Shown: in pieces, positions 1-64,000 of the stretch | How the letters are laid out: every line of letters starts with the position of its first letter | How positions within the stretch are numbered: the stretch's first letter is position 1 | Virus record (IMG/VR): IMGVR_UViG_3300037804_000222 | Span: 26,772 to 90,771 of that record | Reading direction: 5' to 3' (one strand) | From: a virus | Length of the DNA: 64,000 bases | Notes under the pieces: generated by a model | Seen by the model: only the letters and a program-made list of their open reading frames with translations | The model's database searches: none | What the model was told of the DNA's origin: nothing | Position numbers and translations under genes: made by a program

Positions 1-74
1 CGGATTCTCTTGTGCTTTCCATCAATAATTACTGTAACATCCGAGGGTGTTACTTTCGCTACTAAGTAGTTCAT
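1..74 (-). CDS. rIIB: rIIB-like protein, N-terminus (runs off window)
   Basis: ATG at 74 reads MNYLVAKVTPSDVTVIIDGKHKRI; lies immediately downstream of rIIA-like gene, the usual rIIA-rIIB order. Confidence 0.6.
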   Translation of the reverse strand, partial: MNYLVAKVTPSDVTVIIDGKHKRI

Positions 75-85
75 TGAAATTAATT

Positions 86-2464
86 TTAAGCGGTTAGTGT
101 TAATTTAACTGGTTGATTATTAGGCATTTTATCTTTTAAAGATAAGAAATCTTTGATAGAATTCCTAGATTCTGAATGGAAAGTTACATGGTTTAGAAGT
201 TCTAATCCTTGCGCATATTCCACCACTTCCTCTAGCTTATCTATCATATTCATACTATACCTAACATTGTCTGGTATATCAAGTTTCATAATCTCATCTA
301 CTATCGGTTTGATGTCCTCTTCACAACGCCAACACCCGTGGGTATTGTCTCTGTGATACTCATAAAGAGATCTGTATAAACCAAATAATGGCTTATCATA
401 CTCATTATAGTAATTTAGGAAGTTAAAGTGCTTGATATACTTTGCAATCTTTTGTGTAGTGGCAAATCTTTGTAGGTGTTTTGGACTTTTCATAAATTCG
501 TGTGCTGTTAGGAATCCGTCTAACTTTGCAAATTGCTTTGCAACGTCTTTGGATACTTTTACTACTCTATATTCTGATTCAAACCTATAACTGTAATTAT
601 AGTTACTAGTATAATAATCTTTACTACTACCAAGGACTGTGACAACTTTTACAAGTTCGTCAATATCCTTAGTCTCAGCATAAACTACAGCTTTTAAAGT
701 AGGCTCACCCTCTGCAGGATGTAGCATGTCTTGAAGATCTGAAACTTTATACTCTTGATTAGTGTACTTAATCTCAGTTTTCCAACCATCAGACTTGAAT
801 TCAGCATTACGAGCAAACACCATCTTATCTAGTTTACGACGTGTCTTATTGTCTACTATGTCACCGAACATTTCACTCTCGAGTTCTGCTTCTTCAACAT
901 CTGCATATTTTAATACAGAAGAAGATTTACCAAGAGTTCTAGATACAGTATTAAAGGTGGCAACTCTTTCTACAGATTTTCTACTATCAATTAAATTAGT
1001 TTTATCGCTTATACGACCACCTAACTTAAGTTTATCTGCTTTAAAAGAAATAAAATTACCCACATCATTTATAAGAGTATAACTTTTAGGTTTACTAAAG
1101 TTACCTTCTACATAATAAAATTGAGTGTGGTTCTTTATAGCAGCAAAGAATTCTGTCCAGTTGCTTAACTCTTTATTGTAAATAGTCTCACCTCCAATAG
1201 CACCTTTGTTAGAAACAATTTTACTTTCATAAAAATGTATCCCATCAAATATGTGATGAAAGTCTCTACTAGTCAAATGAAGTCCAGGACTAATTCCTGG
1301 GTTATGGTGAAATGGAATGTCAAATGCAGTTATACTACAAACAGAAGATTTGATTGCTTTAGGATCGTCACTTTGTAAAGAACTCCATGAACGGCCTCCA
1401 GTACCATAAAGTTGTGATACTGCTATTAAATACTCAACATAATCAGTGATTTGTTGGTATTCTGCAGCAATACTAGCTTTGAAGGCAGCTTTAATAGACT
1501 TTATCTTATTAAGAATAAGCTCAATAGTTTTTGGTGTATATCGCAGCTCTTCACGAGAGGGCACAAGATCTAGTATACCAATATCAAATTTAACTCCGAT
1601 ACTAGCTCTAAAACTAGATATATCTATACCAATTAAATCCCAATTAATAGGATAAACTACTCTACCCACAAGTAAAAATGGATCTCTACCATCATTAGTC
1701 ATAAGGTAATCTTGTGTTTCTTCTATGGCCTTTTTACTTTCAAGCCCAGAAGTATAGTAATTATTAACCTTACCTAAAGCTTCTTCTACATTCTTAAATA
1801 CTATGTTTTGAAAGAAAGGAAGCTGCTCTTCAATAGACTCTCTAAACTTACGTCTATCATAAGAGCCCTCGATAGGAACAATTACCGTGGTACCATTTTG
1901 CTGATCTGTAGAAGTTTGGTAAACCTGGTCCATATGTGGTACATTATCATTGTTACGATAAAGCATGTAATATGTTTCAGTACCATTATGTCTACTAGAT
2001 ACATAAAATGTTTCTGTGTAGGCTAAAGGAGATTTAGCTCCTAGCCCAAAGCCACCAATTTCATAATTGTTATCTCTCTTAGTAGAGGCCCCAAATGTAG
2101 TAAATACATTTCGAACTCTTTCTTCAGAAAGACCACAACCATAGTCATGGAACATCATACACTCATCTATTCCTAGAATTGTGTTCTTGTCAATGTATTC
2201 AATACAAACCGTTTGCTTTTTAGACCAAAAACTAGTGTCATCTGTACCCTCCATAGGAATTTTGCCGTCTAGTTTAAGATCTCGCTCGCGGTTTGCATCG
2301 ATACAATTCGAAGTTATCTCACGGACAATCGAACCAATAGGATCCGAGTATAAATTAATCAGGCTATCCATAATGATAGCCTGAGAGTCGTCTGTGATTT
2401 TAAATTTGTGTTGTTGTTGTACGCCAATTACTTCATTGACGTTTGTGTGTTGGATGATTTTCAT
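86..2464 (-). CDS. rIIA: rIIA-like protein (GHKL/HATPase N-terminal domain)
   Basis: LYSDPIGSIVREITSNCIDA, DYGCGLS, FGASTKR, IGGFGLGAKSPLAY, NGTTV GHKL motifs; LVPSREELRY. Confidence 0.85.
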   Translation of the reverse strand: MKIIQHTNVNEVIGVQQQHKFKITDDSQAIIMDSLINLYSDPIGSIVREITSNCIDANRERDLKLDGKIPMEGTDDTSFWSKKQTVCIEYIDKNTILGIDECMMFHDYGCGLSEERVRNVFTTFGASTKRDNNYEIGGFGLGAKSPLAYTETFYVSSRHNGTETYYMLYRNNDNVPHMDQVYQTSTDQQNGTTVIVPIEGSYDRRKFRESIEEQLPFFQNIVFKNVEEALGKVNNYYTSGLESKKAIEETQDYLMTNDGRDPFLLVGRVVYPINWDLIGIDISSFRASIGVKFDIGILDLVPSREELRYTPKTIELILNKIKSIKAAFKASIAAEYQQITDYVEYLIAVSQLYGTGGRSWSSLQSDDPKAIKSSVCSITAFDIPFHHNPGISPGLHLTSRDFHHIFDGIHFYESKIVSNKGAIGGETIYNKELSNWTEFFAAIKNHTQFYYVEGNFSKPKSYTLINDVGNFISFKADKLKLGGRISDKTNLIDSRKSVERVATFNTVSRTLGKSSSVLKYADVEEAELESEMFGDIVDNKTRRKLDKMVFARNAEFKSDGWKTEIKYTNQEYKVSDLQDMLHPAEGEPTLKAVVYAETKDIDELVKVVTVLGSSKDYYTSNYNYSYRFESEYRVVKVSKDVAKQFAKLDGFLTAHEFMKSPKHLQRFATTQKIAKYIKHFNFLNYYNEYDKPLFGLYRSLYEYHRDNTHGCWRCEEDIKPIVDEIMKLDIPDNVRYSMNMIDKLEEVVEYAQGLELLNHVTFHSESRNSIKDFLSLKDKMPNNQPVKLTLTA

Positions 2465-3033
2465 TACTCAAATGGTTTTTTATCAGGTTTTAAAGGTTCT
2501 TCGTACTTAAATTTCTCAGTGTAAATTTCTAAACTCATATCAGGTACAGAAGAAACTTCTGCATCATCAGGTATAGGCATCTCAAGTGCTTCTTCCCATT
2601 CTTCTCTAAGATCAGGATGTTTGAATAAAACTTGAGCAACCCTATGACTAGGATCTTTTATACCATGAAATTTAAATATATGTACTTTATAGTCTTGAGG
2701 AAATTCAGAATACTTACCATCAAGAAACTTATCATATATCTCTTTATGACTATCTGGGATCTTAAAGGCAAACATCACATGATGCTTATCAGGATCATAA
2801 GAAAGCTCAAAAAGCTCTTCTTTTTCAAGATAATCTTCATATTCTAGAAAGACTTTAGCTCCAGAAAATTTATAAAGTAAAAATAAATGATTAGTTAATT
2901 CAGGCTTATCCGCACTTTTTATAAATGTGTTTAATAAGTTTTCTGTTTTGACATCAAAATATAATGCCAACATTGGTAATACGTATGTAAAAGATTTATT
3001 TCGCATCAATCTACCTTCATAATCTCTCTGCAT
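2464..3033 (-). CDS. hypothetical protein
   Basis: 189-aa ORF whose stop abuts the rIIA start; in operon. Confidence 0.75.
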   Translation of the reverse strand: MQRDYEGRLMRNKSFTYVLPMLALYFDVKTENLLNTFIKSADKPELTNHLFLLYKFSGAKVFLEYEDYLEKEELFELSYDPDKHHVMFAFKIPDSHKEIYDKFLDGKYSEFPQDYKVHIFKFHGIKDPSHRVAQVLFKHPDLREEWEEALEMPIPDDAEVSSVPDMSLEIYTEKFKYEEPLKPDKKPFE

Positions 3034-3049
3034 AGCGAAAATTTAAAAA

Positions 3050-4024
3050 TTAATACATTACGATTTCCTCGAATCCTTGCTTAACAGTCCAACTGTTAGT
3101 ATCCTTATAATGTTTATACTCAGCTAATAAAGATTCAATTTCTTTATTACCCTCATCTAACCATTCTTTAGGAAGCTGGTAAACTGCTACATCATAAGAT
3201 CCTTTAGTATCAACTGCTACTATAAAAGACTCAACCTTGTAATCAGGGTATTCAGCTTTAATAGCGTTAATATAAAAGGCAAGTTGTCTATAATATGAAT
3301 ATTGTAAACATGAGTACATAAATCCTGTAACATGCCAATCTCTCATAAGTATACCAGTTTTAGTTTTAAGTGGTTTACACTCTCCATAAACTTGATTACT
3401 TGTAGTCTTAAGATCAACAAAAGTTATAGTTTTAGTTTTCTCATCAATTGTAATTCTATCTAATTTAGATTTACAATCTACTTCATGCATATTAAAGTAA
3501 ATCTCTTTTTCAGCAAAAGAACTGTCTTCATTTTGAAATAATAGTTTATTTGCAACGACGTGTCCTTTTAAAGATGTTAAACATCCTTCTACAATTTGAC
3601 GGTCTTTTACTGTAAGAGCAATTTTACCATCTGCACTTTTTAAGAATTCATAAAAGGTAGCATTCTCTGGTTTATTCTTAAAACTTTTAAGAACTGTTTC
3701 AGGTTTAGAATGAGATGGTTTATAACCAGACATTTGGTACGCCATATTAGATATTTGATCTTCTGGGGTACCAACTTTCTCTAATTCAAAATAAGCTTTG
3801 ATATATTCACCCATTTTACCACCAACAGGTTCTACGTCGGCTACTATAAATGAGTCAGGCTCAAGTGTAAATTTATGAATAAGAGTACCAAGTTCCATTG
3901 CGGCGCTCTTGGTTCGCATTTCTTGCTGTTTACGCATAACAAATCTACGAGGAGATAATTTAAGCTCTCCTATATCACTGTTTGATATAGATTCCTTAGC
4001 GTAGTAATTCGATTCTTCTGACAT
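3050..4024 (-). CDS. PD-(D/E)XK exonuclease (RecE/ExoVIII, DUF3799-like)
   Basis: ISNSDI, AMELGTLIH, CKSKLDRI, FVDLKTT, YYRQLAFY motifs; start probably ATG 4024 (track gives 4036). Confidence 0.85.
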   Translation of the reverse strand: MSEESNYYAKESISNSDIGELKLSPRRFVMRKQQEMRTKSAAMELGTLIHKFTLEPDSFIVADVEPVGGKMGEYIKAYFELEKVGTPEDQISNMAYQMSGYKPSHSKPETVLKSFKNKPENATFYEFLKSADGKIALTVKDRQIVEGCLTSLKGHVVANKLLFQNEDSSFAEKEIYFNMHEVDCKSKLDRITIDEKTKTITFVDLKTTSNQVYGECKPLKTKTGILMRDWHVTGFMYSCLQYSYYRQLAFYINAIKAEYPDYKVESFIVAVDTKGSYDVAVYQLPKEWLDEGNKEIESLLAEYKHYKDTNSWTVKQGFEEIVMY

Positions 4025-4307
4025 CGGTTTTATCAAGTGTTAAAGTTAGTAATTCCATGTACTCATTATACAACTCTTGTCGTACATTATGTGCATGTAT
4101 TTTAGCGTTAGCAATTCTTCTTGAGCCATCATCTGGAAGTTCTTCACTAATATATAGTTCAGAGTCTTCTAATGCTTGCTCGAGATAATATCTCACAATA
4201 TTATCGTGCCCATTATCCAGTGCGGATGTAAGCAATCGGATGTCCATAAAAAATCTGAGATTATTAAAACATTTATCTCTGAATTCTTCTGGGTATTTAA
4301 TTTTCAT
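3996..4307 (-). CDS. hypothetical protein
   Basis: 103-aa ORF in operon. Confidence 0.7.
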   Translation of the reverse strand: MKIKYPEEFRDKCFNNLRFFMDIRLLTSALDNGHDNIVRYYLEQALEDSELYISEELPDDGSRRIANAKIHAHNVRQELYNEYMELLTLTLDKTDVRRIELLR

Positions 4308-4309
4308 AC

Positions 4310-4696
4310 TTAAGATTTTAAAACGTTAATATATACTCCTGGATTATCTTTATCGTATTCAAACTCTAAGAAAATAGGAAGCATTTCATCTGCATTATCA
4401 TCAGAGATCCACCCATACTTTACCATTTGATCTTGTATTGTTTGTGCGGGATTTATGTAGTCAAACTTATGCCTACTTTTCCTTACAAACTTAAACGAGA
4501 TTCTATATGGTTTTTTGTTTTGTGAATCCTTGCCTTTTAATAGCTTTTGAAACTCTTTCTTATTTTCTATCCAATACTGTTTACTGTTCTTGTAATAGCG
4601 TTGGGTTTGTTTAGATACTATAAAGTATCTCCCTGTCCATCTTCTACCGTTTTTACTTGACGGCACGTTTCCTGGTATGAATATTCCTCTTGGCAT
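4310..4696 (-). CDS. RusA-like Holliday junction resolvase
   Basis: IPGNVPSSKN start, FDYIN..IQDQMVKYGWISDDN acidic pattern, DKDNPGVYI end. Confidence 0.7.
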   Translation of the reverse strand: MPRGIFIPGNVPSSKNGRRWTGRYFIVSKQTQRYYKNSKQYWIENKKEFQKLLKGKDSQNKKPYRISFKFVRKSRHKFDYINPAQTIQDQMVKYGWISDDNADEMLPIFLEFEYDKDNPGVYINVLKS

Positions 4697-5694
4697 ACAT
4701 GTTCTATTAGTTCAGCCGTTCTTCTAACTCCGTGAAGAGCAATGAAGTCCGAAAAATCTTTTACTTTATGATCAAAGGTACTAAATTTTCCGTTAGTAAA
4801 AAATAACGGCGTAAACCCGTATAACTTTCTATGCTTATTTGCAAAAGTTACACCAGTACGATCAAAATCATATAATATGTATATTTTGCCAAATCTGTCA
4901 TATAAATTATCTACAACATCTGCAGGAATGACACAACTTTCCGAAGAAGGTGCAATAGAGGGGATTTCAAATATATCCAAACACATAGCATCTTTTAATG
5001 CTTTAGTAATAACTAGCGTGTCTCCGCTTTTAGGCAGTTGGCTCAAACCTTGAAGGTCAGACGCGCTAGTATTACTAAGCCATTTATATACTAAGCTATA
5101 TGGTTGGTATATTTTCATCTTACCATCACCAAAGTCGAAGGCATAAATAGGATTATATTTGTTACTACTAACAATGAGATTACCGTTAATCCATACATGT
5201 AGTACAGGTTTAACGTTAAACTTATTTAATATAGCACAATCAATTCCAAATTTAGACCAAAACTCTTTATCTTCTTTAGAATTCCAAGGACGCGATTTAA
5301 TTTGTATAGTAGTAGAAGAGAGTTCAATATTTGCAAGCTCTTTTATGTGTACTCCTACATATTGTTTAGTAGGAGTTGTAAAAGATGTATTAGAAATACC
5401 CAGCTGAAAATCGTTATCTATGAGACGATATGTGGCAAATCTAGTAAGGCCAAACATTTTAGTTAAAAATGTAAAACAATCACCAGTCTCACCAGTACTA
5501 AAGTCTTTAAAGAAGAATTTTCCACTATTATGTCTAAAAACAGTGAACGAAGGAGATTTATCTTTACGAAGAGGAGAGCACATAGCTCTCGTCGCTCTAA
5601 AATCTTTTCCTATATAATAAGCAAAGATGTCTAAGCAGGTTACCCTGCTTAGAATCTCATCTTCACTTAATTCTACTACTTTACTACCGTACAT
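4618..5694 (-). CDS. DNA primase (DnaG-like, N-terminal Zn-finger-like region + TOPRIM)
   Basis: CSPLRKDKSPSF..FKDFSTGETGD; LVITKALKDAM; YDFDRTG; KDFSD. Confidence 0.85.
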   Translation of the reverse strand: MYGSKVVELSEDEILSRVTCLDIFAYYIGKDFRATRAMCSPLRKDKSPSFTVFRHNSGKFFFKDFSTGETGDCFTFLTKMFGLTRFATYRLIDNDFQLGISNTSFTTPTKQYVGVHIKELANIELSSTTIQIKSRPWNSKEDKEFWSKFGIDCAILNKFNVKPVLHVWINGNLIVSSNKYNPIYAFDFGDGKMKIYQPYSLVYKWLSNTSASDLQGLSQLPKSGDTLVITKALKDAMCLDIFEIPSIAPSSESCVIPADVVDNLYDRFGKIYILYDFDRTGVTFANKHRKLYGFTPLFFTNGKFSTFDHKVKDFSDFIALHGVRRTAELIEHVCQEEYSYQETCRQVKTVEDGQGDTL

Positions 5695-6248
5695 TAGAAC
5701 GGCATTTCAGCTCCACCAGTAGCTAATACTGTTTCTGGAGCTGTAGCAGCAGCATCTGGTTCAGGTTTAACTAATTTCTTTTTATTCCAGTCTGAAATAT
5801 AGATATTAGTTTTCTCTGTAGGGATGTCCATGCTTTCAATAAAATTAGGAAATTTAGGAAGTGATACATATTTACCCTTGTAAATAAATAACATTCTAAA
5901 TTTTCTACCTATATATTTCTGCCCTAAAAGGCTTGTAACTTTGTTACCGTACTCTGCAAATGTTGTTACATTGTCGATAACAAATTCTGGTTCAGGCATA
6001 CACTTAGTAGCAATATGCTTAACACGACGAGATACATCTGTAGCTTGCTTCTCTACATCTCCAAAATCTGGATTAGCAGGGAATTCTGCATGCTTAACTG
6101 TTGCACCATTTGGTTGCTTAAACTCAAAGTCTAAACGCCCACCTTTATCCATATTTAAGGATACACTTACTAATTCGCAGTTTTCTACGATACCTACTGC
6201 TGGCATTACTCCACCAGTACTGTTGCTTTCTACGTTACTTCCGTACAT
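5694..6248 (-). CDS. putative ssDNA-binding/recombination-associated protein
   Basis: Beta-rich body with acidic EMPF C-terminal tail; follows Sak4-like ATPase. Confidence 0.5.
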   Translation of the reverse strand: MYGSNVESNSTGGVMPAVGIVENCELVSVSLNMDKGGRLDFEFKQPNGATVKHAEFPANPDFGDVEKQATDVSRRVKHIATKCMPEPEFVIDNVTTFAEYGNKVTSLLGQKYIGRKFRMLFIYKGKYVSLPKFPNFIESMDIPTEKTNIYISDWNKKKLVKPEPDAAATAPETVLATGGAEMPF

Positions 6249-6277
6249 TTTTCTCTCTTTTAAGAATTAATTACTAA

Positions 6278-6955
6278 TTATTGATACTCTTCGATAGCTT
6301 GTGCTACCAATGATAAATCGTTTGGAATTTTAACAGATCCAAACATGTCTTTAGGGGCTTTCCCTGTATTAGCACCATCATTTTCTGTAATGAATGAATA
6401 CTCCATACCGTTCTCACCCTTCGTTACGTCTGTGTACAATACAATTGTAAACATACCCTCAAGAGTAACTACATTGTCCATCATTTTACCGATAGTTTTA
6501 GCTTTGGTAACTTTATTACCGTGGGCATCAAATGTAACTTCTGAGTGCATCATAAACACAACTAATAAATCATCGCGCATAGCTTTAACTGCATTGATAA
6601 CTGACCAAGCATTCTGAGCAATCTCAGTAAACTTTTTGAAACCAGTTTCGTTAGCTCTACGCATGTATTCATTAGCCATAGTGTATTGATAATCATCAAC
6701 AATAATCGTCTTGATTTCAGGACGCTTCTCGTTAATGTAATTCAAACATCCAAGAATTTCATGTGGCACATCTGTAGAACAGAAATTACCTTTAGGATTC
6801 TCTTTGTCGAATGTGGGATACTTAGTCTTCCATCCTTTAAACGGTAATGCTTTACGAGCTACGTTTACAATAAAGGTTGACTCAGGGTTTAAGTTCTCAA
6901 TTGAGGTGGATTTCCCTGTTCCACTAGCGCCAACTATTAATACTTCTTGTGCCAT
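6278..6955 (-). CDS. AAA_24/Sak4-like ATPase
   Basis: Walker A GASGTGKST, Walker B IIVDD, KTIGKMMD..LEGMFTIVLY. Confidence 0.85.
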   Translation of the reverse strand: MAQEVLIVGASGTGKSTSIENLNPESTFIVNVARKALPFKGWKTKYPTFDKENPKGNFCSTDVPHEILGCLNYINEKRPEIKTIIVDDYQYTMANEYMRRANETGFKKFTEIAQNAWSVINAVKAMRDDLLVVFMMHSEVTFDAHGNKVTKAKTIGKMMDNVVTLEGMFTIVLYTDVTKGENGMEYSFITENDGANTGKAPKDMFGSVKIPNDLSLVAQAIEEYQ

Positions 6956-7252
6956 TTAAAATAGATTAATTTCGGTTTTTACTTTGCTTTCTTCTGCGTG
7001 TCTAGCATCCCATTTGGTTCCTCTAAGCTCTGTGTGTTTTTCTTGAAGTTTACGACGACACCGACTCACTCCTTCAAATGAAGGGTAGCTTTTATCATGT
7101 AAACCTTTTAGAAAATCTTTAGTGCTTAGTGTATGTATATTGACATTGTGTGACAATAATACAAAACCATATAGAACATAGTCGCAATCTCTAGCCTTTG
7201 ACTTATGAAGAAGGATTGATGATACCTTCTTCTCGTACTTCTTGATCTTCAT
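6956..7252 (-). CDS. hypothetical protein
   Basis: 98-aa ORF, PSFEGVSRCRRKLQE motif seen in small phage proteins. Confidence 0.7.
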   Translation of the reverse strand: MKIKKYEKKVSSILLHKSKARDCDYVLYGFVLLSHNVNIHTLSTKDFLKGLHDKSYPSFEGVSRCRRKLQEKHTELRGTKWDARHAEESKVKTEINLF

Positions 7253-8198
7253 TGCTCGAATAGGTTGGTGGTTTAGCGTCTAATATTTGATTATGAGCCA
7301 AATCATTTTCCATAAGCGCAATGCAAGGCTCGCCCTCCCTAACCTTCAAGTAATGCCAAAATATAGCATTATCTGTAGGCCATCTCTTTGGGCCATATGC
7401 CCTAATACCAAGCATCTCTGGTCTGTGTGTTACAATGACAATGTCAGAATACATATAACATGCATCTGCACCAAAAATATCTTGTTTCTTAGGGTAATGT
7501 AAATCAGGATTTTGGATACGTTCTGAATTCTCTATGTTACGATTCATTTGAGATATTAGAATAAATGCTACTCTAATAACCTTTTTTAAACCGTTAAACA
7601 TAGCCATCAAATCATAGAGTAAATCTCTATCTTGTGCTCCGCCTACCTTCTTTACAAGTAAAGTATGATCTAACATGATTATAACAGGTTTGTCTTTCTC
7701 TTTAGAGAATGCTAATATAGTTGCCTCTAAAGCTTTAACACTACCTGGTATATCTACATAATTTATATCATACTTATTTAACTTGCGAGCCTCTTGTACA
7801 GCGTTCATATAGTAATTATCGTTAAGCGTAAAGCTTTCCGACGCACTATAGAGTTGCTGTGTAGTAAGTTTCATCTTGTTACTAAGCTTACGGCCAATCA
7901 GCCGTGAAGAGAGCATCTCAAAGTTAAATGATAGTATTGCAAAATCGTCATTTTGATTAAGATCTTTCAATCCTGTTTCAAGTTGACCGAGTACTGCAGT
8001 TTTACCGCTACCAGACATACCAGCAATAGTTGTGATAGTCTGCCATTCTATTCCTCCCATAGAAATATTATTAAACTTTTTCCATGGGGTGATTAGAGAT
8101 TTAATAATTCCTTTTCTTCTGCCATCTATGTAGCGTAATGCTGCACTAGAGGCTTTAGATATGTGGCGCCAAGGTAATGCTTTCTGTTCCTCGCTCAT
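7203..8198 (-). CDS. dnaB: replicative DnaB-like (SF4) helicase, C-terminal domain only
   Basis: GMSGSGKT, FNFEM, IMLDH, ISQMNR, LKVREG motifs. Confidence 0.9.
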   Translation of the reverse strand: MSEEQKALPWRHISKASSAALRYIDGRRKGIIKSLITPWKKFNNISMGGIEWQTITTIAGMSGSGKTAVLGQLETGLKDLNQNDDFAILSFNFEMLSSRLIGRKLSNKMKLTTQQLYSASESFTLNDNYYMNAVQEARKLNKYDINYVDIPGSVKALEATILAFSKEKDKPVIIMLDHTLLVKKVGGAQDRDLLYDLMAMFNGLKKVIRVAFILISQMNRNIENSERIQNPDLHYPKKQDIFGADACYMYSDIVIVTHRPEMLGIRAYGPKRWPTDNAIFWHYLKVREGEPCIALMENDLAHNQILDAKPPTYSSNEDQEVREEGIINPSS

Positions 8199-8740
8199 AC
8201 TAAATCTTCTCCATAAGTTTGTTCGTCTTCTATTGGCTCGTTATGTTCTGTGTTTTCATACATAGTCCAAGCTTCTTGGTTTATATATGAACTCATCATC
8301 TTCCAACGAGGACGAAATTCATTAATCCAACTTGCACGTTTTCTATCTTCTTTCTCATTTTCTAGAGCTTGTAAAATAGTTTCATGTAAATCTGGATTTT
8401 TTTCTACTAATGATAAATATTTAAGTTTATTACGCTTTTTATCATTATGTAAAGGGCGACTTTGATCCTTCATAGGATAAGCTACCACAAATTGATTCCA
8501 ACAATCCTCACATCCTCGTACTTTAAATAAATCCAACGCTTTTTGACGGAGCATAAATGACTGATCGGGCATTATTTTAATAAAGCCACGGGTCTGTAAT
8601 TTTTCACTGTCTATAGGTAGAATTTCTAAATATTTTTGAACTTGTTTATCTCCTTCGCTTTTAAGAAGCATATAAACAAACTCACTAGGAGTAAGCTTGT
8701 TGCCCTTCAACTTGGTTAAGTTTAAAGACACTTTCATCAC
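8195..8740 (-). CDS. hypothetical protein, possible replication initiator/helicase loader
   Basis: 181 aa, directly upstream of DnaB; WNQFVVAYPMK..WKMMSSYINQEAW resembles phage replisome-organiser C-termini. Confidence 0.45.
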   Translation of the reverse strand: MMKVSLNLTKLKGNKLTPSEFVYMLLKSEGDKQVQKYLEILPIDSEKLQTRGFIKIMPDQSFMLRQKALDLFKVRGCEDCWNQFVVAYPMKDQSRPLHNDKKRNKLKYLSLVEKNPDLHETILQALENEKEDRKRASWINEFRPRWKMMSSYINQEAWTMYENTEHNEPIEDEQTYGEDLV

Positions 8741-8837
8741 AGTTTAGATATTTATCGAGTTCCTCTTCAGTTAAGCTTACCAGAGAATCGTCTGGTAAAC
8801 ATCTTAATTCTTCTTCACATTCAATACAATTAATCAT
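8685..8837 (-). CDS. small hypothetical protein (50 aa, not in ORF track)
   Basis: MINCIECEEELRCLPDDSLVSLTEEELDKYLNC...; start overlaps the stop of the upstream gene and fills the gap. Confidence 0.5.
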   Translation of the reverse strand: MINCIECEEELRCLPDDSLVSLTEEELDKYLNCDESVFKLNQVEGQQAYS

Positions 8838-9069
8838 GATACTTTATATTACCTTCAGAATCCCTATTTTGCTCTGATGCCTGCACCGTAAAGAGATATA
8901 AATATACGTCTTTTTTAGATACTATGCAACCAAATTCCATTTGCATTATCTCTGCTATTGCAGCTGGAGCTAAAGTCTCTAAATCTTGATAATAGAATTT
9001 CAACACTTGAAAAATGTGAAATATCTCATCAAAATTTAGAGCTTTGCCTTTATAGGGGCTTTCTTTCAT
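8830..9069 (-). CDS. hypothetical protein
   Basis: 79-aa ORF in operon. Confidence 0.65.
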   Translation of the reverse strand: MKESPYKGKALNFDEIFHIFQVLKFYYQDLETLAPAAIAEIMQMEFGCIVSKKDVYLYLFTVQASEQNRDSEGNIKYHD

Positions 9070-9081
9070 ATTTACATTATT

Positions 9082-9861
9082 TTAATGCCAATGAAGATTA
9101 TTTTGAGTTTCCTCTAGCAATGCAATTTCATCTGCAACATGCTTTTTATAATCTTTTAAGACATAATCTTCTGTAAATGTATGCAATTTTGTGTACTTTT
9201 CCAAAGCGTTTGACGGGTGTGCTGCCTTTAGTGCCTCAGTACATGCGTTATACGCTGACCATAATGTCCGCTCTTTAAACACGGGGGATTCAAACCATTC
9301 ATTAGCTGCTTTATTCATTTGAGAACCATTTAAAATGTGCTCATTTACAAATAATTGGCCAAGATAATCTCCCACCTGTTTATCGCTAAATTGTATTTCT
9401 TTCATAAACCCTGCATCTTCATGTGCTTGTTTATATCTACGATCTACATCTTCAAATAATTTTTGAATCAATACATCAAGATCGTCTTGCACATTTTGTG
9501 TGTGTTTACGCATATTGATAATATCACCTACAAACATTAAGTTAGAGCACACCATTACTGATGCTCCTCCACACAATCCTATAGGTAATGTTTTATCATA
9601 AGAGTTACGGAAGCCAATAGTTCTATTCATACCGCTTCCGTTTGACATACTAGCTCCATCGTGAAACGTTAAGCTGCCAAACATTTGTTGGCCTCTGTGG
9701 TTTACCTCTAGTTTTTCTTTGTGCGGGGACACTCCATAATGTTTTGTGCCCGCCTCTTTAATTCTTGTTACTAATTCTTGGTGACTTACTGGTACATAAG
9801 TCTCTGTTTGAGCTGGCACTGTTATCATGCCTAGCTCACCGAAATCTACTACTTTTGCCAT
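9082..9861 (-). CDS. DUF932/DUF945-family protein
   Basis: TYVPVSHQEL, IGFRNSYDK, VMVCSNLMF, RKHT, TLWSAYNACTE. Confidence 0.8.
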   Translation of the reverse strand: MAKVVDFGELGMITVPAQTETYVPVSHQELVTRIKEAGTKHYGVSPHKEKLEVNHRGQQMFGSLTFHDGASMSNGSGMNRTIGFRNSYDKTLPIGLCGGASVMVCSNLMFVGDIINMRKHTQNVQDDLDVLIQKLFEDVDRRYKQAHEDAGFMKEIQFSDKQVGDYLGQLFVNEHILNGSQMNKAANEWFESPVFKERTLWSAYNACTEALKAAHPSNALEKYTKLHTFTEDYVLKDYKKHVADEIALLEETQNNLHWH

Positions 9862-10075
9862 TGCTTCCGTTTGTTTTAGGGTCCTTATATGTCTTCAAGT
9901 ACTTAAATGCACGAGAAGGATTAACTTTGGGTGCTTCGTCCCAACCAAATTGTAACTTAAATGAATGATCAGTTACAAATTTTGTGGCGGGAGGATGCTT
10001 AACTTTAATAAGCTCTTTGTCGACTTTTACCTTTTTAATCAAAGGTTTGTAGTCTAAATAAGTTTTACTAGGCAT
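9836..10075 (-). CDS. hypothetical protein
   Basis: 79-aa basic ORF. Confidence 0.6.
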   Translation of the reverse strand: MPSKTYLDYKPLIKKVKVDKELIKVKHPPATKFVTDHSFKLQFGWDEAPKVNPSRAFKYLKTYKDPKTNGSNGKSSRFR

Positions 10076-10077
10076 AT

Positions 10078-10254
10078 CTATACTTTTGTTTTTAGTTCTT
10101 CAATCTCTGTTTCAAGTATATCTGTAGCTTCTGTTAATAATTTAACTTGTTTTTGCAGCGAATTTAATTGCTGCTGTTGTAATAATACTAACTCTGCTAA
10201 TTTAGATGTTCCTGTTGAAAGATTTTGTTCTGAAGGTTTAGTTTCTACGTCCAT
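10078..10254 (-). CDS. small coiled-coil protein (58 aa, not in track)
   Basis: MDVETKPSEQ...LQQQQLNSLQKQVKLLTEATDILETEIEELKTKV; tiles with neighbours. Confidence 0.55.
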   Translation of the reverse strand: MDVETKPSEQNLSTGTSKLAELVLLQQQQLNSLQKQVKLLTEATDILETEIEELKTKV

Positions 10255-10424
10255 TTGTGGTTTTTCTTTTTTCTTTTAGTTTTACCTCTAGGTACATCCA
10301 CATAATTAATTGGTGCACTCGTTCTTTTTCTTTCTTTTTTAGCTGCAGTATTAAACTGCGCTATTGACCAGCATACATATAATCCTATTACACATATTAC
10401 TGCTAACATAATTTCTAATGCCAT
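10245..10424 (-). CDS. small membrane-anchored basic protein (59 aa, not in track)
   Basis: MALEIMLAVICVIGLYVCWSIAQF hydrophobic N-terminus, Lys/Arg-rich tail. Confidence 0.55.
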   Translation of the reverse strand: MALEIMLAVICVIGLYVCWSIAQFNTAAKKERKRTSAPINYVDVPRGKTKRKKKNHKWT

Positions 10425-10425
10425 A

Positions 10426-10572
10426 TTACTCTTGTTTTAGTTCTTTAAGTTTTTTTTCAAGTTCTTCAATTGTTCTGACATGAAATTGGGAAGGTCTATT
10501 TCGATTGTATTGTTCAATACGCCATTCCTCCTCTCTTTTGAGTCTAATCCACTCTTCTTTCATTTTCCCCAT
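10426..10572 (-). CDS. small hypothetical protein (48 aa, not in track)
   Basis: MGKMKEEWIRLKREEEW...; tiles with the downstream ORF. Confidence 0.55.
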   Translation of the reverse strand: MGKMKEEWIRLKREEEWRIEQYNRNRPSQFHVRTIEELEKKLKELKQE

Positions 10573-10699
10573 CTTGGTTTAAATTTTTTAAAGGTTTCTT
10601 AACCTTTAGTTAATACTTCTATTGCCAATTAATAGTATATTCACTTCATGAAAAGATCCACAAAATTTATATATGCACTTTTAATGGCAATAGTTTATA

Positions 10700-11023
10700 C
10701 TATAGCTCTCTTAAGCTAGTCACTAAATTACTTAATGATTCTATACTAGTTATTTTAGTGTTATCTTCCAGATACACATAAAAGTCTGGCTCATCTATAG
10801 ATGTTGATAGAAAATGAATTCCAGCTATATCTAAAGAATAATATATATATCCTGCAGCAATATAATTTTTACCTATCTCAGGTTTTTGATATACTTCTTC
10901 AAATCCTAAAGTTAATAATGCTAGTGGTGTTACATCTGATTTTTCAAAATCTTTAATAGATTTTTCTAATCGTTCTTTGTTTGCTGTAGAGGATGTAAGA
11001 TACTCTGTTTCATCTTGTTCCAT
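10700..11023 (-). CDS. hypothetical protein
   Basis: 107-aa ORF. Confidence 0.65.
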   Translation of the reverse strand: MEQDETEYLTSSTANKERLEKSIKDFEKSDVTPLALLTLGFEEVYQKPEIGKNYIAAGYIYYSLDIAGIHFLSTSIDEPDFYVYLEDNTKITSIESLSNLVTSLREL

Positions 11024-11026
11024 AAA

Positions 11027-11275
11027 TTAAGGTTTTAGTTTGGTTAAATCTAATACAGGCTCTTGTGTTCCATAAATTAAGTTTTTTTGCTCTTCAAGAT
11101 AATTATTTACAAAAGCAATGATCGCTTTTTCAATATCTTTAGTTATTCTTTTTTTCATAGCCTTTTTCTTTTTACGGGGAAGTTTGTAATACCTCCTTGT
11201 ATAAGGCAATAACTCTTTTAGAGTTTCATGGCTAAAGTTTATTCTTTTCTTCCCCATAAAATAATTGTTTTTCAC
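11027..11275 (-). CDS. hypothetical protein
   Basis: 82-aa ORF with KLPRKKKK motif. Confidence 0.55.
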   Translation of the reverse strand: MKNNYFMGKKRINFSHETLKELLPYTRRYYKLPRKKKKAMKKRITKDIEKAIIAFVNNYLEEQKNLIYGTQEPVLDLTKLKP

Positions 11276-11289
11276 TGTTAATAATCGTT

Positions 11290-11460
11290 TTTCACCTATA
11301 TTTCGCCAAACCCACCTACTATAGAAAGTTATGGCAGGTTATAACCTGATAAAATGTTCGTGAACGTACGGCTATAGCCTGATGAGATTGTTCAGTGGAC
11401 TGAACAATTGTCCAGTTTTTTGATTAATAAACTGGACATTTGTCGCTTTTTTTGCGACAG
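11290..11460. repeat. array of heterogeneous short palindromes, block 1
   Basis: CAGGTTATAACCTG (11335-48), GTTC-GT-GAAC, GGCTATAGCC, ATTGTTCAGT-GG-ACTGAACAAT (11387-408), TGTCCAGTTT-N10-AAACTGGACA (11409-38), TGTCGC-T7-GCGACA (11441-59). Confidence 0.85.
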
Positions 11461-11461
11461 T

Positions 11462-11625
11462 TGGCTGTAGGAGAAGGATTCGAACCTCCACGTAGTAGTT
11501 AGCTAAAGGACAGATTTTAACCAGGGCGCTGCGCAGCTTGGTGGTCAATCCCATTATCCTTAGTTTATCCTATAATCTACACCCCCGAGACAGGAGGGTA
11601 TGTCTGCCAATTTCATCACCCTACA
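11462..11625 (-). tRNA. atypical tRNA-like RNA, GTC (Asp) anticodon, 92-nt variable arm
   Basis: Acceptor TGTAGGG/TCCTACA + G-CCA; class-II-type D arm ATG-AAATTGGCAGA-CAT; anticodon arm CCCTC-CTGTCTC-GGGGG; T arm GGAGG-TTCGAAT-CCTTC. Confidence 0.8.
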
Positions 11626-11629
11626 TTAA

Positions 11630-11990
11630 ATTTGTACGTATTCCGTACATATATAGGTTTTCCTTTTTGTTAACGTCAACAAAATGGTTTACTCCGTCAG
11701 TTGCTCCGTCAACAAAAGGGTTTACTTATAGTTACAAATGTAAACAACTTAGTATAACTTTTAACTATACTTAAAACTTATTGCTCTATTCCCCAAATAA
11801 ACGGTTTTTCTGCGATTGTAATCACCAAATAACCGAAAATGAAGCTCAAGCTAACCTTAATTGTGTCTCATATTTGATACAAAATGAGCTTTATTGGTGC
11901 AAATATGCACCACATCTGCACCACATTAGGTTTGTTTTGTTACAGTTTGACAATCATTTTACCCTTGTTTTGATACACAAACAAGTTTGA
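11630..11990. repeat. array of heterogeneous palindromes and short tandem repeats, block 2
   Basis: TGTACG-TATTC-CGTACA (11633-49), TTTTGTT-AACGTC-AACAAAA (11665-84), CTCCGTCA x2 at 12-bp period (11692/11704), GTTTAC-N14-GTAAAC, AGTATA-N9-TATACT, TGGTGCA-AATA-TGCACCA (11895-912), TGCACCACAT x2, CTTGTTT-N8-AAACAAG. Confidence 0.8.
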
Positions 11991-12248
11991 TTAGAATCTT
12001 TTTACATTATCAGACAATGACTCTATGAAATTATTTACGCTATCGTACAGCTTTTTCTTTTTCTGCTCTACTTCTGCACATCTTTTTTGGTAATAGGTTA
12101 TAGCTTCAACGTAAGCATCTTGCTCTGTTTCTGCTCCCATAGATAAGTTCATTCCTCTTGTTTCATCATACAACCAATAGCCATCCTTACACTCTGATAT
12201 AGTTAGGCTATCTGTTAGTTTTATGTTACTTATTGCTTTACTTGCCAT
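11991..12248 (-). CDS. hypothetical protein embedded in the palindrome array
   Basis: 85-aa ORF with an A-rich leader; GYWLYDETRGMNLSM motif. Confidence 0.7.
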   Translation of the reverse strand: MASKAISNIKLTDSLTISECKDGYWLYDETRGMNLSMGAETEQDAYVEAITYYQKRCAEVEQKKKKLYDSVNNFIESLSDNVKRF

Positions 12249-12259
12249 TTTATTTAGCT

Positions 12260-12561
12260 TTTAGTATGTACCAATTTGGTACATAATTAAGTGGTATGTC
12301 GGGATTTCCGACTAGTTCAATCTTAGTAAAATGTCCCAATTATTACCTATTTTCGGTACTTCTGGCGAATTTTTACTAAGATTCTTGATTCGCGAATTGC
12401 AAATTAATCTACAAGAATCACAATATAATATGAATTGTGCATGATTTGTCATGCGTTAACCCCATAAACGGTACTTAATGTATGAGAACTCATACAATAA
12501 TGTGATTTTCGTAGTATTTATATGTAGAAACATACAACTGGTGATGATTTGTCACTGGTTG
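12260..12561. repeat. array of heterogeneous palindromes, block 3
   Basis: TATGTACCAA-T-TTGGTACATA (12265-85), GTCGG-GATTT-CCGAC (12298-312), AATCTTAGTAAAA/TTTTACTAAGATT (12319-31/12371-83), TTGATTCGCGAATTGCAAATTAA, GCATGA-TTTG-TCATGC, TGTATGAG-AA-CTCATACA (12479-96), AACTGGTGA-N7-TCACTGGTT (12536-60). Confidence 0.85.
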
Positions 12562-13056
12562 CTACATACTAGTTTCTATCCAAAGTCCTAAAGCGGTTCC
12601 TAATAAAAAGACAAGAAAGAAAACAAATACAATAAAAATAACTCTAGATTCGTTTATTCCCTCATTTGTTCCCTCATTTAATCCCTCACTTATTCCCTCA
12701 TTTGGTTTTTTATACGCTTCTTTTGGAGTTAAAGGTTTTTTAAAAATATCCTCATTTGTTCCCTTACGTAGTATCCCAGCTGTTTCACATAGCTTCAGGA
12801 ACTTATTATACTCGCCATCTTTATTGATAGTGTTAGGTGTTTGGGAATCGCCTGTATCTATTTCGCCAAATACTGATGTATTTATAACGACAACCTCCCC
12901 CATATTACGTTGGTAATGTTCTTCTAAGTCTACAAAGGATTCTCCACATTTGCAATAATCCATTGACCATCTTTTAGCGCTATCGGATTGCTGAATACTA
13001 TCACAGTACCCACATCTCCATTCCAGTAGTGTTCTCATGTTTTCTTTTTTAAGCAA
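12562..13056 (-). CDS. mosaic protein: Zn-ribbon N-terminus, NEG(I/L/T) 12-bp repeats, C-terminal TM helix
   Basis: CGYC...CKCG; NEGISEGLNEGTNEGIN; VIFIVFVFFLVFLLGTALGLWI. Confidence 0.6.
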   Translation of the reverse strand: MLKKENMRTLLEWRCGYCDSIQQSDSAKRWSMDYCKCGESFVDLEEHYQRNMGEVVVINTSVFGEIDTGDSQTPNTINKDGEYNKFLKLCETAGILRKGTNEDIFKKPLTPKEAYKKPNEGISEGLNEGTNEGINESRVIFIVFVFFLVFLLGTALGLWIETSM

Positions 13057-13089
13057 ATAAGATTAATCAGTTGATCTTATTTATCATAA

Positions 13090-13191
13090 TTATAAGTCAT
13101 CAAAATCATCATAATCTTTGATAGCTCGTAAGTATATAATGTTTGCTACAATAACTGATACTATAAAAACACCTATGCAAATTCCTACCAT
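13090..13191 (-). CDS. small membrane protein (33 aa, not in track)
   Basis: MVGICIGVFIVSVIVANIIYLRAIKDYDDFDDL. Confidence 0.4.
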   Translation of the reverse strand: MVGICIGVFIVSVIVANIIYLRAIKDYDDFDDL

Positions 13192-13299
13192 AATACTTGT
13201 TTTTTAATCTTGTCTCTTCAAAATGCAGCACTCAAGTAGCTTACTCTCTTTGGGATAAAGGTATTAAATATTTTTAACTTTACTATCTTATTTTTAAAT

Positions 13300-13450
13300 A
13301 GTTAAGTTGTAAGTAATCCTTACAAGTTGATCAAAAGCGAAGCCTGAATAAGACATCTCCTACCCAGAACTTTACTTTTGATGCTGATTTTACCTAAGCT
13401 CCCCAGCTTAGGATTTCTTACCTATTGATTCTCATTAATAGGATTTTCAC
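13300..13450 (-). ncRNA. structured non-coding segment (4-5 hairpins)
   Basis: CCTATT/AATAGG, CCTAAGCT-GGGG-AGCTTAGG, ATCAAAAG/CTTTTGAT enclosing CTGGGTAGGA-GATG-TCTTATTCAG (G-U pairs favour minus strand), TTGTAAG/CTTACAA. Confidence 0.55.
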
Positions 13451-13483
13451 TGTTTGCCCAACTCACGCTTGGTACTCTCGTTG

Positions 13484-13620
13484 TCAAAGAGGCAGGAGTC
13501 GAACCTGCATGAAGGACATCACAGCCTTTATGTGGACTTTTACCACTTCCGAATTACCAAGACTCAGTTAATTACTCCGCTTCTTTAGAAATTCTGCGTT
13601 TACCGTTTCGCCACTCCTTG
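13484..13620 (-). ncRNA. tRNA-like RNA (Leu-type body) with expanded anticodon and variable arms
   Basis: Acceptor CAAGGAG/CTCTTTG + A73; TG-GCG-AAACGGTAAA-CGC D arm; GCAGG-TTCGACT-CCTGC T arm; GAATT/AATTC stem encloses 34 nt instead of 7. Confidence 0.75.
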
Positions 13621-13653
13621 ATGCGCAGCACTCACGCAGCTTGCTCTCGTATT

Positions 13654-13792
13654 AGACCAAACGATAATTTTAGTTGTAGTATCACGTACTACGAGTGGTC
13701 TTTGTAAGAAAATAGGCTCTCAGGTTTTGTTTCGAAGTCTTACGGTGCAGTATCTGAGATTATTAGAGTTTAACTGCGTTCACTCATGCCTA
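13654..13792 (-). ncRNA. structured RNA with pseudoknot upstream of the tRNA-like element
   Basis: TAGGC/GCCTA closing a junction with GAGT/ACTC and TCTCAG/CTGAGA stems; loop-loop GCAGT/ACTGC; then AGACCA/TGGTCT enclosing GTAGTA-CGTGA-TACTAC. Confidence 0.5.
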
Positions 13793-13802
13793 ACCTGTAC
13801 CC

Positions 13803-14978
13803 CTACAGGATGATTTCATCTATACTCTCCACCCATTTCACAATCTGTCCTTCTTGTCGTTTATTAAGCCACGAGACTTCTTGTGTATTAGGTGCATAAA
13901 GATTAATAATAACTGCTGTCTTACCTGGTACATATCTAATGACACGTCCAGTACGCTGTATATTATCAAGTTTACGTGAATTACCTGCAGCTACAATACC
14001 TAAAGAACAATCTGGTACATCCAATCCTGCATTCAAAGCTTTAACTGAGCTTATCACACGTTGTTTTGTTCTACCATCTTTAAATTTTCTAAGTACTTCA
14101 GCTTGCTGTTTTTTACTACGTTTACTATGAAAGCTTAGACATATATCGCCTAACTCTTCCTGTACTTCGTCTGCAAATTTAACGCTTCCATTGAATAATA
14201 AAGCTTTTCTATCACTAAATTTCTCTAGTAATTCTTTAATCACTGGTATCTTTGCTTGAGAGTTTTTACATATCTCTCCTCTTTTACGCATAGCATTGTA
14301 ATAAATAGCTGCAATACCACGCATATTTGGATCAGCATTCTGATCATTAAGATATTTCCTTGCCATATTAAATGACTGGGAACCTCCAAAGCCTAATCTA
14401 CCTGCAGCAAATCTAAATTGCTTGTTAGCTTTATCATAATCCTCAACTTCATCGTCATACATAGGTACTTTTAAATTATATACAAGATAATCACTCACCC
14501 ATCCTTTCTCATGACATTCTTCAATAGTCACTTCTTCAAATATAGGTGCATTCTCAAGTAATAAATCATGTCTACCATCTGCACGTTCTATAGTAGCAGT
14601 TAATCCCAAAAGATATGTATATTCTATTTTATGAAATACTCTTTGAAATTGATCTGCTCCATAACAATGTAACTCGTCAAGAATTAACATGTCACACTCG
14701 TAATTGTTTTTATATGCTGTATTAATTACAACAGTCTCACAATTCTTATGTATGTTGTGTTTCTTTAACTCTGCATTCCATTGATTCTTCAAGTTAATGG
14801 TAGGCACTACTATAATAACGCTGTTGCCAGGGTATCGATTAAACATACGTTTAAGTATAAGAATACTTGTGTAAGTTTTACCGAACCCTGTTGCAGCGAC
14901 TAAAGTTCCCACTCCTTTAACTTTACTAAATTTATCTGCTATCTCTAATTGTCTAGAGGTTCTGCTTAAATCTGTCAT
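13803..14978 (-). CDS. superfamily 2 (DExH) helicase
   Basis: ATGFGKT, LDELH, GLTAT, GLDVP, QRTGRVIR. Confidence 0.9.
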   Translation of the reverse strand: MTDLSRTSRQLEIADKFSKVKGVGTLVAATGFGKTYTSILILKRMFNRYPGNSVIIVVPTINLKNQWNAELKKHNIHKNCETVVINTAYKNNYECDMLILDELHCYGADQFQRVFHKIEYTYLLGLTATIERADGRHDLLLENAPIFEEVTIEECHEKGWVSDYLVYNLKVPMYDDEVEDYDKANKQFRFAAGRLGFGGSQSFNMARKYLNDQNADPNMRGIAAIYYNAMRKRGEICKNSQAKIPVIKELLEKFSDRKALLFNGSVKFADEVQEELGDICLSFHSKRSKKQQAEVLRKFKDGRTKQRVISSVKALNAGLDVPDCSLGIVAAGNSRKLDNIQRTGRVIRYVPGKTAVIINLYAPNTQEVSWLNKRQEGQIVKWVESIDEIIL

Positions 14979-15240
14979 ACTGTTCTTCTGTTATTTTAAG
15001 AACTTTTAACATTCTGTTAGGATACTTATCGTTAGATGCTGTATTAGGATGGCCAGGTAAATAAGGTTGTAATCTACCTGGTGCCTGAGCTCCTGTATAG
15101 CTAATATATGTATAGTCACATAGCATACAAGACTCTGTAAAACTTCTAACTTTTGCCACCTCTAATCCTTTCCACCCTTGAATTGTCACATGGTCTCCTG
15201 GACGAAGCTCTTCTCCTGTCACGTCTTCTACTTTTTCCAT
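14953..15240 (-). CDS. hypothetical protein
   Basis: 95-aa ORF overlapping both neighbours. Confidence 0.65.
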   Translation of the reverse strand: MEKVEDVTGEELRPGDHVTIQGWKGLEVAKVRSFTESCMLCDYTYISYTGAQAPGRLQPYLPGHPNTASNDKYPNRMLKVLKITEEQYDRFKQNL

Positions 15241-17132
15241 ACTGTCGATATTTCTGTTTCTGCTTTTAATAGCCCTGATGGTATAATATCAAGTGTTGAT
15301 GTCTCCATAATCTCTTGTAATCTATGCTTCCACACAATTGCGTAGCTTTCATGTACGATTGTATCAATTTGATCATGAACTGTCATCACTATTTTAACAG
15401 GTAAATCGTTTTCATAGATATGATCACGAACCATAACAAGTGCAGACTTACACATATCAGCTCCACTACCTTGAATTGGTGTGTTTTTGCTGGCACGTTC
15501 TATCTTACCCATTATTGCGTTATCTGTGTTAATACCTTTCCACTCTTCAAACCATCTGATACGACGATATGGTGCATATGTTTTAATATGACCATTCTGT
15601 TTACCATAATTACCAAGAGACACTAAGAAATTCTTAATTGCAGGAAATGCTGTGAAGTATTTCTGAATCAATTTCTCTGCCTCTCTGTTACTTATAAGTA
15701 ATGTATCAGCTAATTTGTGTGGGCCCATACCATAGGCTAAACCGAAGTTAATACTCTTTACGTTTGTACGCAGTTTTTTATGTTTAGGGCAATCACATTT
15801 AAGTTGAGCACGTTCTGTACCACCACCTAAATTAGAATAAGCATAGTAAGCACAGCCTACATCAGCTGCATCTTTCCATTCTTTACCATAAACTAAATCT
15901 GCACACACGCTATGAAGGTCTTTACCTTCTTCTAGCGCCTTAATCCACACTGGATCTTTACTCCCTGTGGCTATAATACATAGTTCTTGTGAGCTGTAGT
16001 CGCCTGAAACAAATACCCAATCATCATAACCACTTATAAAGCAATTACGGTAATCATTATCTGCAGGTATCTGTTGCATATTTGGTTTCCCTGATGCTAC
16101 TCTACCTGTATTTAATATTTGTCTAAAGCTTGTTCTGACTCTACCGTCAGTATCTACATTATCTAAGAACTTTTCACCATAACTTGTAGCAAGCTTGGCC
16201 TGCTCTTTGTACTTAATATATGTTTTAACAAATGGATCTTTACTGTGGACATGTAAATTCTTAGCATTTACATCTTCAACGTTTAATCCATATGTTCTAA
16301 ATACATTTAGCACTTGTTTTGGTGAACTCCATTTAACATTTACCTTTCTAAGCTCTTCTACTGGCATAAATAAATCGCCTTGCACATAAGAATCTACAAA
16401 ATTATGAAGTATGTCATTAGATTCTATGATTTCATCTAAAGCATTCTCCATATTTTGCACTTCAAATTTAGCTTTCTTTGCAAGAATATTCCAGTTCTCT
16501 ACATCCAATCCGATACCATTAAATTCAATATCAGCAAATGTTAAAGCTGCATTGTTTTCAAGTTCGGCTGTATGTACAAGATCAAGTCTGCGACAGCTAA
16601 CTGTCTGATTATGATATAACTGTACAAGATATTCTACATCCTTTGCACCATATGTTATCTCTGACTCAGTGAATTCTTCACTACTTTTATTGATGAAATT
16701 AAATCTCACGCTCTTATCCATCTCTATTTTAAGTTCTCTTGAAAGAACGTTATTTAAAGAGTGGGACATGTCTTTACCGCAATGTATAACTTGAGATGTT
16801 AGCATAGTATCCCACACATTATTAAGTCTGATGTTATGTTTCATAAGAAACTTGTAATCAAACTTAACATTGTGTAAGATTTTAACTATGCTATCATCTT
16901 CAAGCACTCTTCTCAGAGGGGCAATACTTACGTAGCGCGTATCTATTACAAACTGAACATTTTCATCTCCAATTTGTAACATAATCATATCATCATCAAT
17001 GTGGCTTAGTCCAGTAGTTTCAGTGTCAATTGCTAACACTGTTTTATCCTTGCAATAGTTTATTACAGGCTCAAGATCTGTGCATGTAGCACAACAATCA
17101 AGAAGCTTTGGATTTCCTACGAACTGTATCAT
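15228..17132 (-). CDS. polA: DNA polymerase family A with 3'-5' exonuclease
   Basis: AIDTETTG, HNVKFD, YGAKDV (exo); TGRVASGKPNMQQIP, DYSSQE, KSINFGLAYG, NTPIQGSGAD, VHDQI. Confidence 0.95.
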   Translation of the reverse strand: MIQFVGNPKLLDCCATCTDLEPVINYCKDKTVLAIDTETTGLSHIDDDMIMLQIGDENVQFVIDTRYVSIAPLRRVLEDDSIVKILHNVKFDYKFLMKHNIRLNNVWDTMLTSQVIHCGKDMSHSLNNVLSRELKIEMDKSVRFNFINKSSEEFTESEITYGAKDVEYLVQLYHNQTVSCRRLDLVHTAELENNAALTFADIEFNGIGLDVENWNILAKKAKFEVQNMENALDEIIESNDILHNFVDSYVQGDLFMPVEELRKVNVKWSSPKQVLNVFRTYGLNVEDVNAKNLHVHSKDPFVKTYIKYKEQAKLATSYGEKFLDNVDTDGRVRTSFRQILNTGRVASGKPNMQQIPADNDYRNCFISGYDDWVFVSGDYSSQELCIIATGSKDPVWIKALEEGKDLHSVCADLVYGKEWKDAADVGCAYYAYSNLGGGTERAQLKCDCPKHKKLRTNVKSINFGLAYGMGPHKLADTLLISNREAEKLIQKYFTAFPAIKNFLVSLGNYGKQNGHIKTYAPYRRIRWFEEWKGINTDNAIMGKIERASKNTPIQGSGADMCKSALVMVRDHIYENDLPVKIVMTVHDQIDTIVHESYAIVWKHRLQEIMETSTLDIIPSGLLKAETEISTVWKK

Positions 17133-17137
17133 TTAAT

Positions 17138-17479
17138 TTAGTGTTTAAGATTTTGAGGATTGTGTTTATTTCTCTGCTCGCCCAATATTTTTTCCAGCGA
17201 CTCTTTGTTAACCTCTGGAATCGTGAAAGTATATTGACTTGCTTCTCCGACACTTCTAATTCTTCTCGTCGCTTCATCTCTATATCTTTTAGGTATGTGA
17301 GTACTAACTTCTAAATTATAAATAGCTTTAGCAACTATATTAGAAGCAATATCTATATCTCTACACTTTAATTGAAAAGAGAAGAAGTTAAGAAGAGTGT
17401 TATAATCACTCCTCTTATCTTCTGGTAACTCTTGCATAAAGGTATACATACGAGCGATAAACTCTTTACAACTCTCCAA
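17138..17479 (-). CDS. hypothetical protein
   Basis: 113-aa ORF. Confidence 0.65.
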   Translation of the reverse strand: MESCKEFIARMYTFMQELPEDKRSDYNTLLNFFSFQLKCRDIDIASNIVAKAIYNLEVSTHIPKRYRDEATRRIRSVGEASQYTFTIPEVNKESLEKILGEQRNKHNPQNLKH

Positions 17480-17717
17480 GTGTATGAATTACTTTAGGTT
17501 GTACATTCTTTCTTGGTCTACCTCTTTTAGCTTTAGGTTTATTAACTTTATTACTTAATGTGTCTAACTCTAATTGAGTTATTCTACCTCTTGAGGCACA
17601 ATCTAAAAGATCTGATTCTAATTGGTGTACATTACGTCTTAATGAGCTTGTAGCTAAAAAAGCTATAAAAGCCATTGAAAGTGATACAAACATTGCTAAT
17701 CCTACTACTGTTTCCAT
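17466..17717 (-). CDS. small membrane protein with basic AT-hook-like tail
   Basis: N-terminal TM, KRGRPRK. Confidence 0.65.
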   Translation of the reverse strand: METVVGLAMFVSLSMAFIAFLATSSLRRNVHQLESDLLDCASRGRITQLELDTLSNKVNKPKAKRGRPRKNVQPKVIHTLGEL

Positions 17718-17741
17718 ATTTTCTACTTATTTAAGTGTTTT

Positions 17742-17774
17742 AAAAAATAGGAACTGCCTTTTCAGACAGTTCCT
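17742..17774 (-). terminator. intrinsic terminator
   Basis: AGGAACTGTCT-GAAA-AGGCAGTTCCT followed by ATTTTTT on minus strand. Confidence 0.8.
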
Positions 17775-17802
17775 TTCTAACTAAATTGTTTGCTACAACA
17801 AC

Positions 17803-18405
17803 TTAATCCATTAATACTTGAGATAATTCTTCTACTACACTCTCTGCTGTTTTAGGAGCAGTACCATCACTAGAGATTGTTACATCATTAGCTAATGGGT
17901 TTGAAACCATAACACCATCATCATCGATAGTATATAATGGTAGTGCGTAAGTTTCACGATAGATTGGTCTACCTTGATTACATACAACAGCTTTTGTAGT
18001 AGGATTCATTTTAGGAGCTCTACTCATGGTTTGCCCTGTCTTTTTATCTTCCCAAGTATGAGCAGTAAAAGATTCTTTCACAAATAACCCTATTTCAGGC
18101 ATTGCATCTGGAAGAGTCTTAGTATCTTCATTATCAACTACTTTTTCAGTGTGTTCATTCCACAACTCATCACCTGGAACATCTAATGTAACAGGATCAA
18201 ATGTGTAACCAAATGCTTCTAACCATGCAGGTGTTACTGGATGCCATACTACTCGTGGTCTCGCTTGAGCCCCTAAAGTCATTGAAATTAAGTTGTTACC
18301 ACCTGTGGTTCCAACTTCACATCTTAGAACAGCTTGATAAACTCCTTCATTAGAAGTTGGTGTTAATTCTGATAATCTCGGCGTTTTACTAGTAATTTCA
18401 CTCAT
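17803..18405 (-). CDS. putative ssDNA-binding protein (crAss-like type)
   Basis: PKMNPTTKAV..GRPIYRET motif, acidic tail, own terminator. Confidence 0.5.
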   Translation of the reverse strand: MSEITSKTPRLSELTPTSNEGVYQAVLRCEVGTTGGNNLISMTLGAQARPRVVWHPVTPAWLEAFGYTFDPVTLDVPGDELWNEHTEKVVDNEDTKTLPDAMPEIGLFVKESFTAHTWEDKKTGQTMSRAPKMNPTTKAVVCNQGRPIYRETYALPLYTIDDDGVMVSNPLANDVTISSDGTAPKTAESVVEELSQVLMD

Positions 18406-18462
18406 TTTCTTGTGTTTTTAAGTGATTAATAAATAATTGTGTGTGTTGATTATGCTTACGCA

Positions 18463-18508
18463 TAGTAAAGCATGCAGGAATCGAACCTGCATTTATACCA
18501 TATGCTTT
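18463..18508 (-). ncRNA. tRNA minihelix-like element (acceptor + T arm only)
   Basis: AAAGCAT-ATGGTATAAAT-GCAGG-TTCGATT-CCTGC-ATGCTTT-A-CTA. Confidence 0.65.
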
Positions 18509-18512
18509 ATTT

Positions 18513-18705
18513 AAAGAGCTGTGCATAGCTCTTAGTGTTAGTTGCCAACCTAACTCTTGGCTTTTTTTGGAGCACATCCGATGCACCGAATGTTTCTGGA
18601 TTTGATAACTAATATTGCTATTATAGCATCTCACCATTACAGCTTCTTTGTTTGAGGTGAAGTATCTGCAGCCTTCTCATTACACAATATGTGTAAAGTA
18701 TTGTC
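18513..18705 (-). ncRNA. hairpin-rich non-coding segment
   Basis: AAGAGCT/AGCTCTT, GCCAA/TTGGC, TGCTA/TAGCA, TCACC/GGTGA, TTACACA/TGTGTAA stems. Confidence 0.4.
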
Positions 18706-18883
18706 AAGCAACCTCTGTTTTTATTGATGTTAATTCAAATGGCTCTTTATATCCTCTAGCTCTTAACTCTTCTATTAAGAATCTTTCTTCAAATTGTAGT
18801 TGAAAGTGAGGTTCTTTTTCTTTTTTCTTAGTCTTTATTCTTTTTCTTACGGTTAAAAGAGAGTTTAATAATATGTCATCCAT
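18704..18883 (-). CDS. small hypothetical protein (59 aa, not in track)
   Basis: MDDILLNSLL...LIEELRARGYK. Confidence 0.55.
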   Translation of the reverse strand: MDDILLNSLLTVRKRIKTKKKEKEPHFQLQFEERFLIEELRARGYKEPFELTSIKTEVA

Positions 18884-18916
18884 GACTTAATAGATTTATG
18901 TTAATGAAAAGAAGGG

Positions 18917-19111
18917 CTAAAATAGCCCTCCATAATTATCTTTCTTTGCGTTACAACAAATGTCGCAACTACATCCTCCAGATGCTGTTCTTGGTTGAGG
19001 ATTAAATCTCATAAGAGTATCTGTAGGGTTCTCAATCATATCTAGTACTTCTAATACTTTATGATTTCTTTTTCTTTTGTAAAGTCTGCGTAAAGCTTTT
19101 AGCTTCTTCAT
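18917..19111 (-). CDS. hypothetical protein
   Basis: 64 aa, CSCDICC motif. Confidence 0.55.
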   Translation of the reverse strand: MKKLKALRRLYKRKRNHKVLEVLDMIENPTDTLMRFNPQPRTASGGCSCDICCNAKKDNYGGLF

Positions 19112-19204
19112 TATTTCTTTGGCTTAGTTTATACTCTTTGATTGCTTTTTTTACTCTGATATAATTCTCGTATCTCATAGGTATGAAGATTAATTAAGAC
19201 TTAA

Positions 19205-19440
19205 AAAGTATCGGCTTTGGGTTCAGGTACCGAATATGGAGACTGATTCCACATCTAAATGTCAATATAGCTCACCAGCCTTATCAAGTTATTATCCCGC
19301 CATTGTGTCGCCTATGCTCTCTTGCAAACGTTGGTTGTATTGAGCTCCTCAGCTTTACTACAACTGATTATTACGTTACACAATAACTTACAACTATCGG
19401 GATAACCAGAGTATGGACAAGGAAATACCAACTCTGTGCG
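19205..19440 (-). ncRNA. large structured RNA, 3' part
   Basis: CAGAGT/ACTCTG; nested TTATCCCG/CGGGATAA, TTGTGT/ACACAA, AACGT/ACGTT, GTTGTA/TACAAC, AGCT-GAGG-AGCT; AGGCTGGT/ATCAGTCT; TCGGT/GCCGA then T-run. Confidence 0.55.
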
Positions 19441-19454
19441 CATTCTTTATTTAG

Positions 19455-19598
19455 TAATTGTTATAATAGCCATACCACGAAGGTCATTTACTTTAGATTA
19501 CTCTATTAAGAAAGTTCGTTATGATCTAATCTATTCGACTTTCATAGTTTATTGGTAGGAGAGTTTCGCTCCAGTATCTAATGCTATTACAACAATTA
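19455..19598 (-). ncRNA. structured RNA closed by a 16-bp stem
   Basis: TAATTGTTGTAATAGC/GCTATTATAACAATTA; internal GGAG/CTCC, GAAAGT/ACTTTC, TTAGAT/ATCTAA, possible TACCA/TGGTA pseudoknot. Confidence 0.6.
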
Positions 19599-19601
19599 TC
19601 T

Positions 19602-19838
19602 TTATTTATACATTATCTGTCCAAACTCGTCTTCACAAAGTTCTTCTGAATTATCATCAACTTGTGCTTCAAGCTCTTTGATACGATAATCTTTTTTATT
19701 TATAGTATTTCTAAGCTTGTTGATGCGTTTTTTAAACCTATCTGAATCTTCTATTGCATCTTCTTCAAGATCTTTGATACGTGCATGTGCTAATTTAAGC
19801 GCATTTCTTAATTCTATGTTTTCTATCTCGTAATCCAT
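19602..19838 (-). CDS. coiled-coil hypothetical protein
   Basis: 78 aa, heptad pattern. Confidence 0.65.
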   Translation of the reverse strand: MDYEIENIELRNALKLAHARIKDLEEDAIEDSDRFKKRINKLRNTINKKDYRIKELEAQVDDNSEELCEDEFGQIMYK

Positions 19839-20020
19839 AATTAGCTATATTTATAATGTTAGGTTAAAAGGTTAAGTGGTGAAAGGTGGTAATATGTGGG
19901 TGTTGTATCTGGAACACCAACTAACACGCATGAAACGTAGCGTAACTGTACCTCTACAGTACCTCTACAGTACACGACGTATCATGACACTACACAACAC
20001 GTGTGATTACACACGTAAAT

Positions 20021-20046
20021 AAAAAAAGAGAGAGCAAAGCTCTCTC
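20021..20046 (-). terminator. intrinsic terminator
   Basis: GAGAGAGC-TTT-GCTCTCTC followed by T7 on minus strand, right after the 20057..20278 gene. Confidence 0.8.
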
Positions 20047-20056
20047 GATTCATGGG

Positions 20057-20278
20057 CTATGCCCATATGATTCCGCCATCTGCGATGGTGCTAATCTCAG
20101 GCACTTCAGTGCCTTTAGCAAATTCGTCGCTACAGTCGCCTTCTAGGCGGATGAAGCAAGTATTTGCATTGGTAGAGACCACTCGGTCTTTACCAAGAAT
20201 TTTGCGAGTTTCGAACCCGCTTAAACCTACGACAGTTTGACCGTCTTTAACTTGAACCCAAAAACATTTAGTTTTCAT
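20057..20278 (-). CDS. hypothetical early protein
   Basis: 73 aa, own terminator, higher GC. Confidence 0.65.
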   Translation of the reverse strand: MKTKCFWVQVKDGQTVVGLSGFETRKILGKDRVVSTNANTCFIRLEGDCSDEFAKGTEVPEISTIADGGIIWA

Positions 20279-20376
20279 AATGTAGCAAAATTTAGTTAGG
20301 GGGCATTAGTGCCCAAAACTTAGAGGGGGTGGGGTTATATAAGTGGTCTACTCTCTCATTTCCGTAAACAAAATTT

Positions 20377-20808
20377 TTATAGAAATAAAATTAGTAGGAT
20401 GTAGGAGAGGTATTCGAACAAAGGGAGAGGCAACACACCTATCCAGGTAAGTAGGATTAGAAAAAGTAATACGGCTACTTTAGTGAGGGCATAAGAATCC
20501 TTAGATTTCTTATATTCTAAGAAGAAGATAAGGGGTTGAATTATGAAAAACATAAAGGCAAAGAAGTTATGGATACTTGAAAAGTAGTACATATCGTATA
20601 TAGAAAGTAGGGATAATGCGCTTAACCCCATAAATACTATAAAGGGTTTTACATTTCTTCTTTTATATAAAGCGCCCAAGATTACAACTTGGAGTGTCAT
20701 AAAGTATGCGAAATATTTTTTAGTGATTGGGTGAACCCCTAGTAGTGAGATGGGAGTTACAAAAAATTCCCACCCTTCAATTGCTATTATCATACTGGTT
20801 AGCAACAA
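20377..20808 (-). CDS. multi-pass membrane protein
   Basis: Four to five hydrophobic segments; IHNFFAFMFF; start uncertain. Confidence 0.65.
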   Translation of the reverse strand: MLLTSMIIAIEGWEFFVTPISLLGVHPITKKYFAYFMTLQVVILGALYKRRNVKPFIVFMGLSALSLLSIYDMYYFSSIHNFFAFMFFIIQPLIFFLEYKKSKDSYALTKVAVLLFLILLTWIGVLPLPLFEYLSYILLILFL

Positions 20809-20912
20809 ACCAGTTATAAGGAGTATCCCCCCTTTTATTACCCTTACCCCATGTGATTATTGTGTTATAATTAGACCTCTAACCTAAAGATAAAAAAAAT
20901 ATTCCATAAAAA

Positions 20913-20943
20913 TTTGTTTTATTGAAAATAAATTTTATCTTTG
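20913..20943 (+). promoter_or_regulatory. Bacteroidota sigma70-type promoter
   Basis: TTTG (20913-16), 19-nt spacer, TATCTTTG (20936-43) = -33/-7 consensus. Confidence 0.7.
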
Positions 20944-20949
20944 CCATAC

Positions 20950-21026
20950 TGTGTGTTTCTCGATTCATAGTTTTTTGGTTTTTATGATGTGAATATCTCC
21001 CTCGGTCTGAGGGGGATATTTTTTTT
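20950..21026 (+). ncRNA. putative small RNA ending in an intrinsic terminator
   Basis: Promoter directly upstream; no ORF; AATATCTCCCTC-GGTCT-GAGGGGGATATT-T6 hairpin. Confidence 0.6.
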
Positions 21027-21070
21027 CAAAAGTTTTTTAAAAAAGTCATGGCCAAATAAAAAATTTTATA

Positions 21071-21245
21071 TAGCTTTGCAATCTGAGTTACCGAACTAAC
21101 ACTTCAGTCACCCACCTTTAAGGATAAACAAATAGAGGACGGCTGTTGGAACAGGTAAGTTCTTTCGTGTAATGATGTTTGAGAGTTGAACCACCAATGA
21201 CTCTCCCAATTGAAAAATTAGTGGCGTTTCAATTTGGTTTTCTTT
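21071..21245 (+). ncRNA. promoter (-7 TAGCTTTG) plus structured leader or ncRNA
   Basis: GAGTTACC/GGTAAGTTC, CAGTC/GGCTG, GAGAGT/ACTCTC, AATTGAAA/TTTCAATT stems. Confidence 0.4.
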
Positions 21246-21282
21246 TGGCCACTTTTCTTTTAACATTTAAATGCGTATATTT

Positions 21283-21441
21283 ATGGCGACACAAGACACC
21301 GATTACATTAAAGACTCTATTAATAGAGCAGAAGAATCGAAACAGAATACCTTTGATTCATGGATAATAGATCTAGAAGATCAAGATCAACCAGAAGCAT
21401 GCAGTATTGATGATCCAGATTGCGAGAACTGTGGATCATGA
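21283..21441 (+). CDS. 52-aa protein ending in an RNR-alpha-like redox tail (not in track)
   Basis: MATQDTDYIK...QPEACSIDDPDCENCGS; TGA overlaps next ATG (ATGA at 21438-41). Confidence 0.75.
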   Translation: MATQDTDYIKDSINRAEESKQNTFDSWIIDLEDQDQPEACSIDDPDCENCGS

Positions 21442-21635
21442 GTAAGATTGAAGATAAAGTCTGTAAGAAGATTGAAGAAAGAGCAAAAATCGGTGCAAAT
21501 AAGTATAATGTCACTATGGAAAGAAAAGATCTTTCAACCCAGCAATGGTTAGTGCATTTACAAGAAGAACTAATGGATGCAAGTGTGTATATAGAGAAAC
21601 TACTAGATGATATTCAAAGAGCTAAACAAATTTAA
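21438..21635 (+). CDS. small phage protein, NTP-pyrophosphohydrolase-like helix motif
   Basis: RAKIGANKY..WLVHLQEELMDASVY. Confidence 0.55.
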   Translation: MSKIEDKVCKKIEERAKIGANKYNVTMERKDLSTQQWLVHLQEELMDASVYIEKLLDDIQRAKQI

Positions 21636-22347
21636 TAACGTAGTCTTCACGGAAGACGGACATACGTACACTGTAGATGGTAAGCCTGCAACGTCAGTAA
21701 CTACATTTATAGGAAAATTCAAAAAACCATTCGAAAGAGATTTTTGGGCAACCAGATCTGCGAAGAAAGAGAACAAGACACTACAAGAGATTTTAGATAA
21801 GTGGGATTCAATTAGTTTGCGAGCATGCAATAAAGGAAGTAAGTTTCACGCATTTGCTGAAAATTACATTAATAATAAGATTCTCCCTAATATAATATAT
21901 GACTTTGATTTAGATAAAGAAGCGTATGACAAAATTGAATCCCATTTTTTAAAATTCTATGAAAACTCTAAAGAAAATCTTATACCTATTCGCTCTGAGC
22001 TTTGCGTTGGTTCTAGCCAGCTTGGAATTTGCGGTATGGTTGATCAGTTATATTATTCAGAGCCTCTTGGAGGGCTGGTTATATTTGATTGGAAAACCAA
22101 TAAAAGATTAGAGTACGAAAGTAAATTTAACAATTGGATGTTAGATCCAATATCCCACCTCCCTGAATGTGAGTTCACAACCTACTCACTACAACTATCC
22201 CTTTATAAGTATATTATAGAGCTTGAAACAAAGCTTGAGATAAAAGACTGTTATATTGTATGGTTTAACGAGAAGAATGATTCTTATCGATTAATACAAT
22301 GTGCGGATTATAAAAAAGAAATTATTAATATGTTGAATTATAATTAA
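21607..22347 (+). CDS. PD-(D/E)XK exonuclease (Cas4/RecB-like)
   Basis: SVTTFI, KGSKFH, ICGMVD, IFDWKTN, YSLQLSLY. Confidence 0.85.
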   Translation: MIFKELNKFNNVVFTEDGHTYTVDGKPATSVTTFIGKFKKPFERDFWATRSAKKENKTLQEILDKWDSISLRACNKGSKFHAFAENYINNKILPNIIYDFDLDKEAYDKIESHFLKFYENSKENLIPIRSELCVGSSQLGICGMVDQLYYSEPLGGLVIFDWKTNKRLEYESKFNNWMLDPISHLPECEFTTYSLQLSLYKYIIELETKLEIKDCYIVWFNEKNDSYRLIQCADYKKEIINMLNYN

Positions 22348-22363
22348 TTTTATTATATATTTG
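22332..22363 (+). promoter_or_regulatory. Bacteroidota-type promoter
   Basis: GTTG, 20-nt spacer, TATATTTG. Confidence 0.45.
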
Positions 22364-22367
22364 TGAC

Positions 22368-22661
22368 ATGAATGATTTTGAAAAAACTATAAGAGAATAT
22401 TTTAGCCTCCCTATGGAGGGTAAATTATGTGAGGAATGCATGAAGAAGTATATGGCGAAATACAGAATCGACGATTTACTTCGACTGAATGCCCAGGCAC
22501 AAATGCAACTAGGTACTGATGCCACTGCTGAAGATAAGCAGAAGGCTTTAGATACAGCTAGATATGTAAAAGCTTCTATTATGAAGTACGACAAAACTAG
22601 GGCAGAAAACATGTTTCCAGAAATAAATTTATCTGAAGATGGTAATACCTTTAAAAGCTAA
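22368..22661 (+). CDS. hypothetical protein
   Basis: 97-aa ORF. Confidence 0.7.
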   Translation: MNDFEKTIREYFSLPMEGKLCEECMKKYMAKYRIDDLLRLNAQAQMQLGTDATAEDKQKALDTARYVKASIMKYDKTRAENMFPEINLSEDGNTFKS

Positions 22662-22986
22662 CATAGCACAATCTTTTAAGGCGTATCTTCAAATTCTTAA
22701 TCCTGTATTAAAACTTAAGGATAAAGAAATTGAGGTGCTATCTAGTTTTTTATCTATATGGTATATCAATAGAGATAAGAAAAATTTAGATAAACTTTTA
22801 TTTTCCACCCCTGTTAGAAAGATGATTAGGAAATCTATAAAGATGTCCGAGGCTTCATTTAATAATCATATTACAATGCTTAGAAAAAAGAAAATGATTA
22901 TTGATAAGAAGTTAAACTCTAATATTCTAAACGGGATAAAAGACCAAGGAATCGAAGTAACATACAAAATAGAGTGGACAAACTAA
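22639..22986 (+). CDS. hypothetical protein, possible winged HTH
   Basis: IRKSIKMSEASFNNHITMLRKKKMI pattern. Confidence 0.6.
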   Translation: MVIPLKANIAQSFKAYLQILNPVLKLKDKEIEVLSSFLSIWYINRDKKNLDKLLFSTPVRKMIRKSIKMSEASFNNHITMLRKKKMIIDKKLNSNILNGIKDQGIEVTYKIEWTN

Positions 22987-23183
22987 TAAAGCAGTTAGCT
23001 AAAAAATATAAACTTAGCGAGTTTAAAACGGAGCTTATAGTAAAATCCCAATTCGGACTTCTTAAAGAAGTTATAGAGGATGGGGATTTTGAATCTACTC
23101 GATTAAAACATTTAGGAATGTTTACAGTGAAAAAGAATAGATTTAAATATTATAAAAATGGCAGAAGAGAAAAAGAAAATTGA
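22974..23183 (+). CDS. HU/IHF-like DNA-binding protein
   Basis: LIKQLAKKYKLS...TRLKHLGMFTVK. Confidence 0.65.
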   Translation: MDKLIKQLAKKYKLSEFKTELIVKSQFGLLKEVIEDGDFESTRLKHLGMFTVKKNRFKYYKNGRREKEN

Positions 23184-23418
23184 AACTCCTTCCCCACAAG
23201 TAGATAAAAGATCTGCTGTAGATAAAGTGGGAGAGATTTTTAATGGGTGGAAGAATGTAGTATTCCCAAACGAACATGTAGAGAAAATCGCAAAAGCTAG
23301 AGCATCTATATGCGGAGGTTGCGAGTTTAACGTAAAAAGTAGATGTACAAAATGCGGATGCCCGCTGGTTGCTAAAACAAGATCAATGCAATCGCACTGT
23401 CCGATTAAAAAATGGTAA
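23158..23418 (+). CDS. small Cys-rich Zn-binding protein
   Basis: RASICGGC..RCTKCGC..KTR..HCPIKKW. Confidence 0.7.
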   Translation: MAEEKKKIETPSPQVDKRSAVDKVGEIFNGWKNVVFPNEHVEKIAKARASICGGCEFNVKSRCTKCGCPLVAKTRSMQSHCPIKKW

Positions 23419-23780
23419 TGATGAAAAACACAATTAGTTACGAACCTTTAGGAAACCACATTGTAGTGGAAATGCCTAACGTGGAGAAAGAAACAGCATC
23501 AGGGATTATTAAATCTGATTTGATGTTAAAAGAAGAGGCTGATAAAAGAGATGGACATGCTAAAGTGGTGGCCGTTAGTCAGGATGTTAAAACTGTTAAA
23601 GTTGGAGACACTGTTATACCAAAAGGCCAAGGATTTATGGTTATGGTAGAAGATACAGAGTATTTTCAAATGAATATGTTTGATGTGCTAGGTATTATAA
23701 GAACTCCGAATTTAGAATTCAGATCTAATATAACACTAGGGTCTGATATAGATCTAAACGATAACAACGCGCATGCCTAA
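23412..23780 (+). CDS. groES: GroES co-chaperonin
   Basis: PLGNHIVV, ETASGII mobile loop, VVAVS..VKVGDTV, DVLGII. Confidence 0.85.
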   Translation: MVMMKNTISYEPLGNHIVVEMPNVEKETASGIIKSDLMLKEEADKRDGHAKVVAVSQDVKTVKVGDTVIPKGQGFMVMVEDTEYFQMNMFDVLGIIRTPNLEFRSNITLGSDIDLNDNNAHA

Positions 23781-24301
23781 TGATATTAGAAAGCTTTGAT
23801 ACAGATGTAAATTTTTGGAAATTACATCCCCAGTTAAAGGTTCCTGATTCTTTTGCTTTAATTTATAAAGAAGATAAAAGTAAAGGAAAAAGTAAAAGCT
23901 CACAGATAATGTGGGCTATTGCGCTTTTAGTAGACCCTGATTCTAAATTCTCTAATATCTCGTACAATACGAGAAGAGATATGATTAGTGGAGACTTTCT
24001 TAAAGATAAGGAGTTTGATTGGAGTAAGTATAAAGAAGCAATAATATTTTATGAGCGCACTCTAGTCACTCCTGCTAAACGCCAACTTATGGTGTGGAAT
24101 AAAAAGATGGATGAAAAAACACTTTATCTTGATATTCTTACATACGAGGATAATGCAGATACTATTGAAGGCCTACTTAAAACAAATGTTAAACTATTTG
24201 AAGATTACGAACGCCTTCTTAAATTAGTAGATAAAGAAACTAACGAAGGGGCTACAAAAGGTGGTGCTGAAGAATCTGCTTCAGAAAAAGGATTAATATG
24301 A
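23780..24301 (+). CDS. conserved protein upstream of TerL (possible terminase small subunit)
   Basis: DKSKGKSKS motif, position immediately before TerL. Confidence 0.5.
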   Translation: MILESFDTDVNFWKLHPQLKVPDSFALIYKEDKSKGKSKSSQIMWAIALLVDPDSKFSNISYNTRRDMISGDFLKDKEFDWSKYKEAIIFYERTLVTPAKRQLMVWNKKMDEKTLYLDILTYEDNADTIEGLLKTNVKLFEDYERLLKLVDKETNEGATKGGAEESASEKGLI

Positions 24302-26415
24302 TTATTAATAAGAGTGCGTTTTTACTTAATGAGATACCTCAGTTTCATCCTGCCAGTGAAGAATACTTATTATTCTGGCGAGAGGAAAAGAAACGATGTA
24401 TTGAAGGGTATTGGGTAGGCGGAGTATGGATGCCAGGCAATCTCTATTTTTATGTAAATTATTGGACCATTCTTTTAAATAAAACCGCACATTCTAAAAC
24501 TAAAACCCCAGGTAAACCTTTTCTTAGAGATCTTGAGTGGGAGTTCTTTTATAACTGGTGTGAAGCCAGAGGATTCTCAGGGTTCTCAGATGATAAAGAA
24601 TTTACTTGTAATAGAGAGTTTATAGGAAAAGATAATTATGTACCCGCTGCAGAATATATGCGTAGGACACACAAAAAGAATTTAGGATGCCCTTTATGGA
24701 ATAATGAAGCTAAAAACTTTATGATGATGGGGAGTCGTGGATTTGGTAAATCTTATTCTGTTGCGGGCGGAGTAATTGGACATGAGTTTGTATTTGACGG
24801 AATGAAATCATACGATCCAGAGTATATAGGTAATCCACCATCCACTGAAATTGTGGCGGGAGCAGGAGATGCTAAGTATTCAGGGGATATATTAAAAAAG
24901 ACACAATTTGGATTGGATAATTTACCTGGAGGAATTGAGATTGGGAATAAATTTTTTCCTTCACCTTTCTCTAAACAATACGGAGGAAGTTGGTATTCTG
25001 GTAAAGAGGTTATTGCAGAATATAAAAAGAAACTTGGTGGTACCTGGAAAGTTATGGGTAGTAAATCCAAGATTAAACATCGTACTTTTAAGGATAACCC
25101 ATTTGCTGCCAATGGTACTCGTCCTGCTGTAATGGTAATGGAGGAGATTGGTATGTTTAACAATCTTCGAGCTTCTCATGAAGCATCTGTAGAATGTATG
25201 AAAAACGGGGCCTATAAATTCGGAAGTTGTATGTATTTGGGTACAGGGGGTGATATGGAAGGTGGAGGTACTGTAGATGCTAGAGATATGTTCTACAACC
25301 CTGACGTTTATGATATGATTTCTTTTGAGGATGTGTGGGAAGATAAAGGAAAGATTTCTTACTTTGTTCCTGCATACTCTGGGCTAAACCAGTTTAAAGA
25401 TGAAAATGGAAACACATTAGAAGAGCCTGCTAAGAAATATCTAGATGAATTTAGAGAGAAATTAAAGAAAAGTAAAAACTCTAGAAGCGCTTTAGATGCT
25501 GAATTGCAGAATAGACCGCTTGTACCTTCTGAAGTATTCCTTACTCGTACAGGTAACTTATTTCCTGTAGCAGATTTACTTACAAGATTAGCAGAGCTAG
25601 AAGTATCGAATAAAGAGAGGAATCACGATTATGTAGGAGATCTTTACGTAGATTCCACTAGTAATAAAATTAAGTGGAAACCAAATGCTAAACTAACTCC
25701 GATTACAGATTTTCCTTTAAGAGGAAGTGATGATTTATCAGGGTGTGTAGTTATATATGAAATGCCTTATGAAGATTCTGATGGAAATACTCCGTATGGC
25801 ATGTATCTTGCAGGTACCGATCCTTATGACCATGACGATTCTACTACCTCTTCATTAGGATCAACTATTATTTTAAATAAACTTACAAATAGAGTTGTAG
25901 CAGAATATACTGGAAGACCAGATACTGCCAATCAATACTATGAAAAAGTAAGACGATTATTACATTTTTATAATGCTAAGTGTTTATACGAGAACGAACG
26001 TAAAGGAATGTATCAATATTTAGAGTATAAAAATCAAACTCATCTTTTACTTGATCAGCCAGAGATCATAAAAGATGTTGTTCAAAATAGTAGAGTGAAT
26101 AGAGGGAAGGGGATGCATATGTCTAAACCTCTAAAGGACTATGGAGAAGAACTTATCAAAATGTGGTTATTAGAACCTTATGAAACCGAAGGCTTACTTA
26201 ATTTACATAAAATACGAAGTATCCCTTTACTCAAAGAACTTATAGCTTATAATGATATAGGAAACTTTGATAGAGTGATGGCATTTATGATGGTTGTATA
26301 CCATCTTCAAGAAGTAAGAAAAATAAAAGTGGATAAAGAAAAGAAAGTAACAACAATATATGATCAAGGATTTTGGAATAAGTCACTTTTTTCCAGAAAG
26401 AAAAAAATGTTTTAG
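24298..26415 (+). CDS. terL: terminase large subunit
   Basis: WREEKKRCIEG, PGNLYFYVNY, GSRGFGKS Walker A, MEEIG Walker B, AGTDPYD RNase H domain, GNFDRV. Confidence 0.95.
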   Translation: MIINKSAFLLNEIPQFHPASEEYLLFWREEKKRCIEGYWVGGVWMPGNLYFYVNYWTILLNKTAHSKTKTPGKPFLRDLEWEFFYNWCEARGFSGFSDDKEFTCNREFIGKDNYVPAAEYMRRTHKKNLGCPLWNNEAKNFMMMGSRGFGKSYSVAGGVIGHEFVFDGMKSYDPEYIGNPPSTEIVAGAGDAKYSGDILKKTQFGLDNLPGGIEIGNKFFPSPFSKQYGGSWYSGKEVIAEYKKKLGGTWKVMGSKSKIKHRTFKDNPFAANGTRPAVMVMEEIGMFNNLRASHEASVECMKNGAYKFGSCMYLGTGGDMEGGGTVDARDMFYNPDVYDMISFEDVWEDKGKISYFVPAYSGLNQFKDENGNTLEEPAKKYLDEFREKLKKSKNSRSALDAELQNRPLVPSEVFLTRTGNLFPVADLLTRLAELEVSNKERNHDYVGDLYVDSTSNKIKWKPNAKLTPITDFPLRGSDDLSGCVVIYEMPYEDSDGNTPYGMYLAGTDPYDHDDSTTSSLGSTIILNKLTNRVVAEYTGRPDTANQYYEKVRRLLHFYNAKCLYENERKGMYQYLEYKNQTHLLLDQPEIIKDVVQNSRVNRGKGMHMSKPLKDYGEELIKMWLLEPYETEGLLNLHKIRSIPLLKELIAYNDIGNFDRVMAFMMVVYHLQEVRKIKVDKEKKVTTIYDQGFWNKSLFSRKKKMF

Positions 26416-26488
26416 CTATAAAAGTTAAAACTTAAAATATAATTTAGTACATTATTACTTGGACATACAAATTAAATTACTATTTTTG
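26410..26488 (+). promoter_or_regulatory. late promoter with upstream TTTTAGCTATAAAA box
   Basis: Box 26410-23; CTTG, 19-nt spacer, TATTTTTG (26481-88). Confidence 0.65.
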
Positions 26489-26522
26489 TTCTTTAATTCG
26501 CGAATTTTAAAAAAACAATAAT

Positions 26523-26930
26523 ATGGCAACAGTAAATGTAACACTGTCTCTTTCTAGTACAGACTTATTTGCAAAGCAAAATGTAAGTTTTACAGAAACA
26601 GACGCACTTTCTCCTGCAGGAGATCAAATGCTTGTAGGCCGACTGGTAACTACAGGCTCAGGAACAGAAGATAATATAGCACTAAAAGCTCTAGATGGAA
26701 CAAATGATCGGGCTTATGTATTCTTACATAATTTAAGTAGTACTTCTGGTGAATATGTTAAGATTGGATTATGCGCAGCTCATGGTACAGACTCAGCATC
26801 AGGTGACTGGTTTGCAGTTTTAGGGCCTGGCGAATTCCTGTTTTTACCTACAGGAGATATGCAGGATATAGATATTGAGGCAGCGGCAGGAAACCCTGTA
26901 GTAGAATATATCTTGATGGAAAAAGCATAA
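26523..26930 (+). CDS. hypothetical (probable virion) protein, paralogue 1
   Basis: SLSSTDLF...LGPGEFLFLP...VEY shared with next gene. Confidence 0.75.
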   Translation: MATVNVTLSLSSTDLFAKQNVSFTETDALSPAGDQMLVGRLVTTGSGTEDNIALKALDGTNDRAYVFLHNLSSTSGEYVKIGLCAAHGTDSASGDWFAVLGPGEFLFLPTGDMQDIDIEAAAGNPVVEYILMEKA

Positions 26931-26950
26931 TTTATAAAATAATATAAGAC

Positions 26951-27340
26951 ATGGCAAACGCAACTTTAAACGTAACTTTTAGCATTTCCAGTACGGATTT
27001 ATTTGATACTCTCAATATATCAAAGACTGTGACAGATGCTCTAACAATAGACGGTGATAACCGACAAGGTTTAACAACTTTATTAACCAGTACTTCGTAT
27101 GATGATATTAATGTTAACGCATTAGGAGGATCAACAGGTGGTGGTAAAAAAGCATATGTATATGCTAAAAATATTGATTCCACTGATGATTTAATCTTTG
27201 CAGATGATGGTTCACAGGTATTTGCAAGATTATCTCCAGGAGAATTTCTTTTTTACCCAACGGCAGATAATACACAGATTCAAGTTAAATCTTCAGCAAA
27301 TACTCCTACAGTAGAATTTTTACTACTAGAAGTAGACTAA
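26951..27340 (+). CDS. hypothetical (probable virion) protein, paralogue 2
   Basis: SISSTDLF...LSPGEFLFYP...VEF. Confidence 0.75.
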   Translation: MANATLNVTFSISSTDLFDTLNISKTVTDALTIDGDNRQGLTTLLTSTSYDDINVNALGGSTGGGKKAYVYAKNIDSTDDLIFADDGSQVFARLSPGEFLFYPTADNTQIQVKSSANTPTVEFLLLEVD

Positions 27341-27349
27341 AAATAATTT

Positions 27350-29755
27350 ATGGCTTACATAGATTTCCCTAGACAAAAACTGAGTCGTAGGAAAAAGACT
27401 CAGAAATGGGGAGAAGAGTGCATAGAATCTGCATTAGGCTTAATTGGAATATACGATAATACAAGACGTAGTCCGCGACATAAAAAGAAGCGGAACTACG
27501 ATTTGTATAATGGTAAATTCGATAAAAAGGATCTAGAATATGTTACAGATCCTTTAGGCTTAGGTGGAACTGCAGAACTTCCCGCTACTTTACAGTATTA
27601 TGATGTAGCATCTCCTATCTTTAATCTCTTATTAGGAGAAGAAACTAAACGTGCTTTCAGTTATGTAGTACGTTCAGTTAATGAGGAGGCTATATCCAGT
27701 AAAGAAGAGGAGAAGAAATCTCAAGTATTAAGTTATTTTCAAAACTTAATGCAACAATCTGTGCAGCAATTTATGCAAACTCAGGAACAACCTCAAAGTC
27801 CTGAAGAGCAACAACAGTTAATGCAACAGGCGCAAGAGAATATTCCTGAAGAGCTTAAAAGAATTCAAAAATATTTTGATTATGATTTTCAAGATATGAA
27901 TGAATCTGTAGCTCATAAACTACTTACATACTTTGAAAGGCAGCAAAAATTAAAAACTAAATTTAATAAAGGGTGGGAAGACGCTTTATTAGCTGGAGAA
28001 GAAATTTACTGTATAGAAGAAATTTCAAATGAACCAGTGGTAAGGAATGTAAACCCTTTAGAGTTTTACTGCCTTCTTCCACACAATTCAGATTTAGTAG
28101 ATCATGCCGATGTAATAGTTGAAGACACTTGGATGTCTGTAAATACTATTATAGATAATTTCTATGAGGATCTAACTCCTAAACAAATAGACAAATTAGA
28201 AAAAGAGCAGGGAAATAGAGCTTCTATGGAAAGCGAGAGTCTATTGAACTACCCATCCCAAGAAAAACTGTTTATTCAAAATAGAGAGGAAGAGGATGGG
28301 AATCTTTTTAATTACTACGATCAAGATGGAAATATCCGAGTTACTAAAGTAGTTTGGAAGTCTATGCGTAAGATAGGGAAGCTTTCTTACATAGATGAAT
28401 TAGGAACTCCTCAAGAAACTATTGTTCCTGAAGGGTATAAAATAGACGAAGAAGTAAATGAGTCTATTGAATGGATCTGGGTAAATGAGTATTGGGAAGG
28501 TACTAAAATAGGAGATAATATTTATATAAATATACGCCCTAGAAAAAATCAGTTTAGACATTTAGATAATTTATCTATATGTAGTTCTGGTTATGTGGGT
28601 ACAATATACAATGCTAATAATTCACAATCTGTTTCTTTAATGGATAGATTAGTTCCGTGGATTTATTTGTATATAACAATGTGGTATAGACTTGAATTAT
28701 CTATTGCAGCTAATCAAGGTAAAATCGCACTTATTGATTTATCACTAGTTCCCGATGGATGGGAAGTAGAAAAGTGGATGTACTATGCACAATCAATGAA
28801 ATTTGGTTTTGTAGACTCATTTAATGAAGGTAAGAAAGGACAATCCACTGGTAAATTAGCAGGTAATATATCTACGCAAAATAAAGTGCTAGATATGGAA
28901 ACTGGTAATTATATCCAACAACATGTACAATTATTAGATTTTGTAGAACAAAAGATTCATAGTTTATCTGGAGTTACTCCTCAGAGAATGGGAGCAATCT
29001 CTACTTCTGAATTAGTGGGTAATACTCAAAGAGCAGTGGTACAGTCTTCACATATTACTGAGAAACTATTTGAAGTTCATAATGAAACTAAAATTAGAGT
29101 TATGGAGTCCTTATTAAATGTCTCTAAAGAGCTTTATAAAGGAAAAACAAAAAGATTCCAATATATAACAGATGAATTAGCAAGTGTTGTATTTGCTGTT
29201 CAAGGCGATCAAATTGCTGCTTCTGAATATGGATTATTTGTATCCAACTCTGCACAAGATACTCAAGCATTAGATGCTTTAAAACAACTTACACATGCAG
29301 CTTTACAAAACGATCAAATCTCGCTTTCAGATGTTATCGGTATTTACAACTCAAATTCTCTCGCAGATACAAGAGTTAAACTTAAACAATCCGAAAAAGA
29401 AGTTAAAGAAAGAGAATCTCAAATGCAAGAACAGCAAATGCAAATGCAACAACAACAGTTGCAAGCAGCACAGCAAGACAAAGAAATGCAAATGCAGTTC
29501 GAGCTAGAAAAAGAAAATAGAGAAGATGCTAGAAATACTCAAGACAATCAAACAAAACTAGAGATAGCTCGTATGAATGCTCAAGAGAAAGGTATGGATA
29601 GAGATTTAAATAATAATCAAATCCGTGATGATATAGATTTAGCTAAATTACAGCTAGAGCGAGAAAAACTACAAGTTAATTCTAATATAAAACAACAAGA
29701 GTTAGAAATTAAACGAAAAGATTCAGATGCCAAAGCCAAGCGAGATAGTAAATAA
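27350..29755 (+). CDS. portal protein (crAss-like)
   Basis: FPRQKLS..NYDLYNG, LLLGEE.KR, WVNEYWEGTKIG, SLMDRL, SGVTPQRMG, Q-rich coiled C-terminus; 801 aa. Confidence 0.9.
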   Translation: MAYIDFPRQKLSRRKKTQKWGEECIESALGLIGIYDNTRRSPRHKKKRNYDLYNGKFDKKDLEYVTDPLGLGGTAELPATLQYYDVASPIFNLLLGEETKRAFSYVVRSVNEEAISSKEEEKKSQVLSYFQNLMQQSVQQFMQTQEQPQSPEEQQQLMQQAQENIPEELKRIQKYFDYDFQDMNESVAHKLLTYFERQQKLKTKFNKGWEDALLAGEEIYCIEEISNEPVVRNVNPLEFYCLLPHNSDLVDHADVIVEDTWMSVNTIIDNFYEDLTPKQIDKLEKEQGNRASMESESLLNYPSQEKLFIQNREEEDGNLFNYYDQDGNIRVTKVVWKSMRKIGKLSYIDELGTPQETIVPEGYKIDEEVNESIEWIWVNEYWEGTKIGDNIYINIRPRKNQFRHLDNLSICSSGYVGTIYNANNSQSVSLMDRLVPWIYLYITMWYRLELSIAANQGKIALIDLSLVPDGWEVEKWMYYAQSMKFGFVDSFNEGKKGQSTGKLAGNISTQNKVLDMETGNYIQQHVQLLDFVEQKIHSLSGVTPQRMGAISTSELVGNTQRAVVQSSHITEKLFEVHNETKIRVMESLLNVSKELYKGKTKRFQYITDELASVVFAVQGDQIAASEYGLFVSNSAQDTQALDALKQLTHAALQNDQISLSDVIGIYNSNSLADTRVKLKQSEKEVKERESQMQEQQMQMQQQQLQAAQQDKEMQMQFELEKENREDARNTQDNQTKLEIARMNAQEKGMDRDLNNNQIRDDIDLAKLQLEREKLQVNSNIKQQELEIKRKDSDAKAKRDSK

Positions 29756-29756
29756 T

Positions 29757-29906
29757 ATGTTAGGAGAACAATTCAATAAAGCTTTAGAGTTTATTGTTAC
29801 TCCTCCTGCAGAAAAAATGCCTACTATGTATGAAGAGGTAAAACTGAATACACAGAGGGTACAGGAAGAAACCCTAAAAAAGCAACAAGAAAGATTTTTA
29901 GGTTAA
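29757..29906 (+). CDS. small hypothetical protein (49 aa, not in track)
   Basis: MLGEQFNKALEF...QQERFLG right after the portal stop. Confidence 0.45.
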   Translation: MLGEQFNKALEFIVTPPAEKMPTMYEEVKLNTQRVQEETLKKQQERFLG

Positions 29907-29928
29907 AAATATAATTTAAGAAATTATA

Positions 29929-30008
29929 TTTTAGCTATAAAATACGAATAATTTTAACAATACCACAGTGACAAGGTATTGCATATTAACTTAAATTAAT
30001 TATTTTTG
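29929..30008 (+). promoter_or_regulatory. late promoter with upstream TTTTAGCTATAAAA box
   Basis: Box 29929-42; ATTG, 19-nt spacer, TATTTTTG (30001-08). Confidence 0.65.
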
Positions 30009-30029
30009 TCACTTAATAAATTAAATTCT

Positions 30030-31184
30030 ATGGCAATAGGAGAAGATAACATTTTAGATGGATTGGATTTAAGTGTGTTAGATAATCTAACCACTACTCC
30101 AAAGGAAGAAGAAAAGCAGGAGACTACTCCTGTAGGTGAGGTAGAAAATGAAGAGCCTGGTATTTTTAATCCTGAATTAAAAATACAAGAGGTTGAAGAA
30201 TTACCCGAAGCCCAAGAAAAAGAAAAAGTAGATGTAGAAGAATCTAATGAACCCGAAGCAACAAATACTGAAGAAGATTCAGAGGAGCAAGTTTCAGAAA
30301 CACCTGAAGCAAGCGAAGCTGAACAAACAGAAGAAGATGCTTCAGTTCTCCAAGTATTCGCAGAAATACAAAGAGAAAATGGTTTAATAGATTTTAAAGA
30401 CGATGAATTTGAAAACTCAGAAGAATGGTTATTATCAAAAGTGCAAGACACTATTAATACCAAGATTGGAGAATATAAAGATTCTATGCCAGAAGAGATA
30501 AAATATCTTTTGGAAAATCACGAAGAAGGCGTTAATATATATGACTTACTTCAGTCAGATGCTCAACAAAGAAGTTATGATTCTATAGATAAAGAAAAAT
30601 TATCAGATAGTGATTCATTACAAAAGCGGTTAGTTAAAGATCTATTATTATTAAATGGATTTTCAGAGGCGCAAGTTGAGAAGAAAGTTTCTAGATACGA
30701 AGATGCGGGGGTTCTTTTAGAGGAAGCCGAGGAAGCTTTAAGTACATTACAAGATGCACAAAAGCAACAAAAACAGCATTTAGTTCAGAAACAGAAAGAA
30801 GAGCAGAAACAAAGAGTTGAAGCTCATAAAGTTTGGTTAAATGATTTAAAAACTCATATAACTAAAAAAGAAGAAATTTTACCAGGATTTAATTTAACAC
30901 CAAAAGATAAAGATTCTTTATATAATGGTATTACTAAATTAGATAGACACGGTAAAAATGAAATAATGAGAATGCGGGAAAAAGATCCCGAGTTTGATTT
31001 AAAAATTGCATATTTAGCGACAGTCCTAAAGTGGGATTTTTCAGCGTTTGAGCGTCAGTCAACTACGAAATCAACTCGTAAATTGGCAGATGTAATAAAG
31101 AGTACGAAAAAAACTGGTTCCAGACCAAGTAGAGGTACTTCGAATAATGTTGATTTTGACACTATGCGAAAATCTCTACGATAG
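30030..31184 (+). CDS. acidic scaffold-like protein upstream of MCP
   Basis: Very acidic N-terminus, coiled-coil; position; ATG at 30030. Confidence 0.7.
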   Translation: MAIGEDNILDGLDLSVLDNLTTTPKEEEKQETTPVGEVENEEPGIFNPELKIQEVEELPEAQEKEKVDVEESNEPEATNTEEDSEEQVSETPEASEAEQTEEDASVLQVFAEIQRENGLIDFKDDEFENSEEWLLSKVQDTINTKIGEYKDSMPEEIKYLLENHEEGVNIYDLLQSDAQQRSYDSIDKEKLSDSDSLQKRLVKDLLLLNGFSEAQVEKKVSRYEDAGVLLEEAEEALSTLQDAQKQQKQHLVQKQKEEQKQRVEAHKVWLNDLKTHITKKEEILPGFNLTPKDKDSLYNGITKLDRHGKNEIMRMREKDPEFDLKIAYLATVLKWDFSAFERQSTTKSTRKLADVIKSTKKTGSRPSRGTSNNVDFDTMRKSLR

Positions 31185-31231
31185 GGAGCTATTTATTTAT
31201 AAACAACAAGTAATAATTTAATTAATTAAAA

Positions 31232-32671
31232 ATGGCAAACACAATTAGTTCATTACAAATGTATGCTCCTAAAAGTTGGTCTGGCTTAACAACAGAGAAC
31301 CATCTAGGAAGCGTATTCGCACAAGAACCAACTTTGGTGTCTAACATCATTAGTAGAGTTTTTGGACTAAACCAATACGCAGGTTTAGATTATTTTCTAT
31401 CAATTGGCGGAGGGGAGCAAGAGCTTCCAGATGACAATGATTACGAGTGGTACCTAAAAGGTGACGACGAACGTGCGATCACTATTACAAACACTTTATC
31501 AGGAACTCCTGGACAGTACGGCGCTGAAATTCTTATTGAATTTGCAGAAAAGTACTTCGCTGTTACTGATAAACTAGTTTTAGATGATGGTGAAACAGCT
31601 GTACGTGTAATGCGTGAGCCTTACATGTCTGGTACTTCTTGGGTTTACCCTTGTGTACTTATGGCAGCAGATGCTGATGCTTTTGTAGCTAATTCTTTGT
31701 TAGCTGCGGGATCTAAGGCGAGTAAAGAATACTCTCCACAAGAAAGAACATTGAACAAGACTTATGGTGAAACAAGCTATACTTCTCCGTTCAAAATGCG
31801 TAATGCAATGTCTTTCTTATCTAAGACTTATACTATTCCTGGAAACATGCACCAACGTCCGTTAGTGATTGAGATGTTAGATCCTAAGTCAAACAAGACT
31901 TCTAAGATCTGGACTCAATATGCTGAATGGGAGTTTATGTGTCAGTGGATGAAAGAAAAAGAGCGTATGCTTTGGTTCTCTAAATCTAACAAGCAGGCTA
32001 ATGGTACTTATAATATGTACGGAGCAAACGGAACTCCAATTATCGAAGGTGCAGGTTTACGTGAGCAAATCTCTCCATCGTACAAGTTCCACTATACTGA
32101 CTTTACAATTGACTATTTAGAAGATGTATTATTGAATCTTTCAATTAACATTCTTCCAGAAGACCAACGTCACTTCGTAGCGTTTACAGGTGAGCGTGGT
32201 ATGGTTCAATTCCACAGAGCGCTTGAAAATCACGCAGCTCGTTTCCAACCATTAGATTCTAAAAGAATTTCTGGTGATGGACAAAACTTAGGATTCAAAG
32301 GTCAGTACAGAGAATTCATGGGCCCACAAGGGATCAAGTTTACTTTGGTACACTTACCAATGTATGATAATGAAGTTCGTAACCGTGTTGCTCACCCAAA
32401 AGGCGGATACACTGAGTCTTACCGTTATACTATCCTTAACATGGGTACGTCAGGTGGAGAAAAGAACATCAAACGAGTATATCCTAAAGGACGTAAAGAA
32501 TTAATGTGGCACGTTGCTGGTTCAACTTCACCGTTGGGTCCAAATACAAACTTCAGTAAAGGTTCTGCGTCTGCAGTAGATGGTTATCAATTATTCGCTC
32601 AAGCTCAACAAGGTGTGCTTATTGCAAACCCAATGTCTTGTGCAGAATTGATTTATTCATCAACTGTCTGA
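31232..32671 (+). CDS. major capsid protein (crAss-like)
   Basis: WSGLTTENHL, GAGLREQI, TGERGMVQF, HPKGGYTESYRY, SAVDGY; 479 aa. Confidence 0.9.
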   Translation: MANTISSLQMYAPKSWSGLTTENHLGSVFAQEPTLVSNIISRVFGLNQYAGLDYFLSIGGGEQELPDDNDYEWYLKGDDERAITITNTLSGTPGQYGAEILIEFAEKYFAVTDKLVLDDGETAVRVMREPYMSGTSWVYPCVLMAADADAFVANSLLAAGSKASKEYSPQERTLNKTYGETSYTSPFKMRNAMSFLSKTYTIPGNMHQRPLVIEMLDPKSNKTSKIWTQYAEWEFMCQWMKEKERMLWFSKSNKQANGTYNMYGANGTPIIEGAGLREQISPSYKFHYTDFTIDYLEDVLLNLSINILPEDQRHFVAFTGERGMVQFHRALENHAARFQPLDSKRISGDGQNLGFKGQYREFMGPQGIKFTLVHLPMYDNEVRNRVAHPKGGYTESYRYTILNMGTSGGEKNIKRVYPKGRKELMWHVAGSTSPLGPNTNFSKGSASAVDGYQLFAQAQQGVLIANPMSCAELIYSSTV

Positions 32672-32707
32672 TAAATAGTAATTAAATTAATATAAACACG
32701 AAAGAAG

Positions 32708-33583
32708 ATGGCAAAGAAGACAGCTAAAGCAACAGAGATTACTACTGAAGCAAAACCTGTATCAGTGAAGAAGGAAAGTGTTGTTAATAATACACCAGAT
32801 AAGGTTACTTTAAAACCTATTAAGAAGAATGGATGGCTCCCTGAAGATCACGACGGGGCCATCCGCTATTCTAAATGCTTTGAACGTTTAACTGTTCAGG
32901 CTACTAGAGGTACAGGAGTACTTAATACTGGATTAACTGAGGAAGACGAGCGTCGTCTTGAAAAGAAGATGAATATGTCTACTGGAACATTATCCCGATA
33001 TAATAAAGATTATTGGACAATGTTTAGAGTAGATGTTCCTAAAGAGGGACAAATTCTTGATCTTGCCTTCCCAGAAGATGAATTAAAATATTTAGTTTTA
33101 AAAGCTCATCAGAGAGTTGCAAACTCAGAAATGGAAAGATTTGATTCTCCATTTGCAGAGTATGTAATGACTTCAGAAGAGCAAGAAGCTAAAGTAGTGA
33201 ATAAGAAATCTAAACTTAAGCGTAAAGCTTACAAAGTATTTAGTAGTATGAGTACTACAGAAATGAAAGATGTTCTTAAAGTTATGGGTAAACGAGCTGG
33301 AGATGATTCGTCTGTAGATTTCGTTGAATCACAACTGGATAAAATCGTAACAGATGATCCGCAGAACTTTCTTAATACTGTAGAAGACCCAACATTTGCT
33401 ATGAGAGCATTTATTGACGATTGTATATCATCAAGAGTTCTTGTAAAGAATGGTACTAAATATCAACTTCCTGGTGGAGATGTTGTAGGATATACACTTG
33501 AGCAAACGATTGAATATTTACAAAATCCTGATAATCAGGAAGTGTATTTAGATTTAAAAGGTAAAATGTCTATAGGCAAATAG
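32708..33583 (+). CDS. conserved crAss-like protein downstream of MCP
   Basis: TGLTEEDERRLE, LDLAFPEDELKY..LKAH. Confidence 0.75.
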   Translation: MAKKTAKATEITTEAKPVSVKKESVVNNTPDKVTLKPIKKNGWLPEDHDGAIRYSKCFERLTVQATRGTGVLNTGLTEEDERRLEKKMNMSTGTLSRYNKDYWTMFRVDVPKEGQILDLAFPEDELKYLVLKAHQRVANSEMERFDSPFAEYVMTSEEQEAKVVNKKSKLKRKAYKVFSSMSTTEMKDVLKVMGKRAGDDSSVDFVESQLDKIVTDDPQNFLNTVEDPTFAMRAFIDDCISSRVLVKNGTKYQLPGGDVVGYTLEQTIEYLQNPDNQEVYLDLKGKMSIGK

Positions 33584-33584
33584 T

Positions 33585-34289
33585 ATGGATAGAACTGAAA
33601 TGCATAAAGAATTTAAACTTCTCATGGATAAAGCAGGTGGGGGCGGAGCCCCTTCCTTCATATCCTCAGAGATAGATAGATTTTTAAATATAGCGCAAGA
33701 TAAATTTGTGTCTAAACGTGCATTTGGTAATAATCCTAGACGTACTGGTTTTGAAGAAGATCAAAAGCGTAGAGATGATTTAGTAGGAATAATTCGACAA
33801 AGTAATTTATCTTCCTTTAATACTTATGGTGCAAATAAGCCAAACGCTGTTTTAGCTCCTATTCCTGCACATTACAGGCATGCTATAAACGAAGAGGCTA
33901 TTATTTATACTCCTGGAAAGGAAGATTCTTCTAGAAGAGTTGGAGTTAAACCTATAACTCATGATCGCTATAATAAAATTATAGACGATCCTTTTAATAA
34001 ACCTGATAAAGATACAGTTTATAGGTTAGATTTCGCTGCTATTAATGGTAGTGGAGAGGACGCGGAAGGTGCTCCTGGCTTTGAATTAATATGCGGGGAA
34101 GGACAAGAAATATCTATGTATTATATAAGGTATATTCGAAATCCTATACAAATAGCACCCGATCAAAACTGTATGTTATCAGAACATACACACAGAGAGA
34201 TTATAAGGATGGCTATCGTAGATGCTTTAGAAACAATAGAGCAACCACGATACCAATCAAGTAAAATAGAACTTAACGAAATAGAATAA
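33585..34289 (+). CDS. head-tail ring protein
   Basis: EIDRFLNIAQ, GFEEDQKRRDDL, DPFNKP, YIRYIRNP, HTHREI. Confidence 0.75.
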   Translation: MDRTEMHKEFKLLMDKAGGGGAPSFISSEIDRFLNIAQDKFVSKRAFGNNPRRTGFEEDQKRRDDLVGIIRQSNLSSFNTYGANKPNAVLAPIPAHYRHAINEEAIIYTPGKEDSSRRVGVKPITHDRYNKIIDDPFNKPDKDTVYRLDFAAINGSGEDAEGAPGFELICGEGQEISMYYIRYIRNPIQIAPDQNCMLSEHTHREIIRMAIVDALETIEQPRYQSSKIELNEIE

Positions 34290-34290
34290 A

Positions 34291-34857
34291 ATGGCAAGAA
34301 CAGCAAAAATAACAAAAGCCAATGTAGGCCCTCGACAGAACGTCGGAGGTGCTGTTGGTAATACTCCCGTTCGAGCACAGGATTTTAACGATCTTGCGGG
34401 AGATCATGTCAGTCAATCTGATACAAATGCTCAGACAATTGCTAGTAACCTTACGATTAGAGGAGATATATTCACTAATCCTGGTACTCCTGCTGCAGCT
34501 CTTGGAACTGGAAATATAACTTTAACTATTGCGCAAATTTTAACGCAAGTTTTAGAGGAAGATCCTGAAGGAGCTGCTAATTGGACTACTCCTACTGCTG
34601 CTTTATCGGTAGCTGGAATAACTGATGTAGCTGCTGGAGACTGTCTTGATTTTTATGTAATAAATTCTGCTACTACAGGAGCCAACGAAATAGTTACTAT
34701 GGTAGCGGGTACTGGATGTACACTTGTTGGGAATGCACTAGTTGCAGCACCTAATGTTACAGAAGATCAAGAGAATGCAGGTAGTGCACACTTTAGAATG
34801 AGATTTACAAACGTAACTTCTGGTTCTGAGGCGTATACTCTTTATAGACTAGCTTAA
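34291..34857 (+). CDS. probable virion/decoration protein
   Basis: 188 aa, Ala/Thr/Gly-rich, in capsid operon. Confidence 0.6.
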   Translation: MARTAKITKANVGPRQNVGGAVGNTPVRAQDFNDLAGDHVSQSDTNAQTIASNLTIRGDIFTNPGTPAAALGTGNITLTIAQILTQVLEEDPEGAANWTTPTAALSVAGITDVAAGDCLDFYVINSATTGANEIVTMVAGTGCTLVGNALVAAPNVTEDQENAGSAHFRMRFTNVTSGSEAYTLYRLA

Positions 34858-34887
34858 CAATTAATTAATTTTTAAAATAGATAACAA

Positions 34888-36165
34888 ATGTTTAAAACAG
34901 ATAATTCCCTACATGTATTTGTAGGACCTCAAGAAACATCTTCTATTGCAGCAGCGTCTGCGGGGGATGTATTTATAGTGGATGAGACTAATGCTATTAT
35001 CTCTGATGGAGCTATTACAGCTGCGGCTCACCCATACTTAAAGATCGGACAAAAAGATGCTGACGGTAACGTTCGCTTCACTCCTTTATTTAAATTTGCA
35101 AATATTACTAGTAAAGTAGCTAGAGAGCACGATGAAGACAGATCTCAACAATCTTCTGTATTTGGTTCAGGCGGATCAACTGGTTCGATTGAAGCACTTA
35201 ATTCTAACCGTTACACAATACGTGTAAACTTTACAAATAATGTAGATATGTATTCTGAGCAGTCAGATCAACATTTCTTTGAATATGTTTCTGATTCTTC
35301 TGCAACTCAAATTGAAATTGCAGATTATTTTGCACAGACTATGTCTAAAAGTGCTAAGTTTTCAGGAAAAAGAACTGGTAAAAACCGTGCTTCTGTAAAA
35401 GTAGAACGATTTACTTCTGCAGCTGATTCAGCTATTTCAACTGATATTACAACTGCTACAGTTACTAATGGTAGTAAATACATTACTGGATTTACTTTTG
35501 GTTCTGGTACTGATGTATCTGGAATGGTAGCAGGTAACTATCTACGTATTGTAGAAGAAGGAACTGTTACAGATACTCCAGTTGCAACAACTGATGCAAT
35601 TTATAAAATCGTTTCTGTAGATAATACTAATGATATTATTGAGTTAGATCAGCCTTTCCAAGGTACAGGAGCTGCTTTACAAGATGTAGCAATTAACCAA
35701 ATTACAGCTGCTGTTATGGCAACTGCAGATGTTGGTATCCGTATTATGGGATTAGAACAAGAATGGAAATTAGGTTTACTTCCTGATGCAGGAAATCTAA
35801 TTACTTTTGAAGTTACTTTAGATGGTTGGGGCGCTACTACTGCTGTTGCAAATACTGCTGCAGTTTTAGGAGATGGTACTGCTAGAGCAGTTGCTGACTT
35901 AGAGTGGTTTGCTCAAGGTGCTGCAGGTGCTTATTATCATAAAGGTGCAATTCCTAGTAATGCAGACAATATTACCTTGTATGCTGATGGAACATTAACT
36001 ACATCTTATAATACACTTGAGTTACAAGTAGACTTAGAAGATCCTGGACATGCAGTTGCTACAGGTGGTAAAGGTAAAATGACTATTGTTATGGCTGCTC
36101 TTGAAGGAGCTTCTCAAGCATTAGTTACTACTGCTCTTGCTACTACAGGAGACGCTTGGGATTAA
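34888..36165 (+). CDS. auxiliary capsid/structural protein
   Basis: GDGTARAVADLEWFAQG motif; last gene of the capsid operon before a terminator. Confidence 0.65.
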   Translation: MFKTDNSLHVFVGPQETSSIAAASAGDVFIVDETNAIISDGAITAAAHPYLKIGQKDADGNVRFTPLFKFANITSKVAREHDEDRSQQSSVFGSGGSTGSIEALNSNRYTIRVNFTNNVDMYSEQSDQHFFEYVSDSSATQIEIADYFAQTMSKSAKFSGKRTGKNRASVKVERFTSAADSAISTDITTATVTNGSKYITGFTFGSGTDVSGMVAGNYLRIVEEGTVTDTPVATTDAIYKIVSVDNTNDIIELDQPFQGTGAALQDVAINQITAAVMATADVGIRIMGLEQEWKLGLLPDAGNLITFEVTLDGWGATTAVANTAAVLGDGTARAVADLEWFAQGAAGAYYHKGAIPSNADNITLYADGTLTTSYNTLELQVDLEDPGHAVATGGKGKMTIVMAALEGASQALVTTALATTGDAWD

Positions 36166-36190
36166 TATTCCGAATAATTTTTATATAATC

Positions 36191-36224
36191 AAAGGGCAGG
36201 CAGCTTATCTGTCTGCCCTTTTTT
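36191..36224 (+). terminator. intrinsic terminator
   Basis: AAAGGGCAGGCAG-CTTAT-CTGTCTGCCCTTT followed by T-run. Confidence 0.85.
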
Positions 36225-36235
36225 AATACCTACCT

Positions 36236-36823
36236 ATGCCATTAGATATAAAACTTAATGTACGAACAACTGATGATTGTAAGAATTTAGTTATAGAAGA
36301 TATAACTGGATATTATGACATTTTAAATAACCCTGGAGGGTGGGGACAAATCAATCAGAGTCCTAGTATACCAAATGAAAGTATTAATGTTTTTATAACA
36401 GTATATCACCATATAGCTGGAGTACAGTATACTACAACTATTCAGGTGCCAGAAAGTTTATATTATACAGCATTTCCTTTTGAAAGTAGTATAGAAGGAT
36501 TTAAAATGTCTATTCCTTCTGATATAATATCTACATATATTGCAAATCAGATAACTTTAGAGCCTGGTGTTGAATTACCTGAAGAATATAATATAACTCA
36601 AGAAACTGTAGAAGATAATATATATCAAGTAGTAGTTAGACTTTCCCATGAAAATATGGAGATTATATCTACCCCTTCTATATACTCCTCTACATGTAAC
36701 ATGAGAAAAGATGTTGACGCTTTGTTATCATCTATAGATTTATCTTGTAAGGATTGTGATCAAACTGATTTTGATAAAGCCTTATTAGCAAAAAGTATAC
36801 TTGAAGGATTAGAAAATGCTTAA
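36236..36823 (+). CDS. hypothetical structural protein
   Basis: DITGYY..NNPGGWG; C-terminal CKDC. Confidence 0.7.
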   Translation: MPLDIKLNVRTTDDCKNLVIEDITGYYDILNNPGGWGQINQSPSIPNESINVFITVYHHIAGVQYTTTIQVPESLYYTAFPFESSIEGFKMSIPSDIISTYIANQITLEPGVELPEEYNITQETVEDNIYQVVVRLSHENMEIISTPSIYSSTCNMRKDVDALLSSIDLSCKDCDQTDFDKALLAKSILEGLENA

Positions 36824-36832
36824 TTTAAAATA

Positions 36833-38278
36833 ATGGCTACACCAAAAAAGGCAAAAAAGGCATATAATACTACACATTTAATAGGTGCATCAGGTCAGAG
36901 TTGTGGATTTGAATGGAGTTTAAAAAAACACGTTCAAGATTCTGATATTAATTTCGGAGGATATACTACCGCTATAAAGCAAATTCTTCAAAGCTCTAAA
37001 TTTGAAAGAACTAATAAAGTGTTCCCTATTGTATTTCACGTAATTCGTGATGATGCAAATCTTCTACATCCTTCGGGAGGTGTTAATAGGGATTTTAATG
37101 TAGAATATTTATTAGCCTGGGTAAATTTTTGGTTTGGGGGTACTTCTATATCATTTAAAGGCGCAGAAAAAGATCCTCAAGGAAATATTATGACTACTCC
37201 AGGATTAAATATAATAGAGGGAAGTGATGTATCTCAACAGAGGGGGAAGAATTTTTATACGTACAATAAAGATTTTGTGGCTTTAGATGAGTTTGCAGAC
37301 TATTCGCAAAGAGAGGAAATTCCAGGAGTTCTTTTAGAATATATTCAAAATACATATTCATGGGATAATTATAAATATATAAATATATTTTTAATAAATA
37401 AAACAAATTCTGGAAATGCAAAGGTTATGATGACTGCTGTTCACCCATTAACAGCTGAATCAATAAATCCTACTCTTCTATCGGCAGCAGTAGATTTATG
37501 GGCAATAGGAAGAAAGCATGATAATATTTCTTCTCAAGTATCGAGTGATCCTGGGTTAGTGGGTGAAGAGGTAACATTAACCAATTTCGGATATAGATAT
37601 AATCCTAGTAGTAATTCGGCAATTCAGATTGAAAAAGATGAAGGAGGACTAAATCTTGGGTTTAGAGCTAGGGCTAGAACTATAGTGCATTCTTTAGGAC
37701 ATATATTGGGATTATTTCATATACGCCAAGCTTTAGGGTTTCGTCCTGGAGATATAGATGCTTGTGAAAGCCACGGTACTCCCTCAATATTTTATAATAC
37801 TTCAGAGCTTCGGGGAGGAACTATTTACACTGATCCTCATACAGATACTGAGAATATTCCTACTGTATACCAAATGTTGAATTTTAAGGACTCTCTTAAT
37901 ATTAATCCATGTACTGATAATACTATTTTTACAGATGCCGCAACCCATATGCATATAAACCAATTTACTGGTCCTTCGGGAACGGAACGTGGAGGGCCTG
38001 GAGTTATGTTCAGTTCTGAACAAATTGATTGGATGCATGCTAATTGTGAATATGTAATTGAGAGAGATACCCCAGGAAATTTTGATTTTGGAATACTAGG
38101 ACAAATACTATTAAATACTTCAGAAGTTTTTCTACCTGTAGATACGTCTGTGGATCCTTGTGAAGGTTTTGTTACACCTACAGTACCAAATATTGATACT
38201 TTAGATCAAGTTATAGTTGATGAATTTCAATTTTATAAAGAGTTAATTAATAATAGTATAATTAAAAAGACAGATTAA
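36833..38278 (+). CDS. pappalysin/ulilysin (M43)-like metzincin domain with catalytic Glu replaced
   Basis: PIVFHVI, SWDNYKYINIF, RTIVHSLGHILGLFH, DPHTDT, MFSSEQIDWMH. Confidence 0.7.
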   Translation: MATPKKAKKAYNTTHLIGASGQSCGFEWSLKKHVQDSDINFGGYTTAIKQILQSSKFERTNKVFPIVFHVIRDDANLLHPSGGVNRDFNVEYLLAWVNFWFGGTSISFKGAEKDPQGNIMTTPGLNIIEGSDVSQQRGKNFYTYNKDFVALDEFADYSQREEIPGVLLEYIQNTYSWDNYKYINIFLINKTNSGNAKVMMTAVHPLTAESINPTLLSAAVDLWAIGRKHDNISSQVSSDPGLVGEEVTLTNFGYRYNPSSNSAIQIEKDEGGLNLGFRARARTIVHSLGHILGLFHIRQALGFRPGDIDACESHGTPSIFYNTSELRGGTIYTDPHTDTENIPTVYQMLNFKDSLNINPCTDNTIFTDAATHMHINQFTGPSGTERGGPGVMFSSEQIDWMHANCEYVIERDTPGNFDFGILGQILLNTSEVFLPVDTSVDPCEGFVTPTVPNIDTLDQVIVDEFQFYKELINNSIIKKTD

Positions 38279-38280
38279 TA

Positions 38281-41200
38281 ATGGCTAAAAAAATATCTTC
38301 TGTAAATCCTGAAATACCTTCTAATTCTTGTCCTTTCGAGACTAATTTTGAATTAGCAGGTGAGCCAACATTAAGGGTAGATGAACTAATGGGGGGAGAA
38401 GAAGGAAATGCTTTGTCTGATGCACTTACTGAAGATATGGCGAGAGGCTTAATATCTACTCATATTCCCCAATCAAAAGCGGCTACTCCTACCTCTACTC
38501 CAGTAAGCCCTCAAAACTTAGTTTATATTCCAATACTTTTTAAGATTTGTTATAATACTAAACAAGACGGAGAGGCATTTCCATCTCGAGAGACTATTAA
38601 TATAATACACTCTAATGTACAAGCAATAGTAGCTAGAGCAAATAATATACTATCAGGAACAATTAATAATTCTGGGGATGCAGCACAAGCCGATGGTAAT
38701 TGGGATACCCCGCTAAGTCTCCACGGAGTTGCATCTAACTTTAGATTTTTTCTACCTTGGAAGATGCCTAAAGAATATTTATATCCCTTTTTAAAAAATC
38801 CTGCTGTACAGCATATGACAGGAGCAGATTTATCTTCTCCACAAGCCTATCAAAATAATTTTGATTATGGTCTTTATAATATTCCAGATCCTAATAATAT
38901 AGGCTATACTAGCTCGTATACTTATGATGATATAAAGAATAAAAGACTTGCAGTTATAGCACAACACAATAATATAATAGGGGCTCCTGGGCAATATATA
39001 CCGCAGCTGGTATCTGAGCTTGAAACTGAAAAAGCAGTTTTAGAAAATATGGAAAATGATTATTTCTTTTTCCTTGCAGAAACTCCTGGGATATTATTTT
39101 TTAAAGTTTTTGAAGACTTAGAAGGGTTTTCAGTTAGTCAGGGTTCGGACCCCGCATATCAAAGATTAGCTATTTTAGGGAATGAGCATGGAGAATTACC
39201 TCCTTACAATTCGATATGGGGAACCCATGTATTTTGTAGTTTTAATTCTTGGAGGGTATTACATAGAAGTGTTTTAAGTAATCTCCCTGTTGTACCTGTA
39301 ATATCAAGTACTAAAGCGTCGAATAGTTCTATGCTTGGAGACGCTATACTAGGAGACGTAGTTAGACCTGGACTTATAAATGGTATGCGCTTTGGTAGTA
39401 TGTTCGAACAATCACAATCAGATGAAAGTTTAGATAAATTTTATTATAGTGTATTTCTACATGAATTTTTCCATACGCTTGGTTATGGGCATTGTAGAGA
39501 TGGCTTTAATATTTCAGGAGAAATTAATGGAGACGCGCTAGAAGGAATAGTACGAGCAAAATTGCGCAAGACAACTCTTCCAAATTCTTTTGGTAGAGGA
39601 CAAAGAATAAAATCTCCTTTAGATCCAAATAATTATTACGCAGGATTCGAACCTCCTTTTAAATATTACAATCCTGAAGATGCCGCTCATGATTTAAATA
39701 ATTTTAATACTCTACCTGATTTTGAAACTATAGATCCAGACGAAAAGAAATTTGTAGAAACTTCTATAAATTCAATATTTGAATGGACTAGTCTTTATTG
39801 GACATTGTATAAAGGAAATAATCCTGGGCACAAACTTTTTCTGCATCCTCCCCAAGGAGCAACCCAAAAGGCTAAAGAGCAATATGGAAAAATATTTGGA
39901 TTTATATCTCATCTTCCTACATTTTGGGGAGGCAGTTATACTATAAATGATGGGGGCAGTAAATCAATGCTTATAAATCCTACTACAATAGAATTTAATC
40001 ATACTATAGGAGATATTGTTGAGGAAGGATATTTATTTAGAATTAATGAGGATGGAACTGGGCTAATTAATAGTACAAGTGTAGGAATAGATGAAAGTAT
40101 GAGCTGGAGTACAGCTATGGAGGATTATTCATACTCGGGGTATTCTGAAGGAAATAATGAATGGTATTTACCTACATCAAGTGAACTTTTAGAAATGTAC
40201 AATACGATTGGGCCAGGTTCTCCGCAAGGTAATATAGGAGATTTTGATATAGATGAATATTGGTCTGGTACAGGATTTGGCAGTTCTTCATATACTGTTG
40301 ACTTCAGTGATGGCCATCAATATGTCCGTGCTCACGCATCACTAAAGAAAATTCGTGTTATTAAACAAATAGTGATTCCAGGAGAAGAAGTTAGAAAAGG
40401 ACCAGATATAACAGTATATAATCCTGTATGCGATAAAGATGATTCTACGAAATTTAATTTTTCGCTCCCATTTACTTTAGATTGGTATAACGATGAGTAC
40501 CCTCCTTTTCCATCTAATACTAGAGTGGAAGATATGTTTAGTCCAGACTTATGCCCTTGTTTATATTCTCCTCAAACTTTTAGCAATAATGCTGGAGAGG
40601 AAAAAACTGTTACTTTATTTTCACCATTAATAGATGATATTACGGGAGCTGAAATAACTACTACAACAGGACAAATAATAGATAGTGAAGATATTAGAGA
40701 GATTAATGATATATATTATTTAAACACAGAGTATCTTGCTGGTGATGAAAATACGAATAATATTATTCTTAATTATTTATTTGGAGAACAAGGGAATGAA
40801 ACAGTTAGTATATATGATTATTTTGGGAGACATAAAATAGGTTCGGACGGAAATCCTGACATTATTTCAAGAGCATGGCTAAAAACTGTGGGAGGAGTAG
40901 TTCTTCCTAATTTCCCAGTTTATATAGGATTTATGCCTGAAAGCCCATTGCCCGCTGCTTTTAAATTTGATCCTGAAAAAATAGCAACCGATAAAACTTT
41001 AGATATTGGAAAATTTTCTACAGTAAACGATATAAATGATCCTACTGTGTATAATAGTTGGTGGGTTAATTTTGATAGTCTAGTTAATAAATATCTTAGA
41101 GTTGGTAACTCTAATCCAAATAGCGATAATTATAATCCTTTTAAATTAGATTTTAATACAACAGGTGTAGCAGATTATATTAAAGGAGTTCCAAAAGCAA

Positions 41201-42318
41201 GTGGGGGATATTGGACGACGGAAGAGTTCGAAGATTTTAGTTCTGCAGATGCTTTTAATAGATACTACAATAGTTCTAATGCTTTAACATTTGAACCTTT
41301 CTTTAATAGAAAGATTCCCAACTCTACTAATCCTGCCTTAGACTTAATAGGGGATACATTATTTGGACCTTTTGATCAAAATACTGTGGGGAATATAATG
41401 TATTATAATTCCAATAGAGTAGAGCCAGTCTTACCATCTAAATCTATGCTACAGAGATTAAATTATTTAACAAATGATGCTGATGTAGGGGCTCTGCAAA
41501 TGATAAAGACTTTTGCTTCAGATCTATACGATGTTGAAAATGTATACTCGGGACTTTTACCAGATAAAAATCAACAATTTAGTAATTCATTGCAATCATA
41601 TATTACCACTGCTATGGATTATGTATATTCTCAAAGGGTTGCACCAGAAGATGTAACTTACGGGTGTACAAATCCAGATGCATGGAATTATAATGAATTT
41701 GCAACTATTAATGATAACTCTTGTATTGATAGAGTATTTGGGTGTACAGATCCTGCTGGAATCGGATATAATCTTTTAGCTAATACAGATGATGGTTCTT
41801 GTGAGTATTATAGTTTAATTCCAACAGAGGTAGAGTTAATTACTATATGCCCCTCGGAACTTAGCGAAGCATGTAATACATACGAAGGAGAATATATACC
41901 TGTAGATATATATGATGCAATTTCACAAAGCCATACCCTTCTAAATATAGCTCCCTCATCGGACGAAAATATTATTAGATCTATGATTACTGATCTTAGC
42001 CATCATTTTTGGAGTAAACCAGAAAAAGTTGCGATATTTAATAAATACAGATATTCAGGAGGAGATTGTACTAATCCATTAGGAAGTACCTCAGAAGGTA
42101 GTTTAAATTTGGGAGGAGGATGTATTAATATTCCAGACCCTAGTATATGTGTATTCCCTACAATTCATAATTATCAATGTGATTTATTAGGAAATCTAAC
42201 AGCTGCTGAATCTGGATTTAGCTTTGAGGGGTCTTCAGGGGTTATGCCTTTTGCAGAATTTGTAACGTATTTTGATGGATTATCTTCAGGAGATAATACT
42301 ATAGGAACTTGTAATTAA
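38281..42318 (+). CDS. large protein: Zn metalloprotease motif, DUF1566/Lcl-like insert, GCTDP repeats
   Basis: LHEFFHTLGYGH; WYLPTSSELLEMY..YWS; GNIMYY Met-turn-like; YGCTNPDAWNYN. Confidence 0.75.
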   Translation: MAKKISSVNPEIPSNSCPFETNFELAGEPTLRVDELMGGEEGNALSDALTEDMARGLISTHIPQSKAATPTSTPVSPQNLVYIPILFKICYNTKQDGEAFPSRETINIIHSNVQAIVARANNILSGTINNSGDAAQADGNWDTPLSLHGVASNFRFFLPWKMPKEYLYPFLKNPAVQHMTGADLSSPQAYQNNFDYGLYNIPDPNNIGYTSSYTYDDIKNKRLAVIAQHNNIIGAPGQYIPQLVSELETEKAVLENMENDYFFFLAETPGILFFKVFEDLEGFSVSQGSDPAYQRLAILGNEHGELPPYNSIWGTHVFCSFNSWRVLHRSVLSNLPVVPVISSTKASNSSMLGDAILGDVVRPGLINGMRFGSMFEQSQSDESLDKFYYSVFLHEFFHTLGYGHCRDGFNISGEINGDALEGIVRAKLRKTTLPNSFGRGQRIKSPLDPNNYYAGFEPPFKYYNPEDAAHDLNNFNTLPDFETIDPDEKKFVETSINSIFEWTSLYWTLYKGNNPGHKLFLHPPQGATQKAKEQYGKIFGFISHLPTFWGGSYTINDGGSKSMLINPTTIEFNHTIGDIVEEGYLFRINEDGTGLINSTSVGIDESMSWSTAMEDYSYSGYSEGNNEWYLPTSSELLEMYNTIGPGSPQGNIGDFDIDEYWSGTGFGSSSYTVDFSDGHQYVRAHASLKKIRVIKQIVIPGEEVRKGPDITVYNPVCDKDDSTKFNFSLPFTLDWYNDEYPPFPSNTRVEDMFSPDLCPCLYSPQTFSNNAGEEKTVTLFSPLIDDITGAEITTTTGQIIDSEDIREINDIYYLNTEYLAGDENTNNIILNYLFGEQGNETVSIYDYFGRHKIGSDGNPDIISRAWLKTVGGVVLPNFPVYIGFMPESPLPAAFKFDPEKIATDKTLDIGKFSTVNDINDPTVYNSWWVNFDSLVNKYLRVGNSNPNSDNYNPFKLDFNTTGVADYIKGVPKASGGYWTTEEFEDFSSADAFNRYYNSSNALTFEPFFNRKIPNSTNPALDLIGDTLFGPFDQNTVGNIMYYNSNRVEPVLPSKSMLQRLNYLTNDADVGALQMIKTFASDLYDVENVYSGLLPDKNQQFSNSLQSYITTAMDYVYSQRVAPEDVTYGCTNPDAWNYNEFATINDNSCIDRVFGCTDPAGIGYNLLANTDDGSCEYYSLIPTEVELITICPSELSEACNTYEGEYIPVDIYDAISQSHTLLNIAPSSDENIIRSMITDLSHHFWSKPEKVAIFNKYRYSGGDCTNPLGSTSEGSLNLGGGCINIPDPSICVFPTIHNYQCDLLGNLTAAESGFSFEGSSGVMPFAEFVTYFDGLSSGDNTIGTCN

Positions 42319-42326
42319 ATATAAAA

Positions 42327-42599
42327 ATGACAACTATTATATTAACAGGAAATATAAATATACCAAATTACTTCTTTACATCAGAAGGAAATTCGTATAT
42401 AGGTACGTATACTGTGTCTTCAGATCCCTTTATTTTAACAGGGATTGACGCAAATTCTTTGCAGCAGATACTCTATTTTAGAAATTATTTACTTCAATCG
42501 GGGGACGTACAATTAACAGAATTGGAACTTTTAAGCAAAAAATTTCAAAATACCAAAGATAAGATGGAAAAAATTGTTAAATTTACAAATTCTAAATAG
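42327..42599 (+). CDS. hypothetical protein
   Basis: 90-aa ORF. Confidence 0.6.
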   Translation: MTTIILTGNINIPNYFFTSEGNSYIGTYTVSSDPFILTGIDANSLQQILYFRNYLLQSGDVQLTELELLSKKFQNTKDKMEKIVKFTNSK

Positions 42600-42603
42600 A
42601 CTA

Positions 42604-43104
42604 ATGGCAAATACATATAAAAATATTTCTACTAAGTACTTACAAGTAAAAGAAGCTTTCTCTTCTTATACTAATAAATTTATAGCTAATAGTGGCTCTG
42701 GTATAATTTCTAATAAGAAAATACGTAAGATCAATATTATAGCTATGTGGATAGATTATATTCAAAAGTGTTTGAATTCTAAGTCTTCTGATAAATATGA
42801 TAAAGTAAGTCAACTACTTGATTTAATAGCTATAGAGTTTGGGACAATATATAAAACAGAAGAAAAAGTTCAATTAGAAAATAGATTAGCTTCAGGGGTT
42901 CAAGCCTCAAATGCTTCCGAGTCTACAGTATTAACAGATGAACAATCTCCAATAATAACTGAAGGAGGAGATCCTATAGAATTTGAAGAAGTTAGTACTA
43001 CTACTCCTTCTATAGGTCCCTCACAATTTCAGGAGGAGATCTCTCAGCTTATTACTGATCCTAGACAAGTAAGAAAGGATCCTAGACAAGGAAGAAAATA
43101 TTAA
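42604..43104 (+). CDS. hypothetical structural protein
   Basis: ATG 42604; IITEGGDPI motif; 21-bp tandem repeat at 3' end. Confidence 0.65.
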   Translation: MANTYKNISTKYLQVKEAFSSYTNKFIANSGSGIISNKKIRKINIIAMWIDYIQKCLNSKSSDKYDKVSQLLDLIAIEFGTIYKTEEKVQLENRLASGVQASNASESTVLTDEQSPIITEGGDPIEFEEVSTTTPSIGPSQFQEEISQLITDPRQVRKDPRQGRKY

Positions 43105-43122
43105 AATATAAAATTATAAAAA

Positions 43123-44655
43123 ATGAAAATATCTAAATTACCCAAAACTTCTGCAAGCGCTAAAACAGATCTTCTCACTATTGTTCAAGGAGGGGTTACT
43201 AAGTCTATTTCTAAAAAAGATTTATTAGGATCTTTAGAATCGCAACTAGCTTCAGCTGCTGCAGAAATTAAAAGTTTAAAAACACAATTAGGAAAACGAA
43301 GTATTAGTAAAGATACTCCTTTTTTTAATAAACCTGTATCGGCCTCAGATCCTACAGCTTCTTCACATTTAACAACTAAAAGTTATGTAGATGGAGAATT
43401 GTTTAATGTAGTTAAAAATGATGGTACAGCAAAGCTATTTAATAATTTATCGTACCATACTCATCCCGACGCATTTGCAGACACAGATGTTGTAGATAAA
43501 AAGTTTGTAGATACTGAACTTAAAAATACTTTAAAGACTATTAAGAAAGATAAAGGCGACTCTGGTTACCCTGCTGCATCTGCAGGAGAGTGTTTTATAC
43601 TTGAAACTAGTGTAGATATATTTGCTACCAATGGTCCTGAAGTGCAAGAAGGAGATTTATTAATATGTATAGAAGATTCTGAGGGAGGGGCTCACGGAGC
43701 TGTAGGCCACCAATTTGCTATTGTTAATACTAATGTAGTATTTTCAACAGAGGATTCTGCAGGAATTCTTAAAGTTGCCAAGGAAGAAGATTTAGTAGAT
43801 TTAGATGCTGGAGACTCTGCACTAACTCCTGAAAAATATAAAAGAGCTCTTGAATTAGGAAGTGAATATAATAGAACTATAGTAGTTACTAGTACTCACA
43901 CATTACTAGAAGAAGAGAGAGGTATTATAGGGGTAGATTGCCGACGTAATGCAGTAACATTAACTTTACCTTCTATTGGAAGATTAAATAATTCTAAGAT
44001 TGCTAAATTTCTTATAAAAGATGAGTATAGAAATTCATTAAAAAATAATATAATACTAGTAACTTCTGGTGGGGACACTATACAAGGCTCTAGAACTTAT
44101 TTAATAAATTCTAATGGAGCTTCTGTTAAATTATATAACGATGGCGCAGATAAATGGTATTTAGAGAGTAATGTATCCTCTAGCACTGAGACAGGTTCGG
44201 GAGTTAAAAGTTTTATAACTGATGATATTACAAACGGGGAAAGAGTTACTACTACAGGGGCATATGAATCCGTTATGAGTATAGATGTAGATTTAAGAGA
44301 GTACCCAATTGGTACAGGATTTAAAGTTGTATCTCATTGTTTTGCTGCAGATAATAGTAATACAAAAACAGTGGCTATTGGTATAGATGGGACTCAAACA
44401 TTGGCATCCTCTTTAACAGGTACAACCGCTCCTGCCCTTAAATTTATTCATCATGAAGCTACTGTTTTACATTCCGATACTGCTAAGTATTTTATATTTG
44501 GTACTATTCATACAGGAGCAGATGATACTGCAGCAGGACTAACAAATAATATAGATTTAGATTGGAATTCTACTATAAAAGTTAGTGTAGATGTAAATGT
44601 AGGCACTGCAACAGATATTAATGTATATGCTTTACAAGTAATTCCTTATAAATAA
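43123..44655 (+). CDS. tail/fibre-associated protein
   Basis: MKISKLP..DLLTIVQGG, HLTTKSYVD, EGDLLIC, TLTLP..IKDE..GGDTI..DGADKW. Confidence 0.7.
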   Translation: MKISKLPKTSASAKTDLLTIVQGGVTKSISKKDLLGSLESQLASAAAEIKSLKTQLGKRSISKDTPFFNKPVSASDPTASSHLTTKSYVDGELFNVVKNDGTAKLFNNLSYHTHPDAFADTDVVDKKFVDTELKNTLKTIKKDKGDSGYPAASAGECFILETSVDIFATNGPEVQEGDLLICIEDSEGGAHGAVGHQFAIVNTNVVFSTEDSAGILKVAKEEDLVDLDAGDSALTPEKYKRALELGSEYNRTIVVTSTHTLLEEERGIIGVDCRRNAVTLTLPSIGRLNNSKIAKFLIKDEYRNSLKNNIILVTSGGDTIQGSRTYLINSNGASVKLYNDGADKWYLESNVSSSTETGSGVKSFITDDITNGERVTTTGAYESVMSIDVDLREYPIGTGFKVVSHCFAADNSNTKTVAIGIDGTQTLASSLTGTTAPALKFIHHEATVLHSDTAKYFIFGTIHTGADDTAAGLTNNIDLDWNSTIKVSVDVNVGTATDINVYALQVIPYK

Positions 44656-44661
44656 TAACAG

Positions 44662-45420
44662 ATGGCACAAAAAAATTATAATATTGCGGTATTAAATTCT
44701 TTAAATAAAGCAAGAGCTGGAAATAAAGAATCTTTTACTATTGGATATAGCATATCAGACGATTTGCTTAAAAAAGTATCTGATGGAGGTATTTTAAATT
44801 CTAGACTATCTTCAGTAGAATTCCCTTTAAATGTTTTGAGTGCTTTAAATTTTTGGAGAGATGTTTTTAATACTATCTACGCTTCAAATAAAAAAATATC
44901 AGGATCTTTTACTTTGAAGTTTGTAAATAATTCTGACTCTACTAATGATTTGAATATAGGAATAAAAGGATTTAAAGGTAAAGGTCATATACAAATAAAA
45001 GGTAATTCGATACAGCTAAATTTAAATACTAAATGGAAAGCTTTGCCTTATAGTTCGGGAACAGATATTTTTTCTTATGTTGTATATGGTGTGGGTAAAA
45101 TCCTGCAGTTAGGAGATTCTCAGACAATAGGAACCATACTGAATAAATCGCACCTACAAGTAAATTATATGCCTTACTACTCTTTAAATATAGGAGAAGA
45201 TGGGGTGGTATCAGATCCAATTTCTATTTTAGATAAAAGTACTATTAAAAGTATTAAAAGAACTTATGGGAGTATGACATATTCATATCCTATAGTTTAT
45301 GGGTGTACAGATCCTAATGCCGATAATTTTAATCCTAAAGCTACCAGATCAGAGAGGTCTTGTATATATAGTACAAAAACTTTTTCATCTCCATATATTA
45401 CTAAAAATATAAATAAATGA
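44662..45420 (+). CDS. degenerate matrixin (M10)-like fold plus GCTDP repeat
   Basis: ALNFWRDV..LKFV..DIFSYVVYGVGKILQLGDS..TIKSIKRTYG; YGCTDPNADNFN. Confidence 0.5.
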   Translation: MAQKNYNIAVLNSLNKARAGNKESFTIGYSISDDLLKKVSDGGILNSRLSSVEFPLNVLSALNFWRDVFNTIYASNKKISGSFTLKFVNNSDSTNDLNIGIKGFKGKGHIQIKGNSIQLNLNTKWKALPYSSGTDIFSYVVYGVGKILQLGDSQTIGTILNKSHLQVNYMPYYSLNIGEDGVVSDPISILDKSTIKSIKRTYGSMTYSYPIVYGCTDPNADNFNPKATRSERSCIYSTKTFSSPYITKNINK

Positions 45421-48400
45421 GCGTAGATATTAATTATACAGATGGGCATAAAGTAATTAATTTTAGTGGGGCAACTCCTACATTTGGAGATTTAAAGAAT
45501 TCTAATTTTGGAGTATTTAATAATTACTCTTCAAATTCATTTAGTTCTGTATTTCCCGATGACCAATTAGCGTTGGCACTATCTTCTTTTACTATATATT
45601 CAGAAGAGGGAGTTCCTAAGATTACTGTATTTGCAGATACGAATGGTTATATAAGAGCGTTTAACAGAGATATTCAACCTTTAAGCGGCCCATCTTCTCA
45701 GCAATGGTCTCAAATGGTTGGAAATGCGGCCTTTATGACGTCATGGAGTGGAGGATTTATAGATCTTCACGAGGCTGATTTTTGTCCTACAGTTGCAACT
45801 ATAATTGAAGAGCCAAATCAAGATGTTAGTAATAAACAGACTTTTCTTGTATCTGGAGATGATTGGACAAGTAAACTTTGGCTGCATCATTTCGATTTAG
45901 ATGCCCATCAACTTGATTCTAATGGAAATGAAATTATAGATTGCGCAAATTCTATAGATCCAGAGTATGGAAATGTAATTAATAAACAAGGGATGTTTAT
46001 AACCTCTAATCTACAGGAACATATTACATCTGCAATAACTATTAATTCAGATGAACCTACTGATGAGTCTATTAATGCTTCCTCTGATAAAGAAGCAGCA
46101 TTAGCTTTAAGAGAAGCTCTTATATATCCTGGCCTTAATATTACTACTACTTATAGTAGTTGTTATAAATTTTTTGTAATACCTGTAAAAACAGATGTTA
46201 TTGCTCTAAATAATAGTCCTGTTAATTTAGGGGTAGTACTTTTTGATTATGAATTAAATGCTTTTCAATATAGACATATAGCTTCAGATCTTTCGGCGGT
46301 TTCCACTTATATAAAAATTTCTAATGGGTATAATGGTAGTTATAAAAAAGTTTTAAGATATAGTGATTTAGAGCCTAATGATACAGCTATCTCTACATTT
46401 ACAGGATTTAGTTTTGATACTAATGGATTAAAAGCTACTGCAGGTAAAAAGTGGAACTCTAGTTCTAATCAGTTTTCTACAGGAGAGACCCTGTCGGGAA
46501 ATAATTGGGATATATTATATAGTCAACTTCCTGTAGCTTTTGGAAATAGATTATTAGCAGCTTCAGATACTACTATTTTAAGTGAAGCTGCGTTAGGAAC
46601 TTCTGACGCTTTAAGTGATTATGATACTTCTGCTGTAGAGTTAGAAGAAAAAAGCGACAATGTAGGATACTTTAATATCGCATATGGGACTAAGCATGGG
46701 TTTGTACTAATGCGTATGCATTCACACTGCCCTATTATTTTAGACCCTTCTACACCTGATGGTATAGAGTTACATATTCCTGGAGGTAAATGGGATTATA
46801 CAGAAACTATTAATGGAGTTGATTCAACTCCGATAAATGACGCGGGAGGATACACACCAATATCTATGGTGTTTTCTCCTGATAATAATTTTCTATACAC
46901 TGTTGTAGCTAAACCAGATGAAAGAGATAAAAGATATATTTGTATTTATGATTTAACTAATCCTGATGTAGATGCTATTAATAGTAGTGCTCAAATATAT
47001 GCAGATCCATTTGAGGCGGGAGTTAAAAATGTTAGGTTATTGGCTAATAATAAAATAGTTTTCTTTAGTCGATCTGGTAATGAGTATTCAGTATCTACTC
47101 CAGATATAGATACGCAAGCGGGAGTCTTAGGTTTTGATATTGGTGGTTATACGTCTAGTGCTAGTGAAGTAGATTTTTCAATTACTCCTATGAAAGGTTT
47201 ATGGTCTACAGCTAGCTCTAATAATACTTGGAAAGGGGCTAATACTCCTCCTATAGCCTCGGGCTCGGTTATGCTTGTTAATACTGCAACAACAGATAGT
47301 AGTGTAGCCACTCCTTATGGGTACCTAGATGTGCAAAATCCTGCAAATGGATTTACACCAACTGCTTCTTTAAATGCTGCAAATGCTGAGAACTGGATAA
47401 ATTCTGTATTAATATCAGACGGTAATAACTCTCCTTTTATAGCCGCAAAACTAGAAAGAATAGATAATGTAACTACTGTCACGATTTTTAATCCAAATAC
47501 TAATGATATAGAGCATATATTAACGCTAGATGATTCATATATTCATGATGAGTTTTATACTATGCCAGATTCTATTAGTTATGTTAAACTAGCATCTCCT
47601 GCAAATATGTATGGAATTCTAGTGCACTATGCTAATCATAATCCGCTACTTGTGAGCGGTGAAGCGGGGGCTGCCTTCTTTGGAGGAATGCAAGGAACTA
47701 ATACTCCAGATTCTTTTGTTGGTTATAATAAATCTTTTGTTTGTTTAGTAGAACTTTCAGCAGATAATACAGTAAATATTATCACTGATATGAGCTCTGA
47801 TAATCCCAACTTAGCTCCTTATAGCCCTCCTTTAGCAACCTGGAACATTGTAGGTTCGCAAGATTCGACTGGGAGTTCGAGGCAAATGCAAACTTTTGGA
47901 GGAATGAAAATTATTAGTCTTGATGGAGATGACAGTTATTTGATTGAGCTTAAGAATAATGATGATGATGTCTATCATGATATATCTTTCAATAGTGCTA
48001 AAGATATGTCTCATGATTATATTAGAGTTGAAATAAATATTAGTAATCTTAGTAGTGGGCATTCGGCGAGTACTTTATCTTATGATAGTGTTAATAACAC
48101 AGTATCTGCATTTACGGGAGCCACTGCGGCTTCTTTCAAGTATATAGGACTACCTTCTACTTTTGGGAAAAAGACTTCAATAACCCCTAATCCTCCTACA
48201 CATAGTTTTATAGCTGTTTCTCATGATGCTAATTTTATAGCTGGGTTTTATTATAATACTACAGCTGCCACTGTTCTTATATTTGCTCCCCACGCTACTA
48301 TGGAGTTTGAGCAAGATGATAGACATTTAGCATCAAAACTTAGTGAAGCTGCTTCTAGAAAGTTATCAGGATATATAGGAGAAGATTTTTATATTTCAGG

Positions 48401-48872
48401 AGCAGAGTTTGCAGCAAATAGAAGAAATCTTTATGTTCTTTTAAAACATAAAGCAGATGAAACTATTTCAAAGATAATTAAAATAGATATTGGAAATACT
48501 GATAACTATTACAATGGATATAATACAGAAGGACCATTTACAACTTATAATATACCAGAAAGTAATTTATTAGAAGTTTCAGAGTATCATTATACTACCG
48601 CTATATCTGTGAGTGAGGCTTATGCTGGATTTGAATTACCTCCAGGCGTTACTTCCGAAACTTTATTAGATACTTCTATACAAAATAATACCTATATAAC
48701 TGGAATGTTCAAGGCTTTAGATCATAGAATATATTTTATATGTGAAAATGAGGGTTCAACTGCCCTTACACTAGGACGGATAGTAAATCCTGATACTATT
48801 ATAGGGGCCCCAACATCAGCAACTAGATATATAAAAGCAGGAATACCTCTTACTATAAACGATCTTTCATAA
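45417..48872 (+). CDS. large beta-rich (probable beta-propeller) virion protein
   Basis: MVFSPDNNFLYT, AEFAANRRNLYV, ALDHRIYF..LGRIVNPD blade-like motifs; 1151 aa. Confidence 0.6.
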   Translation: MSVDINYTDGHKVINFSGATPTFGDLKNSNFGVFNNYSSNSFSSVFPDDQLALALSSFTIYSEEGVPKITVFADTNGYIRAFNRDIQPLSGPSSQQWSQMVGNAAFMTSWSGGFIDLHEADFCPTVATIIEEPNQDVSNKQTFLVSGDDWTSKLWLHHFDLDAHQLDSNGNEIIDCANSIDPEYGNVINKQGMFITSNLQEHITSAITINSDEPTDESINASSDKEAALALREALIYPGLNITTTYSSCYKFFVIPVKTDVIALNNSPVNLGVVLFDYELNAFQYRHIASDLSAVSTYIKISNGYNGSYKKVLRYSDLEPNDTAISTFTGFSFDTNGLKATAGKKWNSSSNQFSTGETLSGNNWDILYSQLPVAFGNRLLAASDTTILSEAALGTSDALSDYDTSAVELEEKSDNVGYFNIAYGTKHGFVLMRMHSHCPIILDPSTPDGIELHIPGGKWDYTETINGVDSTPINDAGGYTPISMVFSPDNNFLYTVVAKPDERDKRYICIYDLTNPDVDAINSSAQIYADPFEAGVKNVRLLANNKIVFFSRSGNEYSVSTPDIDTQAGVLGFDIGGYTSSASEVDFSITPMKGLWSTASSNNTWKGANTPPIASGSVMLVNTATTDSSVATPYGYLDVQNPANGFTPTASLNAANAENWINSVLISDGNNSPFIAAKLERIDNVTTVTIFNPNTNDIEHILTLDDSYIHDEFYTMPDSISYVKLASPANMYGILVHYANHNPLLVSGEAGAAFFGGMQGTNTPDSFVGYNKSFVCLVELSADNTVNIITDMSSDNPNLAPYSPPLATWNIVGSQDSTGSSRQMQTFGGMKIISLDGDDSYLIELKNNDDDVYHDISFNSAKDMSHDYIRVEINISNLSSGHSASTLSYDSVNNTVSAFTGATAASFKYIGLPSTFGKKTSITPNPPTHSFIAVSHDANFIAGFYYNTTAATVLIFAPHATMEFEQDDRHLASKLSEAASRKLSGYIGEDFYISGAEFAANRRNLYVLLKHKADETISKIIKIDIGNTDNYYNGYNTEGPFTTYNIPESNLLEVSEYHYTTAISVSEAYAGFELPPGVTSETLLDTSIQNNTYITGMFKALDHRIYFICENEGSTALTLGRIVNPDTIIGAPTSATRYIKAGIPLTINDLS

Positions 48873-48892
48873 TTAAATAGAAATTAGACAGA

Positions 48893-51800
48893 ATGAAAAA
48901 TATTAATATTGATAATGTAGATGCTAAAATAGTAGTTCAAGGAGGACCAGGAGTTGGGCCTGGAGGTGATGGAGGTGATCCCGTTGAGCCAATCGCAGGG
49001 TGTACTGATCCAGCTGCTTGTAATTATAATTCATATGCTACTTATAATAGTGGTTCATGTACTTATCCTGATGAGTATTGTATGAATCTTTCTGGAGGGG
49101 AGGACTATCTAGGAGGTTTTGTAGACGCTGGTGCGGATTGTGAAATGGCTCCATTAAATGTTTGTCCTGGATGTTATATAACAGATTCTGATTGGGGTAT
49201 ACCTCAATATACAAATAATGATGGAGGAACAAATAATGAGTGGTGTGAATATTGTAATGATCCAGATGCACTTAACTATGTTGGTCCGTGGGCTGTTACA
49301 GACCTAATGATAGCAAAACCATCGATGTGTAGATTTGGAGTTTGTTTGACTCCTCAAAATTCAGCTTTAACCGCTTGTAATGTGCATGAGTTTTCTAGTC
49401 AGGTGCCTGGATTTATGGTAGATAATTATGAGCACGATGAAGATAAATGTGTTTATGCGCATACAGGATGTCATTGTGTTCCTGATGGGCAGCAAGGGCC
49501 TGGTGTTACTGCTTGGATAGACTCAGATTACTGTGGAAACTGTATGGATGGGCAGCCATATCCTCCAGCTGTATCTTATCAAGAAGGACTTAGCGAGGAA
49601 TACTGTGATTGCGAGGGTAATGTATTTTCAGAATATTGTAATTGTTCAGGAACTCAACCTGCTGCAAATTGTGACTGTGAAGGCAACCTAATATCTAGTG
49701 CTTATTGTGATTGTGCTGCAGAGCAGCCTACAAGTTCTATTTGTGGGTGTGACGGAGGTGCTACAGGTACTACATTACCTGCGTATCCTACAATTTCAAC
49801 TTTTGATACTGTTGGGAATACAATCTCTGTTTATGATAATATTCCTGGAGGGCAAGTTGCTTGTGATTGTGACGGTTCTGAAACTCCCACTGCTTACTAT
49901 CTCGATGTTGATGGAGATGGATATGGGTGGTCAGGCGACGGCGCAATATATGTATGTACTGCACAACTAGAGGGAGGATCATTAAATATTTCAACTCCTG
50001 GGGCACCAGCAGCTGGTGGATGGTCTACATCTCAATCTGCTTGTGCAGATGCCGATAAAGATTGTAATGGTACTTGTCCAAGTGAATATATTAGTTCTTA
50101 TGGTGCAAATGTGCCAGCCCAACTTAATAGTTGTACTGAATGTATCTCTCCTTCTGGGCAAATAGGAAACTGGGATACAGAATGTTGTTTTAATAATGTA
50201 TTTCAATATGGGCCTTCTGGAGAGGGTTCTTGTCAGGTATGTAATGACGCTTACTGGGGAGTGGGTGCCTATAGTGATGGCGTAGTTTCGGGGGCTATGA
50301 GTGTTGATAGTACTAGTAACACAGACTCTTCTTCAATTAACACTCAACGCGTTTTGTATCAAACCAATGTACCTAATACTGATAGTTCTTCACAAGATTG
50401 GCTCACAGATCATTTCTTTACTTGCAATTGTGCAAATCTTGTAGGAGCAAATTACTATACCGACGATATAGAAAATACAATGTATATAGGGGATGCATGT
50501 GCTTCCTGTTTACAAAAAAATAGTGATGACTTTAAAACTATAGTTACTGATGTTCAGGTAAGTGCTCAATTAGGGGCGAATGGTATAGTTCAAAACGGAG
50601 CGGGGCAATATTTCTGTGACTGTAATGCATCTACTCCTGTAGTTCCTGGAGGGGGATGTTGTGCAGGTAAAGTATTAGCTTGTAATGGACAGTGTTATTA
50701 CCCAGGCTCAGAAGCTGCACCTGTAGATGTGGGATGTGGTTGCGGAGAACCAGAACCAGATGAATGTGGTGTTTGCGCAGGAGGCGGAATTCCTGGAGGA
50801 AATTGCGATTGTAATGGAAATATTCTTGACTGTGCGGGAGACTGTGGAGGAAGTGCAGTAGAAGATGAATGCGGGGTTTGTAATGGAAATAATAGCAGCT
50901 GTACTGGATGTATGGATCCTGATGCTGAAAATTATGATTCAGATGCAACTATAGAATGTGATACTTGTTGTACATACCTCACTGCTAATTTACTTCAATT
51001 AATACAAGCAGATACAGATGCAGACGCTACTGGAGAAGTAGTTTCTCAAGATAATCTTGTCACTCCTTTTACTATGCTGCAATCAGTATTTTCTGAATAT
51101 TATACAGATGTAATCTCTAGTTTACAGGTATGGTATCACCACGGAACGATAGACTCTAATCTATCGCCAAATTCTTTGACAGGGCAGGCAATTTATGGGT
51201 GGAAAGAATTCATAGATAATGACTTTATTACAGGACAAGCTGGTTCTGCTAATTATATAACACAAGGAAATAACTTATATCAATGGAAACCCCCAACGAT
51301 TTCTAGTAGAGTTCAAAAAGTCTCTGCTGATAATTTAAAAATTATATGTGAAAACCCTCAAACTAATGGTGTTGTTTCATATAATATTTATGATTCGAAT
51401 AATGTACTAAGCCTTGCAGACATATACTACTATGGGGATGAGGCTGGATTCGCGATGAGTAATCCTTATATAGATCAGTATTACTCAACATTATATACTA
51501 ATAGTTTAGATGGATATGCAGATGTTAGTAAAATTCGGTATTATTTTTATTTTGATGAAACTATAGATCTTAATACCTCAAGTGTAGAGCAAATATTTGG
51601 AGGCTTTTCTGGTGTTGAATTCGTAAAGTATGTGACTGATGTTAGTGGGCAATCCCCCTCATACATGCTATTTGACGATGGGCAAGTTTGGGATAGTATT
51701 GGTAATATACAATCGGGTGTTCTTGGGTACTTAGCTTCAAATGGCCTACATCCTACTCCTACGATAGGAAATACAACTTATATTAATAGTCAGGGAGCAC

Positions 51801-53245
51801 AGGTTACGGGCTCGGTAGAATCTATACCTGTATATCACGTATATGAAATAACTGTTCGTGATGCAGAAGAGTTTATTATAGATTTAACTGAAATTCCTTT
51901 CCTTTTAGCGCCTGCAGATATTGAAGGGTGTATGAACATGACCGCATGTAATTATAACCCTAATGCAACCATAGGAAATGAAAGTATGTGTAATTTCCCA
52001 GTACCAGGTTATTATTGTGATGGTTCGTCTATTCCTGTAGAGGGATGTATGGATGTTGCAGCAGAGAATTATAATCCTAGTGCAAATGTAGATACAGAAA
52101 ATGTTTGTATTTATTCTGGGTGTACAGATCCATTAGCACTTAATTATAATGTAGTAGCAACAGTTGATGATGATTCCTGTGTGCTGCCTGCGATATGCGA
52201 TGGATTACCTTTAACTCCTATATGTTGTGAAAGCGGATTTACAAATTCTACAACTAATTTTACTTTATTAGATAATATTCCTATATCAAATGAGGAATGT
52301 GAAATTTGCGATTCTTCTATATGTGCAAATGAAAATAATACTGTTTATATATGCTGTGCAGAAGATGCTATTAATACATATGCTGGAGATTTTATAGAGG
52401 GAGTAACAATATGCTCGTCGACTGTATGTGATTTTGAAAGCCCAGAGCCTTCAACATTACATATTAAGACCGCTATAGCTAAACCTTACGAGGTAACTCC
52501 AGCTATGCTCGAAACGTTACAATGGGTAATTTATGATACTTCAGCAAATATAGTAGCAAGCTCATCTTTTATATCTAGTGAAGCAGCAGCTGCTCATTGG
52601 CTTAGTCCTATGTATGGTGTGTCGCAAGTTTCGGAAATACGTAATATTGATAACATAGATACAAATAGTGGTTGTTTATGGTTTATACCTATTGGGTATA
52701 AAGAAAATCCTATATGGGATTATGTGCAGCTGGAAGTTATGTACGGAAATAATCCAATACATAAACTTTATGGTAAACATTCAATTCCTATAAGACTGGG
52801 TACATATGAAATTCTAGGAGGCCCTTCTATATATCCAACAGGAGAGAATTATTCTTCATCTACTGAAAAAGGGTCGGTTAAAATAACTCAATATGGAGAA
52901 TGTGAGTTAGATTGTGATAAAAATACGGTTGCTTTACAGACAGAGTTTTGTGAATTCCCATTAAGAAAAGATGTTATAGAATTCACAGAAGTATTTTTAA
53001 TAGTTGAAACTTCACAACAAGACGGAGATTTTTCACAATCTTCTGTTGTAATCTACAATTTAGATACTGGAGATATAATAACAGAGGTTGTAGGGTTGAG
53101 TAGTAACTCTACTTACAGTAAAAGATTTGTAATATTGAAAGATACTTCTATAGGTATTAAGGCTGTTGGAAACGGTACTACGCCTTTATCTTACAAATTG
53201 ATAAGCGAGTTTGGAAAAGTAATAACTACAAAAGTAATATTATAA
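48893..53245 (+). CDS. giant Cys-rich repeat protein
   Basis: GCTDPAACNY repeats, CDCEGN, DECGVC, YYLDVDGDGYG; 1450 aa. Confidence 0.8.
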   Translation: MKNINIDNVDAKIVVQGGPGVGPGGDGGDPVEPIAGCTDPAACNYNSYATYNSGSCTYPDEYCMNLSGGEDYLGGFVDAGADCEMAPLNVCPGCYITDSDWGIPQYTNNDGGTNNEWCEYCNDPDALNYVGPWAVTDLMIAKPSMCRFGVCLTPQNSALTACNVHEFSSQVPGFMVDNYEHDEDKCVYAHTGCHCVPDGQQGPGVTAWIDSDYCGNCMDGQPYPPAVSYQEGLSEEYCDCEGNVFSEYCNCSGTQPAANCDCEGNLISSAYCDCAAEQPTSSICGCDGGATGTTLPAYPTISTFDTVGNTISVYDNIPGGQVACDCDGSETPTAYYLDVDGDGYGWSGDGAIYVCTAQLEGGSLNISTPGAPAAGGWSTSQSACADADKDCNGTCPSEYISSYGANVPAQLNSCTECISPSGQIGNWDTECCFNNVFQYGPSGEGSCQVCNDAYWGVGAYSDGVVSGAMSVDSTSNTDSSSINTQRVLYQTNVPNTDSSSQDWLTDHFFTCNCANLVGANYYTDDIENTMYIGDACASCLQKNSDDFKTIVTDVQVSAQLGANGIVQNGAGQYFCDCNASTPVVPGGGCCAGKVLACNGQCYYPGSEAAPVDVGCGCGEPEPDECGVCAGGGIPGGNCDCNGNILDCAGDCGGSAVEDECGVCNGNNSSCTGCMDPDAENYDSDATIECDTCCTYLTANLLQLIQADTDADATGEVVSQDNLVTPFTMLQSVFSEYYTDVISSLQVWYHHGTIDSNLSPNSLTGQAIYGWKEFIDNDFITGQAGSANYITQGNNLYQWKPPTISSRVQKVSADNLKIICENPQTNGVVSYNIYDSNNVLSLADIYYYGDEAGFAMSNPYIDQYYSTLYTNSLDGYADVSKIRYYFYFDETIDLNTSSVEQIFGGFSGVEFVKYVTDVSGQSPSYMLFDDGQVWDSIGNIQSGVLGYLASNGLHPTPTIGNTTYINSQGAQVTGSVESIPVYHVYEITVRDAEEFIIDLTEIPFLLAPADIEGCMNMTACNYNPNATIGNESMCNFPVPGYYCDGSSIPVEGCMDVAAENYNPSANVDTENVCIYSGCTDPLALNYNVVATVDDDSCVLPAICDGLPLTPICCESGFTNSTTNFTLLDNIPISNEECEICDSSICANENNTVYICCAEDAINTYAGDFIEGVTICSSTVCDFESPEPSTLHIKTAIAKPYEVTPAMLETLQWVIYDTSANIVASSSFISSEAAAAHWLSPMYGVSQVSEIRNIDNIDTNSGCLWFIPIGYKENPIWDYVQLEVMYGNNPIHKLYGKHSIPIRLGTYEILGGPSIYPTGENYSSSTEKGSVKITQYGECELDCDKNTVALQTEFCEFPLRKDVIEFTEVFLIVETSQQDGDFSQSSVVIYNLDTGDIITEVVGLSSNSTYSKRFVILKDTSIGIKAVGNGTTPLSYKLISEFGKVITTKVIL

Positions 53246-53565
53246 TGGCAACAACATTTGAAGCTTTAACATTAAGTTTAAAAGTATACGGATGTACAAA
53301 TTCCGAATCTATTAACTACGATTCTACAGCAGAGGTAGATAACGGAATGTGTATAGACGCCGCTTTTACATCTTGTATAGAAGACGCAGTATTTAATTCT
53401 TCTCTAAAAGATTGTGAATTAGATAAAAATAAAAGGCACTTAGAAGTATATACGTATTATCAATCATTGCTTGCAGCTTTAAAAGAAAAAAATCAAGTTA
53501 AGATTGATATGTATAAAGATAAATTGGCAGAGCTATGCAATGCTGAATATTGTGAATCATGTTAA
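53245..53565 (+). CDS. hypothetical protein with GCT repeat
   Basis: YGCTNSESINYD; C-terminal CESC. Confidence 0.7.
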   Translation: MATTFEALTLSLKVYGCTNSESINYDSTAEVDNGMCIDAAFTSCIEDAVFNSSLKDCELDKNKRHLEVYTYYQSLLAALKEKNQVKIDMYKDKLAELCNAEYCESC

Positions 53566-53576
53566 AATAAAATAAA

Positions 53577-53936
53577 ATGGATAGAAATAGAGATTTAGCT
53601 AAAGTATTAGCAAGAATAGAAACTAAGATACAAAATCAAATGGATCTGGATTACTCTCGTCATGGGATAACATTTGTTGCTGATGATGATGAGAATGATT
53701 ATACTAGCGCTGATTATGCATATGGGTGGTACGGATTAAAAGTAGATTCAACTGCTACTACTCATGGGGCAAAATTTGACGTTTTAACTATTGACGGAGT
53801 AGATTGCTCAACTACTGTATTAGCAGCTGGAGACACTTTGTATGGAAAAATAACAGCACTTAGAATGCACAGTGATGCAGATTGCAATGTATTTTTATTA
53901 AAAAGAGCTTCTATAGCTTCAAATCTTATAGACTAA
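53577..53936 (+). CDS. hypothetical protein
   Basis: LAAGDTLYGKITAL motif. Confidence 0.7.
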   Translation: MDRNRDLAKVLARIETKIQNQMDLDYSRHGITFVADDDENDYTSADYAYGWYGLKVDSTATTHGAKFDVLTIDGVDCSTTVLAAGDTLYGKITALRMHSDADCNVFLLKRASIASNLID

Positions 53937-54241
53937 TGGGATACGGTAATGGTAATAAACCAGTGGCAGAATCTAGCAGAAGAGTTGTTAAATTCAAATC
54001 TTTATATAAAAAAGCTTTTGGTACTTTCTATACGAATGCTGCTGCCACTAGTGGAAATTGCGCAGTTACATGTCTCTCTCGAAAATTGAAAGGGGCAAAT
54101 GGAACTTTTGCCTTCCGAAAGGGGAATCCAAATGTTATGTTCACATCTGATGATGGAAGAACTGTTGAAAAATTTAGTCTTCGTAATTTAACTTCTAACT
54201 CGACATATAGAGGTGTACATGGAGTAACATTTAGCGCTTAA
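53936..54241 (+). CDS. hypothetical protein
   Basis: ATG overlaps upstream TAA. Confidence 0.6.
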   Translation: MGYGNGNKPVAESSRRVVKFKSLYKKAFGTFYTNAAATSGNCAVTCLSRKLKGANGTFAFRKGNPNVMFTSDDGRTVEKFSLRNLTSNSTYRGVHGVTFSA

Positions 54242-54242
54242 T

Positions 54243-55259
54243 ATGAAAAATATATTATACATACTTTTATTACTTACTACTGTAGCACAAGCACAGATAT
54301 TTAGATTTTCTACATTCTATGCTAGTATAAATACAGGTTCTCCTTTTGCAGAGAATCAACAGTTTATGGTTGATGGAGTAGCGGGTTCAGGACAGCTTGT
54401 AGAGATTACACAAGTTAGTGAGCCTAACTTTAATTTAACTGTAGGGCTTAGAAAGATAGCTAGGTTTGATTATCAAGTTAAGAAGGGTAGATTTTATACT
54501 GGAACAGAGAATGAGATAAGCGATTACGCTACTGTATCTAATGCTCCTGGATTAGAGTATTTGTTAGAGTACTCCACACTTCGTAATAGAGGAATGGAGT
54601 TCCAACAGCATGAGTATAAAGTGAGATATATATCAAATCACTTTACAGCCCGAGCTGCTTATGTAGACGACGGCTTAATAGATTTAAAATATACACAGGG
54701 CGAGTTTAGGCTACGTAAAAATCTGGGAGGTTTAGATTTTACATTAGGCGTGGCCCATCGTTCCCACCCTGTATATGGATACTCTCCTGTACAGGCATGG
54801 TTTGCAATTCCAGAGAATAAGCATTGGTGGCAGTTAGCTAATGACTTTGGGTTTTACAGTGATGATAATGAGTGTTGGACTAGAGACAATATGTGTGTGG
54901 CAGTATCAGATGTAGAGTTTTATACATATCACTTCACTAAAGCTGTAAACGAATACAATAGGCGGCAACTTAAATCTATGGGCCTTCAGCAGGAAGTTTC
55001 TGGTGTAATAGGAGCTGACTATTATAAATATAAAGATAATCTATGGTTACATACCTGGTGCTCTATTTATCCTATTCATAAAGGATTAAATGATTTTTCT
55101 TATGAGTATGAGAATAACAAAGTAGAGTGGGATGTAGGTGTGATTATAGGAAGTAAAATAAACAACCACTTAGGAGTATTCTTAGAAGGAAGACATCTGA
55201 AGTATTGGGATATAAAGTCTTATGAATGTAAGGCGGGTATTAATTATTTAATTTTCTGA
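54243..55259 (+). CDS. putative outer-membrane beta-barrel protein
   Basis: Sec signal MKNILYILLLLTTVAQA; alternating aromatic strands; terminal GINYLIF. Confidence 0.7.
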   Translation: MKNILYILLLLTTVAQAQIFRFSTFYASINTGSPFAENQQFMVDGVAGSGQLVEITQVSEPNFNLTVGLRKIARFDYQVKKGRFYTGTENEISDYATVSNAPGLEYLLEYSTLRNRGMEFQQHEYKVRYISNHFTARAAYVDDGLIDLKYTQGEFRLRKNLGGLDFTLGVAHRSHPVYGYSPVQAWFAIPENKHWWQLANDFGFYSDDNECWTRDNMCVAVSDVEFYTYHFTKAVNEYNRRQLKSMGLQQEVSGVIGADYYKYKDNLWLHTWCSIYPIHKGLNDFSYEYENNKVEWDVGVIIGSKINNHLGVFLEGRHLKYWDIKSYECKAGINYLIF

Positions 55260-55370
55260 TGAGTAAAAAGTATAAATGGGTAAACTTAACGCCCGATGAG
55301 ATTTGGGAACAGACATCTCCTAAAGTTCATAAGAACAAGAAAAAGTATAGTAAAAAAAAGAAATTTAAAG

Positions 55371-55598
55371 ATGAAGACGATTATGGAAATTTTCAAAGAC
55401 GATAATAATTGGAATGAAAAAGCTATTGTAGGGTTTGTAGCTTTTGCTATAATGTGTCTTATAATGGTAGCTGATCTTGTCACGGGTTGGATAGGTGAAG
55501 ATTTAGTAATAAATGAGTTTGTATATGATTCATTCGTATGGGTTGTACTTGGTTGCTTTGGTATATCAGGGGTAGAAAAATTTGCTAACAAAAAGTAA
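55371..55598 (+). CDS. two-TM holin-like protein
   Basis: NEKAIVGFVAF..., LGCFGISGVEKF. Confidence 0.6.
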   Translation: MKTIMEIFKDDNNWNEKAIVGFVAFAIMCLIMVADLVTGWIGEDLVINEFVYDSFVWVVLGCFGISGVEKFANKK

Positions 55599-55822
55599 TG
55601 GTATCAATAGGAATGATAGAACTAGTTATAGGAGTAGCAGTAATACTAGCTACCGCCATGGGATTATGGATAAATTTAAATAATGAATGTACTAAGATAA
55701 AATCAAGAGTATATCAATTAGAACAGTCAGATTCAGAGCTTAAATCACTTTTAGCAGACATATCTGCTAGATTACATGCGATTGAATTATTATTGGCTGC
55801 AAACCAAATAAAAGAAAAGTAA
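55598..55822 (+). CDS. TM + coiled-coil protein
   Basis: N-terminal TM followed by heptads. Confidence 0.65.
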   Translation: MVSIGMIELVIGVAVILATAMGLWINLNNECTKIKSRVYQLEQSDSELKSLLADISARLHAIELLLAANQIKEK

Positions 55823-56100
55823 TGGCAAAAGAATTAAATGAAGATACAAGTTTTAATGTAAGTATTAAAACATTAGCAGGGATAGGATTTGGGATAGCTA
55901 CTATTGTAGGTATGTGGTTCGCTCTTCAGGCAGACATAGCAGAGGCTAAGAAATTACCTGAGCCCCCAGACCCAGAAATTACTAGAATGGAGTTTGATAT
56001 GAAAGATCAATTGATACGCCAAACTATTATGACTACTCAAGATGATGTTTCTGAAATCAAGGAAGATATTAAAATGATTAAAGAAAAATTATATGAATAA
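55822..56100 (+). CDS. TM + coiled-coil protein
   Basis: IVGMWFALQADIAEAKKLP, RMEFDMKDQLIR. Confidence 0.65.
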   Translation: MAKELNEDTSFNVSIKTLAGIGFGIATIVGMWFALQADIAEAKKLPEPPDPEITRMEFDMKDQLIRQTIMTTQDDVSEIKEDIKMIKEKLYE

Positions 56101-56461
56101 GCTATTACTTATATTACTACTGCCTTTAAATATATTTGCCCAGGAGTTTGTGAGTTCTGGGGAATTTGATAATAAAGTTGCGAAAGGAATTACTATTATA
56201 GAATTTTGGGCAGAGTGGAATAAAAGTAATGAATGCTCCTATTTATCTCAATTAAATGACTGTCAAGTATATAAGATTGATGTGTTAAAACACTCAAATA
56301 TCCAAAAGAAATACAAGGTTTTTTCACTTCCGACCCTAATTATTTTTGAAAATGGAAAAGAAATCACTAGATTTGCATCAGACATTACATTTAAACTCCC
56401 CATAGATAAGAAAGGGGTGCAAAAAGAAATCGATAAATTAATTTTTAATAAGTTTCAGTAA
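56093..56461 (+). CDS. exported thioredoxin-fold protein lacking CxxC
   Basis: Signal peptide; IEFWAEWNKSNEC; KIDV..YKVFSLPTLIIFENGKE. Confidence 0.75.
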   Translation: MNKLLLILLLPLNIFAQEFVSSGEFDNKVAKGITIIEFWAEWNKSNECSYLSQLNDCQVYKIDVLKHSNIQKKYKVFSLPTLIIFENGKEITRFASDITFKLPIDKKGVQKEIDKLIFNKFQ

Positions 56462-57003
56462 TGAAGAACAGAAGATTAAACGAAGCAAAAGTACTAGTAG
56501 TATGTCTAGTAGTAATTTTTATGTTTATTATAGGCATAGGAAAAGCCAACGCTCAACAGCAACAAGTATTTGTAGAATGTACTTCGGGAGATTTTCCCGA
56601 TGAAGTTACTTGGCAAATCTTAACATGTAATGGTGGAGTATTATTAGAGGGTGGGGCTCCTTTTCTTGGAGCAGTAATTCTTCCCCCTTATTATCAAATC
56701 AATATGCAAGACACTTATGGGGATGGCTGGAACGGAGCTTATCTTTATGTAGATAATATAGAGTATGGATTCTTATCTGATGTGGATTGGATAGATTCTT
56801 TAGGCACTTGGCCTCAAGAGTTTACACAACAACTAGTTGATGTAGGCTGTTTAACTATAGGTATAGAAGAGTTAGAAAGTGCAAATTTTATACCACACAC
56901 TTATTATGATTTACTTGGTAGAAAGGTAACCCCGTCAACAGGTTTGTATTTTGCAACAGATGGAATACTAACTAAAAAAGTATATATAGATGAGATTAAG
57001 TAA
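56461..57003 (+). CDS. secreted protein with T9SS C-terminal-like domain
   Basis: Signal peptide (ANA-Q); DTYGDGWNG; IGIEE..YYDLLGRKV..GLYF..KKVYI. Confidence 0.6.
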   Translation: MKNRRLNEAKVLVVCLVVIFMFIIGIGKANAQQQQVFVECTSGDFPDEVTWQILTCNGGVLLEGGAPFLGAVILPPYYQINMQDTYGDGWNGAYLYVDNIEYGFLSDVDWIDSLGTWPQEFTQQLVDVGCLTIGIEELESANFIPHTYYDLLGRKVTPSTGLYFATDGILTKKVYIDEIK

Positions 57004-57457
57004 AAACTTTGTATTATCTGAAATTACTCATAGCAATACAGCTTTGAGAAAAGGCATTCCTAATGAGCCGACTAAGGAGCATTTAGAAAACCTGCAGCGA
57101 TTAATTACAAACCTTATACAGCCTATGCGGGATGAGCTTGGCCCCATTCGTGTTAGTTCTGGGTATAGAAGCCCTAGATTAAATCGCGCTATCGGGGGAA
57201 GTAAAAAATCGCAACACTGTAAAGGCCAGGCGCTTGACCTCCAGTTTTGGAGAAAGGGCGAGATGTGTAATAAAGAGGTGTACGATTGGGTTCTAAAAAG
57301 TGGTTTAGATTTCGATCAAATGATAAACGAATTTGATTTTTCTTGGATTCATCTATCATTAAGAAAAGATAAAAATAGAAAGCTTGTCTTAGATGCATAT
57401 AAAGATGCAGACGGAGACACTGCTTATAAAACTGCGGATATAATACGAGGAATATGA
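56990..57457 (+). CDS. endolysin, peptidase M15A
   Basis: LSKNFVLSE, VSSGYRS, SQHCKGQALD, WIHLS. Confidence 0.9.
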   Translation: MRLSKNFVLSEITHSNTALRKGIPNEPTKEHLENLQRLITNLIQPMRDELGPIRVSSGYRSPRLNRAIGGSKKSQHCKGQALDLQFWRKGEMCNKEVYDWVLKSGLDFDQMINEFDFSWIHLSLRKDKNRKLVLDAYKDADGDTAYKTADIIRGI

Positions 57458-57840
57458 GTAAGCTTTTAGATATATTAGGTGGAGGAGTTATTAAGCAAGT
57501 CGGTGACGTGCTTGATAATTTAACTACATCTAAAGAAGAAAAGCTAGCTGCACAGCAAAAGATTAAAGAAGTGCTTGTGCAGGCAGAAGCTAACGCTCAA
57601 GAGCAGGTTACACGACGCTGGGAAGCTGATATGAAATCTGATAATTGGCTTAGTAAAAATATTCGTCCACTGATATGTATATTTTTAACAGCAATGTTTG
57701 TTGTTATTTCAATTTTTGATGGGAATGCAGGAGGGTTTACAATAGCCCCAGCATATGTGCCAATATACCAAACACTTTTAATTACAGTGTATGGGGCATA
57801 TTTTGCAGGTAGAAGTTTAGAAAAAATTAAAAAACGATGA
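57454..57840 (+). CDS. 3TM-type holin
   Basis: RWEADMKSDNWLSKNIRP, GAYFAGRSLEK. Confidence 0.8.
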   Translation: MSKLLDILGGGVIKQVGDVLDNLTTSKEEKLAAQQKIKEVLVQAEANAQEQVTRRWEADMKSDNWLSKNIRPLICIFLTAMFVVISIFDGNAGGFTIAPAYVPIYQTLLITVYGAYFAGRSLEKIKKR

Positions 57841-59000
57841 TACAGCAATTGGACCGAGAAGGAAATCTTATAGATGAATTCTCTAATGCGAATGAAGCCG
57901 CAATAGCTTTAGGTATTGATGATAGCAATATTAGAAAAGTACTTAAAGGAAGTAGGAGTTATGCGGGAGGCTATCAGTGGATAGATAATAATTCTAATAC
58001 AACTGTAACAGATGATGTAGGAGAAACAATAATTCCTAACATACCCGAACTCGATTTACATCTTAAAGAGAGAGGGATAGATAAAAAAGATGTGCAGTCA
58101 GTAAAGCACTGGCAATCAGGCTCGGGAGAATATAGGTTTTCTATTGTAACAAAAGAAGATAAAAAAGATCTTACTGGGTTTAAAGAGAAGTTCTTTGAAG
58201 AAATGAAGCAGTATATTCCGCAGGTTGTAGATCCAGTCTATAGCTTTAAGAAGGGGTCTCCTGTAGCTTACGAAATATCTTTACCTGATTTTCATTATGG
58301 TAAGATAGGCGGTATGTCTCAAAAACAAGCTAATGCCGATTTCTTAAATACTATTAAGGAATTACATAGAAAGGCAGAAGGCTTGAATATAGAAAAATTC
58401 ATCTTGCCGATTGGTAATGATGGATTGAATTCTGAGGGATATAGTAGAGCCACTACTAAAGGCACTCCGCAGCACGATGCTGAAGAGTGGCAAGAAACCT
58501 TTAGAGGTTATTGGAAGTTGTTAGTTATTGCGATTGATTACTTATCAGCATTTGCACCAGTAGATGTTATTGTGATTCAAGGTAACCACGACTTCGAACG
58601 TATGTTTTATATAGGAGAAGTAATAGAGTCTTGGTATAAAGACTACGATCCAGTGACAGTAGATAATAGTTATGACTCAAGAAAGTATTACAGATACGGA
58701 AAGAATATGCTTATGTTTACGCATGGGGATAAGGAGAAGCCAGCAAATATGCCTCTTCTTATGGCGACAGAACAGCCGCTCATGTTTGCACAATGCCCTT
58801 ATAGAGAGGTTCATTGTGGGCACCAGCATAGAGAAATCGTTAACACCTATCAAGGAGTTAAAGTAAGATTTCTACCTAGCATTTGTACTAACGATGCTTG
58901 GCATAAAACAATGGGGTACAATGCCCCGAGAGAGGCTCAAGCTTATATATGGAATAAAGAAAAAGGATGCGAAGGATATTTACAAGTAAATTTAAATTAG
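57837..59000 (+). CDS. NUMOD1 domain + calcineurin-like metallophosphoesterase
   Basis: QLDREGNLIDEF..AGGYQW; DFHYGK, GND, GNHD, HGD, GHQH. Confidence 0.85.
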   Translation: MIQQLDREGNLIDEFSNANEAAIALGIDDSNIRKVLKGSRSYAGGYQWIDNNSNTTVTDDVGETIIPNIPELDLHLKERGIDKKDVQSVKHWQSGSGEYRFSIVTKEDKKDLTGFKEKFFEEMKQYIPQVVDPVYSFKKGSPVAYEISLPDFHYGKIGGMSQKQANADFLNTIKELHRKAEGLNIEKFILPIGNDGLNSEGYSRATTKGTPQHDAEEWQETFRGYWKLLVIAIDYLSAFAPVDVIVIQGNHDFERMFYIGEVIESWYKDYDPVTVDNSYDSRKYYRYGKNMLMFTHGDKEKPANMPLLMATEQPLMFAQCPYREVHCGHQHREIVNTYQGVKVRFLPSICTNDAWHKTMGYNAPREAQAYIWNKEKGCEGYLQVNLN

Positions 59001-59001
59001 A

Positions 59002-59697
59002 ATGGCAACAATAAAAGAAATAGTATATGATATAAAAAACATTATCAGAGGTGGAATACAATCTGATGATGAGATTATATCAGATCGTCAAGTAGAGTTT
59101 CAGATTAACAGCTTGAGGGCTCAATTCATTCGTCAAGATGTAAATAAGCGTAGAAGTATATCTGATAACATTAAGCAAGTAATACATTGCTTAGAGGTTA
59201 AAACTGTTTCAGGAACTACTTGTGGGTTATCTGGTGATCTTACAATTGTACGCTCTAAAGAAAAAATCCCTAATGCTATTGAGACTTCGCACCAAGATTT
59301 AATTACTGCTATAGGGCCCACAGGAATACTCTCTACGAACTTTCATATGATTCCTTACAATAGAGCTCCTTGGGCAGGAAACAACCGTTATACGAAGCGC
59401 ATGACGTTTGCTTTCTTATTAGATAGTTTTGTATATATTCTTGGTCCTGGCGCCGAGATGTTAGAAAAAATTAAAGTAGAAGGTGTTTGGCAAAACCCTA
59501 AAGATATAGAGTCTTATATAAAAGATGATGGTACTCCTTCATACGATGCAGAAATAGAAGAATATCCACTCTCTACATCTATGTTAGATTTGATTAAGCA
59601 AAGTATGTTAGCTACAAATATGCAACCATTTGTTCAAATGCCCACAGATAACTCTAATAACGCAAAATCAGATCTACAACCTAATCAACAGAAATAA
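59002..59697 (+). CDS. ring/structural protein (crAss-like)
   Basis: EIVYDIK..SDD..ISDRQV..RA; GVWQNP; EYPL. Confidence 0.7.
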   Translation: MATIKEIVYDIKNIIRGGIQSDDEIISDRQVEFQINSLRAQFIRQDVNKRRSISDNIKQVIHCLEVKTVSGTTCGLSGDLTIVRSKEKIPNAIETSHQDLITAIGPTGILSTNFHMIPYNRAPWAGNNRYTKRMTFAFLLDSFVYILGPGAEMLEKIKVEGVWQNPKDIESYIKDDGTPSYDAEIEEYPLSTSMLDLIKQSMLATNMQPFVQMPTDNSNNAKSDLQPNQQK

Positions 59698-60161
59698 TGT
59701 TTGAGAATGCAAAGCGTGGAGAAGGAGTTTATAAAAAAGATCATGCCTCTGATGAGGCGTATAAATATTATAAAAAGAATACAATAGAAGAATTACAAGT
59801 AGATAAAAAAACTTATAGAAAAATATGCGACGAATTTAATAAATTATTTATAGACGAGATTCTAATAAGTTCAGAAGAAATGAGGTTACCTTATAGATTA
59901 GGAACTATTAGAGTTAAGAAGTCTAAGATGAAATACGATGATAAGAATAAATTGAAGATTGATTGGGCTGCAAGTAAAAAGCTAGGGAAAAGGATTTATC
60001 ATCTAAACGATCATACTGGTGGATACAAGTATAGATTCTATTGGACTAAAGGGATAGTTAAAAATATAACAGCTTATTCATTTATTCCTACTAGAACTAA
60101 TACAAGAAGATTAGCTAGTATATTAAAAGATAAAGAACGTGAACTAGATTACTTTATGTAG
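59697..60161 (+). CDS. IHF-like protein (crAss-like tail-region type)
   Basis: LPYRLGTIRVKK, IDWAASKK, NDHTGGYKYRFYW. Confidence 0.75.
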   Translation: MFENAKRGEGVYKKDHASDEAYKYYKKNTIEELQVDKKTYRKICDEFNKLFIDEILISSEEMRLPYRLGTIRVKKSKMKYDDKNKLKIDWAASKKLGKRIYHLNDHTGGYKYRFYWTKGIVKNITAYSFIPTRTNTRRLASILKDKERELDYFM

Positions 60162-62747
60162 ATGGCAATAAAAGATAAGATAATATCATTTTGGAAGCAA
60201 GTTAAGCTTAAGTCCTCCGATATGTTTACTCTGTTTAGAGTGGGTATCGGAGTCAAAGTTCCTACGCATAAACTTCACGTAAAGGATACAACAGATCCTT
60301 TAAAAGTTGAGGGGCTTCAAAATGATACCACTGACCCTGACAAGTATCTTACAATAGACTCTAATAATATAGTTAAATACAGAACAGGGACAGAGGTGGC
60401 ATCTGATATAGGGGTTGTCTCTTCTTTTATTTTAGAGGACGGCGATGGTACAGAAGTTACTGTCACCAATGGTTCGGAAATTAAGTTTGTAGAAACTGCA
60501 GGAATCGATATAGATTGGACAGATGTCTCTGATGGTTCTGACTCTGATCCTTATGATTTAACATTTACAGTTAATCCTGCGCAAACAACAATAACATCTT
60601 TATTTGCTACAGATATAAAGATAGGTGAAGACGACGAAACTAAGGTAGATTTCGAAACTGCAAACGAAATTCATTTTGACTGCAATAATGCAGAGGTAAT
60701 GAGTATTGCAGAAAATCAAATAGATATTACTGCTCAAGCAATTAATGTAACATCTAGCGGTTTAGGAGATCCTTCACTTACTTTAAAAACTACCGCTAAC
60801 GCAGATCATGGAAGTGCCTCTATAATCTTCGATAAAGATAGGGGCGCTGCTGCCGCAGACGGGCAAGTTATTGGTGTTATTCTGTTTAGGGCAGAAGATG
60901 ATGCTGAAAACCAGGAAAGTTATGCAAGAATTTTAGGACAGATTTCAGATGCATCACACGGATCAGAGGGAGGACAATTAGAACTTGAGATAGCCTCGCA
61001 TGATGGAGAACTTGTGTGCGGATTAAAACTAGTGGACGGAGACGCCGAAGACGAAGTAGATGTTACTATAGCAAATACTACAACATCTTTAACAACTATA
61101 GCGGGAGATGTACAAGTTAATGGTAATGATATTAAAGATGACGATGGTGTATCTTGCATTACATTTGATTCGTCAGGAAATACTACAGTAGCCAATACGT
61201 TAAATGCTACTTTAACAGGTAACGTTACTGGTAACGTATCAGGAAGTTCTGGAAGTGCTACGGGAAATGCCGCAACTGCTACAGCTTTAGAAACTGGGCG
61301 AACTATAAATGGAGTTAGTTTTGATGGTACTGGAAATATAACAGTAACCGCTGCAGGTACTACTTTATCAGATACAGTTCCTGTATCTAAAGGTGGTACA
61401 GGAGTAACTTCTATAGCAGCAGACACTATAATCACAGGAAATGGAACAGGCGCTCTTACATCTGAGGCTTATTTAACTTATAACACTTCAGATGAAGAAA
61501 TGATAATTGGTAATCCTGATACTGGAGATGCTAAAATATCTAGAAGGGCAAATTCTGGAACAGATGCCGCAGGAGGTAAGTTAATTATATCAGCAGGAGC
61601 TGCTACAGGTGATGCGGCGGGGGGTTCAATAGAGTTTCATTCAAGTGTTGCAGGATCTTCTGGGTCCTCAGTACAGTCTACAGCGGAAGTTGCTACTATA
61701 TCTAAAGAGGGAAATTTATCTATAGACGGAGATCTTACTGTAAAAGGCAACGATATAAAAGATGATGACGGAACAACTTGTATAACATTTGACAGTTCAG
61801 GTAATACCACAATAGCTGGTACTACTTCAGGAACTTTCTCAGGTAACTTATCAGGTAATGCTTCAGGATTATCAGCAACACTTGCTGTAGGCAGTGGTGG
61901 TACTGGTGCTACAACTTTATCTTCTAATGCAGTGCTGACAGGTAATGGTACGTCTGCTATACAAGCTGAATCATCATTGTCTTACTCTTCTGAAACTTTG
62001 ACTATAGGGGATAATGACAATGGTACTACCTCAATACTCAGACGGGATAATAGTAGTGGTGGAGGAGGAGGAATAACTATAAAAGCAGGTTCAGCAACTG
62101 GAACTGATGTGTCTGGAGGGCACTTAGCTCTTTATGGTGGTGGAGGTACAGGTACGGGTGTTAGCGGTCTGATAAGGTTTTATGGTCATGGAGCAGGTAG
62201 TTCAGGTTCTTCAGCAGGTACGTTTGGAGAGATAGCCCAACTTGACGGTACAGGTAATTTACAGATAGACGGAACGCTTATCGGTAAGGTATACCAAACC
62301 TACCCCATGAACTTCTATGACGATATAGGTACTACTCTGCACTACTTATCCTGGCAAGATCAGTATGAGTACTCATCAAATTCTTACACTGATATAGATA
62401 TTAGAATGATGGCGCCCGCAAATGGTAGAGTAGTATCCGTTTCTATGAGAATGAATGCTGTTACAAACGCAGCTACAAGAACTGTTACAGTATACTCAAC
62501 TGCCCCTGATTATGGGGCCGCAACAATATCGGAAGAATCTGAAGCTATAGCAATAGACGCAACAGATGATTACCATGCTTTTAACTTTGTATTCTCTAAC
62601 GCCGAACATTTTGATGCTGGAGATTTAATAAATATAGGTGTTCAAGATGATACTGATATGGGTTCAGCTCAAAATTGTTATGTCACTGTCCTAATAGAAT
62701 GGGATTACAATAACTTAATTTCAGCTAGCTCTGATGAATTACCTTAG
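60162..62747 (+). CDS. tail fibre-like protein with internal duplication
   Basis: VGIG..PTHKLHV; NATTATALET.RTINGVSFDGTGNI-type repeat; duplicated GNDIKDDDG..CITFDSSGNTT and GGTG..TGNGT blocks. Confidence 0.75.
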   Translation: MAIKDKIISFWKQVKLKSSDMFTLFRVGIGVKVPTHKLHVKDTTDPLKVEGLQNDTTDPDKYLTIDSNNIVKYRTGTEVASDIGVVSSFILEDGDGTEVTVTNGSEIKFVETAGIDIDWTDVSDGSDSDPYDLTFTVNPAQTTITSLFATDIKIGEDDETKVDFETANEIHFDCNNAEVMSIAENQIDITAQAINVTSSGLGDPSLTLKTTANADHGSASIIFDKDRGAAAADGQVIGVILFRAEDDAENQESYARILGQISDASHGSEGGQLELEIASHDGELVCGLKLVDGDAEDEVDVTIANTTTSLTTIAGDVQVNGNDIKDDDGVSCITFDSSGNTTVANTLNATLTGNVTGNVSGSSGSATGNAATATALETGRTINGVSFDGTGNITVTAAGTTLSDTVPVSKGGTGVTSIAADTIITGNGTGALTSEAYLTYNTSDEEMIIGNPDTGDAKISRRANSGTDAAGGKLIISAGAATGDAAGGSIEFHSSVAGSSGSSVQSTAEVATISKEGNLSIDGDLTVKGNDIKDDDGTTCITFDSSGNTTIAGTTSGTFSGNLSGNASGLSATLAVGSGGTGATTLSSNAVLTGNGTSAIQAESSLSYSSETLTIGDNDNGTTSILRRDNSSGGGGGITIKAGSATGTDVSGGHLALYGGGGTGTGVSGLIRFYGHGAGSSGSSAGTFGEIAQLDGTGNLQIDGTLIGKVYQTYPMNFYDDIGTTLHYLSWQDQYEYSSNSYTDIDIRMMAPANGRVVSVSMRMNAVTNAATRTVTVYSTAPDYGAATISEESEAIAIDATDDYHAFNFVFSNAEHFDAGDLINIGVQDDTDMGSAQNCYVTVLIEWDYNNLISASSDELP

Positions 62748-62766
62748 ATAATAAAAATAGAATAAT

Positions 62767-63654
62767 ATGGCATTAAATGGAAAATATATATCACTAAATT
62801 CAATAATGGAGCAAGTATATGCTGATAATGGTTATCAGTTTGAACTTCCATGGGTTGATATAATGATGTGGACAGAGGAAGCTCTTAACTTGATAGGACA
62901 TCCTAGACAATATATAAGAAAAGTAACGGGGCATAAAGATAATCCTGATTTAGATATAACAAATTACAGAGCACATTTACCTTGTGACTTTCATCAGTTA
63001 GAGCAAGTAGCCGTAAATGGTATGCCTGCAGAGTATTCTGGAAACACCTTTCATCATTTACTTGATGGAGGATGTTGTGGTATAGAAGGATTTACAAATT
63101 TAGCTGCACATATTCAAGAGCAAAACTGGGGGGAGTTAGTAAAAGTTACAAACGAAGATGGAACTTCTAATTATGAACAAAGAGATGATTCCCTTTCAAA
63201 TACTGAAGGGGGTATAATGTCTTTTGATATGACAGCAGAAGTAGATTCTAGTTTTAATCCTATTACATTTGATTTAAACAATAATAATATCACACTATCT
63301 GTAAAGGAGGGTAAGGTATGTATGGCATACTTAGCTATTCCTACAGATGAAGAAGGTTTACCTCTTATCCCTGAAGACACAAGCTACCAACTAGCTGTAA
63401 AGAAGTATCTTACAATGAAGGTAGATTATATAGCTTGGAGAAGAGGAACTTTACCTCAAGCAGTATTTGAACATTCTCAACAAGAGTGGGCGTGGTATGT
63501 AGGGCAAGCAGGTAATAAAGCTAAGATGCCTAATCTCGATCAGATTGAAGCTATTAAGAATCAAACTATGAGATTGCTTCCTAATATAAATGCACACGAG
63601 ACATTTTTTAAAACATTAGGTTCTCCTGAAATAAGAAAAAACTTTAATAGATAA
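62767..63654 (+). CDS. tail tubular/ring protein
   Basis: WTEEALNLIG, LPCDF, AYLAIPTDEEGLPLIP, WAWYVGQA. Confidence 0.75.
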   Translation: MALNGKYISLNSIMEQVYADNGYQFELPWVDIMMWTEEALNLIGHPRQYIRKVTGHKDNPDLDITNYRAHLPCDFHQLEQVAVNGMPAEYSGNTFHHLLDGGCCGIEGFTNLAAHIQEQNWGELVKVTNEDGTSNYEQRDDSLSNTEGGIMSFDMTAEVDSSFNPITFDLNNNNITLSVKEGKVCMAYLAIPTDEEGLPLIPEDTSYQLAVKKYLTMKVDYIAWRRGTLPQAVFEHSQQEWAWYVGQAGNKAKMPNLDQIEAIKNQTMRLLPNINAHETFFKTLGSPEIRKNFNR

Positions 63655-64000
63655 TGAGAGATCAGAATATAAATACATTTGAAAAAGGCATGATGAAAGA
63701 TGGAGGGCATTCTTTACCTCAGAATGGTTTCTATTCTCACGCTGAAAATATTAGAATACTAGTAGATGAATCTGTCGGAGAGTCTGGTGTTGTTGTTAGT
63801 GTAAAGGGAAATAAAAAATCTTTAGATTTCTCTGAGATTTTTCTAAATAATTCTTCGCAAGCTATACCAGATCTCTATTTTGAGTGGGTTGAAACAGGAT
63901 CATTAACTATTGATCTTTTAGATGAGTTTACAGTTCCAGGTACAGCATTACCAAAACGAGTATGGCCTAACGGGACATATCTTTATGCGTGGGATACTAT
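63654..64000 (+). CDS. tail stabilization/muzzle protein, N-terminus (runs off window)
   Basis: MRDQNINTFEKGMMKD...AENIRI...VKGNK; follows tail tubular gene. Confidence 0.7.
   Translation, partial: MRDQNINTFEKGMMKDGGHSLPQNGFYSHAENIRILVDESVGESGVVVSVKGNKKSLDFSEIFLNNSSQAIPDLYFEWVETGSLTIDLLDEFTVPGTALPKRVWPNGTYLYAWDT

What the first reader, a model, noticed from the sequence alone, without database searches (positions are those of the whole stretch)
11290..12710. Candidate operator-decoy/self-mimic array: about 25 different DNA sites resembling in-gene sites of RhuM, ORF6N, Bro-N, DinD and Fic/AlbA-wHTH proteins
Seen: about 1.3 kb packed end to end with non-identical 14-25-bp palindromes and 11-12-bp tandem repeats, with no common repeat unit. 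Read as codons, several give short peptides: TVAKKAT (11441-61, minus), FVNVNKMV (11666-89), VDGATDGV (11690-713, minus), MYQFGT (12266-83), VCRDFRLVQ (12294-320), PVTNHHQL (12535-58, minus) and NEGISEGLNEGTNEGIN (about 12651-701, minus). From memory, not searched, these match hypervariable motifs inside genes of the RhuM (TVAKNAT, VCRNFR), DinD (HFVDVNKMV), ORF6N (CQFGT), Bro-N (VTNCHQL) and Fic/AlbA-wHTH (4-aa tandem repeat) families, which are common in Bacteroidota defence and mobile islands. Inference: the phage has collected a library of binding sites for host or prophage DNA-binding proteins that recognise their own genes. When amplified during replication the sites could sequester those proteins. 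One possibility is keeping DNA-tethered toxins or sensors bound after host chromosome degradation. This would be a repeat-less, DNA-only counter-defence cassette.
Basis: partly seen in the sequence, partly recalled or inferred. Interest (0 to 1): 0.92.

Follow-up and report, generated by a model that had tools for sequence, protein, structure and literature searches.

The report
Hairpin-rich phage island, few mimic sites
The supposed 25-site DNA decoy array is really a patchwork of a new tRNA-like RNA gene with its terminator hairpins, a conserved regulatory block, one small gene and the end of another, but three or four of its palindromes do resemble the palindromes written inside bacterial RhuM/ORF6N defence-island genes.

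Summary
The window is part of a 90.8-kb, crAss-like-organised phage. Coordinates 11290-12710 lie in its leftward replication operon.

Palindrome enrichment is real. There are 7 perfect inverted repeats with arms of 7 bp or more, against 1.2 in shuffles. That is also three times the density of the phage's other non-coding DNA.

The stretch is not one array. It contains:
- a 161-nt tRNA-like RNA (11465-11625, minus strand), supported by covariation and followed by RNA terminator hairpins;
- a conserved non-coding block with phased short repeats;
- a real gene, ORF85;
- the coding NEG repeat at the end of ORF164.

Related phages gain and lose these modules as whole units.

I found them in sampled RhuM and ORF6N genes of the bacterial class of G001. 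Covariance models built only from those bacterial sites place their best hits of the 64-kb window at 12259-12291, 12532-12564 and 13300-13332. A weak hit falls at 12298-12312. The sites in 11290-11990 do not score.

The core of the 13300 site occurs in 61 IMG/VR contigs, often in tandem with other RhuM-type dyads. Two of these are complete phages without a RhuM gene.

The scan had already noted in-gene palindromes on other DNA. A decoy function is untested.

The parts
11335..11461 (-). 3' trailer of the tRNA-like gene. Small palindromes lie at 11370-11379 and 11335-11348.
   Evidence: T1 sits 3 nt after the encoded CCA. It is kept at the same place in L012, L020 and L059. In L059, T1 and T2 keep pairing only through G-U on the minus (transcribed) strand, so they act as RNA hairpins, not DNA dyads.
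11465..11625 (-). 161-nt tRNA-like RNA. It has a 7-bp acceptor stem (U1-A72, G2-C71, U3-A70), discriminator G73, a Leu-like D arm, an anticodon-type arm with loop CUGUCUC (GUC, U37, C38), a T arm with loop TTCGAAT, and a branched variable arm of about 90 nt.
   Evidence: On 31 homologues (A4), 97.7% of cells are paired and 18 of 32 pairs show changes on both sides; 0/500 shuffles reach this. Homologues occur in a 636-kb phage and other IMG/VR contigs and in chromosomes of Pedobacter, Chitinophagaceae and others. ARAGORN does not call it and Rfam has no match. The bacterial hosts also have a normal tRNA-Asp.
11633..11726 (-). Upstream control region of the RNA gene: hairpin 11633-11649, dyad 11662-11687, and two 20-nt direct repeats 33 bp apart (11674-11693 and 11707-11726).
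   Evidence: the repeats are unique in the genome. The 33 nt around the dyad are 100% identical in L010, while the flanks differ.
11646..11979 (.). Conserved non-coding block with phased short repeats: CCGTTTATTTGGGG-like boxes 32 bp apart (11787-11835), three TGGTGCA boxes at 11-bp spacing (11895-11923), and hairpin 11964-11985.
   Evidence: 79% identical to L010/L046/L119 over 334 nt, with no frame favoured in tblastx. The middle TGGTGCA box is flipped in L010, and the TGGTGCA-TATT-TGCACCA dyad recurs upstream of the ORF85 homologue in L385/L386. The boxes are local, not genome-wide promoter motifs.
11991..12248 (-). ORF85, a conserved small phage protein of unknown function.
   Evidence: phrog_19040, E 2.9e-27. 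98 homologous protein clusters, mostly marine, aligned in A7. The cassette, roughly 11980-12440 by BLAST (junction alignment suggests about 12010-12400), is absent from L010/L119, where its two flanks are contiguous.
12259..12320 (.). Two adjacent dyads in the 5' region of ORF85. S1 lies at 12259-12291 (perfect 10-bp arms, 1-nt spacer, 12265-12285). S2 lies at 12290-12320 (GTCGG-GATTT-CCGAC with the flank AGTTCAA).
   Evidence: S1: RhuM-site model R1 gives 18.6 bits, E 0.024. ORF6N-site model R2 gives 19.6 bits, E 0.077, its top hit, with the next hit at 12 bits. S2: top or second-best PWM hit of the whole genome; R1 gives only 11.9 bits, E 1.8. Neither dyad is kept upstream of ORF85 homologues in 24 other phages.
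12441..12564 (.). Conserved 120-nt block after ORF164, with dyad 12479-12496 and the imperfect dyad S3 (12532-12564; core 12535-12561) directly after the stop codon.
   Evidence: 82% identical to L010/L119. S3 is the best R1 hit in the window (20 bits, E 0.01), and its syntenic copy scores in L010/L119.
12562..13056 (-). ORF164, with a Cys-rich N-terminus and a hydrophobic C-terminus. The 12-nt tandem repeat at 12650-12709 encodes the (NEG-x) repeats.
   Evidence: Translation; repeat. Homologous coding sequence is 85-91% identical in L012, L020 and L089, and the repeat is also present in L010.
13300..13332 (.). S4, a RhuM-type dyad (TTGTAAG-GATTA-CTTACAA). It lies 590 bp outside the finding, after a terminator-like hairpin (13343-13368) and before the next small ORF.
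   Evidence: 18/19 identical to RhuM in-gene sites, against a null maximum of 15-16 in 30 shuffled genomes. R1 gives 17.8 bits, E 0.041. It is identical in L089, L364 and L373 and absent from L012, L020 and L119. Its 19-mer pattern occurs in 61 IMG/VR contigs.

Best explanation
The interval is the most plastic part of the phage's leftward replication/early operon. It is a mosaic of separate modules, not a single array.

Read in the direction of transcription (minus strand), the modules are:
1. the end of ORF164, with a coding tandem repeat;
2. a conserved 120-nt block beginning with a dyad;
3. an inserted cassette carrying ORF85, with two dyads in its 5' region;
4. a conserved 330-nt non-coding block with helically phased short repeats. 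These are most simply binding sites for the phage's own DNA-binding proteins, regulatory or origin-like;
5. a 161-nt tRNA-like RNA gene with a strictly conserved dyad/repeat region upstream and three RNA hairpins downstream that end the transcript.

Palindromes are dense because terminators, control sites and a structured-RNA gene are packed into 1 kb of the only 4.9 kb of non-coding DNA that this phage has.

Shown: the modules, their independent gain and loss in relatives, the RNA structure, the RNA-level conservation of the terminator hairpins, and the coding status of ORF85 and of the repeat.

Inferred: that the phased repeats and dyads bind proteins, and which proteins.

Three dyads here (S1, S3, weakly S2) and a fourth at 13300-13332 share the grammar of palindromes found inside RhuM/ORF6N genes. 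They sit at gene boundaries. I read them as protein-binding boundary or operator elements of exchangeable cassettes. Their ligand is unknown.
For: Context: DnaB-like helicase, DUF932, SF2 helicase and PolA genes flank the island, all on the minus strand.

RNA gene: covariation; homologues.

Terminator hairpins: same position in three relatives, with G-U-only preservation on the transcribed strand.

Modular gain and loss:
- L010/L119 lack the ORF85 cassette.
- L012/L020 lack about 11637-12650 and about 11637-12858 respectively.
- L015/16/19 run from the RNA gene straight to 13257.
- The cassette is flanked by partly duplicated sequence.

ORF85 is real.

The repeats are local and phased at 11, 32 and 33 bp. 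One box changes orientation between relatives, which fits DNA sites.

Dyads S1-S4 sit after a stop codon or terminator, or before a start codon.
Against: - No DNA-binding protein of the phage has been tied to any repeat.
- No promoter consensus, sigma-70 or Bacteroidota type, is enriched, so transcription units are inferred from gene order and hairpins only.
- Palindrome density exceeds that of the phage's other non-coding DNA threefold. 'It is just intergenic DNA' is therefore not a full account.
- The resemblance of S1, S3 and S4 to defence-gene palindromes is not predicted by an ordinary-operator reading, unless the phage or host regulator belongs to that protein class. None was detected in the phage.
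Confidence: 0.62

Rival explanations
1. Restricted decoy or mimic reading. The three or four RhuM/ORF6N-type dyads (S1, S2, S3, S4), not the whole interval, are orphan copies of the palindromes that host RhuM/ORF6N-type defence-island proteins carry in their own genes. Once the phage replicates, the copies bind or distract those proteins, or their transcripts pair with the host mRNAs.
For: - In-gene palindromes were verified in the sampled bacterial genes.
- Models built from bacterial sites alone put their best window hits on S3, S1 and S4, with three hits at E <= 0.041 where about 0.04 is expected. S1 is the top hit of the ORF6N model.
- S4 is 18/19 identical to a RhuM site, beyond 30/30 null genomes.
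- The same 19-mer pattern occurs in 61 viral contigs where about 1 is expected by my estimate. None lies in a RhuM-like frame among the 31 loci whose site my script read, on the plus strand.
- 26 contigs have 2-4 different RhuM-type dyads in tandem, with RhuM-like flanks.
- Two complete phage genomes with such arrays lack any RhuM gene.
- S3 and S4 are conserved in relatives.
Against: - No binding has been shown for any protein, not even for RhuM or ORF6N on their own sites.
- The host of this phage is unknown, so no allele match can be tested.
- E-values are rough and individually marginal.
- By nearest-neighbour identity, S1 and S2 equal the null.
- S3 is an imperfect dyad.
- The window has single scattered sites rather than a tandem array, and all sit at positions where ordinary operators or terminators also sit.
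- The arrays in other phages lie right after strong terminators, which also fits a boundary or termination role.
Confidence: 0.15
2. The conserved non-coding block 11646-11979 is the phage's replication origin. Its phased repeats would be iterons for an initiator encoded in the surrounding replication module.
For: - It lies within the replication gene cluster.
- It holds three different repeat sets phased at 11, 32 and 33 bp, all unique in the genome.
- The 18-bp repeats have internal dyad symmetry, like lambda iterons (own knowledge).
- It is 66-71% A+T.
- Conservation is non-coding.
Against: - Cumulative GC skew follows gene orientation only and shows no turn here.
- The block is absent from several related phages that keep the same replication genes (L012, L020, L015/16/19). 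That is unexpected for an essential origin.
- No initiator has been identified.
Confidence: 0.12
3. One reading: the whole 1.3 kb is a repeat-less DNA-only library of about 25 binding sites for RhuM, ORF6N, Bro-N, DinD and Fic/AlbA proteins.
For: Palindrome enrichment. A subset of sites is family-like.
Against: - 40% of the interval is an RNA gene, a protein gene and a coding repeat.
- The sites in 11290-11990 do not score with either site model.
- T1 and T2 are RNA hairpins.
- Relatives exchange whole modules, not sites.
Confidence: 0.03
4. The dyads are recombination junctions. Short shared palindromes at cassette ends would promote the modular exchange seen among relatives, as with the promoter/stem-loop cassettes of T4-type phages. 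Their likeness to RhuM/ORF6N sites would reflect DNA exchange with defence islands.
For: - Module borders fall at or next to dyads: 11964-11985, 12532-12564, 13300-13332 and 11633-11649.
- The ORF85 cassette is flanked by partly duplicated TGT-rich sequence.
- Array units in other phages carry RhuM coding flanks.
Against: The borders are mapped only to about 10-30 bp. S1 and S2 lie inside a cassette, not at its edge. No recombinase has been linked.
Confidence: 0.08

Closest known systems
Hyperplastic regions of large lytic phages, with mobile promoter/stem-loop cassettes (T4-type PeSLs) and 'moron' units (own knowledge)
   Same: Small genes, each with its own short control and terminator sequences, are gained and lost as units between relatives at one hotspot inside an otherwise syntenic module.
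   Different: Here the hotspot also holds structured RNA genes. The short elements are diverse dyads rather than one repeated promoter-stem-loop.
In-gene palindromes of RhuM (PF13310) and ORF6N (PF10543) genes. These were noted earlier by this scan. I found no description in the papers searched.
   Same: S1, S3 and S4 (weakly S2) share the dyad grammar: flanks CA[AG][CT]T..A[AG][CT]TG, variable complementary arms and an A/T-rich odd spacer. They score best in the window with models built from the bacterial sites.
   Different: They are intergenic, in a phage that has no such gene. S3 is imperfect.
RNA anti-CRISPRs: solitary CRISPR-repeat mimics carried by phages (own knowledge: Camara-Wilpert et al., Nature 2023)
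   Same: The logic would be the same if the decoy reading is true. A phage carries orphan copies of a nucleic-acid element that belongs to a host immune locus.
   Different: That mechanism is demonstrated and acts as RNA on Cas proteins. Here no binding, no defence phenotype and no host are known.
Class II tRNAs (Leu/Ser/Tyr) and non-canonical allo-tRNAs (PMC5389517)
   Same: Full cloverleaf with 7/5 acceptor/T stems, a tRNA-Leu-like D arm, G73, and a long variable arm starting at the usual position.
   Different: The variable arm is 70-110 nt and branched, with invariant internal loops. Position 37 is U, and the first pair is U1-A72. tRNA finders and Rfam miss it. The bacteria that carry it also have an ordinary tRNA-Asp(GUC).
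Iteron-type origins such as ori-lambda (own knowledge)
   Same: Phased 18-20-bp repeats with internal dyad symmetry, in A+T-rich DNA, inside a replication module.
   Different: There are only two or three copies of each repeat, no identified initiator and no skew signal. The block is missing from close relatives.

Membership tests
RhuM/ORF6N-type in-gene palindrome (site class) | Dyad with complementary variable arms, an odd A/T-rich spacer and conserved outer flanks, scored by a covariance model built from bacterial in-gene sites | tested here: met
   R1: 12532-12564 scores 20 bits (E 0.01), 12259-12291 scores 18.6 (0.024) and 13300-13332 scores 17.8 (0.041); all other hits have E>1. R2: 12259-12288 scores 19.6 bits and the rest score <=12. 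This holds for these three sites only; 12298-12312 is weak (E 1.8).
RhuM/ORF6N-type in-gene palindrome (site class) | Lies inside the coding sequence of a RhuM or ORF6N gene, at the conserved codon position | tested here: not met
   The sites are intergenic. Six-frame searches of the phage with PF13310, PF10543 and PF02498 find nothing at E<=10.
RhuM/ORF6N-type in-gene palindrome (site class) | Near-identity to a known allele, beyond chance | tested here: inconclusive
   13307-13325 is 18/19 identical, against a null maximum of 16. 12266-12284 and 12296-12314 are 15/19, equal to the null. The library was small (17 and 19 sites).
Protein-sequestering DNA decoy | Binding of a host defence protein to the sites, and a phage benefit from it | not testable with these tools
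   There is no host assignment and no binding or infection data.
tRNA (Rfam RF00005 / ARAGORN) | Cloverleaf helices kept by covariation | tested here: met
   Acceptor, D, anticodon and T helices are 96.8-100% paired, with changes on both sides.
tRNA (Rfam RF00005 / ARAGORN) | Recognised by the family model or gene finder; variable region of at most about 25 nt; purine at position 37 | tested here: not met
   No RF00005 hit at 11465-11625, even at E<=10. ARAGORN is negative in the window and in 8 homologous loci. The variable arm is 70-110 nt, and U37 is present in all 31 sequences.
tRNA (Rfam RF00005 / ARAGORN) | Aminoacylation and use in decoding | not testable with these tools
   G73, G34-U35-C36, C38 and G2-C71 are present. 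From my own knowledge these are E. coli AspRS identity elements. This is a lead only.
Intrinsic terminator | Stable stem directly after a gene, followed by a T run, and kept at RNA level | tested here: inconclusive
   T1 and T2 keep pairing through G-U in L059. T1 has an A7 loop and no following T run, and the consensus scan does not call T1, T2 or T3.
Iteron-type replication origin | Several phased direct repeats beside an A+T-rich unwinding region and an initiator gene; strand-skew switch | tested here: inconclusive
   Phased repeats are present. There is no skew switch, no identified initiator, and the block is absent from relatives.

The most novel reading that the evidence does not exclude
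Phages carry orphan copies of the hypervariable palindromes that RhuM- and ORF6N-type defence-island genes hold inside their own coding sequence. This phage has single copies (S1, S3, S4, perhaps S2). Others, including complete phage genomes without such genes, have tandem arrays of different alleles. The copies act against those systems, as DNA decoys, as RNA hairpin mimics, or as hijacked operators that switch phage genes on when the host protein is present.
Probability: 0.15. Interest if true: 0.85.

Novelty: new variant of a known kind. Interest (0 to 1): 0.55.

Why it matters
If only the ordinary reading holds, the value lies in the annotation. The island is one of the few non-coding stretches of a crAss-like-organised marine phage. 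It shows how RNA genes and small genes are swapped as cassettes.

Two parts go further.

It is shared by chromosomes of Pedobacter, Chitinophagaceae and other Bacteroidota, and by phages from about 90 kb to 636 kb. It has a complete cloverleaf, an Asp-type anticodon loop and a large conserved extra domain. Its role is open: special-purpose charging, a decoy for tRNA-directed enzymes, or a scaffold for a binding domain.

Second, dyads with the grammar of RhuM/ORF6N in-gene palindromes occur in phage intergenic DNA, here and as arrays elsewhere. This makes the function of those palindromes, and of these poorly understood defence-island genes, directly testable with a handful of binding and plasmid experiments.

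Tried and rejected
- GC and AT skew follow gene orientation only, so they give no origin signal.
- Sigma-70-type promoter scan found 7 sites against 11.7 expected. The Bacteroidota -7/-33 motifs are almost absent. My eye-read TTGACG-N18-TATATA upstream of the RNA gene is not called by the scan, so I do not rely on it.
- Simple PWMs of the in-gene sites blur the variable arms. The ORF6N PWM misses S1. I replaced the PWMs with covariance models.
- Nearest-neighbour identity supports only S4.
- Bro-N: 1 of 101 genomes had a strong match, too few to build a site model. DinD and Fic/AlbA were not tested.
- ORF85 homologues in 24 other phages do not keep S1/S2 upstream, so these are not a conserved ORF85 operator.
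- The rIIB-like gene (L412:839-1846, minus) has an in-gene palindrome with the same TGTACC half-site as S1. Two of about 40 palindromes sharing a hexamer has p of about 0.2, so I treat it as chance.
- The three mechanical ORFs 11372-11554(-), 11538-11774(+) and 11781-11990(+) were rejected as genes. The first two overlap the RNA gene, and tblastx shows no favoured frame.
- A tmRNA reading of the tRNA-like RNA was rejected: ARAGORN is negative, it is too short, and it has a full D and anticodon arm.
- A first tRNA-Asp pattern used the wrong spacing and found nothing. It was corrected.
- A single-sequence search for ORF85 loci failed. The alignment-based search worked.
So there are no expression data.
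- Loci from the unpublished genome G099 (L287, L306) were left out of all site sets.
Full report
**Setting**

The window is bases 26772-90771 of a 90,771-bp IMG/VR phage record judged 97% complete. The standard genetic code fits it. Gene order is as follows:
- giant proteins on the plus strand;
- a minus-strand block with rIIA/rIIB-like genes, primase, DnaB-like helicase, DUF932, SF2 helicase and PolA;
- a plus-strand structural block with terminase, portal and major head protein.

The finding (11290-12710) lies inside the minus-strand block. Only 4.9 kb of the genome is non-coding. Of that, 1.0 kb lies in the finding and 0.75 kb just beyond it.

**The observation**

Repeats are truly dense.
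- The repeat finder reports 16 inverted pairs and 6 direct families.
- Perfect inverted repeats with arms of 7 bp or more number 7, against 1.2 in dinucleotide shuffles (0 of 200 shuffles reach 7). The interval ranks in the top 0.4% of genome windows.
- Its non-coding DNA holds 6.9 such repeats per kb, against 2.3 in the phage's other non-coding DNA.

The enrichment is therefore real and is more than an effect of being intergenic. The count of about 25 needs relaxed matches. The stretch is neither one array nor DNA-only.

**What the pieces are**

(a) 11465-11625 (minus strand) is a 161-nt tRNA-like RNA. I first saw a T arm and acceptor stem by eye. A 636-kb phage record then matched exactly this stretch.

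Pattern scans brought more than 200 homologues from viral contigs, metagenomes and Bacteroidota chromosomes, among them Pedobacter, Chitinophagaceae and Cytophagaceae.

On 31 diverse sequences:
- the acceptor, D, anticodon, T and two variable-arm helices are 97.7% paired;
- 18 of 32 pairs change on both sides, and many G-U pairs occur;
- no shuffle or slid control comes close.

All sequences share U1-A72, G2-C71, U3-A70 and G73. The anticodon loop is YUGUCUC in 30 of 31 and CCGUCUC in one. All also share invariant loops in a variable arm of 70-110 nt.

Rfam and ARAGORN miss the RNA. Pedobacter carries a short and a long copy in tandem. The bacteria also have a normal tRNA-Asp, so this is an additional RNA of unknown role.

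(b) 11387-11461 holds three hairpins directly after that RNA. In relative L059, two of the hairpins keep pairing only through G-U on the transcribed strand. This marks them as RNA hairpins.

(c) 11633-11726 holds a hairpin, a dyad and two 20-nt direct repeats 33 bp apart. The 33 nt around the dyad are identical in L010, while the flanks vary.

(d) 11646-11979 is a non-coding block, 79% identical to L010/L046/L119. No reading frame is favoured. It holds boxes phased at 11 and 32 bp that occur nowhere else in the genome. One TGGTGCA box is flipped in L010. The TGGTGCA-TATT-TGCACCA dyad recurs elsewhere in L385/L386. This behaviour fits DNA binding sites.

(e) 11991-12248 is ORF85, a real and widespread small protein.

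(f) 12562-13056 is ORF164.

**Comparison with relatives**

Relatives exchange whole modules.
- L010/L119 lack the ORF85 cassette, and the cassette's two flanks are joined there.
- L012 and L020 lack roughly 11637-12650 and 11637-12858.
- L015/16/19 pass from the RNA gene straight to 13257.
- The intron-like tRNA at 13484-13620 is precisely absent from L012/L020.
- The ORF85 cassette is flanked by partly duplicated sequence.

This is modular exchange of cassettes. It is not gain and loss of 20-bp sites.

I expected the remembered family motifs to be chance. They are not entirely.

I sampled 200 genomes of the bacterial class of G001.
- 50 have RhuM. Of the 19 RhuM genes I could anchor, 17 carry a perfect palindrome (arms 5-15, odd spacer) at the same codons. 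The arms differ between genes but are always complementary. The other two show weak or off-pattern dyads and were left out of the model.
- 86 have ORF6N. Nineteen of 29 examined ORF6N genes carry a palindrome with arms of 6 or more at the same position, with arms up to 17.

Earlier notes of this scan describe the same thing on other DNA. I found no paper on it. One paper only places RhuM and dinD-domain genes inside type I restriction-modification loci.

I then asked whether the phage's sites belong to that class.
- Six-frame searches with the RhuM, ORF6N and Bro-N profiles find nothing.
- By nearest-neighbour identity, only 13307-13325 stands out. It is 18/19 identical, against a null maximum of 16. 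It lies 590 bp outside the finding. 12266-12284 and 12296-12314 reach 15/19, which is the null level.

Covariance models handle variable complementary arms properly and give a clearer answer. Model R1 was built from 17 bacterial RhuM sites only and run without filters on the 64-kb window. Its results:
- three hits, at 12532-12564 (E 0.01), 12259-12291 (0.024) and 13300-13332 (0.041);
- everything else above E 1, including 12298-12312 (E 1.8).

In 94 kb of related and unrelated loci, only the syntenic copies of two of these sites score. Model R2, built from 18 ORF6N sites, has 12259-12288 as a clear top hit at 19.6 bits; the rest score 12 or less. Other perfect palindromes of the window, and its other non-coding regions, do not score. 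The models are therefore not merely finding hairpins.

The sites in 11290-11990 do not score with either model.

**Other phages**

The core of the 13300 site (TTGTAAGGATWWCTTACAA) occurs in 61 IMG/VR contigs. My rough estimate is that about one is expected by chance.
- None lies in a RhuM-like frame among the 31 loci whose site my script read, on the plus strand.
- It is usually extended to GAAC...GTTC and often follows a terminator.
- In 26 contigs it has one to three different RhuM-type dyads beside it, each with RhuM-like coding flanks.
- Two complete phage genomes with such arrays have no RhuM gene.
- Their neighbours are ordinary phage genes: a CHAP-domain protein, HTH proteins, a methylase and, in one case, a Tad2-like gene.

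This window has a few scattered ones.

**Verdict**

The best-supported account is a mosaic island of an RNA gene, its terminators, a conserved binding-site block, a small-gene cassette and a gene end (confidence about 0.6).

Inside it and just beyond it, three or four dyads share the grammar of defence-gene palindromes and sit at gene boundaries. Their function is open. I give a decoy, mimic or hijacked-operator role about 0.15, an origin role for the conserved block about 0.12, and the original 25-site library about 0.03.

Nothing here shows binding, and the host is unknown.

Noticed in passing
L035:380-780 (minus strand); also L146, L206 and many Pedobacter loci: In Pedobacter chromosomes the tRNA-like RNA comes as two tandem genes. 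One is short (about 108 nt): its variable arm keeps the conserved internal loops, but the distal domain is replaced by a CC-GUAA-GG hairpin. The other is long (about 148 nt). Both have the UUGUCUC loop. Neighbouring genes (AsnC- and LacI-type regulators, RRF, UMP kinase) give no functional hint.
   Followed up: partly
window 13484-13620 (minus): A tRNA is found by Rfam only (33.4 bits). It has a 68-nt insertion in the anticodon region, possibly with a CUA anticodon, and an enlarged variable region. It is precisely absent from L012/L020, where 13481 abuts 13619, so it behaves as an inserted cassette.
   Followed up: partly
window 13370-13481 (minus): A 112-nt non-coding block is 93-96% identical in L012, L020 and L119, although the flanks diverge. 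It is followed by a different terminator-like hairpin in each lineage. It is a candidate structured RNA.
   Followed up: no
window 20197-20292 (minus): ARAGORN calls a 96-nt tRNA-SeC with anticodon UCA. The standard code fits the genome, so its role (opal suppressor or a non-canonical tRNA) is open.
   Followed up: no
L327, L328, L330, L334, L346, L348, L353, L357, L360, L362 and others (IMG/VR contigs): These contigs carry tandem arrays of two to four different RhuM-type dyads with RhuM-like coding flanks, in intergenic DNA and often directly after an intrinsic terminator. The arrays are present in two complete phage genomes that have no RhuM gene. In L348 the array lies at the start of a Tad2-like (Thoeris anti-defence) gene.
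   Followed up: partly
L412:839-1846 (minus); site at window -189 to -173: The rIIB-like gene contains a perfect in-gene palindrome, TGTACC-TTTAA-GGTACA, with the same half-site and spacing as dyad S1 upstream of ORF85. By my estimate this could be chance (p about 0.2).
   Followed up: partly
window 11991-12248; hits H2-H5: The ORF85 family occurs in marine phages of about 85-91 kb. It also occurs, at 74-75% DNA identity over 92 nt, in Escherichia phages phAPEC8 and nepoznato. The family is therefore shared across very different host groups.
   Followed up: no

Follow-up and report, generated by a model that had tools for sequence, protein, structure and literature searches.

A gene of 164 nt on the minus strand of a phage genome (11462-11625) reads as a tRNA that joins an aspartate anticodon to the D arm of a leucine tRNA and to a variable arm folded into a long hairpin. 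What RNA does it encode, and what use would a phage have for it? The window, that is, the whole stretch of 64,000 nt that was analysed, has a G+C content of 34% and covers bases 26772-90771 of a 90.8-kb IMG/VR record estimated to be 97% complete. The closest relatives of the family-A DNA polymerase of this phage are crAss-like phage polymerases (28% identity), and relatives of its helicase come largely from marine metagenomes. Judged by these affinities, the phage is a marine crAss-like phage. Its long open reading frames are open under translation table 11, and no recoding is evident. The surroundings of the element form a palindrome-rich, fast-changing intergenic region. A scan of both strands of the whole 90.8-kb phage for acceptor/T-arm pairings gave eight candidates. 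Three of them have both a G+C-rich T stem and the T loop UUCGA: the element at 11462-11625, an element at 13484-13620 and a minihelix. All three are found on the minus strand of the replication module. Direct searches led little further. Megablast of the region against INPHARED gave no match, and neither did IMG/VR searches with the neighbouring 85-aa protein or with the exact 28-mer of the T arm and acceptor. A distant blastn search with the element returned a single match, in an unannotated 636-kb uncultured phage. The stable RNAs known as species 1 and 2 of T4 were considered as its identity and are unsupported, no cultured phage having been matched.

Read directly, the element is a complete cloverleaf. 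The 5' strand of the acceptor stem, UGUAGGG (11619-11625), begins with U1 and G2 and pairs with UCCUACA (11472-11466), which is followed by G73 (11465) and an encoded CCA (11464-11462), so that the 3' part of the acceptor occupies 11462-11472. U8 and G9 stand between the acceptor stem and the D arm. The D arm, AUG-AAAUUGGCAGA-CAU (11600-11616), has a 3-bp stem and an 11-nt loop of the class II, Leu-like kind. The anticodon-like hairpin, CCCUC-CUGUCUC-GGGGG (11582-11598), presents GUC at 11589-11591, followed by U37 and C38. After the 89-nt variable-arm hairpin (11492-11580) comes the T arm, GGAGG-UUCGAAU-CCUUC (11473-11489). The dimensions are those of a tRNA: the acceptor stem has 7 bp, the anticodon and T stems have 5 bp each, G18-G19 are in place and the T loop conforms to UUCRA. 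The elbow of the window copy is intact (G18-G19, UUCGA), and U33 is present. The original prediction of a complete cloverleaf with a GTC anticodon, G73-CCA and a pyrimidine at position 37 is confirmed by this reading. The Leu-like class II D arm proposed with it is further backed by covariation at two of its three pairs.

Three helices were recognized in the variable arm: P1 (GUAG/CUAC), P1b (UAG/CUA) and P2 (CUAAGGAUA/UGUCCUUUAG), which correspond to helices 4-7 of the family consensus described below. The window copy has all three, together with the AUAAA / CUAA internal loop and the distal-loop motif GGGAUUGACCACC (11540-11552; family consensus GGGNNGACCAC), which is conserved in sequence and pairs with no conserved strand. 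At its tip the arm bears a perfect 10-nt palindrome, GCUGCGCAGC (11528-11537), a feature of the phage type according to palindrome counts across the family. The single long hairpin that had been drawn from this sequence survives in part. Its helices GTAG/CTAC and CTAAGGATA/TGTCCTTTAG, like the cloverleaf stems, are backed by family-wide covariation, and a 3-bp helix that the drawing had overlooked, UAG (11572-11570) with CUA (11498-11496), also covaries. The helix GAUUGACCA/UGGUUAAAAUC (drawn as GATTGACCA/TGGTTAAAATC) is not conserved, being private to this copy and to its 95% identical homologues L003 and L004. Its 3' strand falls in 14 inserted nucleotides that are missing from L002 and other members, and its 5' strand is part of the partnerless motif. 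The apical stem GCTG-CG-CAGC is abandoned as well; it is the perfect palindrome itself (11537-11528), which cannot close on a 2-nt loop.

The standard annotation tools pass over this gene. ARAGORN made no tRNA call on the element with or without the intron option, and neither its tmRNA search nor the Rfam models for tmRNA, YrlA and other tRNA-like RNAs gave a match. No Rfam 15 family reached its threshold, and the tRNA model (RF00005) scored 15 bits against a cut-off of 29, in a partial and wrong alignment. The folding energy is unremarkable (MFE z = +0.69); energy alone therefore gives no support, which comes from homology and covariation. A description of the family was absent from the literature searched and from the RNA catalogues searched (Rfam). 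Since standard tRNA and RNA-family tools miss it, hundreds of phage and bacterial genomes contain an unannotated and highly conserved RNA gene.

The nearest homologues are found in phages with helicases 87% identical to that of the window. Two of these bear an element 95% identical to the window copy (L003 and L004), and a third (L002) bears one that is 77% identical and has a shorter tip. The T stems and pair 7-66 of these three copies differ from those of the window copy in a compensatory manner. CCA is not encoded in them, and their flanks are unrelated to the flanks in the window, which leaves the proposed tie between the element and the surrounding DNA palindrome array unsupported. The element is absent from phage relatives at 74-75% helicase identity, and it is thus an accessory gene in a fast-changing region. 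The wider family exceeds 240 copies. The 17-nt anticodon hairpin recurs in more than 119 IMG/VR contigs, many of them phages of 100-330 kb, and a search with an 18-mer of the D arm added four further members with a slightly different hairpin. A total of 102 phage cloverleaf copies of 116-208 nt were extracted, of which 72 are unique.

The consensus structure was derived with RNAalifold from a MAFFT alignment (A3) of 59 phage sequences, including the window copy, and comprises eight helices. In this alignment 98.3% of the cells pair, a share that drops to 42-53% once the partners are displaced by 1-3 columns; compensatory changes are seen in 22 of the 36 pairs, against 6-9 after displacement; and the covariation score was reached by none of 500 shuffles. 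Compensatory changes affect five of the seven acceptor pairs and four of the five T-stem pairs. In the variable arm they affect eight of the 15 pairs of helices 4-7, where 91-100% of the cells pair, and the helices concerned include P1, P1b and P2. U1-A72 and G2-C71 do not vary in any of the 59 sequences. The anticodon helix shows no covariation because the sequence of the hairpin does not vary, an invariance that is due in part to the search pattern, which fixed the hairpin. Mean column identity is about 59%, a divergence that excludes recent copies of one mobile element. The earlier idea of a functional RNA built on a tRNA scaffold is strongly supported by these patterns, and a covariance model built from A3 would serve to annotate the family.

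The same gene is found in bacterial chromosomes. The hairpin pattern, identical in the viral contigs, occurs in more than 120 contigs of GTDB species genomes, and all but one of the matches listed belong to Bacteroidota. Carriers include Chitinophagales, Saprospiraceae, Cytophagales and Cyclobacteriaceae, often with two or three copies in tandem; among cultured Bacteroidota, Chitinophaga pinensis, Algoriphagus alkaliphilus and Cyclobacterium have the gene. The 137 extracted bacterial copies measure 107-209 nt, save for one partial extract of 78 nt, and share with the phage copies both the invariant positions and the base of the arm. U1-A72, G2-C71, U8, G9, A14, G73 and C74 are constant across the canonical copies (55 from phages, 77 from bacteria), with a single bacterial A1 as the exception. 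The D loop AAAUUGGCAGA is the commonest among phage and among bacterial copies alike. A full CCA is encoded in only three of 102 phage and 19 of 137 bacterial copies. The family is defined by the hairpin CCCUC-YUGUCUC-GRGGG, U1-A72, G2-C71, G73-C74 and the D loop AAAYUGGCAGA, all of which are present in the window copy. The variable arm ranges from about 35 to 130 nt. No member has a short variable loop, and the RNA is therefore not a class I tRNA that has received an insertion.

A FastTree phylogeny of 186 copies requires two changes between phage and bacterium labels, compared with about 50 when the labels are shuffled, on only 141 columns. On this tree the phage copies appear to form essentially two groups. 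In the same 141-column tree the window copy belongs to a clade made up of phage copies only (97% local support), and a Cyclobacteriaceae MAG supplies the bacterial copy closest to it. Taken with the homologues and the covariation, the element is a real, intact, expressed-type gene of an uncatalogued family of tRNA-shaped RNAs from Bacteroidota and their phages.

The genomic context differs between the two sides of the family. In 55 of 101 phage loci the copy lies within 500 nt of ordinary tRNA genes, mostly for Ser, Met and Cys, and the RNA is presumably made and processed like a tRNA on account of this proximity. A canonical tRNA-Asp(GTC) gene is situated beside it in 16 phage loci. Phage loci show no regular protein neighbour: the commonest neighbour cluster occurs in 26 of 91 and is without an informative domain, and a dedicated phage protein partner is thus unsupported. 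In 69 of 113 bacterial loci, a 156-aa regulator of the Lrp/AsnC family is encoded divergently, on the opposite strand and some 150 nt upstream. This layout mirrors the asnC-asnA arrangement of Escherichia coli. The divergent regulator is a trait of the chromosomal context and is absent from this phage.

The end of the arm also distinguishes phage copies from bacterial ones. The motif GGGNNGACCAC is kept in 67 of 73 unique phage copies and in 51 of 133 unique bacterial copies, and no conserved pairing partner for it was found across the family. Its GAC is invariant, as is the GUC anticodon; any of the four bases can precede GAC, so that any pairing between GAC and the anticodon is conserved over at most 3 bp. 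A perfect palindrome of 6-10 nt is present in 60 of 67 phage copies and in 47 of these starts exactly 2 nt after GACCAC. The palindrome of the window copy starts 4 nt after GACCAC and assigns it to the phage subtype. Shuffled sequences average 4.7 nt in palindrome length, and bacterial copies do not exceed chance. The phage palindromes differ from one another in sequence, and their centres are always self-complementary (UGCA, GGCC, GCGC, AAUU). Since a hairpin needs no self-complementary loop, the palindromic tip of the phage copies suggests dimerisation, either by loop-loop contacts or as a duplex.

Can such an RNA decode? U37 is present in every copy gathered, including the four members found through the D arm, whose anticodon loop the pattern did not fix. 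Position 33 is G or C in four of 11 bacterial genomes (G004, G256, G296 and G354), with G34-U35-C36 and C38 retained. U33 and a purine at position 37 are near-universal in elongator tRNAs; the element has U37, and its own U33 is lost elsewhere in the family. A class I tRNA-Asp has a variable loop of 4-5 nt, a 4-bp D stem and G1-C72, where the element has an arm of 89 nt, a 3-bp D stem and U1-A72. Its body is closer to class II tRNAs and especially to tRNA-Leu (RF00005), with which it shares the 3-bp D stem, the 11-nt D loop and a stem-loop arm after position 44/45. The loop AAAUUGGCAGA is presumably close to the D loop of E. coli tRNA-Leu. The arms of class II tRNAs, however, measure 10-25 nt, against 89 nt with internal loops and conserved motifs here; tRNA-Leu has A73 in place of G73; and the anticodon GUC is that of a class I tRNA. 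In length the arm exceeds all those known to us from class II tRNAs 4- to 8-fold. The RNA looks unfit to be an ordinary decoder. The original prediction had doubted decoding as well, and the doubt is reinforced by U37 throughout, the loss of U33 in some members, arms of 35-130 nt and the presence of tRNA-Asp(GTC) alongside.

The positions that have been kept are, with one exception, those read by E. coli AspRS. G34, U35, C36, C38, G73 and G2-C71 of the E. coli AspRS set are all present in the element, and the exception is G10, replaced by A in this copy and by A or U in the family as a whole. The anticodon loop, CUGUC-C, is the same as that of tRNA-Asp (GUC) at six of seven positions and differs at position 37, and the AspRS elements are shared save G10. 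The departures from tRNA-Asp are U37 for A37, U1-A72 for G1-C72, A or U for G10, the class II D arm and the giant variable arm. The acceptor end resembles another tRNA. U1-A72, invariant in the family apart from the one bacterial A1 copy, is a published determinant of GatCAB substrates (PMC4206432). Together with G73 and GatB-positive genomes, it is shared with the tRNA-Asn of the indirect pathway, in which a non-discriminating AspRS acts with GatCAB (Thermus, Deinococcus, Bdellovibrio; PMC4206432). In contrast with that tRNA-Asn, the RNA has GUC and not GUU, a class II body, an arm of 35-130 nt, U37 and an unconserved U33.

The distribution of GatCAB was therefore compared with that of the RNA. 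The strict RNA pattern was found in 18 of 251 Bacteroidota genomes that had been sampled evenly. GatB was detected in all 18 and in all 32 pattern-negative genomes tested, and with GatB in 50 of 50 genomes its phylum-wide co-occurrence is uninformative and was dropped as evidence. AsnRS scored over the cut-off in 18 of 18 positives against eight of 32 negatives, and GlnRS was present in 17 of the 18 positives, so GatCAB is not needed for ordinary charging there. One pattern-negative genome with both AsnRS and GlnRS (G004) carries a variant copy of the RNA. A sharper comparison used a looser RNA pattern on 43 GlnRS-positive genomes from a class-level sample of Bacteroidia. Canonical GatB was found in 11, an atypical fused GatB-like frame in three and no GatB in 29. 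All 11 genomes with canonical GatB contain the RNA and the remaining 32 do not (0/29 of the GatB-negatives), an association with a Fisher p of about 6e-8 that is not corrected for phylogeny. Where GatCAB is unneeded for Gln-tRNA, it was thus seen only together with the RNA among the genomes searched. An RNA-positive MAG that shows neither GatB nor GlnRS (G003) is probably incomplete.

Other explanations for GatCAB in these genomes have to be considered. The published reason for its retention is the synthesis of Asn on tRNA-Asn (PMC4206432). Three RNA-positive genomes have a canonical tRNA-Asn that itself bears U1-A72 and G73. The notion that tRNA-Asn of RNA-positive genomes could not be a GatCAB substrate is consequently wrong, and because of this U1-A72 the published explanation may still apply. 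AsnB-type genes are present in 16 of the 18 RNA-positive genomes, which rules out the RNA as a stand-in for asparagine synthetase. One bacterial genome (G137) carries two tandem copies with the same body and a UUC (Glu) anticodon. Glu is the other precursor on which GatCAB acts.

The reading that best accommodates these features takes the RNA as a chimera of known tRNA parts: its anticodon loop is that of tRNA-Asp (CUGUC-C, U replacing A at 37), its acceptor end that of tRNA-Asn (U1-A72, G73) and its body that of class II, and a long structured variable arm completes it. The RNA would be released from its transcript as tRNAs are, by RNase P and 3' trimming. Host AspRS would aspartylate it by reading G34, U35, C36, C38, G73 and G2-C71, and U1-A72 would allow it to serve as a substrate or scaffold for GatCAB. 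Asp would then be converted to Asn on an RNA barred from the ribosome by U37 and its bulky arm. The phage copy would act as an auxiliary gene that provides more of the RNA during infection, and the palindromic tip may pair two RNAs as a dimer. We give about an even chance to the core of this reading, namely that the RNA does not decode, that AspRS charges it and GatCAB acts on it, and that it has an auxiliary role in the phage. The suggestion in the original prediction of a decoy for synthetases comes near to this reading, in which the RNA is a probable substrate of AspRS.

A fuller version is offered more tentatively. The RNA would be an off-ribosome aminoacyl carrier of Bacteroidota, charged by AspRS, with GatCAB turning Asp into Asn and a rare Glu/Gln version alongside, and kept out of translation by U37, a U33 that can be lost and the giant arm. 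Phages would have captured the gene, spread it among unrelated lineages of their own and added a dimerising tip, to boost or redirect the supply of Asn during infection. Against charging and amidation of this kind stand the replacement of G10 and the finding that this phage encodes neither an AspRS-type enzyme nor AsnC. The motif GGGNNGACCAC and the palindromic tip are outside what the AspRS/GatCAB mechanism explains. A comparable idea is known from the non-proteinogenic tRNA-Gly of staphylococci, a synthetase-charged carrier for the cell wall that is kept from translation. The analogy would be limited to that idea; the amino acid, the enzyme partners and the architecture differ, and the staphylococcal tRNA-Gly is of normal size. 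The tmRNA, YrlA and viral 3' tRNA-like structures also combine tRNA mimicry with an extra structured domain; the present RNA retains all four tRNA arms and has its extra domain in the variable region.

If the carrier reading is right, a new class of tRNA-derived RNA, devoted to amino-acid biosynthesis instead of decoding, would exist in a major bacterial phylum. Phages would have taken a carrier RNA as an auxiliary gene, a new entry among the host functions that they import. The reading would also explain why many Bacteroidota that have both AsnRS and GlnRS retain GatCAB, a question left open in the literature (PMC4206432).

The same evidence could be read differently. The RNA might be a regulatory or scaffold RNA that binds AspRS, GatCAB or both, as a transamidosome scaffold, or a reporter of the Asp/Asn charging state, and not an Asn carrier at all; the phage copy would then retune amino-acid signalling in the host. 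The AsnC neighbour and the co-distribution with GatB apply equally to such an RNA. A separate carrier is not strictly needed where the tRNA-Asn of RNA-positive genomes already has U1-A72, and most of these genomes have AsnB. The invariant single-stranded GGGNNGACCAC resembles a binding site, and in the transamidosome of Thermus some tRNAs are known to act as scaffolds. This explanation is nevertheless unlikely in our view, given that G73, C74 and the acceptor/T-arm geometry are as strict as in a chargeable tRNA and that no target and no pairing partner for the motif were found.

Less probable is a role as a decoy or sponge for a host tRNA-targeting nuclease, a tRNA-guanine transglycosylase or another reader of the anticodon loop, by which translation would be protected. 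Colicin E5-like enzymes cleave GUN anticodons, and phage tRNAs evade nucleases through changes in the anticodon loop that U37 and the loop variants resemble. The anticodon hairpin is invariant down to the sequence of its stem, many copies are in phages and in tRNA arrays, and the phage-specific tip would be a phage-specific adaptation. An anticodon-loop mimic, however, would not require a strict U1-A72 and G73, and no defence or nuclease gene was a regular neighbour of the RNA. The proposal, made from this sequence, of a decoy for anticodon nucleases has gained no positive evidence, and it fits poorly with the GatCAB co-distribution and with chromosomal copies under an AsnC-type regulator. The chromosomal location, the usual presence of this regulator and the frequent tandem copies argue for housekeeping metabolism rather than defence.

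More doubtful still is a true elongator tRNA with an extreme arm, which would read GAC/GAU and insert Asp, Ser (on the strength of G73 and a class II body) or, once amidated, Asn. The complete cloverleaf, the intact elbow, U33 in this copy, the GUC anticodon and the encoded CCA are all consistent with it, as are the location in tRNA arrays in other phages and a phage richer in Asp and Asn than the bacterial loci. U37 in every copy gathered, the loss of U33 in several bacterial members, the canonical tRNA-Asp at 16 phage loci and the lack of evident recoding speak against it. A dead, functionless tRNA gene broken by a palindromic element or an intron, or a decayed pseudogene with a removable insert, might be expected from the palindrome-rich, fast-changing intergenic setting and the silence of the tRNA finders, but is scarcely credible when arm helices covary in 59 phage sequences, the family is kept across bacteria and phages, the flanks of L002-L004 are unrelated and the shortest arm in the family is still about 35 nt.

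Amino-acid usage offers a minor observation on the carrier reading, in which the phage copy would raise the supply of Asn. Asn makes up 6.4% of residues in this phage and 5.1% in the bacterial loci, a difference that is weak evidence. For Asn and Asp usage, this phage and the other RNA-bearing phage loci show 6.2-6.6%, against 5.1% in the bacterial loci. The higher usage is a weak hint of a greater demand for these amino acids in phages that bear the RNA.

The giant-armed tRNA-like RNA with a GUC anticodon is not the only tRNA-related element in this phage. An acceptor-plus-T-arm minihelix of 42 nt is encoded at 18467-18508 on the minus strand (AAAGCAU...GCAGG-UUCGAUU-CCUGC-AUGCUUU-A). The same element occupies the same place in at least 15 related phages, and across them both stems have undergone fully compensatory changes, exemplified by the variants GAAGCAU/GUGCUUC with AUGAG/CUCAU and GAAACAG/CUGUUUC with AGAGG/CCUCU. 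Inserts of 0-57 nt occur in the minihelix among these phages. It may serve as a processing or 3'-end signal. Directly upstream on the minus strand, a stretch of about 1 kb (18640-19600) contains no ORF of at least 70 aa and may be a long non-coding transcript with the minihelix at its end. The "tRNA-Ala with 341-nt intron" proposed by ARAGORN in intron mode, which joins part of this stretch, is spurious.

A second tRNA-like RNA of 137 nt lies at 13484-13620 (minus strand). The acceptor stem and T arm are present in this RNA together with a D stem of 3 bp, and its Rfam tRNA score of 33.4 bits is the sole above-threshold match within the window. The position of the anticodon arm is taken instead by additional hairpins of about 68 nt, and CCA is not encoded. 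Comparison with L002 and L004, two loci of related phages, showed conserved flanks with the RNA between them as a clean insertion, bordered on both sides by imperfect direct repeats (ACGAGAG...GCGTGAGT). Homologues were found in two further IMG/VR contigs, L345 and L346, where wobble changes keep the pairing. Just after the helicase gene, a non-coding stretch at 13625-13793 is 80-87% conserved in the loci L002-L008; the adjoining intergenic DNA is otherwise unrelated in these relatives. This stretch may encode a structured RNA or have a regulatory role.

The intergenic region surrounding the giant-armed RNA (11290-12710) is dense in short, unrelated inverted repeats, of which 12 pairs were listed. 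They include a terminator-like hairpin (11649-11633) located 7 nt before the 5' end of the RNA and another hairpin (11441-11461) directly after its CCA. Since the homologues in relatives have different flanks, the inverted-repeat array is a feature distinct from the RNA.

The 96-nt "tRNA-SeC(tca)" called by ARAGORN at 20197-20292 (minus strand) has an A+U-rich, weak structure, overlaps the ORF 20057-20278, and is probably a false positive. The phage gives no sign of stop-codon recoding, since table 11 leaves its long ORFs uninterrupted.

In the Bacteroidota genome G137, two tandem members of the giant-armed family (L349:1485-1595 and 1705-1815) carry the anticodon loop CUUUCUC (UUC, Glu) rather than CUGUCUC, on the same U1-A72, G73, and body as the rest of the family. 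Three GlnRS-positive Bacteroidia genomes without the giant-armed Asp-type RNA (G285, G319, and G346) encode a GatB-like domain (355-363 bits) within open frames of about 1110 aa, which look like a fused or repurposed GatB.

What the first reader, a model, noticed from the sequence alone, without database searches (positions are those of the whole stretch)
13222..13651. Three copies of a ~28-nt pseudoknot motif with compensatory changes
Seen (minus strand): AAGAGAGTAAGCTACTTGAGTGCTGC (13250-225), ACGAGAGTACCAAGCGTGAGTTGGGC (13481-456) and ACGAGAGCAAGCTGCGTGAGTGCTGC (13650-625). Stem 1 covaries (AAG/CTT versus ACG/CGT). Stem 2 covaries (GY-A-AGC/GCT-GC versus GT-A-CCA/TGG-GC). GAGAG and TGAGT are invariant. 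Two copies directly flank the tRNA-like RNA at 13484-13620. Inference: a minimal H-type pseudoknot acting as a processing signal, exonuclease block, protein-binding aptamer or small-ligand/toxin sponge (compare type III antitoxin pseudoknots). I do not recognise it as a named family.
Basis: partly seen in the sequence, partly recalled or inferred. Interest (0 to 1): 0.7.

Follow-up and report, generated by a model that had tools for sequence, protein, structure and literature searches.

The report
Phage mini-pseudoknot RNA boundary element
The three repeats are real copies of a tiny knotted RNA fold found in over 200 uncultured phage contigs and in no RNA catalogue; it sits at the start of structured non-coding RNA modules and probably shields them from RNA-degrading enzymes, but this function is untested.

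Summary
The three minus-strand copies (13650-13625, 13481-13456, 13250-13225) are the only exact copies in the 90.8-kb phage genome. Chance predicts 0.12.

They belong to a large family, with over 200 IMG/VR contigs and 58 distinct sequences. It is absent from Rfam 15, from 50,697 GenBank phages, and, apart from one mis-binned phage contig, from 596 Gb of bacterial and archaeal genomes.

Covariation supports an H-type pseudoknot. S2 pairs nt 7-12 with 22-26, and every pair shows double changes. S1 pairs nt 1-4 with 14-17; pair 2-16 is C-G in 26 sequences, A-U in 30, U-A in 1 and mismatched in 1. G-U pairs place the fold on the sense strand.

Flanking the tRNA-like RNA is not the rule. In relatives the two copies lie 6-7 nt apart, and here the tRNA-like is an insertion into that linker.

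The general context is non-coding (188 of 193 copies). The knot follows an ORF stop, a tRNA-like 3' end or an earlier module. It lies 8-15 nt before a hairpin that opens the next module.

My best reading is a cis-acting roadblock or 5'-end cap, like plant-virus coremin xrRNAs (confidence about 0.35). Protein site, ribozyme and promoter readings remain open.

The scan has noted "coremin-like mini-pseudoknots" on at least 10 other genomes. I could not verify that they are the same family.

The parts
13625..13650 (-). Pseudoknot copy 1 ('A-type': stem 2 = CAAGC/GCUGC). It ends 4 nt upstream of the tRNA-like RNA. The base after it (13624) is G, a rare exception to the usual A.
   Evidence: Covariance-model score 44.6 bits.
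13456..13481 (-). Pseudoknot copy 2 ('B-type': stem 2 = UACCA/UGGGC, with a U-G pair). It starts 2 nt after the discriminator base of the tRNA-like RNA. It is followed by A (13455), a 13-nt A-rich spacer and a hairpin.
   Evidence: 37.1 bits. The same 26-mer is the commonest variant in IMG/VR (34 instances).
13225..13250 (-). Pseudoknot copy 3 (A-type with the compensated A2-U16 pair in stem 1). It lies 5 nt after a Bacteroidota-like -7 box and 33 nt before the ATG of a 33-aa membrane-peptide ORF (13191-13090).
   Evidence: 38.7 bits. This copy is absent at the same place in relatives L004-L006.
13484..13620 (-). tRNA-like RNA with acceptor, D and T arms and a 68-nt insert instead of an anticodon arm. 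It is inserted into the 7-nt linker of an A-B pseudoknot pair.
   Evidence: Rfam RF00005, 33.4 bits. ARAGORN does not call it. The insertion is shown by the alignment with L034, L106 (empty linker) and L121 (filled).
13290..13455 (-). Downstream structured module that copy 2 introduces. It comprises the spacer, an AAAUCC element, hairpin 1 (13442-13421), hairpin 2 (13412-13393) and a longer stem. The same design follows B-type copies in most contigs.
13256..13263 (-). TAnnTTTA box resembling the Bacteroidota -7 promoter element, 5 nt upstream of copy 3. This is an inference only.
   Evidence: Read from the sequence. A similar box lies within 15 nt upstream in only 12 of 196 contexts.

Best explanation
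What it is (well supported). It is a 26-27-nt RNA H-type pseudoknot. Stem 1 pairs nt 1-4 with nt 14-17. Stem 2 pairs nt 7-12 with nt 22-26, and nt 9 is bulged. The loops are conserved (G5-A6 and G18-A19-R20-Y21), and an A follows the motif. It belongs to a large, uncatalogued family restricted to phages. It works as a modular boundary element on the sense strand of non-coding stretches. It starts within a few nucleotides of whatever precedes it: an ORF stop codon, a tRNA-like 3' end, an earlier RNA module, or occasionally a promoter. It lies 8-15 nt before the first hairpin of the next structured RNA module or 5' leader.

How it most likely works (inferred). It acts in cis as a compact mechanical roadblock or 5'-end cap. 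The long transcript may be cut just upstream, for example at the tRNA-like RNA or in an AU-rich linker, or it may decay from its 5' side. The knot would then leave at most a few unpaired nucleotides at the new 5' end. That would stop 5'-end-dependent nucleases, and perhaps ribosomes running off the upstream ORF, so the downstream non-coding module survives and accumulates. This is the logic of the coremin-type exoribonuclease-resistant RNAs of plant RNA viruses, which are also a mini-pseudoknot, a spacer of about 10 nt and a structure-only hairpin.

In this window, copies 1 and 2 are one such tandem pair that has received a tRNA-like insertion. Copy 3 heads the leader of a small membrane-peptide gene.
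For: Structure.
- Covariation on 58 distinct sequences gives 92% of cells paired, against 73% in shuffles and 18-45% with slid partners.
- The independent stem 1 test gave a Watson-Crick partner in 28 of 29 sequences.
- A C7-G26 swap occurs in L061:730, and a bulge-less 27-nt variant in L088.
- The alternative plain hairpin (pairs 14-21 and 15-20) is broken in a third of the sequences.
- U-G pairs at 8-25 in 18 of 58 sequences place the fold on the sense strand.

Family and specificity.
- The three IMG/VR scans returned at least 119 (capped), 25 and 73 contigs.
- In IMG/VR, 120 of 132 pattern matches have full stem 2 pairing. In 596 Gb of cellular genomes only 2 of 55 do, and one of those is a phage contig.

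Context.
- 188 of 193 copies lie outside ORFs, and 38 start within 10 nt of an upstream same-strand ORF end.
- Copies start 1-4 nt after the discriminator of three different tRNA-like families.
- 92 of 97 B-type copies are followed within 26 nt by an AAGUCC-like word, against a 1.8% background.
- The stem after that word starts 8-15 nt after the knot (8-10 nt in 85 of 133 contexts) and closes with at least 6 bp in 113 of 133.
- Tandem pairs with a 33-nt period are common.

Shared factor.
- The motif occurs in unrelated phage backbones: PolA plus SF2-helicase crAss-like contigs, and contigs with exonuclease VIII-like, resolvase-like and sigma-like genes. The sigma-like gene is absent from this genome. 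This points to an intrinsic property or a host factor rather than a dedicated phage protein.

Precedent.
- The coremin architecture, its resistance to Xrn1 and its stalling of ribosomes are described in PMC10520033 and PMC10321173.
- An RNase E/G family enzyme is present in the Bacteroides control genome.
Against: - No RNA data: no RNA run was listed, so no RNA end has been mapped.
- Nested folding of the 26-mers is weak (-2.5 to -4.5 kcal/mol) and no better than shuffles.
- Five Bacteroidota genomes show no RNase J above the curated cut-off. If the hosts are Bacteroidota, which is itself an inference, a 5'-to-3' exonuclease may not exist there, and the target would have to be RNase E/G-type 5' sensing or something else.
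- The strictly conserved loop bases would fit specific recognition by a protein, or catalysis, equally well.
- The knot pairs its hairpin loop with the 5' tail, whereas coremin pairs it with the 3' spacer.
- The base after the knot is nearly always a purine (A), which would also fit a transcription start.
Confidence: 0.35

Rival explanations
1. The knot is a recognition site for a trans-acting protein. This could be a host or phage endoribonuclease that cuts the array into modules, as Cas6 does at CRISPR repeats or RNase III at T7 intergenic sites. It could also be an RNA-binding protein that nucleates on the knot and spreads over the A-rich spacer, as T4 gp32 does on its own leader pseudoknot.
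For: Loop bases are invariant beside freely covarying stems. The knot is a constant element between variable modules. Tandem pairs have a fixed 33-nt period. The base after the knot (A) and the spacer word are conserved.
Against: No RNA-processing or RNA-binding protein family co-occurs within about 7 kb in 224 loci. The top clusters are replication and recombination genes and small unknown proteins. The motif occurs in unrelated phage backbones, so a phage-encoded partner is unlikely. A host partner cannot be tested here.
Confidence: 0.25
2. The knot is a small self-cleaving ribozyme, alone or together with its spacer and downstream hairpin, that cuts at or near its own 5' edge. It would release the upstream RNA, much as HDV-like theta ribozymes trim phage tRNA 3' trailers.
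For: Its position 1-4 nt after tRNA-like 3' ends mirrors the position of theta ribozymes in Bacteroidota phages (PMC10879173). There is no sequence constraint upstream and there are invariant unpaired purines. A conserved C-A step lies at the 3' edge.
Against: It cannot be drawn as an HDV-like nested double pseudoknot, and no ribozyme family of Rfam 15 matches even at E = 10. Only about 5% of contexts are tRNA-linked. The gap to the discriminator varies from 1 to 4 nt. This genome has no DRB0094-type ligase and no CCA-adding enzyme, the genes enriched with theta ribozymes. A natural 26-nt ribozyme would be unprecedented.
Confidence: 0.1
3. The element acts at the DNA level. It could be a promoter for a phage-directed polymerase with the start at the conserved A just after the motif, possibly hairpin-dependent like N4 virion-RNAP promoters. 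It could also be a replication or recombination signal in the origin-like non-coding region.
For: It sits right after terminator-like U-runs, ORF ends and tRNAs, and 20-35 nt before purine-rich ribosome-binding-like sites in some contigs. The next base is a purine in nearly all cases. It lies in replication-gene neighbourhoods and, in some contigs, next to iterons. Modules differ between relatives at exactly these repeats.
Against: A double-stranded promoter would not show compensatory changes in two interleaved helices. U-G pairs (18 of 58 at 8-25) would be A-C mismatches on the other strand, so the fold is specific to the sense strand. Module stems around it show the same G-U asymmetry. The sigma-like gene found near many copies is missing from this genome.
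Confidence: 0.1
4. The knot is a decoy or sponge RNA. It could mimic a type III antitoxin that neutralises a ToxN-like host toxin, mimic another nuclease target (the 5' half resembles the sarcin-ricin loop word), or act as a small-ligand aptamer.
For: Tandem pseudoknot repeats of about 33 nt recall ToxI-type arrays. It sits beside tRNA-like RNAs with abnormal anticodon loops, which could themselves be decoys. Up to 10 nt are identical to the sarcin-ricin loop core in copies preceded by AGU (the loop sequence is from memory).
Against: No structurally intact copy lies in bacterial or archaeal DNA of 185,579 species (only a chance match and a mis-binned phage contig keep stem 2), so there is no host RNA to mimic at this sequence level. 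Arrays are pairs of non-identical copies or dispersed single copies, not multi-copy tandems. C2 covaries with position 16 rather than closing a GAGA tetraloop with G7, and the 3' strand of the sarcin-ricin bulged-G motif is absent. No expression platform overlaps the knot.
Confidence: 0.08

Closest known systems
Coremin motif (xrRNA-C) and its Watson-Crick variant xrRNA-WCC of beny-, cucumo- and many other eukaryotic RNA viruses (PMC6546385, PMC10520033, PMC10321173)
   Same: Both are about 20-27-nt H-type mini-pseudoknots with a 4-bp stem 1. Both have a conserved purine-rich hairpin loop: nt 15-20 here read CGUGAG or CGUGAA, which fits the published YGNNAD rule, and CGUGAA is one of the Xrn1-resistant loops tested. 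Both have a spacer of about 8-10 nt with a conserved 3' end, followed by a hairpin conserved only in structure. Both are found in intergenic regions and after ORFs, often repeated in tandem.
   Different: There is no sequence identity with the coremin word. Here the hairpin loop pairs with the 5' tail, not the 3' spacer. Stem 2 is 5 bp plus a bulge instead of 3 bp. The loop G that coremin requires can change to U here if the 5' tail compensates. The carrier is a DNA phage whose hosts have no Xrn1. Nuclease resistance is untested.
Theta ribozymes (minimal HDV-like ribozymes next to phage tRNAs; PMC10879173)
   Same: Both are small structured RNAs placed within a few nucleotides of the 3' end of tRNA(-like) genes in phages related to crAss-like and Bacteroidota phages. 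Both also occur in non-coding regions without a tRNA, in the sense orientation.
   Different: The topology differs: there is no P1/P1.1/P2/P3 nested double pseudoknot and no J4/2 cytosine context. No Rfam HDV-family hit was found. tRNA linkage holds for only about 5% of contexts. The associated ligase and CCA-adding genes are absent from this genome.
Type III antitoxin RNAs (ToxI, CptI, TenpI; from general knowledge)
   Same: Both are short pseudoknotted repeat units of about 33-45 nt in tandem, and phages can carry mimics.
   Different: No adjacent toxin gene was found. There are no copies in bacterial genomes. Units are non-identical pairs or dispersed singles that punctuate other RNAs.
5'-terminal stabiliser structures of bacterial and phage mRNAs (ompA 5' hairpin, T4 gene 32 leader pseudoknot; from general knowledge) and luteoviral frameshift pseudoknots (BWYV; discussed in PMC10321173)
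   Same: Size and H-type geometry match. The structures lie within a few unpaired nucleotides of an RNA 5' end or processing site, and an A/U-rich single strand follows.
   Different: Those are single, gene-specific elements. This one is a mobile, sequence-conserved module reused many times across unrelated phages.

Membership tests
H-type RNA pseudoknot (structural class) | Two interleaved helices, each supported by compensatory changes, on one strand | tested here: met
   stem 2 has 5 of 5 pairs with double changes. Stem 1 pair 2-16 is CG 26, AU 30, UA 1, mismatch 1. Independent test. G-U pairs occur only on the sense strand.
Coremin / xrRNA-C, xrRNA-WCC | Conserved hp1 (GUC...GAC stem) with loop YGAD or YGNNAD | tested here: not met
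   The stem sequences are unrelated. Nt 15-20 fit YGNNAD in canonical copies, but the second-position G is U in 29 distinct variants, compensated in the 5' tail.
Coremin / xrRNA-C, xrRNA-WCC | Hairpin loop pairs with the 3' end of the downstream spacer (CUAC, or Watson-Crick CUC) | tested here: not met
   The loop pairs with the upstream tail (stem 1). No covariation was found between the loops and the spacer or the AAGU word.
Coremin / xrRNA-C, xrRNA-WCC | Spacer of about 8-10 nt followed by a second hairpin conserved in structure only | tested here: met
   the stem starts 8-10 nt after the knot in 85 of 133 contexts (range 8-15). A stem of at least 6 bp closes in 113 of 133. Its sequence varies apart from the CCU/AGG base.
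Coremin / xrRNA-C, xrRNA-WCC | Stalls a 5'-to-3' exoribonuclease (and ribosomes) in vitro | not testable with these tools
   Needs an enzymatic assay.
Theta / HDV-like ribozymes | Nested double pseudoknot (P1, P1.1, P2, P3, optional P4) with a catalytic C in J4/2 | tested here: not met
   Only 9 nt lie between the strands of stem 2, which leaves no room for P2 and P3. No complement to a P1 strand exists on either side (read). No HDV-family Rfam hit at E up to 10.
Theta / HDV-like ribozymes | 5' edge within +/-5 nt of a tRNA 3' end | tested here: inconclusive
   True here and in about 5% of distinct contexts, with gaps of 1-4 nt. Most copies have no tRNA upstream.
Type III antitoxin RNA | Multi-copy identical tandem repeats directly upstream of a ToxN/AbiQ-type toxin gene, with counterparts in bacterial genomes | tested here: not met
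   Only pairs or singles occur. No structurally intact copy lies in bacterial DNA of 185,579 species. The ToxN family search of this genome was empty, but its control did not ring, so that part says nothing.
Any Rfam 15 family (riboswitches, ribozymes, phage RNAs) | Covariance-model match | tested here: not met
   only tRNA hits.
N4-type hairpin promoter / double-stranded promoter | Structure on the template strand (or none), with conserved blocks at polymerase-contact spacing | tested here: not met
   The fold is specific to the sense strand (G-U pairs). It is a pseudoknot rather than a simple hairpin with a 3-nt loop. No shared sigma or polymerase gene was found.
Sarcin-ricin loop mimic | GAGA tetraloop closed by C-G plus the bulged-G motif with its GGACC-type 3' strand (sequence from memory) | tested here: not met
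   C2 covaries with position 16, not with G7. Position 8 is Y, not G. The upstream AGU is present in only about a third of A-type copies.

The most novel reading that the evidence does not exclude
The knot, alone or with its spacer and the hairpin behind it, is a new and exceptionally small class of self-cleaving ribozyme that phages use to cut structured RNA arrays and tRNA-like RNAs apart.
Probability: 0.08. Interest if true: 0.9.

Novelty: new variant of a known kind. Interest (0 to 1): 0.6.

Why it matters
The fold is very small and strongly conserved, it is restricted to phages, and many unrelated uncultured phages reuse it as a cassette boundary. That makes it a good handle on three things. 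First, how phages build, process and stabilise their abundant and largely unexplained non-coding RNA regions. Second, whether bacteria-infecting viruses use the same roadblock principle as the exonuclease-resistant RNAs of eukaryotic viruses. Third, a possible 27-nt portable RNA-stabilising or insulating part for synthetic biology. It also shows that the odd tRNA-like RNA here is a cargo dropped into a pre-existing slot, not the reason the motif exists.

Tried and rejected
- Rfam 15, at gathering threshold and at E up to 10, on the window, on the 681-nt region and on eight related loci: only tRNA hits.
- Drawing the motif as an HDV-like, hammerhead, twister, pistol or hatchet ribozyme: no fit by eye and no model hit.
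- Plain extended hairpin with a GNRA loop (pairs 14-21 and 15-20): broken in the GAAC variants.
- Outer closing helix between the 5' flank and the bases after the motif: no pairing signal.
- Tertiary contacts between the loops and the spacer or AAGUCC word: mutual information shows only lineage effects.
- Nested folding energy: not significant.
- blastn of motif-bearing stretches against 50,697 GenBank phages: only chance hits or none.
- Covariance-model search of the highly transcribed non-coding left end of Cellulophaga phage phi14:2: nothing convincing (best 9 bits). The published RNA-seq on that phage therefore cannot be tied to this motif.
- Public RNA runs: no RNA holder was listed.
- Co-occurring proteins in 224 loci: replication and recombination genes, a sigma-like protein, a zinc-ribbon peptide and unknowns, with no RNase, ligase or RNA-binding family.
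- The sigma-like protein, a DRB0094-type ligase and a CCA-adding enzyme are absent from this genome. The ToxN search was uninformative.
- Promoter box upstream of the motif: present in only 12 of 196 contexts.
- RNase J in five Bacteroidota genomes: nothing above the cut-off.
Full report
**The observation**

The core pattern (GAGAG, nine free bases, TGAGT) occurs exactly three times in the window and in the whole 90,771-bp virus record from which the window is taken. All three are on one strand. Dinucleotide-preserving shuffles give 0.12 matches on average and never three.

Rfam's tRNA model matches 13620-13484 at 33.4 bits, with a 68-nt insertion where the anticodon arm should be. ARAGORN does not call it. 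Copy 1 ends 4 nt before this tRNA-like RNA and copy 2 starts 2 nt after its discriminator base.

**The genome**

The genes in this part of the window lie on the minus strand. They include a family A DNA polymerase and an SF2 helicase. The nearest cultured or named relatives of the polymerase are crAss-like phages at 26-30% identity. Earlier first-reader notes on the same genome mention a giant virion RNA polymerase. A Bacteroidota host is therefore plausible but not shown.

**A large family**

Fourteen relatives found through the helicase already carried further copies. Together they give 196 distinct sequence contexts and 58 distinct 26-mers.

The family is not in Rfam 15. blastn does not find it in 50,697 GenBank phage records.

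A scan of one genome from each of 185,579 bacterial and archaeal species served as a control. The same 26-letter pattern, which does not enforce pairing, hit 55 times in 596 Gb, about what chance gives. Only two of those hits could form stem 2. One of the two lies on a low-GC contig that is plainly a mis-binned phage, with the same tRNA-like and downstream module as locus L068. In IMG/VR, by contrast, 120 of 132 hits of the same pattern form all five stem 2 pairs. The element is therefore phage-specific, and its pairing is not a by-product of the search pattern.

**Structure**

I number the motif 1-26. Stem 2 pairs 7-26, 8-25, 10-24, 11-23 and 12-22, with base 9 bulged. The bulged base can be A, G or U. 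One variant (L088) has an extra base that turns the bulge into a sixth pair. Another (L061:730) swaps the otherwise invariant G7-C26 to C-G.

Stem 1 pairs 1-17, 2-16 and 3-15, and often 4-14. Pair 4-14 is U-A or U-G in half of the sequences and A opposite G or A in the rest.

On 58 distinct sequences, 92% of cells are standard pairs. Shuffled partners give 73% and slid partners give 18-45%. Pair 2-16 is C-G in 26 sequences, A-U in 30, U-A in 1 and mismatched in 1.

Most copies had been collected with patterns that fixed stem 1, so I ran a direct test. I scanned IMG/VR for copies in which position 16 was forced to be anything but G and left positions 1-4 free. Position 2 was the Watson-Crick partner in 28 of 29 distinct sequences.

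The competing nested fold extends the hairpin to a C-GUGA-G tetraloop. It fails in the frequent variants that read GAAC at 18-21.

U-G pairs at 8-25 occur in 18 of 58 sequences, including the commonest one. On the opposite strand they would be A-C mismatches. The fold therefore belongs to the transcribed sense strand.

Nested-only energy calculations do not distinguish the 26-mers from shuffles, so the case rests on covariation.

Invariant or nearly invariant bases are G3, G5, A6, G7, C15, U17, G18, A19 and C26. This also holds in copies that no pattern had constrained. The next base is A in 121 of 125 contexts.

**Two subtypes and the tRNA-like RNA**

'A-type' copies have stem 2 of the form YAAGC/GCURC and show the variation in stem 1 and in positions 20-21. 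'B-type' copies have other stem 2 sequences (ACCA/UGGG, GGGC/GCUA, UUCC/GGAG and more).

In many contigs an A-type and a B-type copy stand 6-7 nt apart, giving a 32-33-nt period (31 cases). The window's closest relatives, L034 and L106, have exactly this empty pair, and L034 has the same downstream sequence as the window. In the window and in L121, the 137-nt tRNA-like RNA sits inside the linker.

Even so, B-type copies begin 1-4 nt after the discriminator of at least three unrelated tRNA-like families, several with abnormal anticodon loops. This accounts for only about 5% of distinct contexts.

**General context**

Of 193 copies, 188 lie outside any ORF of 80 aa or more on either strand. Thirty-eight start within 10 nt of the end of an upstream same-strand ORF. 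The next ORF usually starts 100-400 nt downstream.

What follows the knot is regular:
- 92 of 97 B-type and 42 of 98 A-type copies are followed within 26 nt by AAGUCC or a one-letter variant, against a 1.8% background.
- The CC of that word opens a stem that closes with at least 6 bp in 113 of 133 cases.
- That stem starts 8-15 nt after the knot, and 8-10 nt after it in 85 of 133 cases.
- The stem is usually followed by CAA.
- The stem contents vary widely and show G-U-preserving changes.

Several such modules can follow one another, each introduced by a knot. Some units end in terminator-like hairpins with U-runs. Others run into a purine-rich ribosome-binding-like site and a start codon.

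Copy 3 of the window heads the leader of a 33-aa membrane-peptide ORF. It lies 5 nt after a Bacteroidota-like -7 box. Such boxes precede only 12 of 196 copies.

**Who carries it**

I clustered the proteins encoded within about 7 kb of the motif in 224 loci. No RNA enzyme emerged. The common neighbours are an exonuclease VIII-like protein, a resolvase-like endonuclease, a sigma-like protein, a PDDEXK nuclease, a zinc-ribbon peptide and unknowns. The crAss-like helicase and polymerase occur in about 30 loci.

The motif therefore occurs on unrelated phage backbones. The sigma-like gene is missing from this 97%-complete genome. This argues for an intrinsic RNA property or a host factor, and for exchange of the non-coding cassettes between phages.

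**Mechanism**

The element is a constant, compact knot. It abuts whatever lies upstream and introduces a structured RNA downstream. I see four families of explanation.

1. A cis-acting roadblock or 5'-end cap (confidence about 0.35). After a cut at the tRNA-like RNA or in an AU-rich linker, or during decay from the 5' side, the knot would leave only a few unpaired bases at the new 5' end. That would protect the downstream module. This matches the short, constrained upstream gap, the tandem redundancy and the placement after stop codons. It also matches the architecture of the coremin class of exoribonuclease-resistant RNAs: a mini H-type pseudoknot with a 4-bp stem 1, a loop obeying YGNNAD, a spacer of about 10 nt and a structure-only hairpin, able to stall Xrn1 and ribosomes (PMC10520033, PMC10321173).
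I checked the features myself. The spacer-plus-hairpin feature is met, and nt 15-20 fit the loop rule in canonical copies. The sequence, the pairing partner of the loop (5' tail here, 3' spacer there) and the stem sizes differ. It therefore resembles coremin in design but is not a member.
   - Against this reading: five Bacteroidota genomes lack RNase J at the curated cut-off. The enzyme being blocked would have to be of the RNase E/G type, which is present in Bacteroides, or something else.
2. A protein recognition or processing site (0.25). This is favoured by the invariant loop bases, but no candidate partner was found.
3. A small self-cleaving ribozyme (0.10). This is suggested by the analogy with theta ribozymes after tRNAs in Bacteroidota phages (PMC10879173). 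The fold is not HDV-like, tRNA linkage is rare, and the ligase and CCA-adding genes that accompany theta ribozymes are absent here.
4. A DNA-level promoter or replication signal (0.10). This would explain the position after terminators and the purine at the next base. It is hard to reconcile with two interleaved covarying helices and with strand-specific G-U pairs.

Decoy, antitoxin-mimic or ligand-aptamer readings are least likely (0.08). No host genome carries a copy that can form the fold apart from a single chance match, and there is no toxin gene or expression platform.

**What could not be done**

No RNA run was listed. The one marine crAss-like phage with published transcript data, phi14:2, has abundant and long-lived intergenic RNAs of unknown function (bioRxiv 10.1101/2020.03.07.982082). 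It does not carry this motif in its first 12 kb.

**Relation to earlier notes of the scan**

Agents working on at least 10 other genomes have reported 24-28-nt 'coremin-like mini-pseudoknots' placed after genes and before tRNAs in phages, giant viruses and an archaeal virus. I could not compare sequences, and a word look-up with this motif found none of them. Whether this family belongs to the same superfamily is open.

**Verdict**

The tRNA-flanking idea is replaced by a more general boundary role. The function is inferred, not shown.

Noticed in passing
window 13709-13792 (-): An 84-nt structured element lies right after the helicase stop codon. It has a closing stem (UAGGC/GCCUA), two hairpins whose loops can pair (GCAG with CUGC), and a U-run. 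It is conserved in L004-L006, L010, L012 and L014, and in diverged form in L009-type loci. A pseudoknot copy often follows it directly. No Rfam match.
   Followed up: partly
window 13676-13692 (-): A small hairpin (GUAGUA-CGUGA-UACUAC) whose loop repeats the CGUGA word of the motif. It is conserved, with covarying stems, in L004-L006, L018, L019 and L121.
   Followed up: no
window 13290-13455 (-), and many loci (e.g. L024, L116, L128): A recurrent 'terminal module' lies after the last pseudoknot. Two hairpins with G-rich loops (such as UGGGGA) are each preceded by an A-rich linker ending in GU or AU. A longer stem follows, opening with GUCAGYGUUGAAAG-like sequence, just before the next start codon. 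It has no Rfam match and may be a separate RNA family.
   Followed up: partly
L027:3663-3738, L028:6792-6866, L068, L093, L121:12573-12722: Several families of phage tRNA-like genes have unusual anticodon loops (ARAGORN calls AGU, AUA or 4-base 'anticodons') or a long insert. Each is followed at 1-4 nt by a B-type pseudoknot. A second, 93-nt 'tRNA-Asp(GUC)' with a long variable arm lies about 210 nt further downstream in the same loci.
   Followed up: partly
L027:3340-3405, L028:6490-6545, L068, L093: Four to five iterons (TTAGACCCC-type repeats) and an AT-rich stretch lie directly upstream of the promoter-like box that starts the non-coding RNA array. This looks like a replication origin next to the array.
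   Followed up: no
window 20197-20292 (-): ARAGORN's 'tRNA-SeC (TCA)' is not supported by Rfam at gathering or at E up to 10. It overlaps ORFs and is probably a false positive.
   Followed up: partly
L268:4871-5080, L028:7213-7402, L121:12263-12452 and 34 loci in all: A conserved peptide of about 63-70 aa with CxxC and CC motifs (weak Zn_ribbon_8 hit) is encoded next to many arrays. Function unknown.
   Followed up: partly
window 13225-13250 versus L004-L006: Copy 3 is present in the window but absent at the homologous place, between the promoter-like box and the small membrane-peptide ORF, in relatives. Single pseudoknot units are therefore gained or lost as cassettes.
   Followed up: partly
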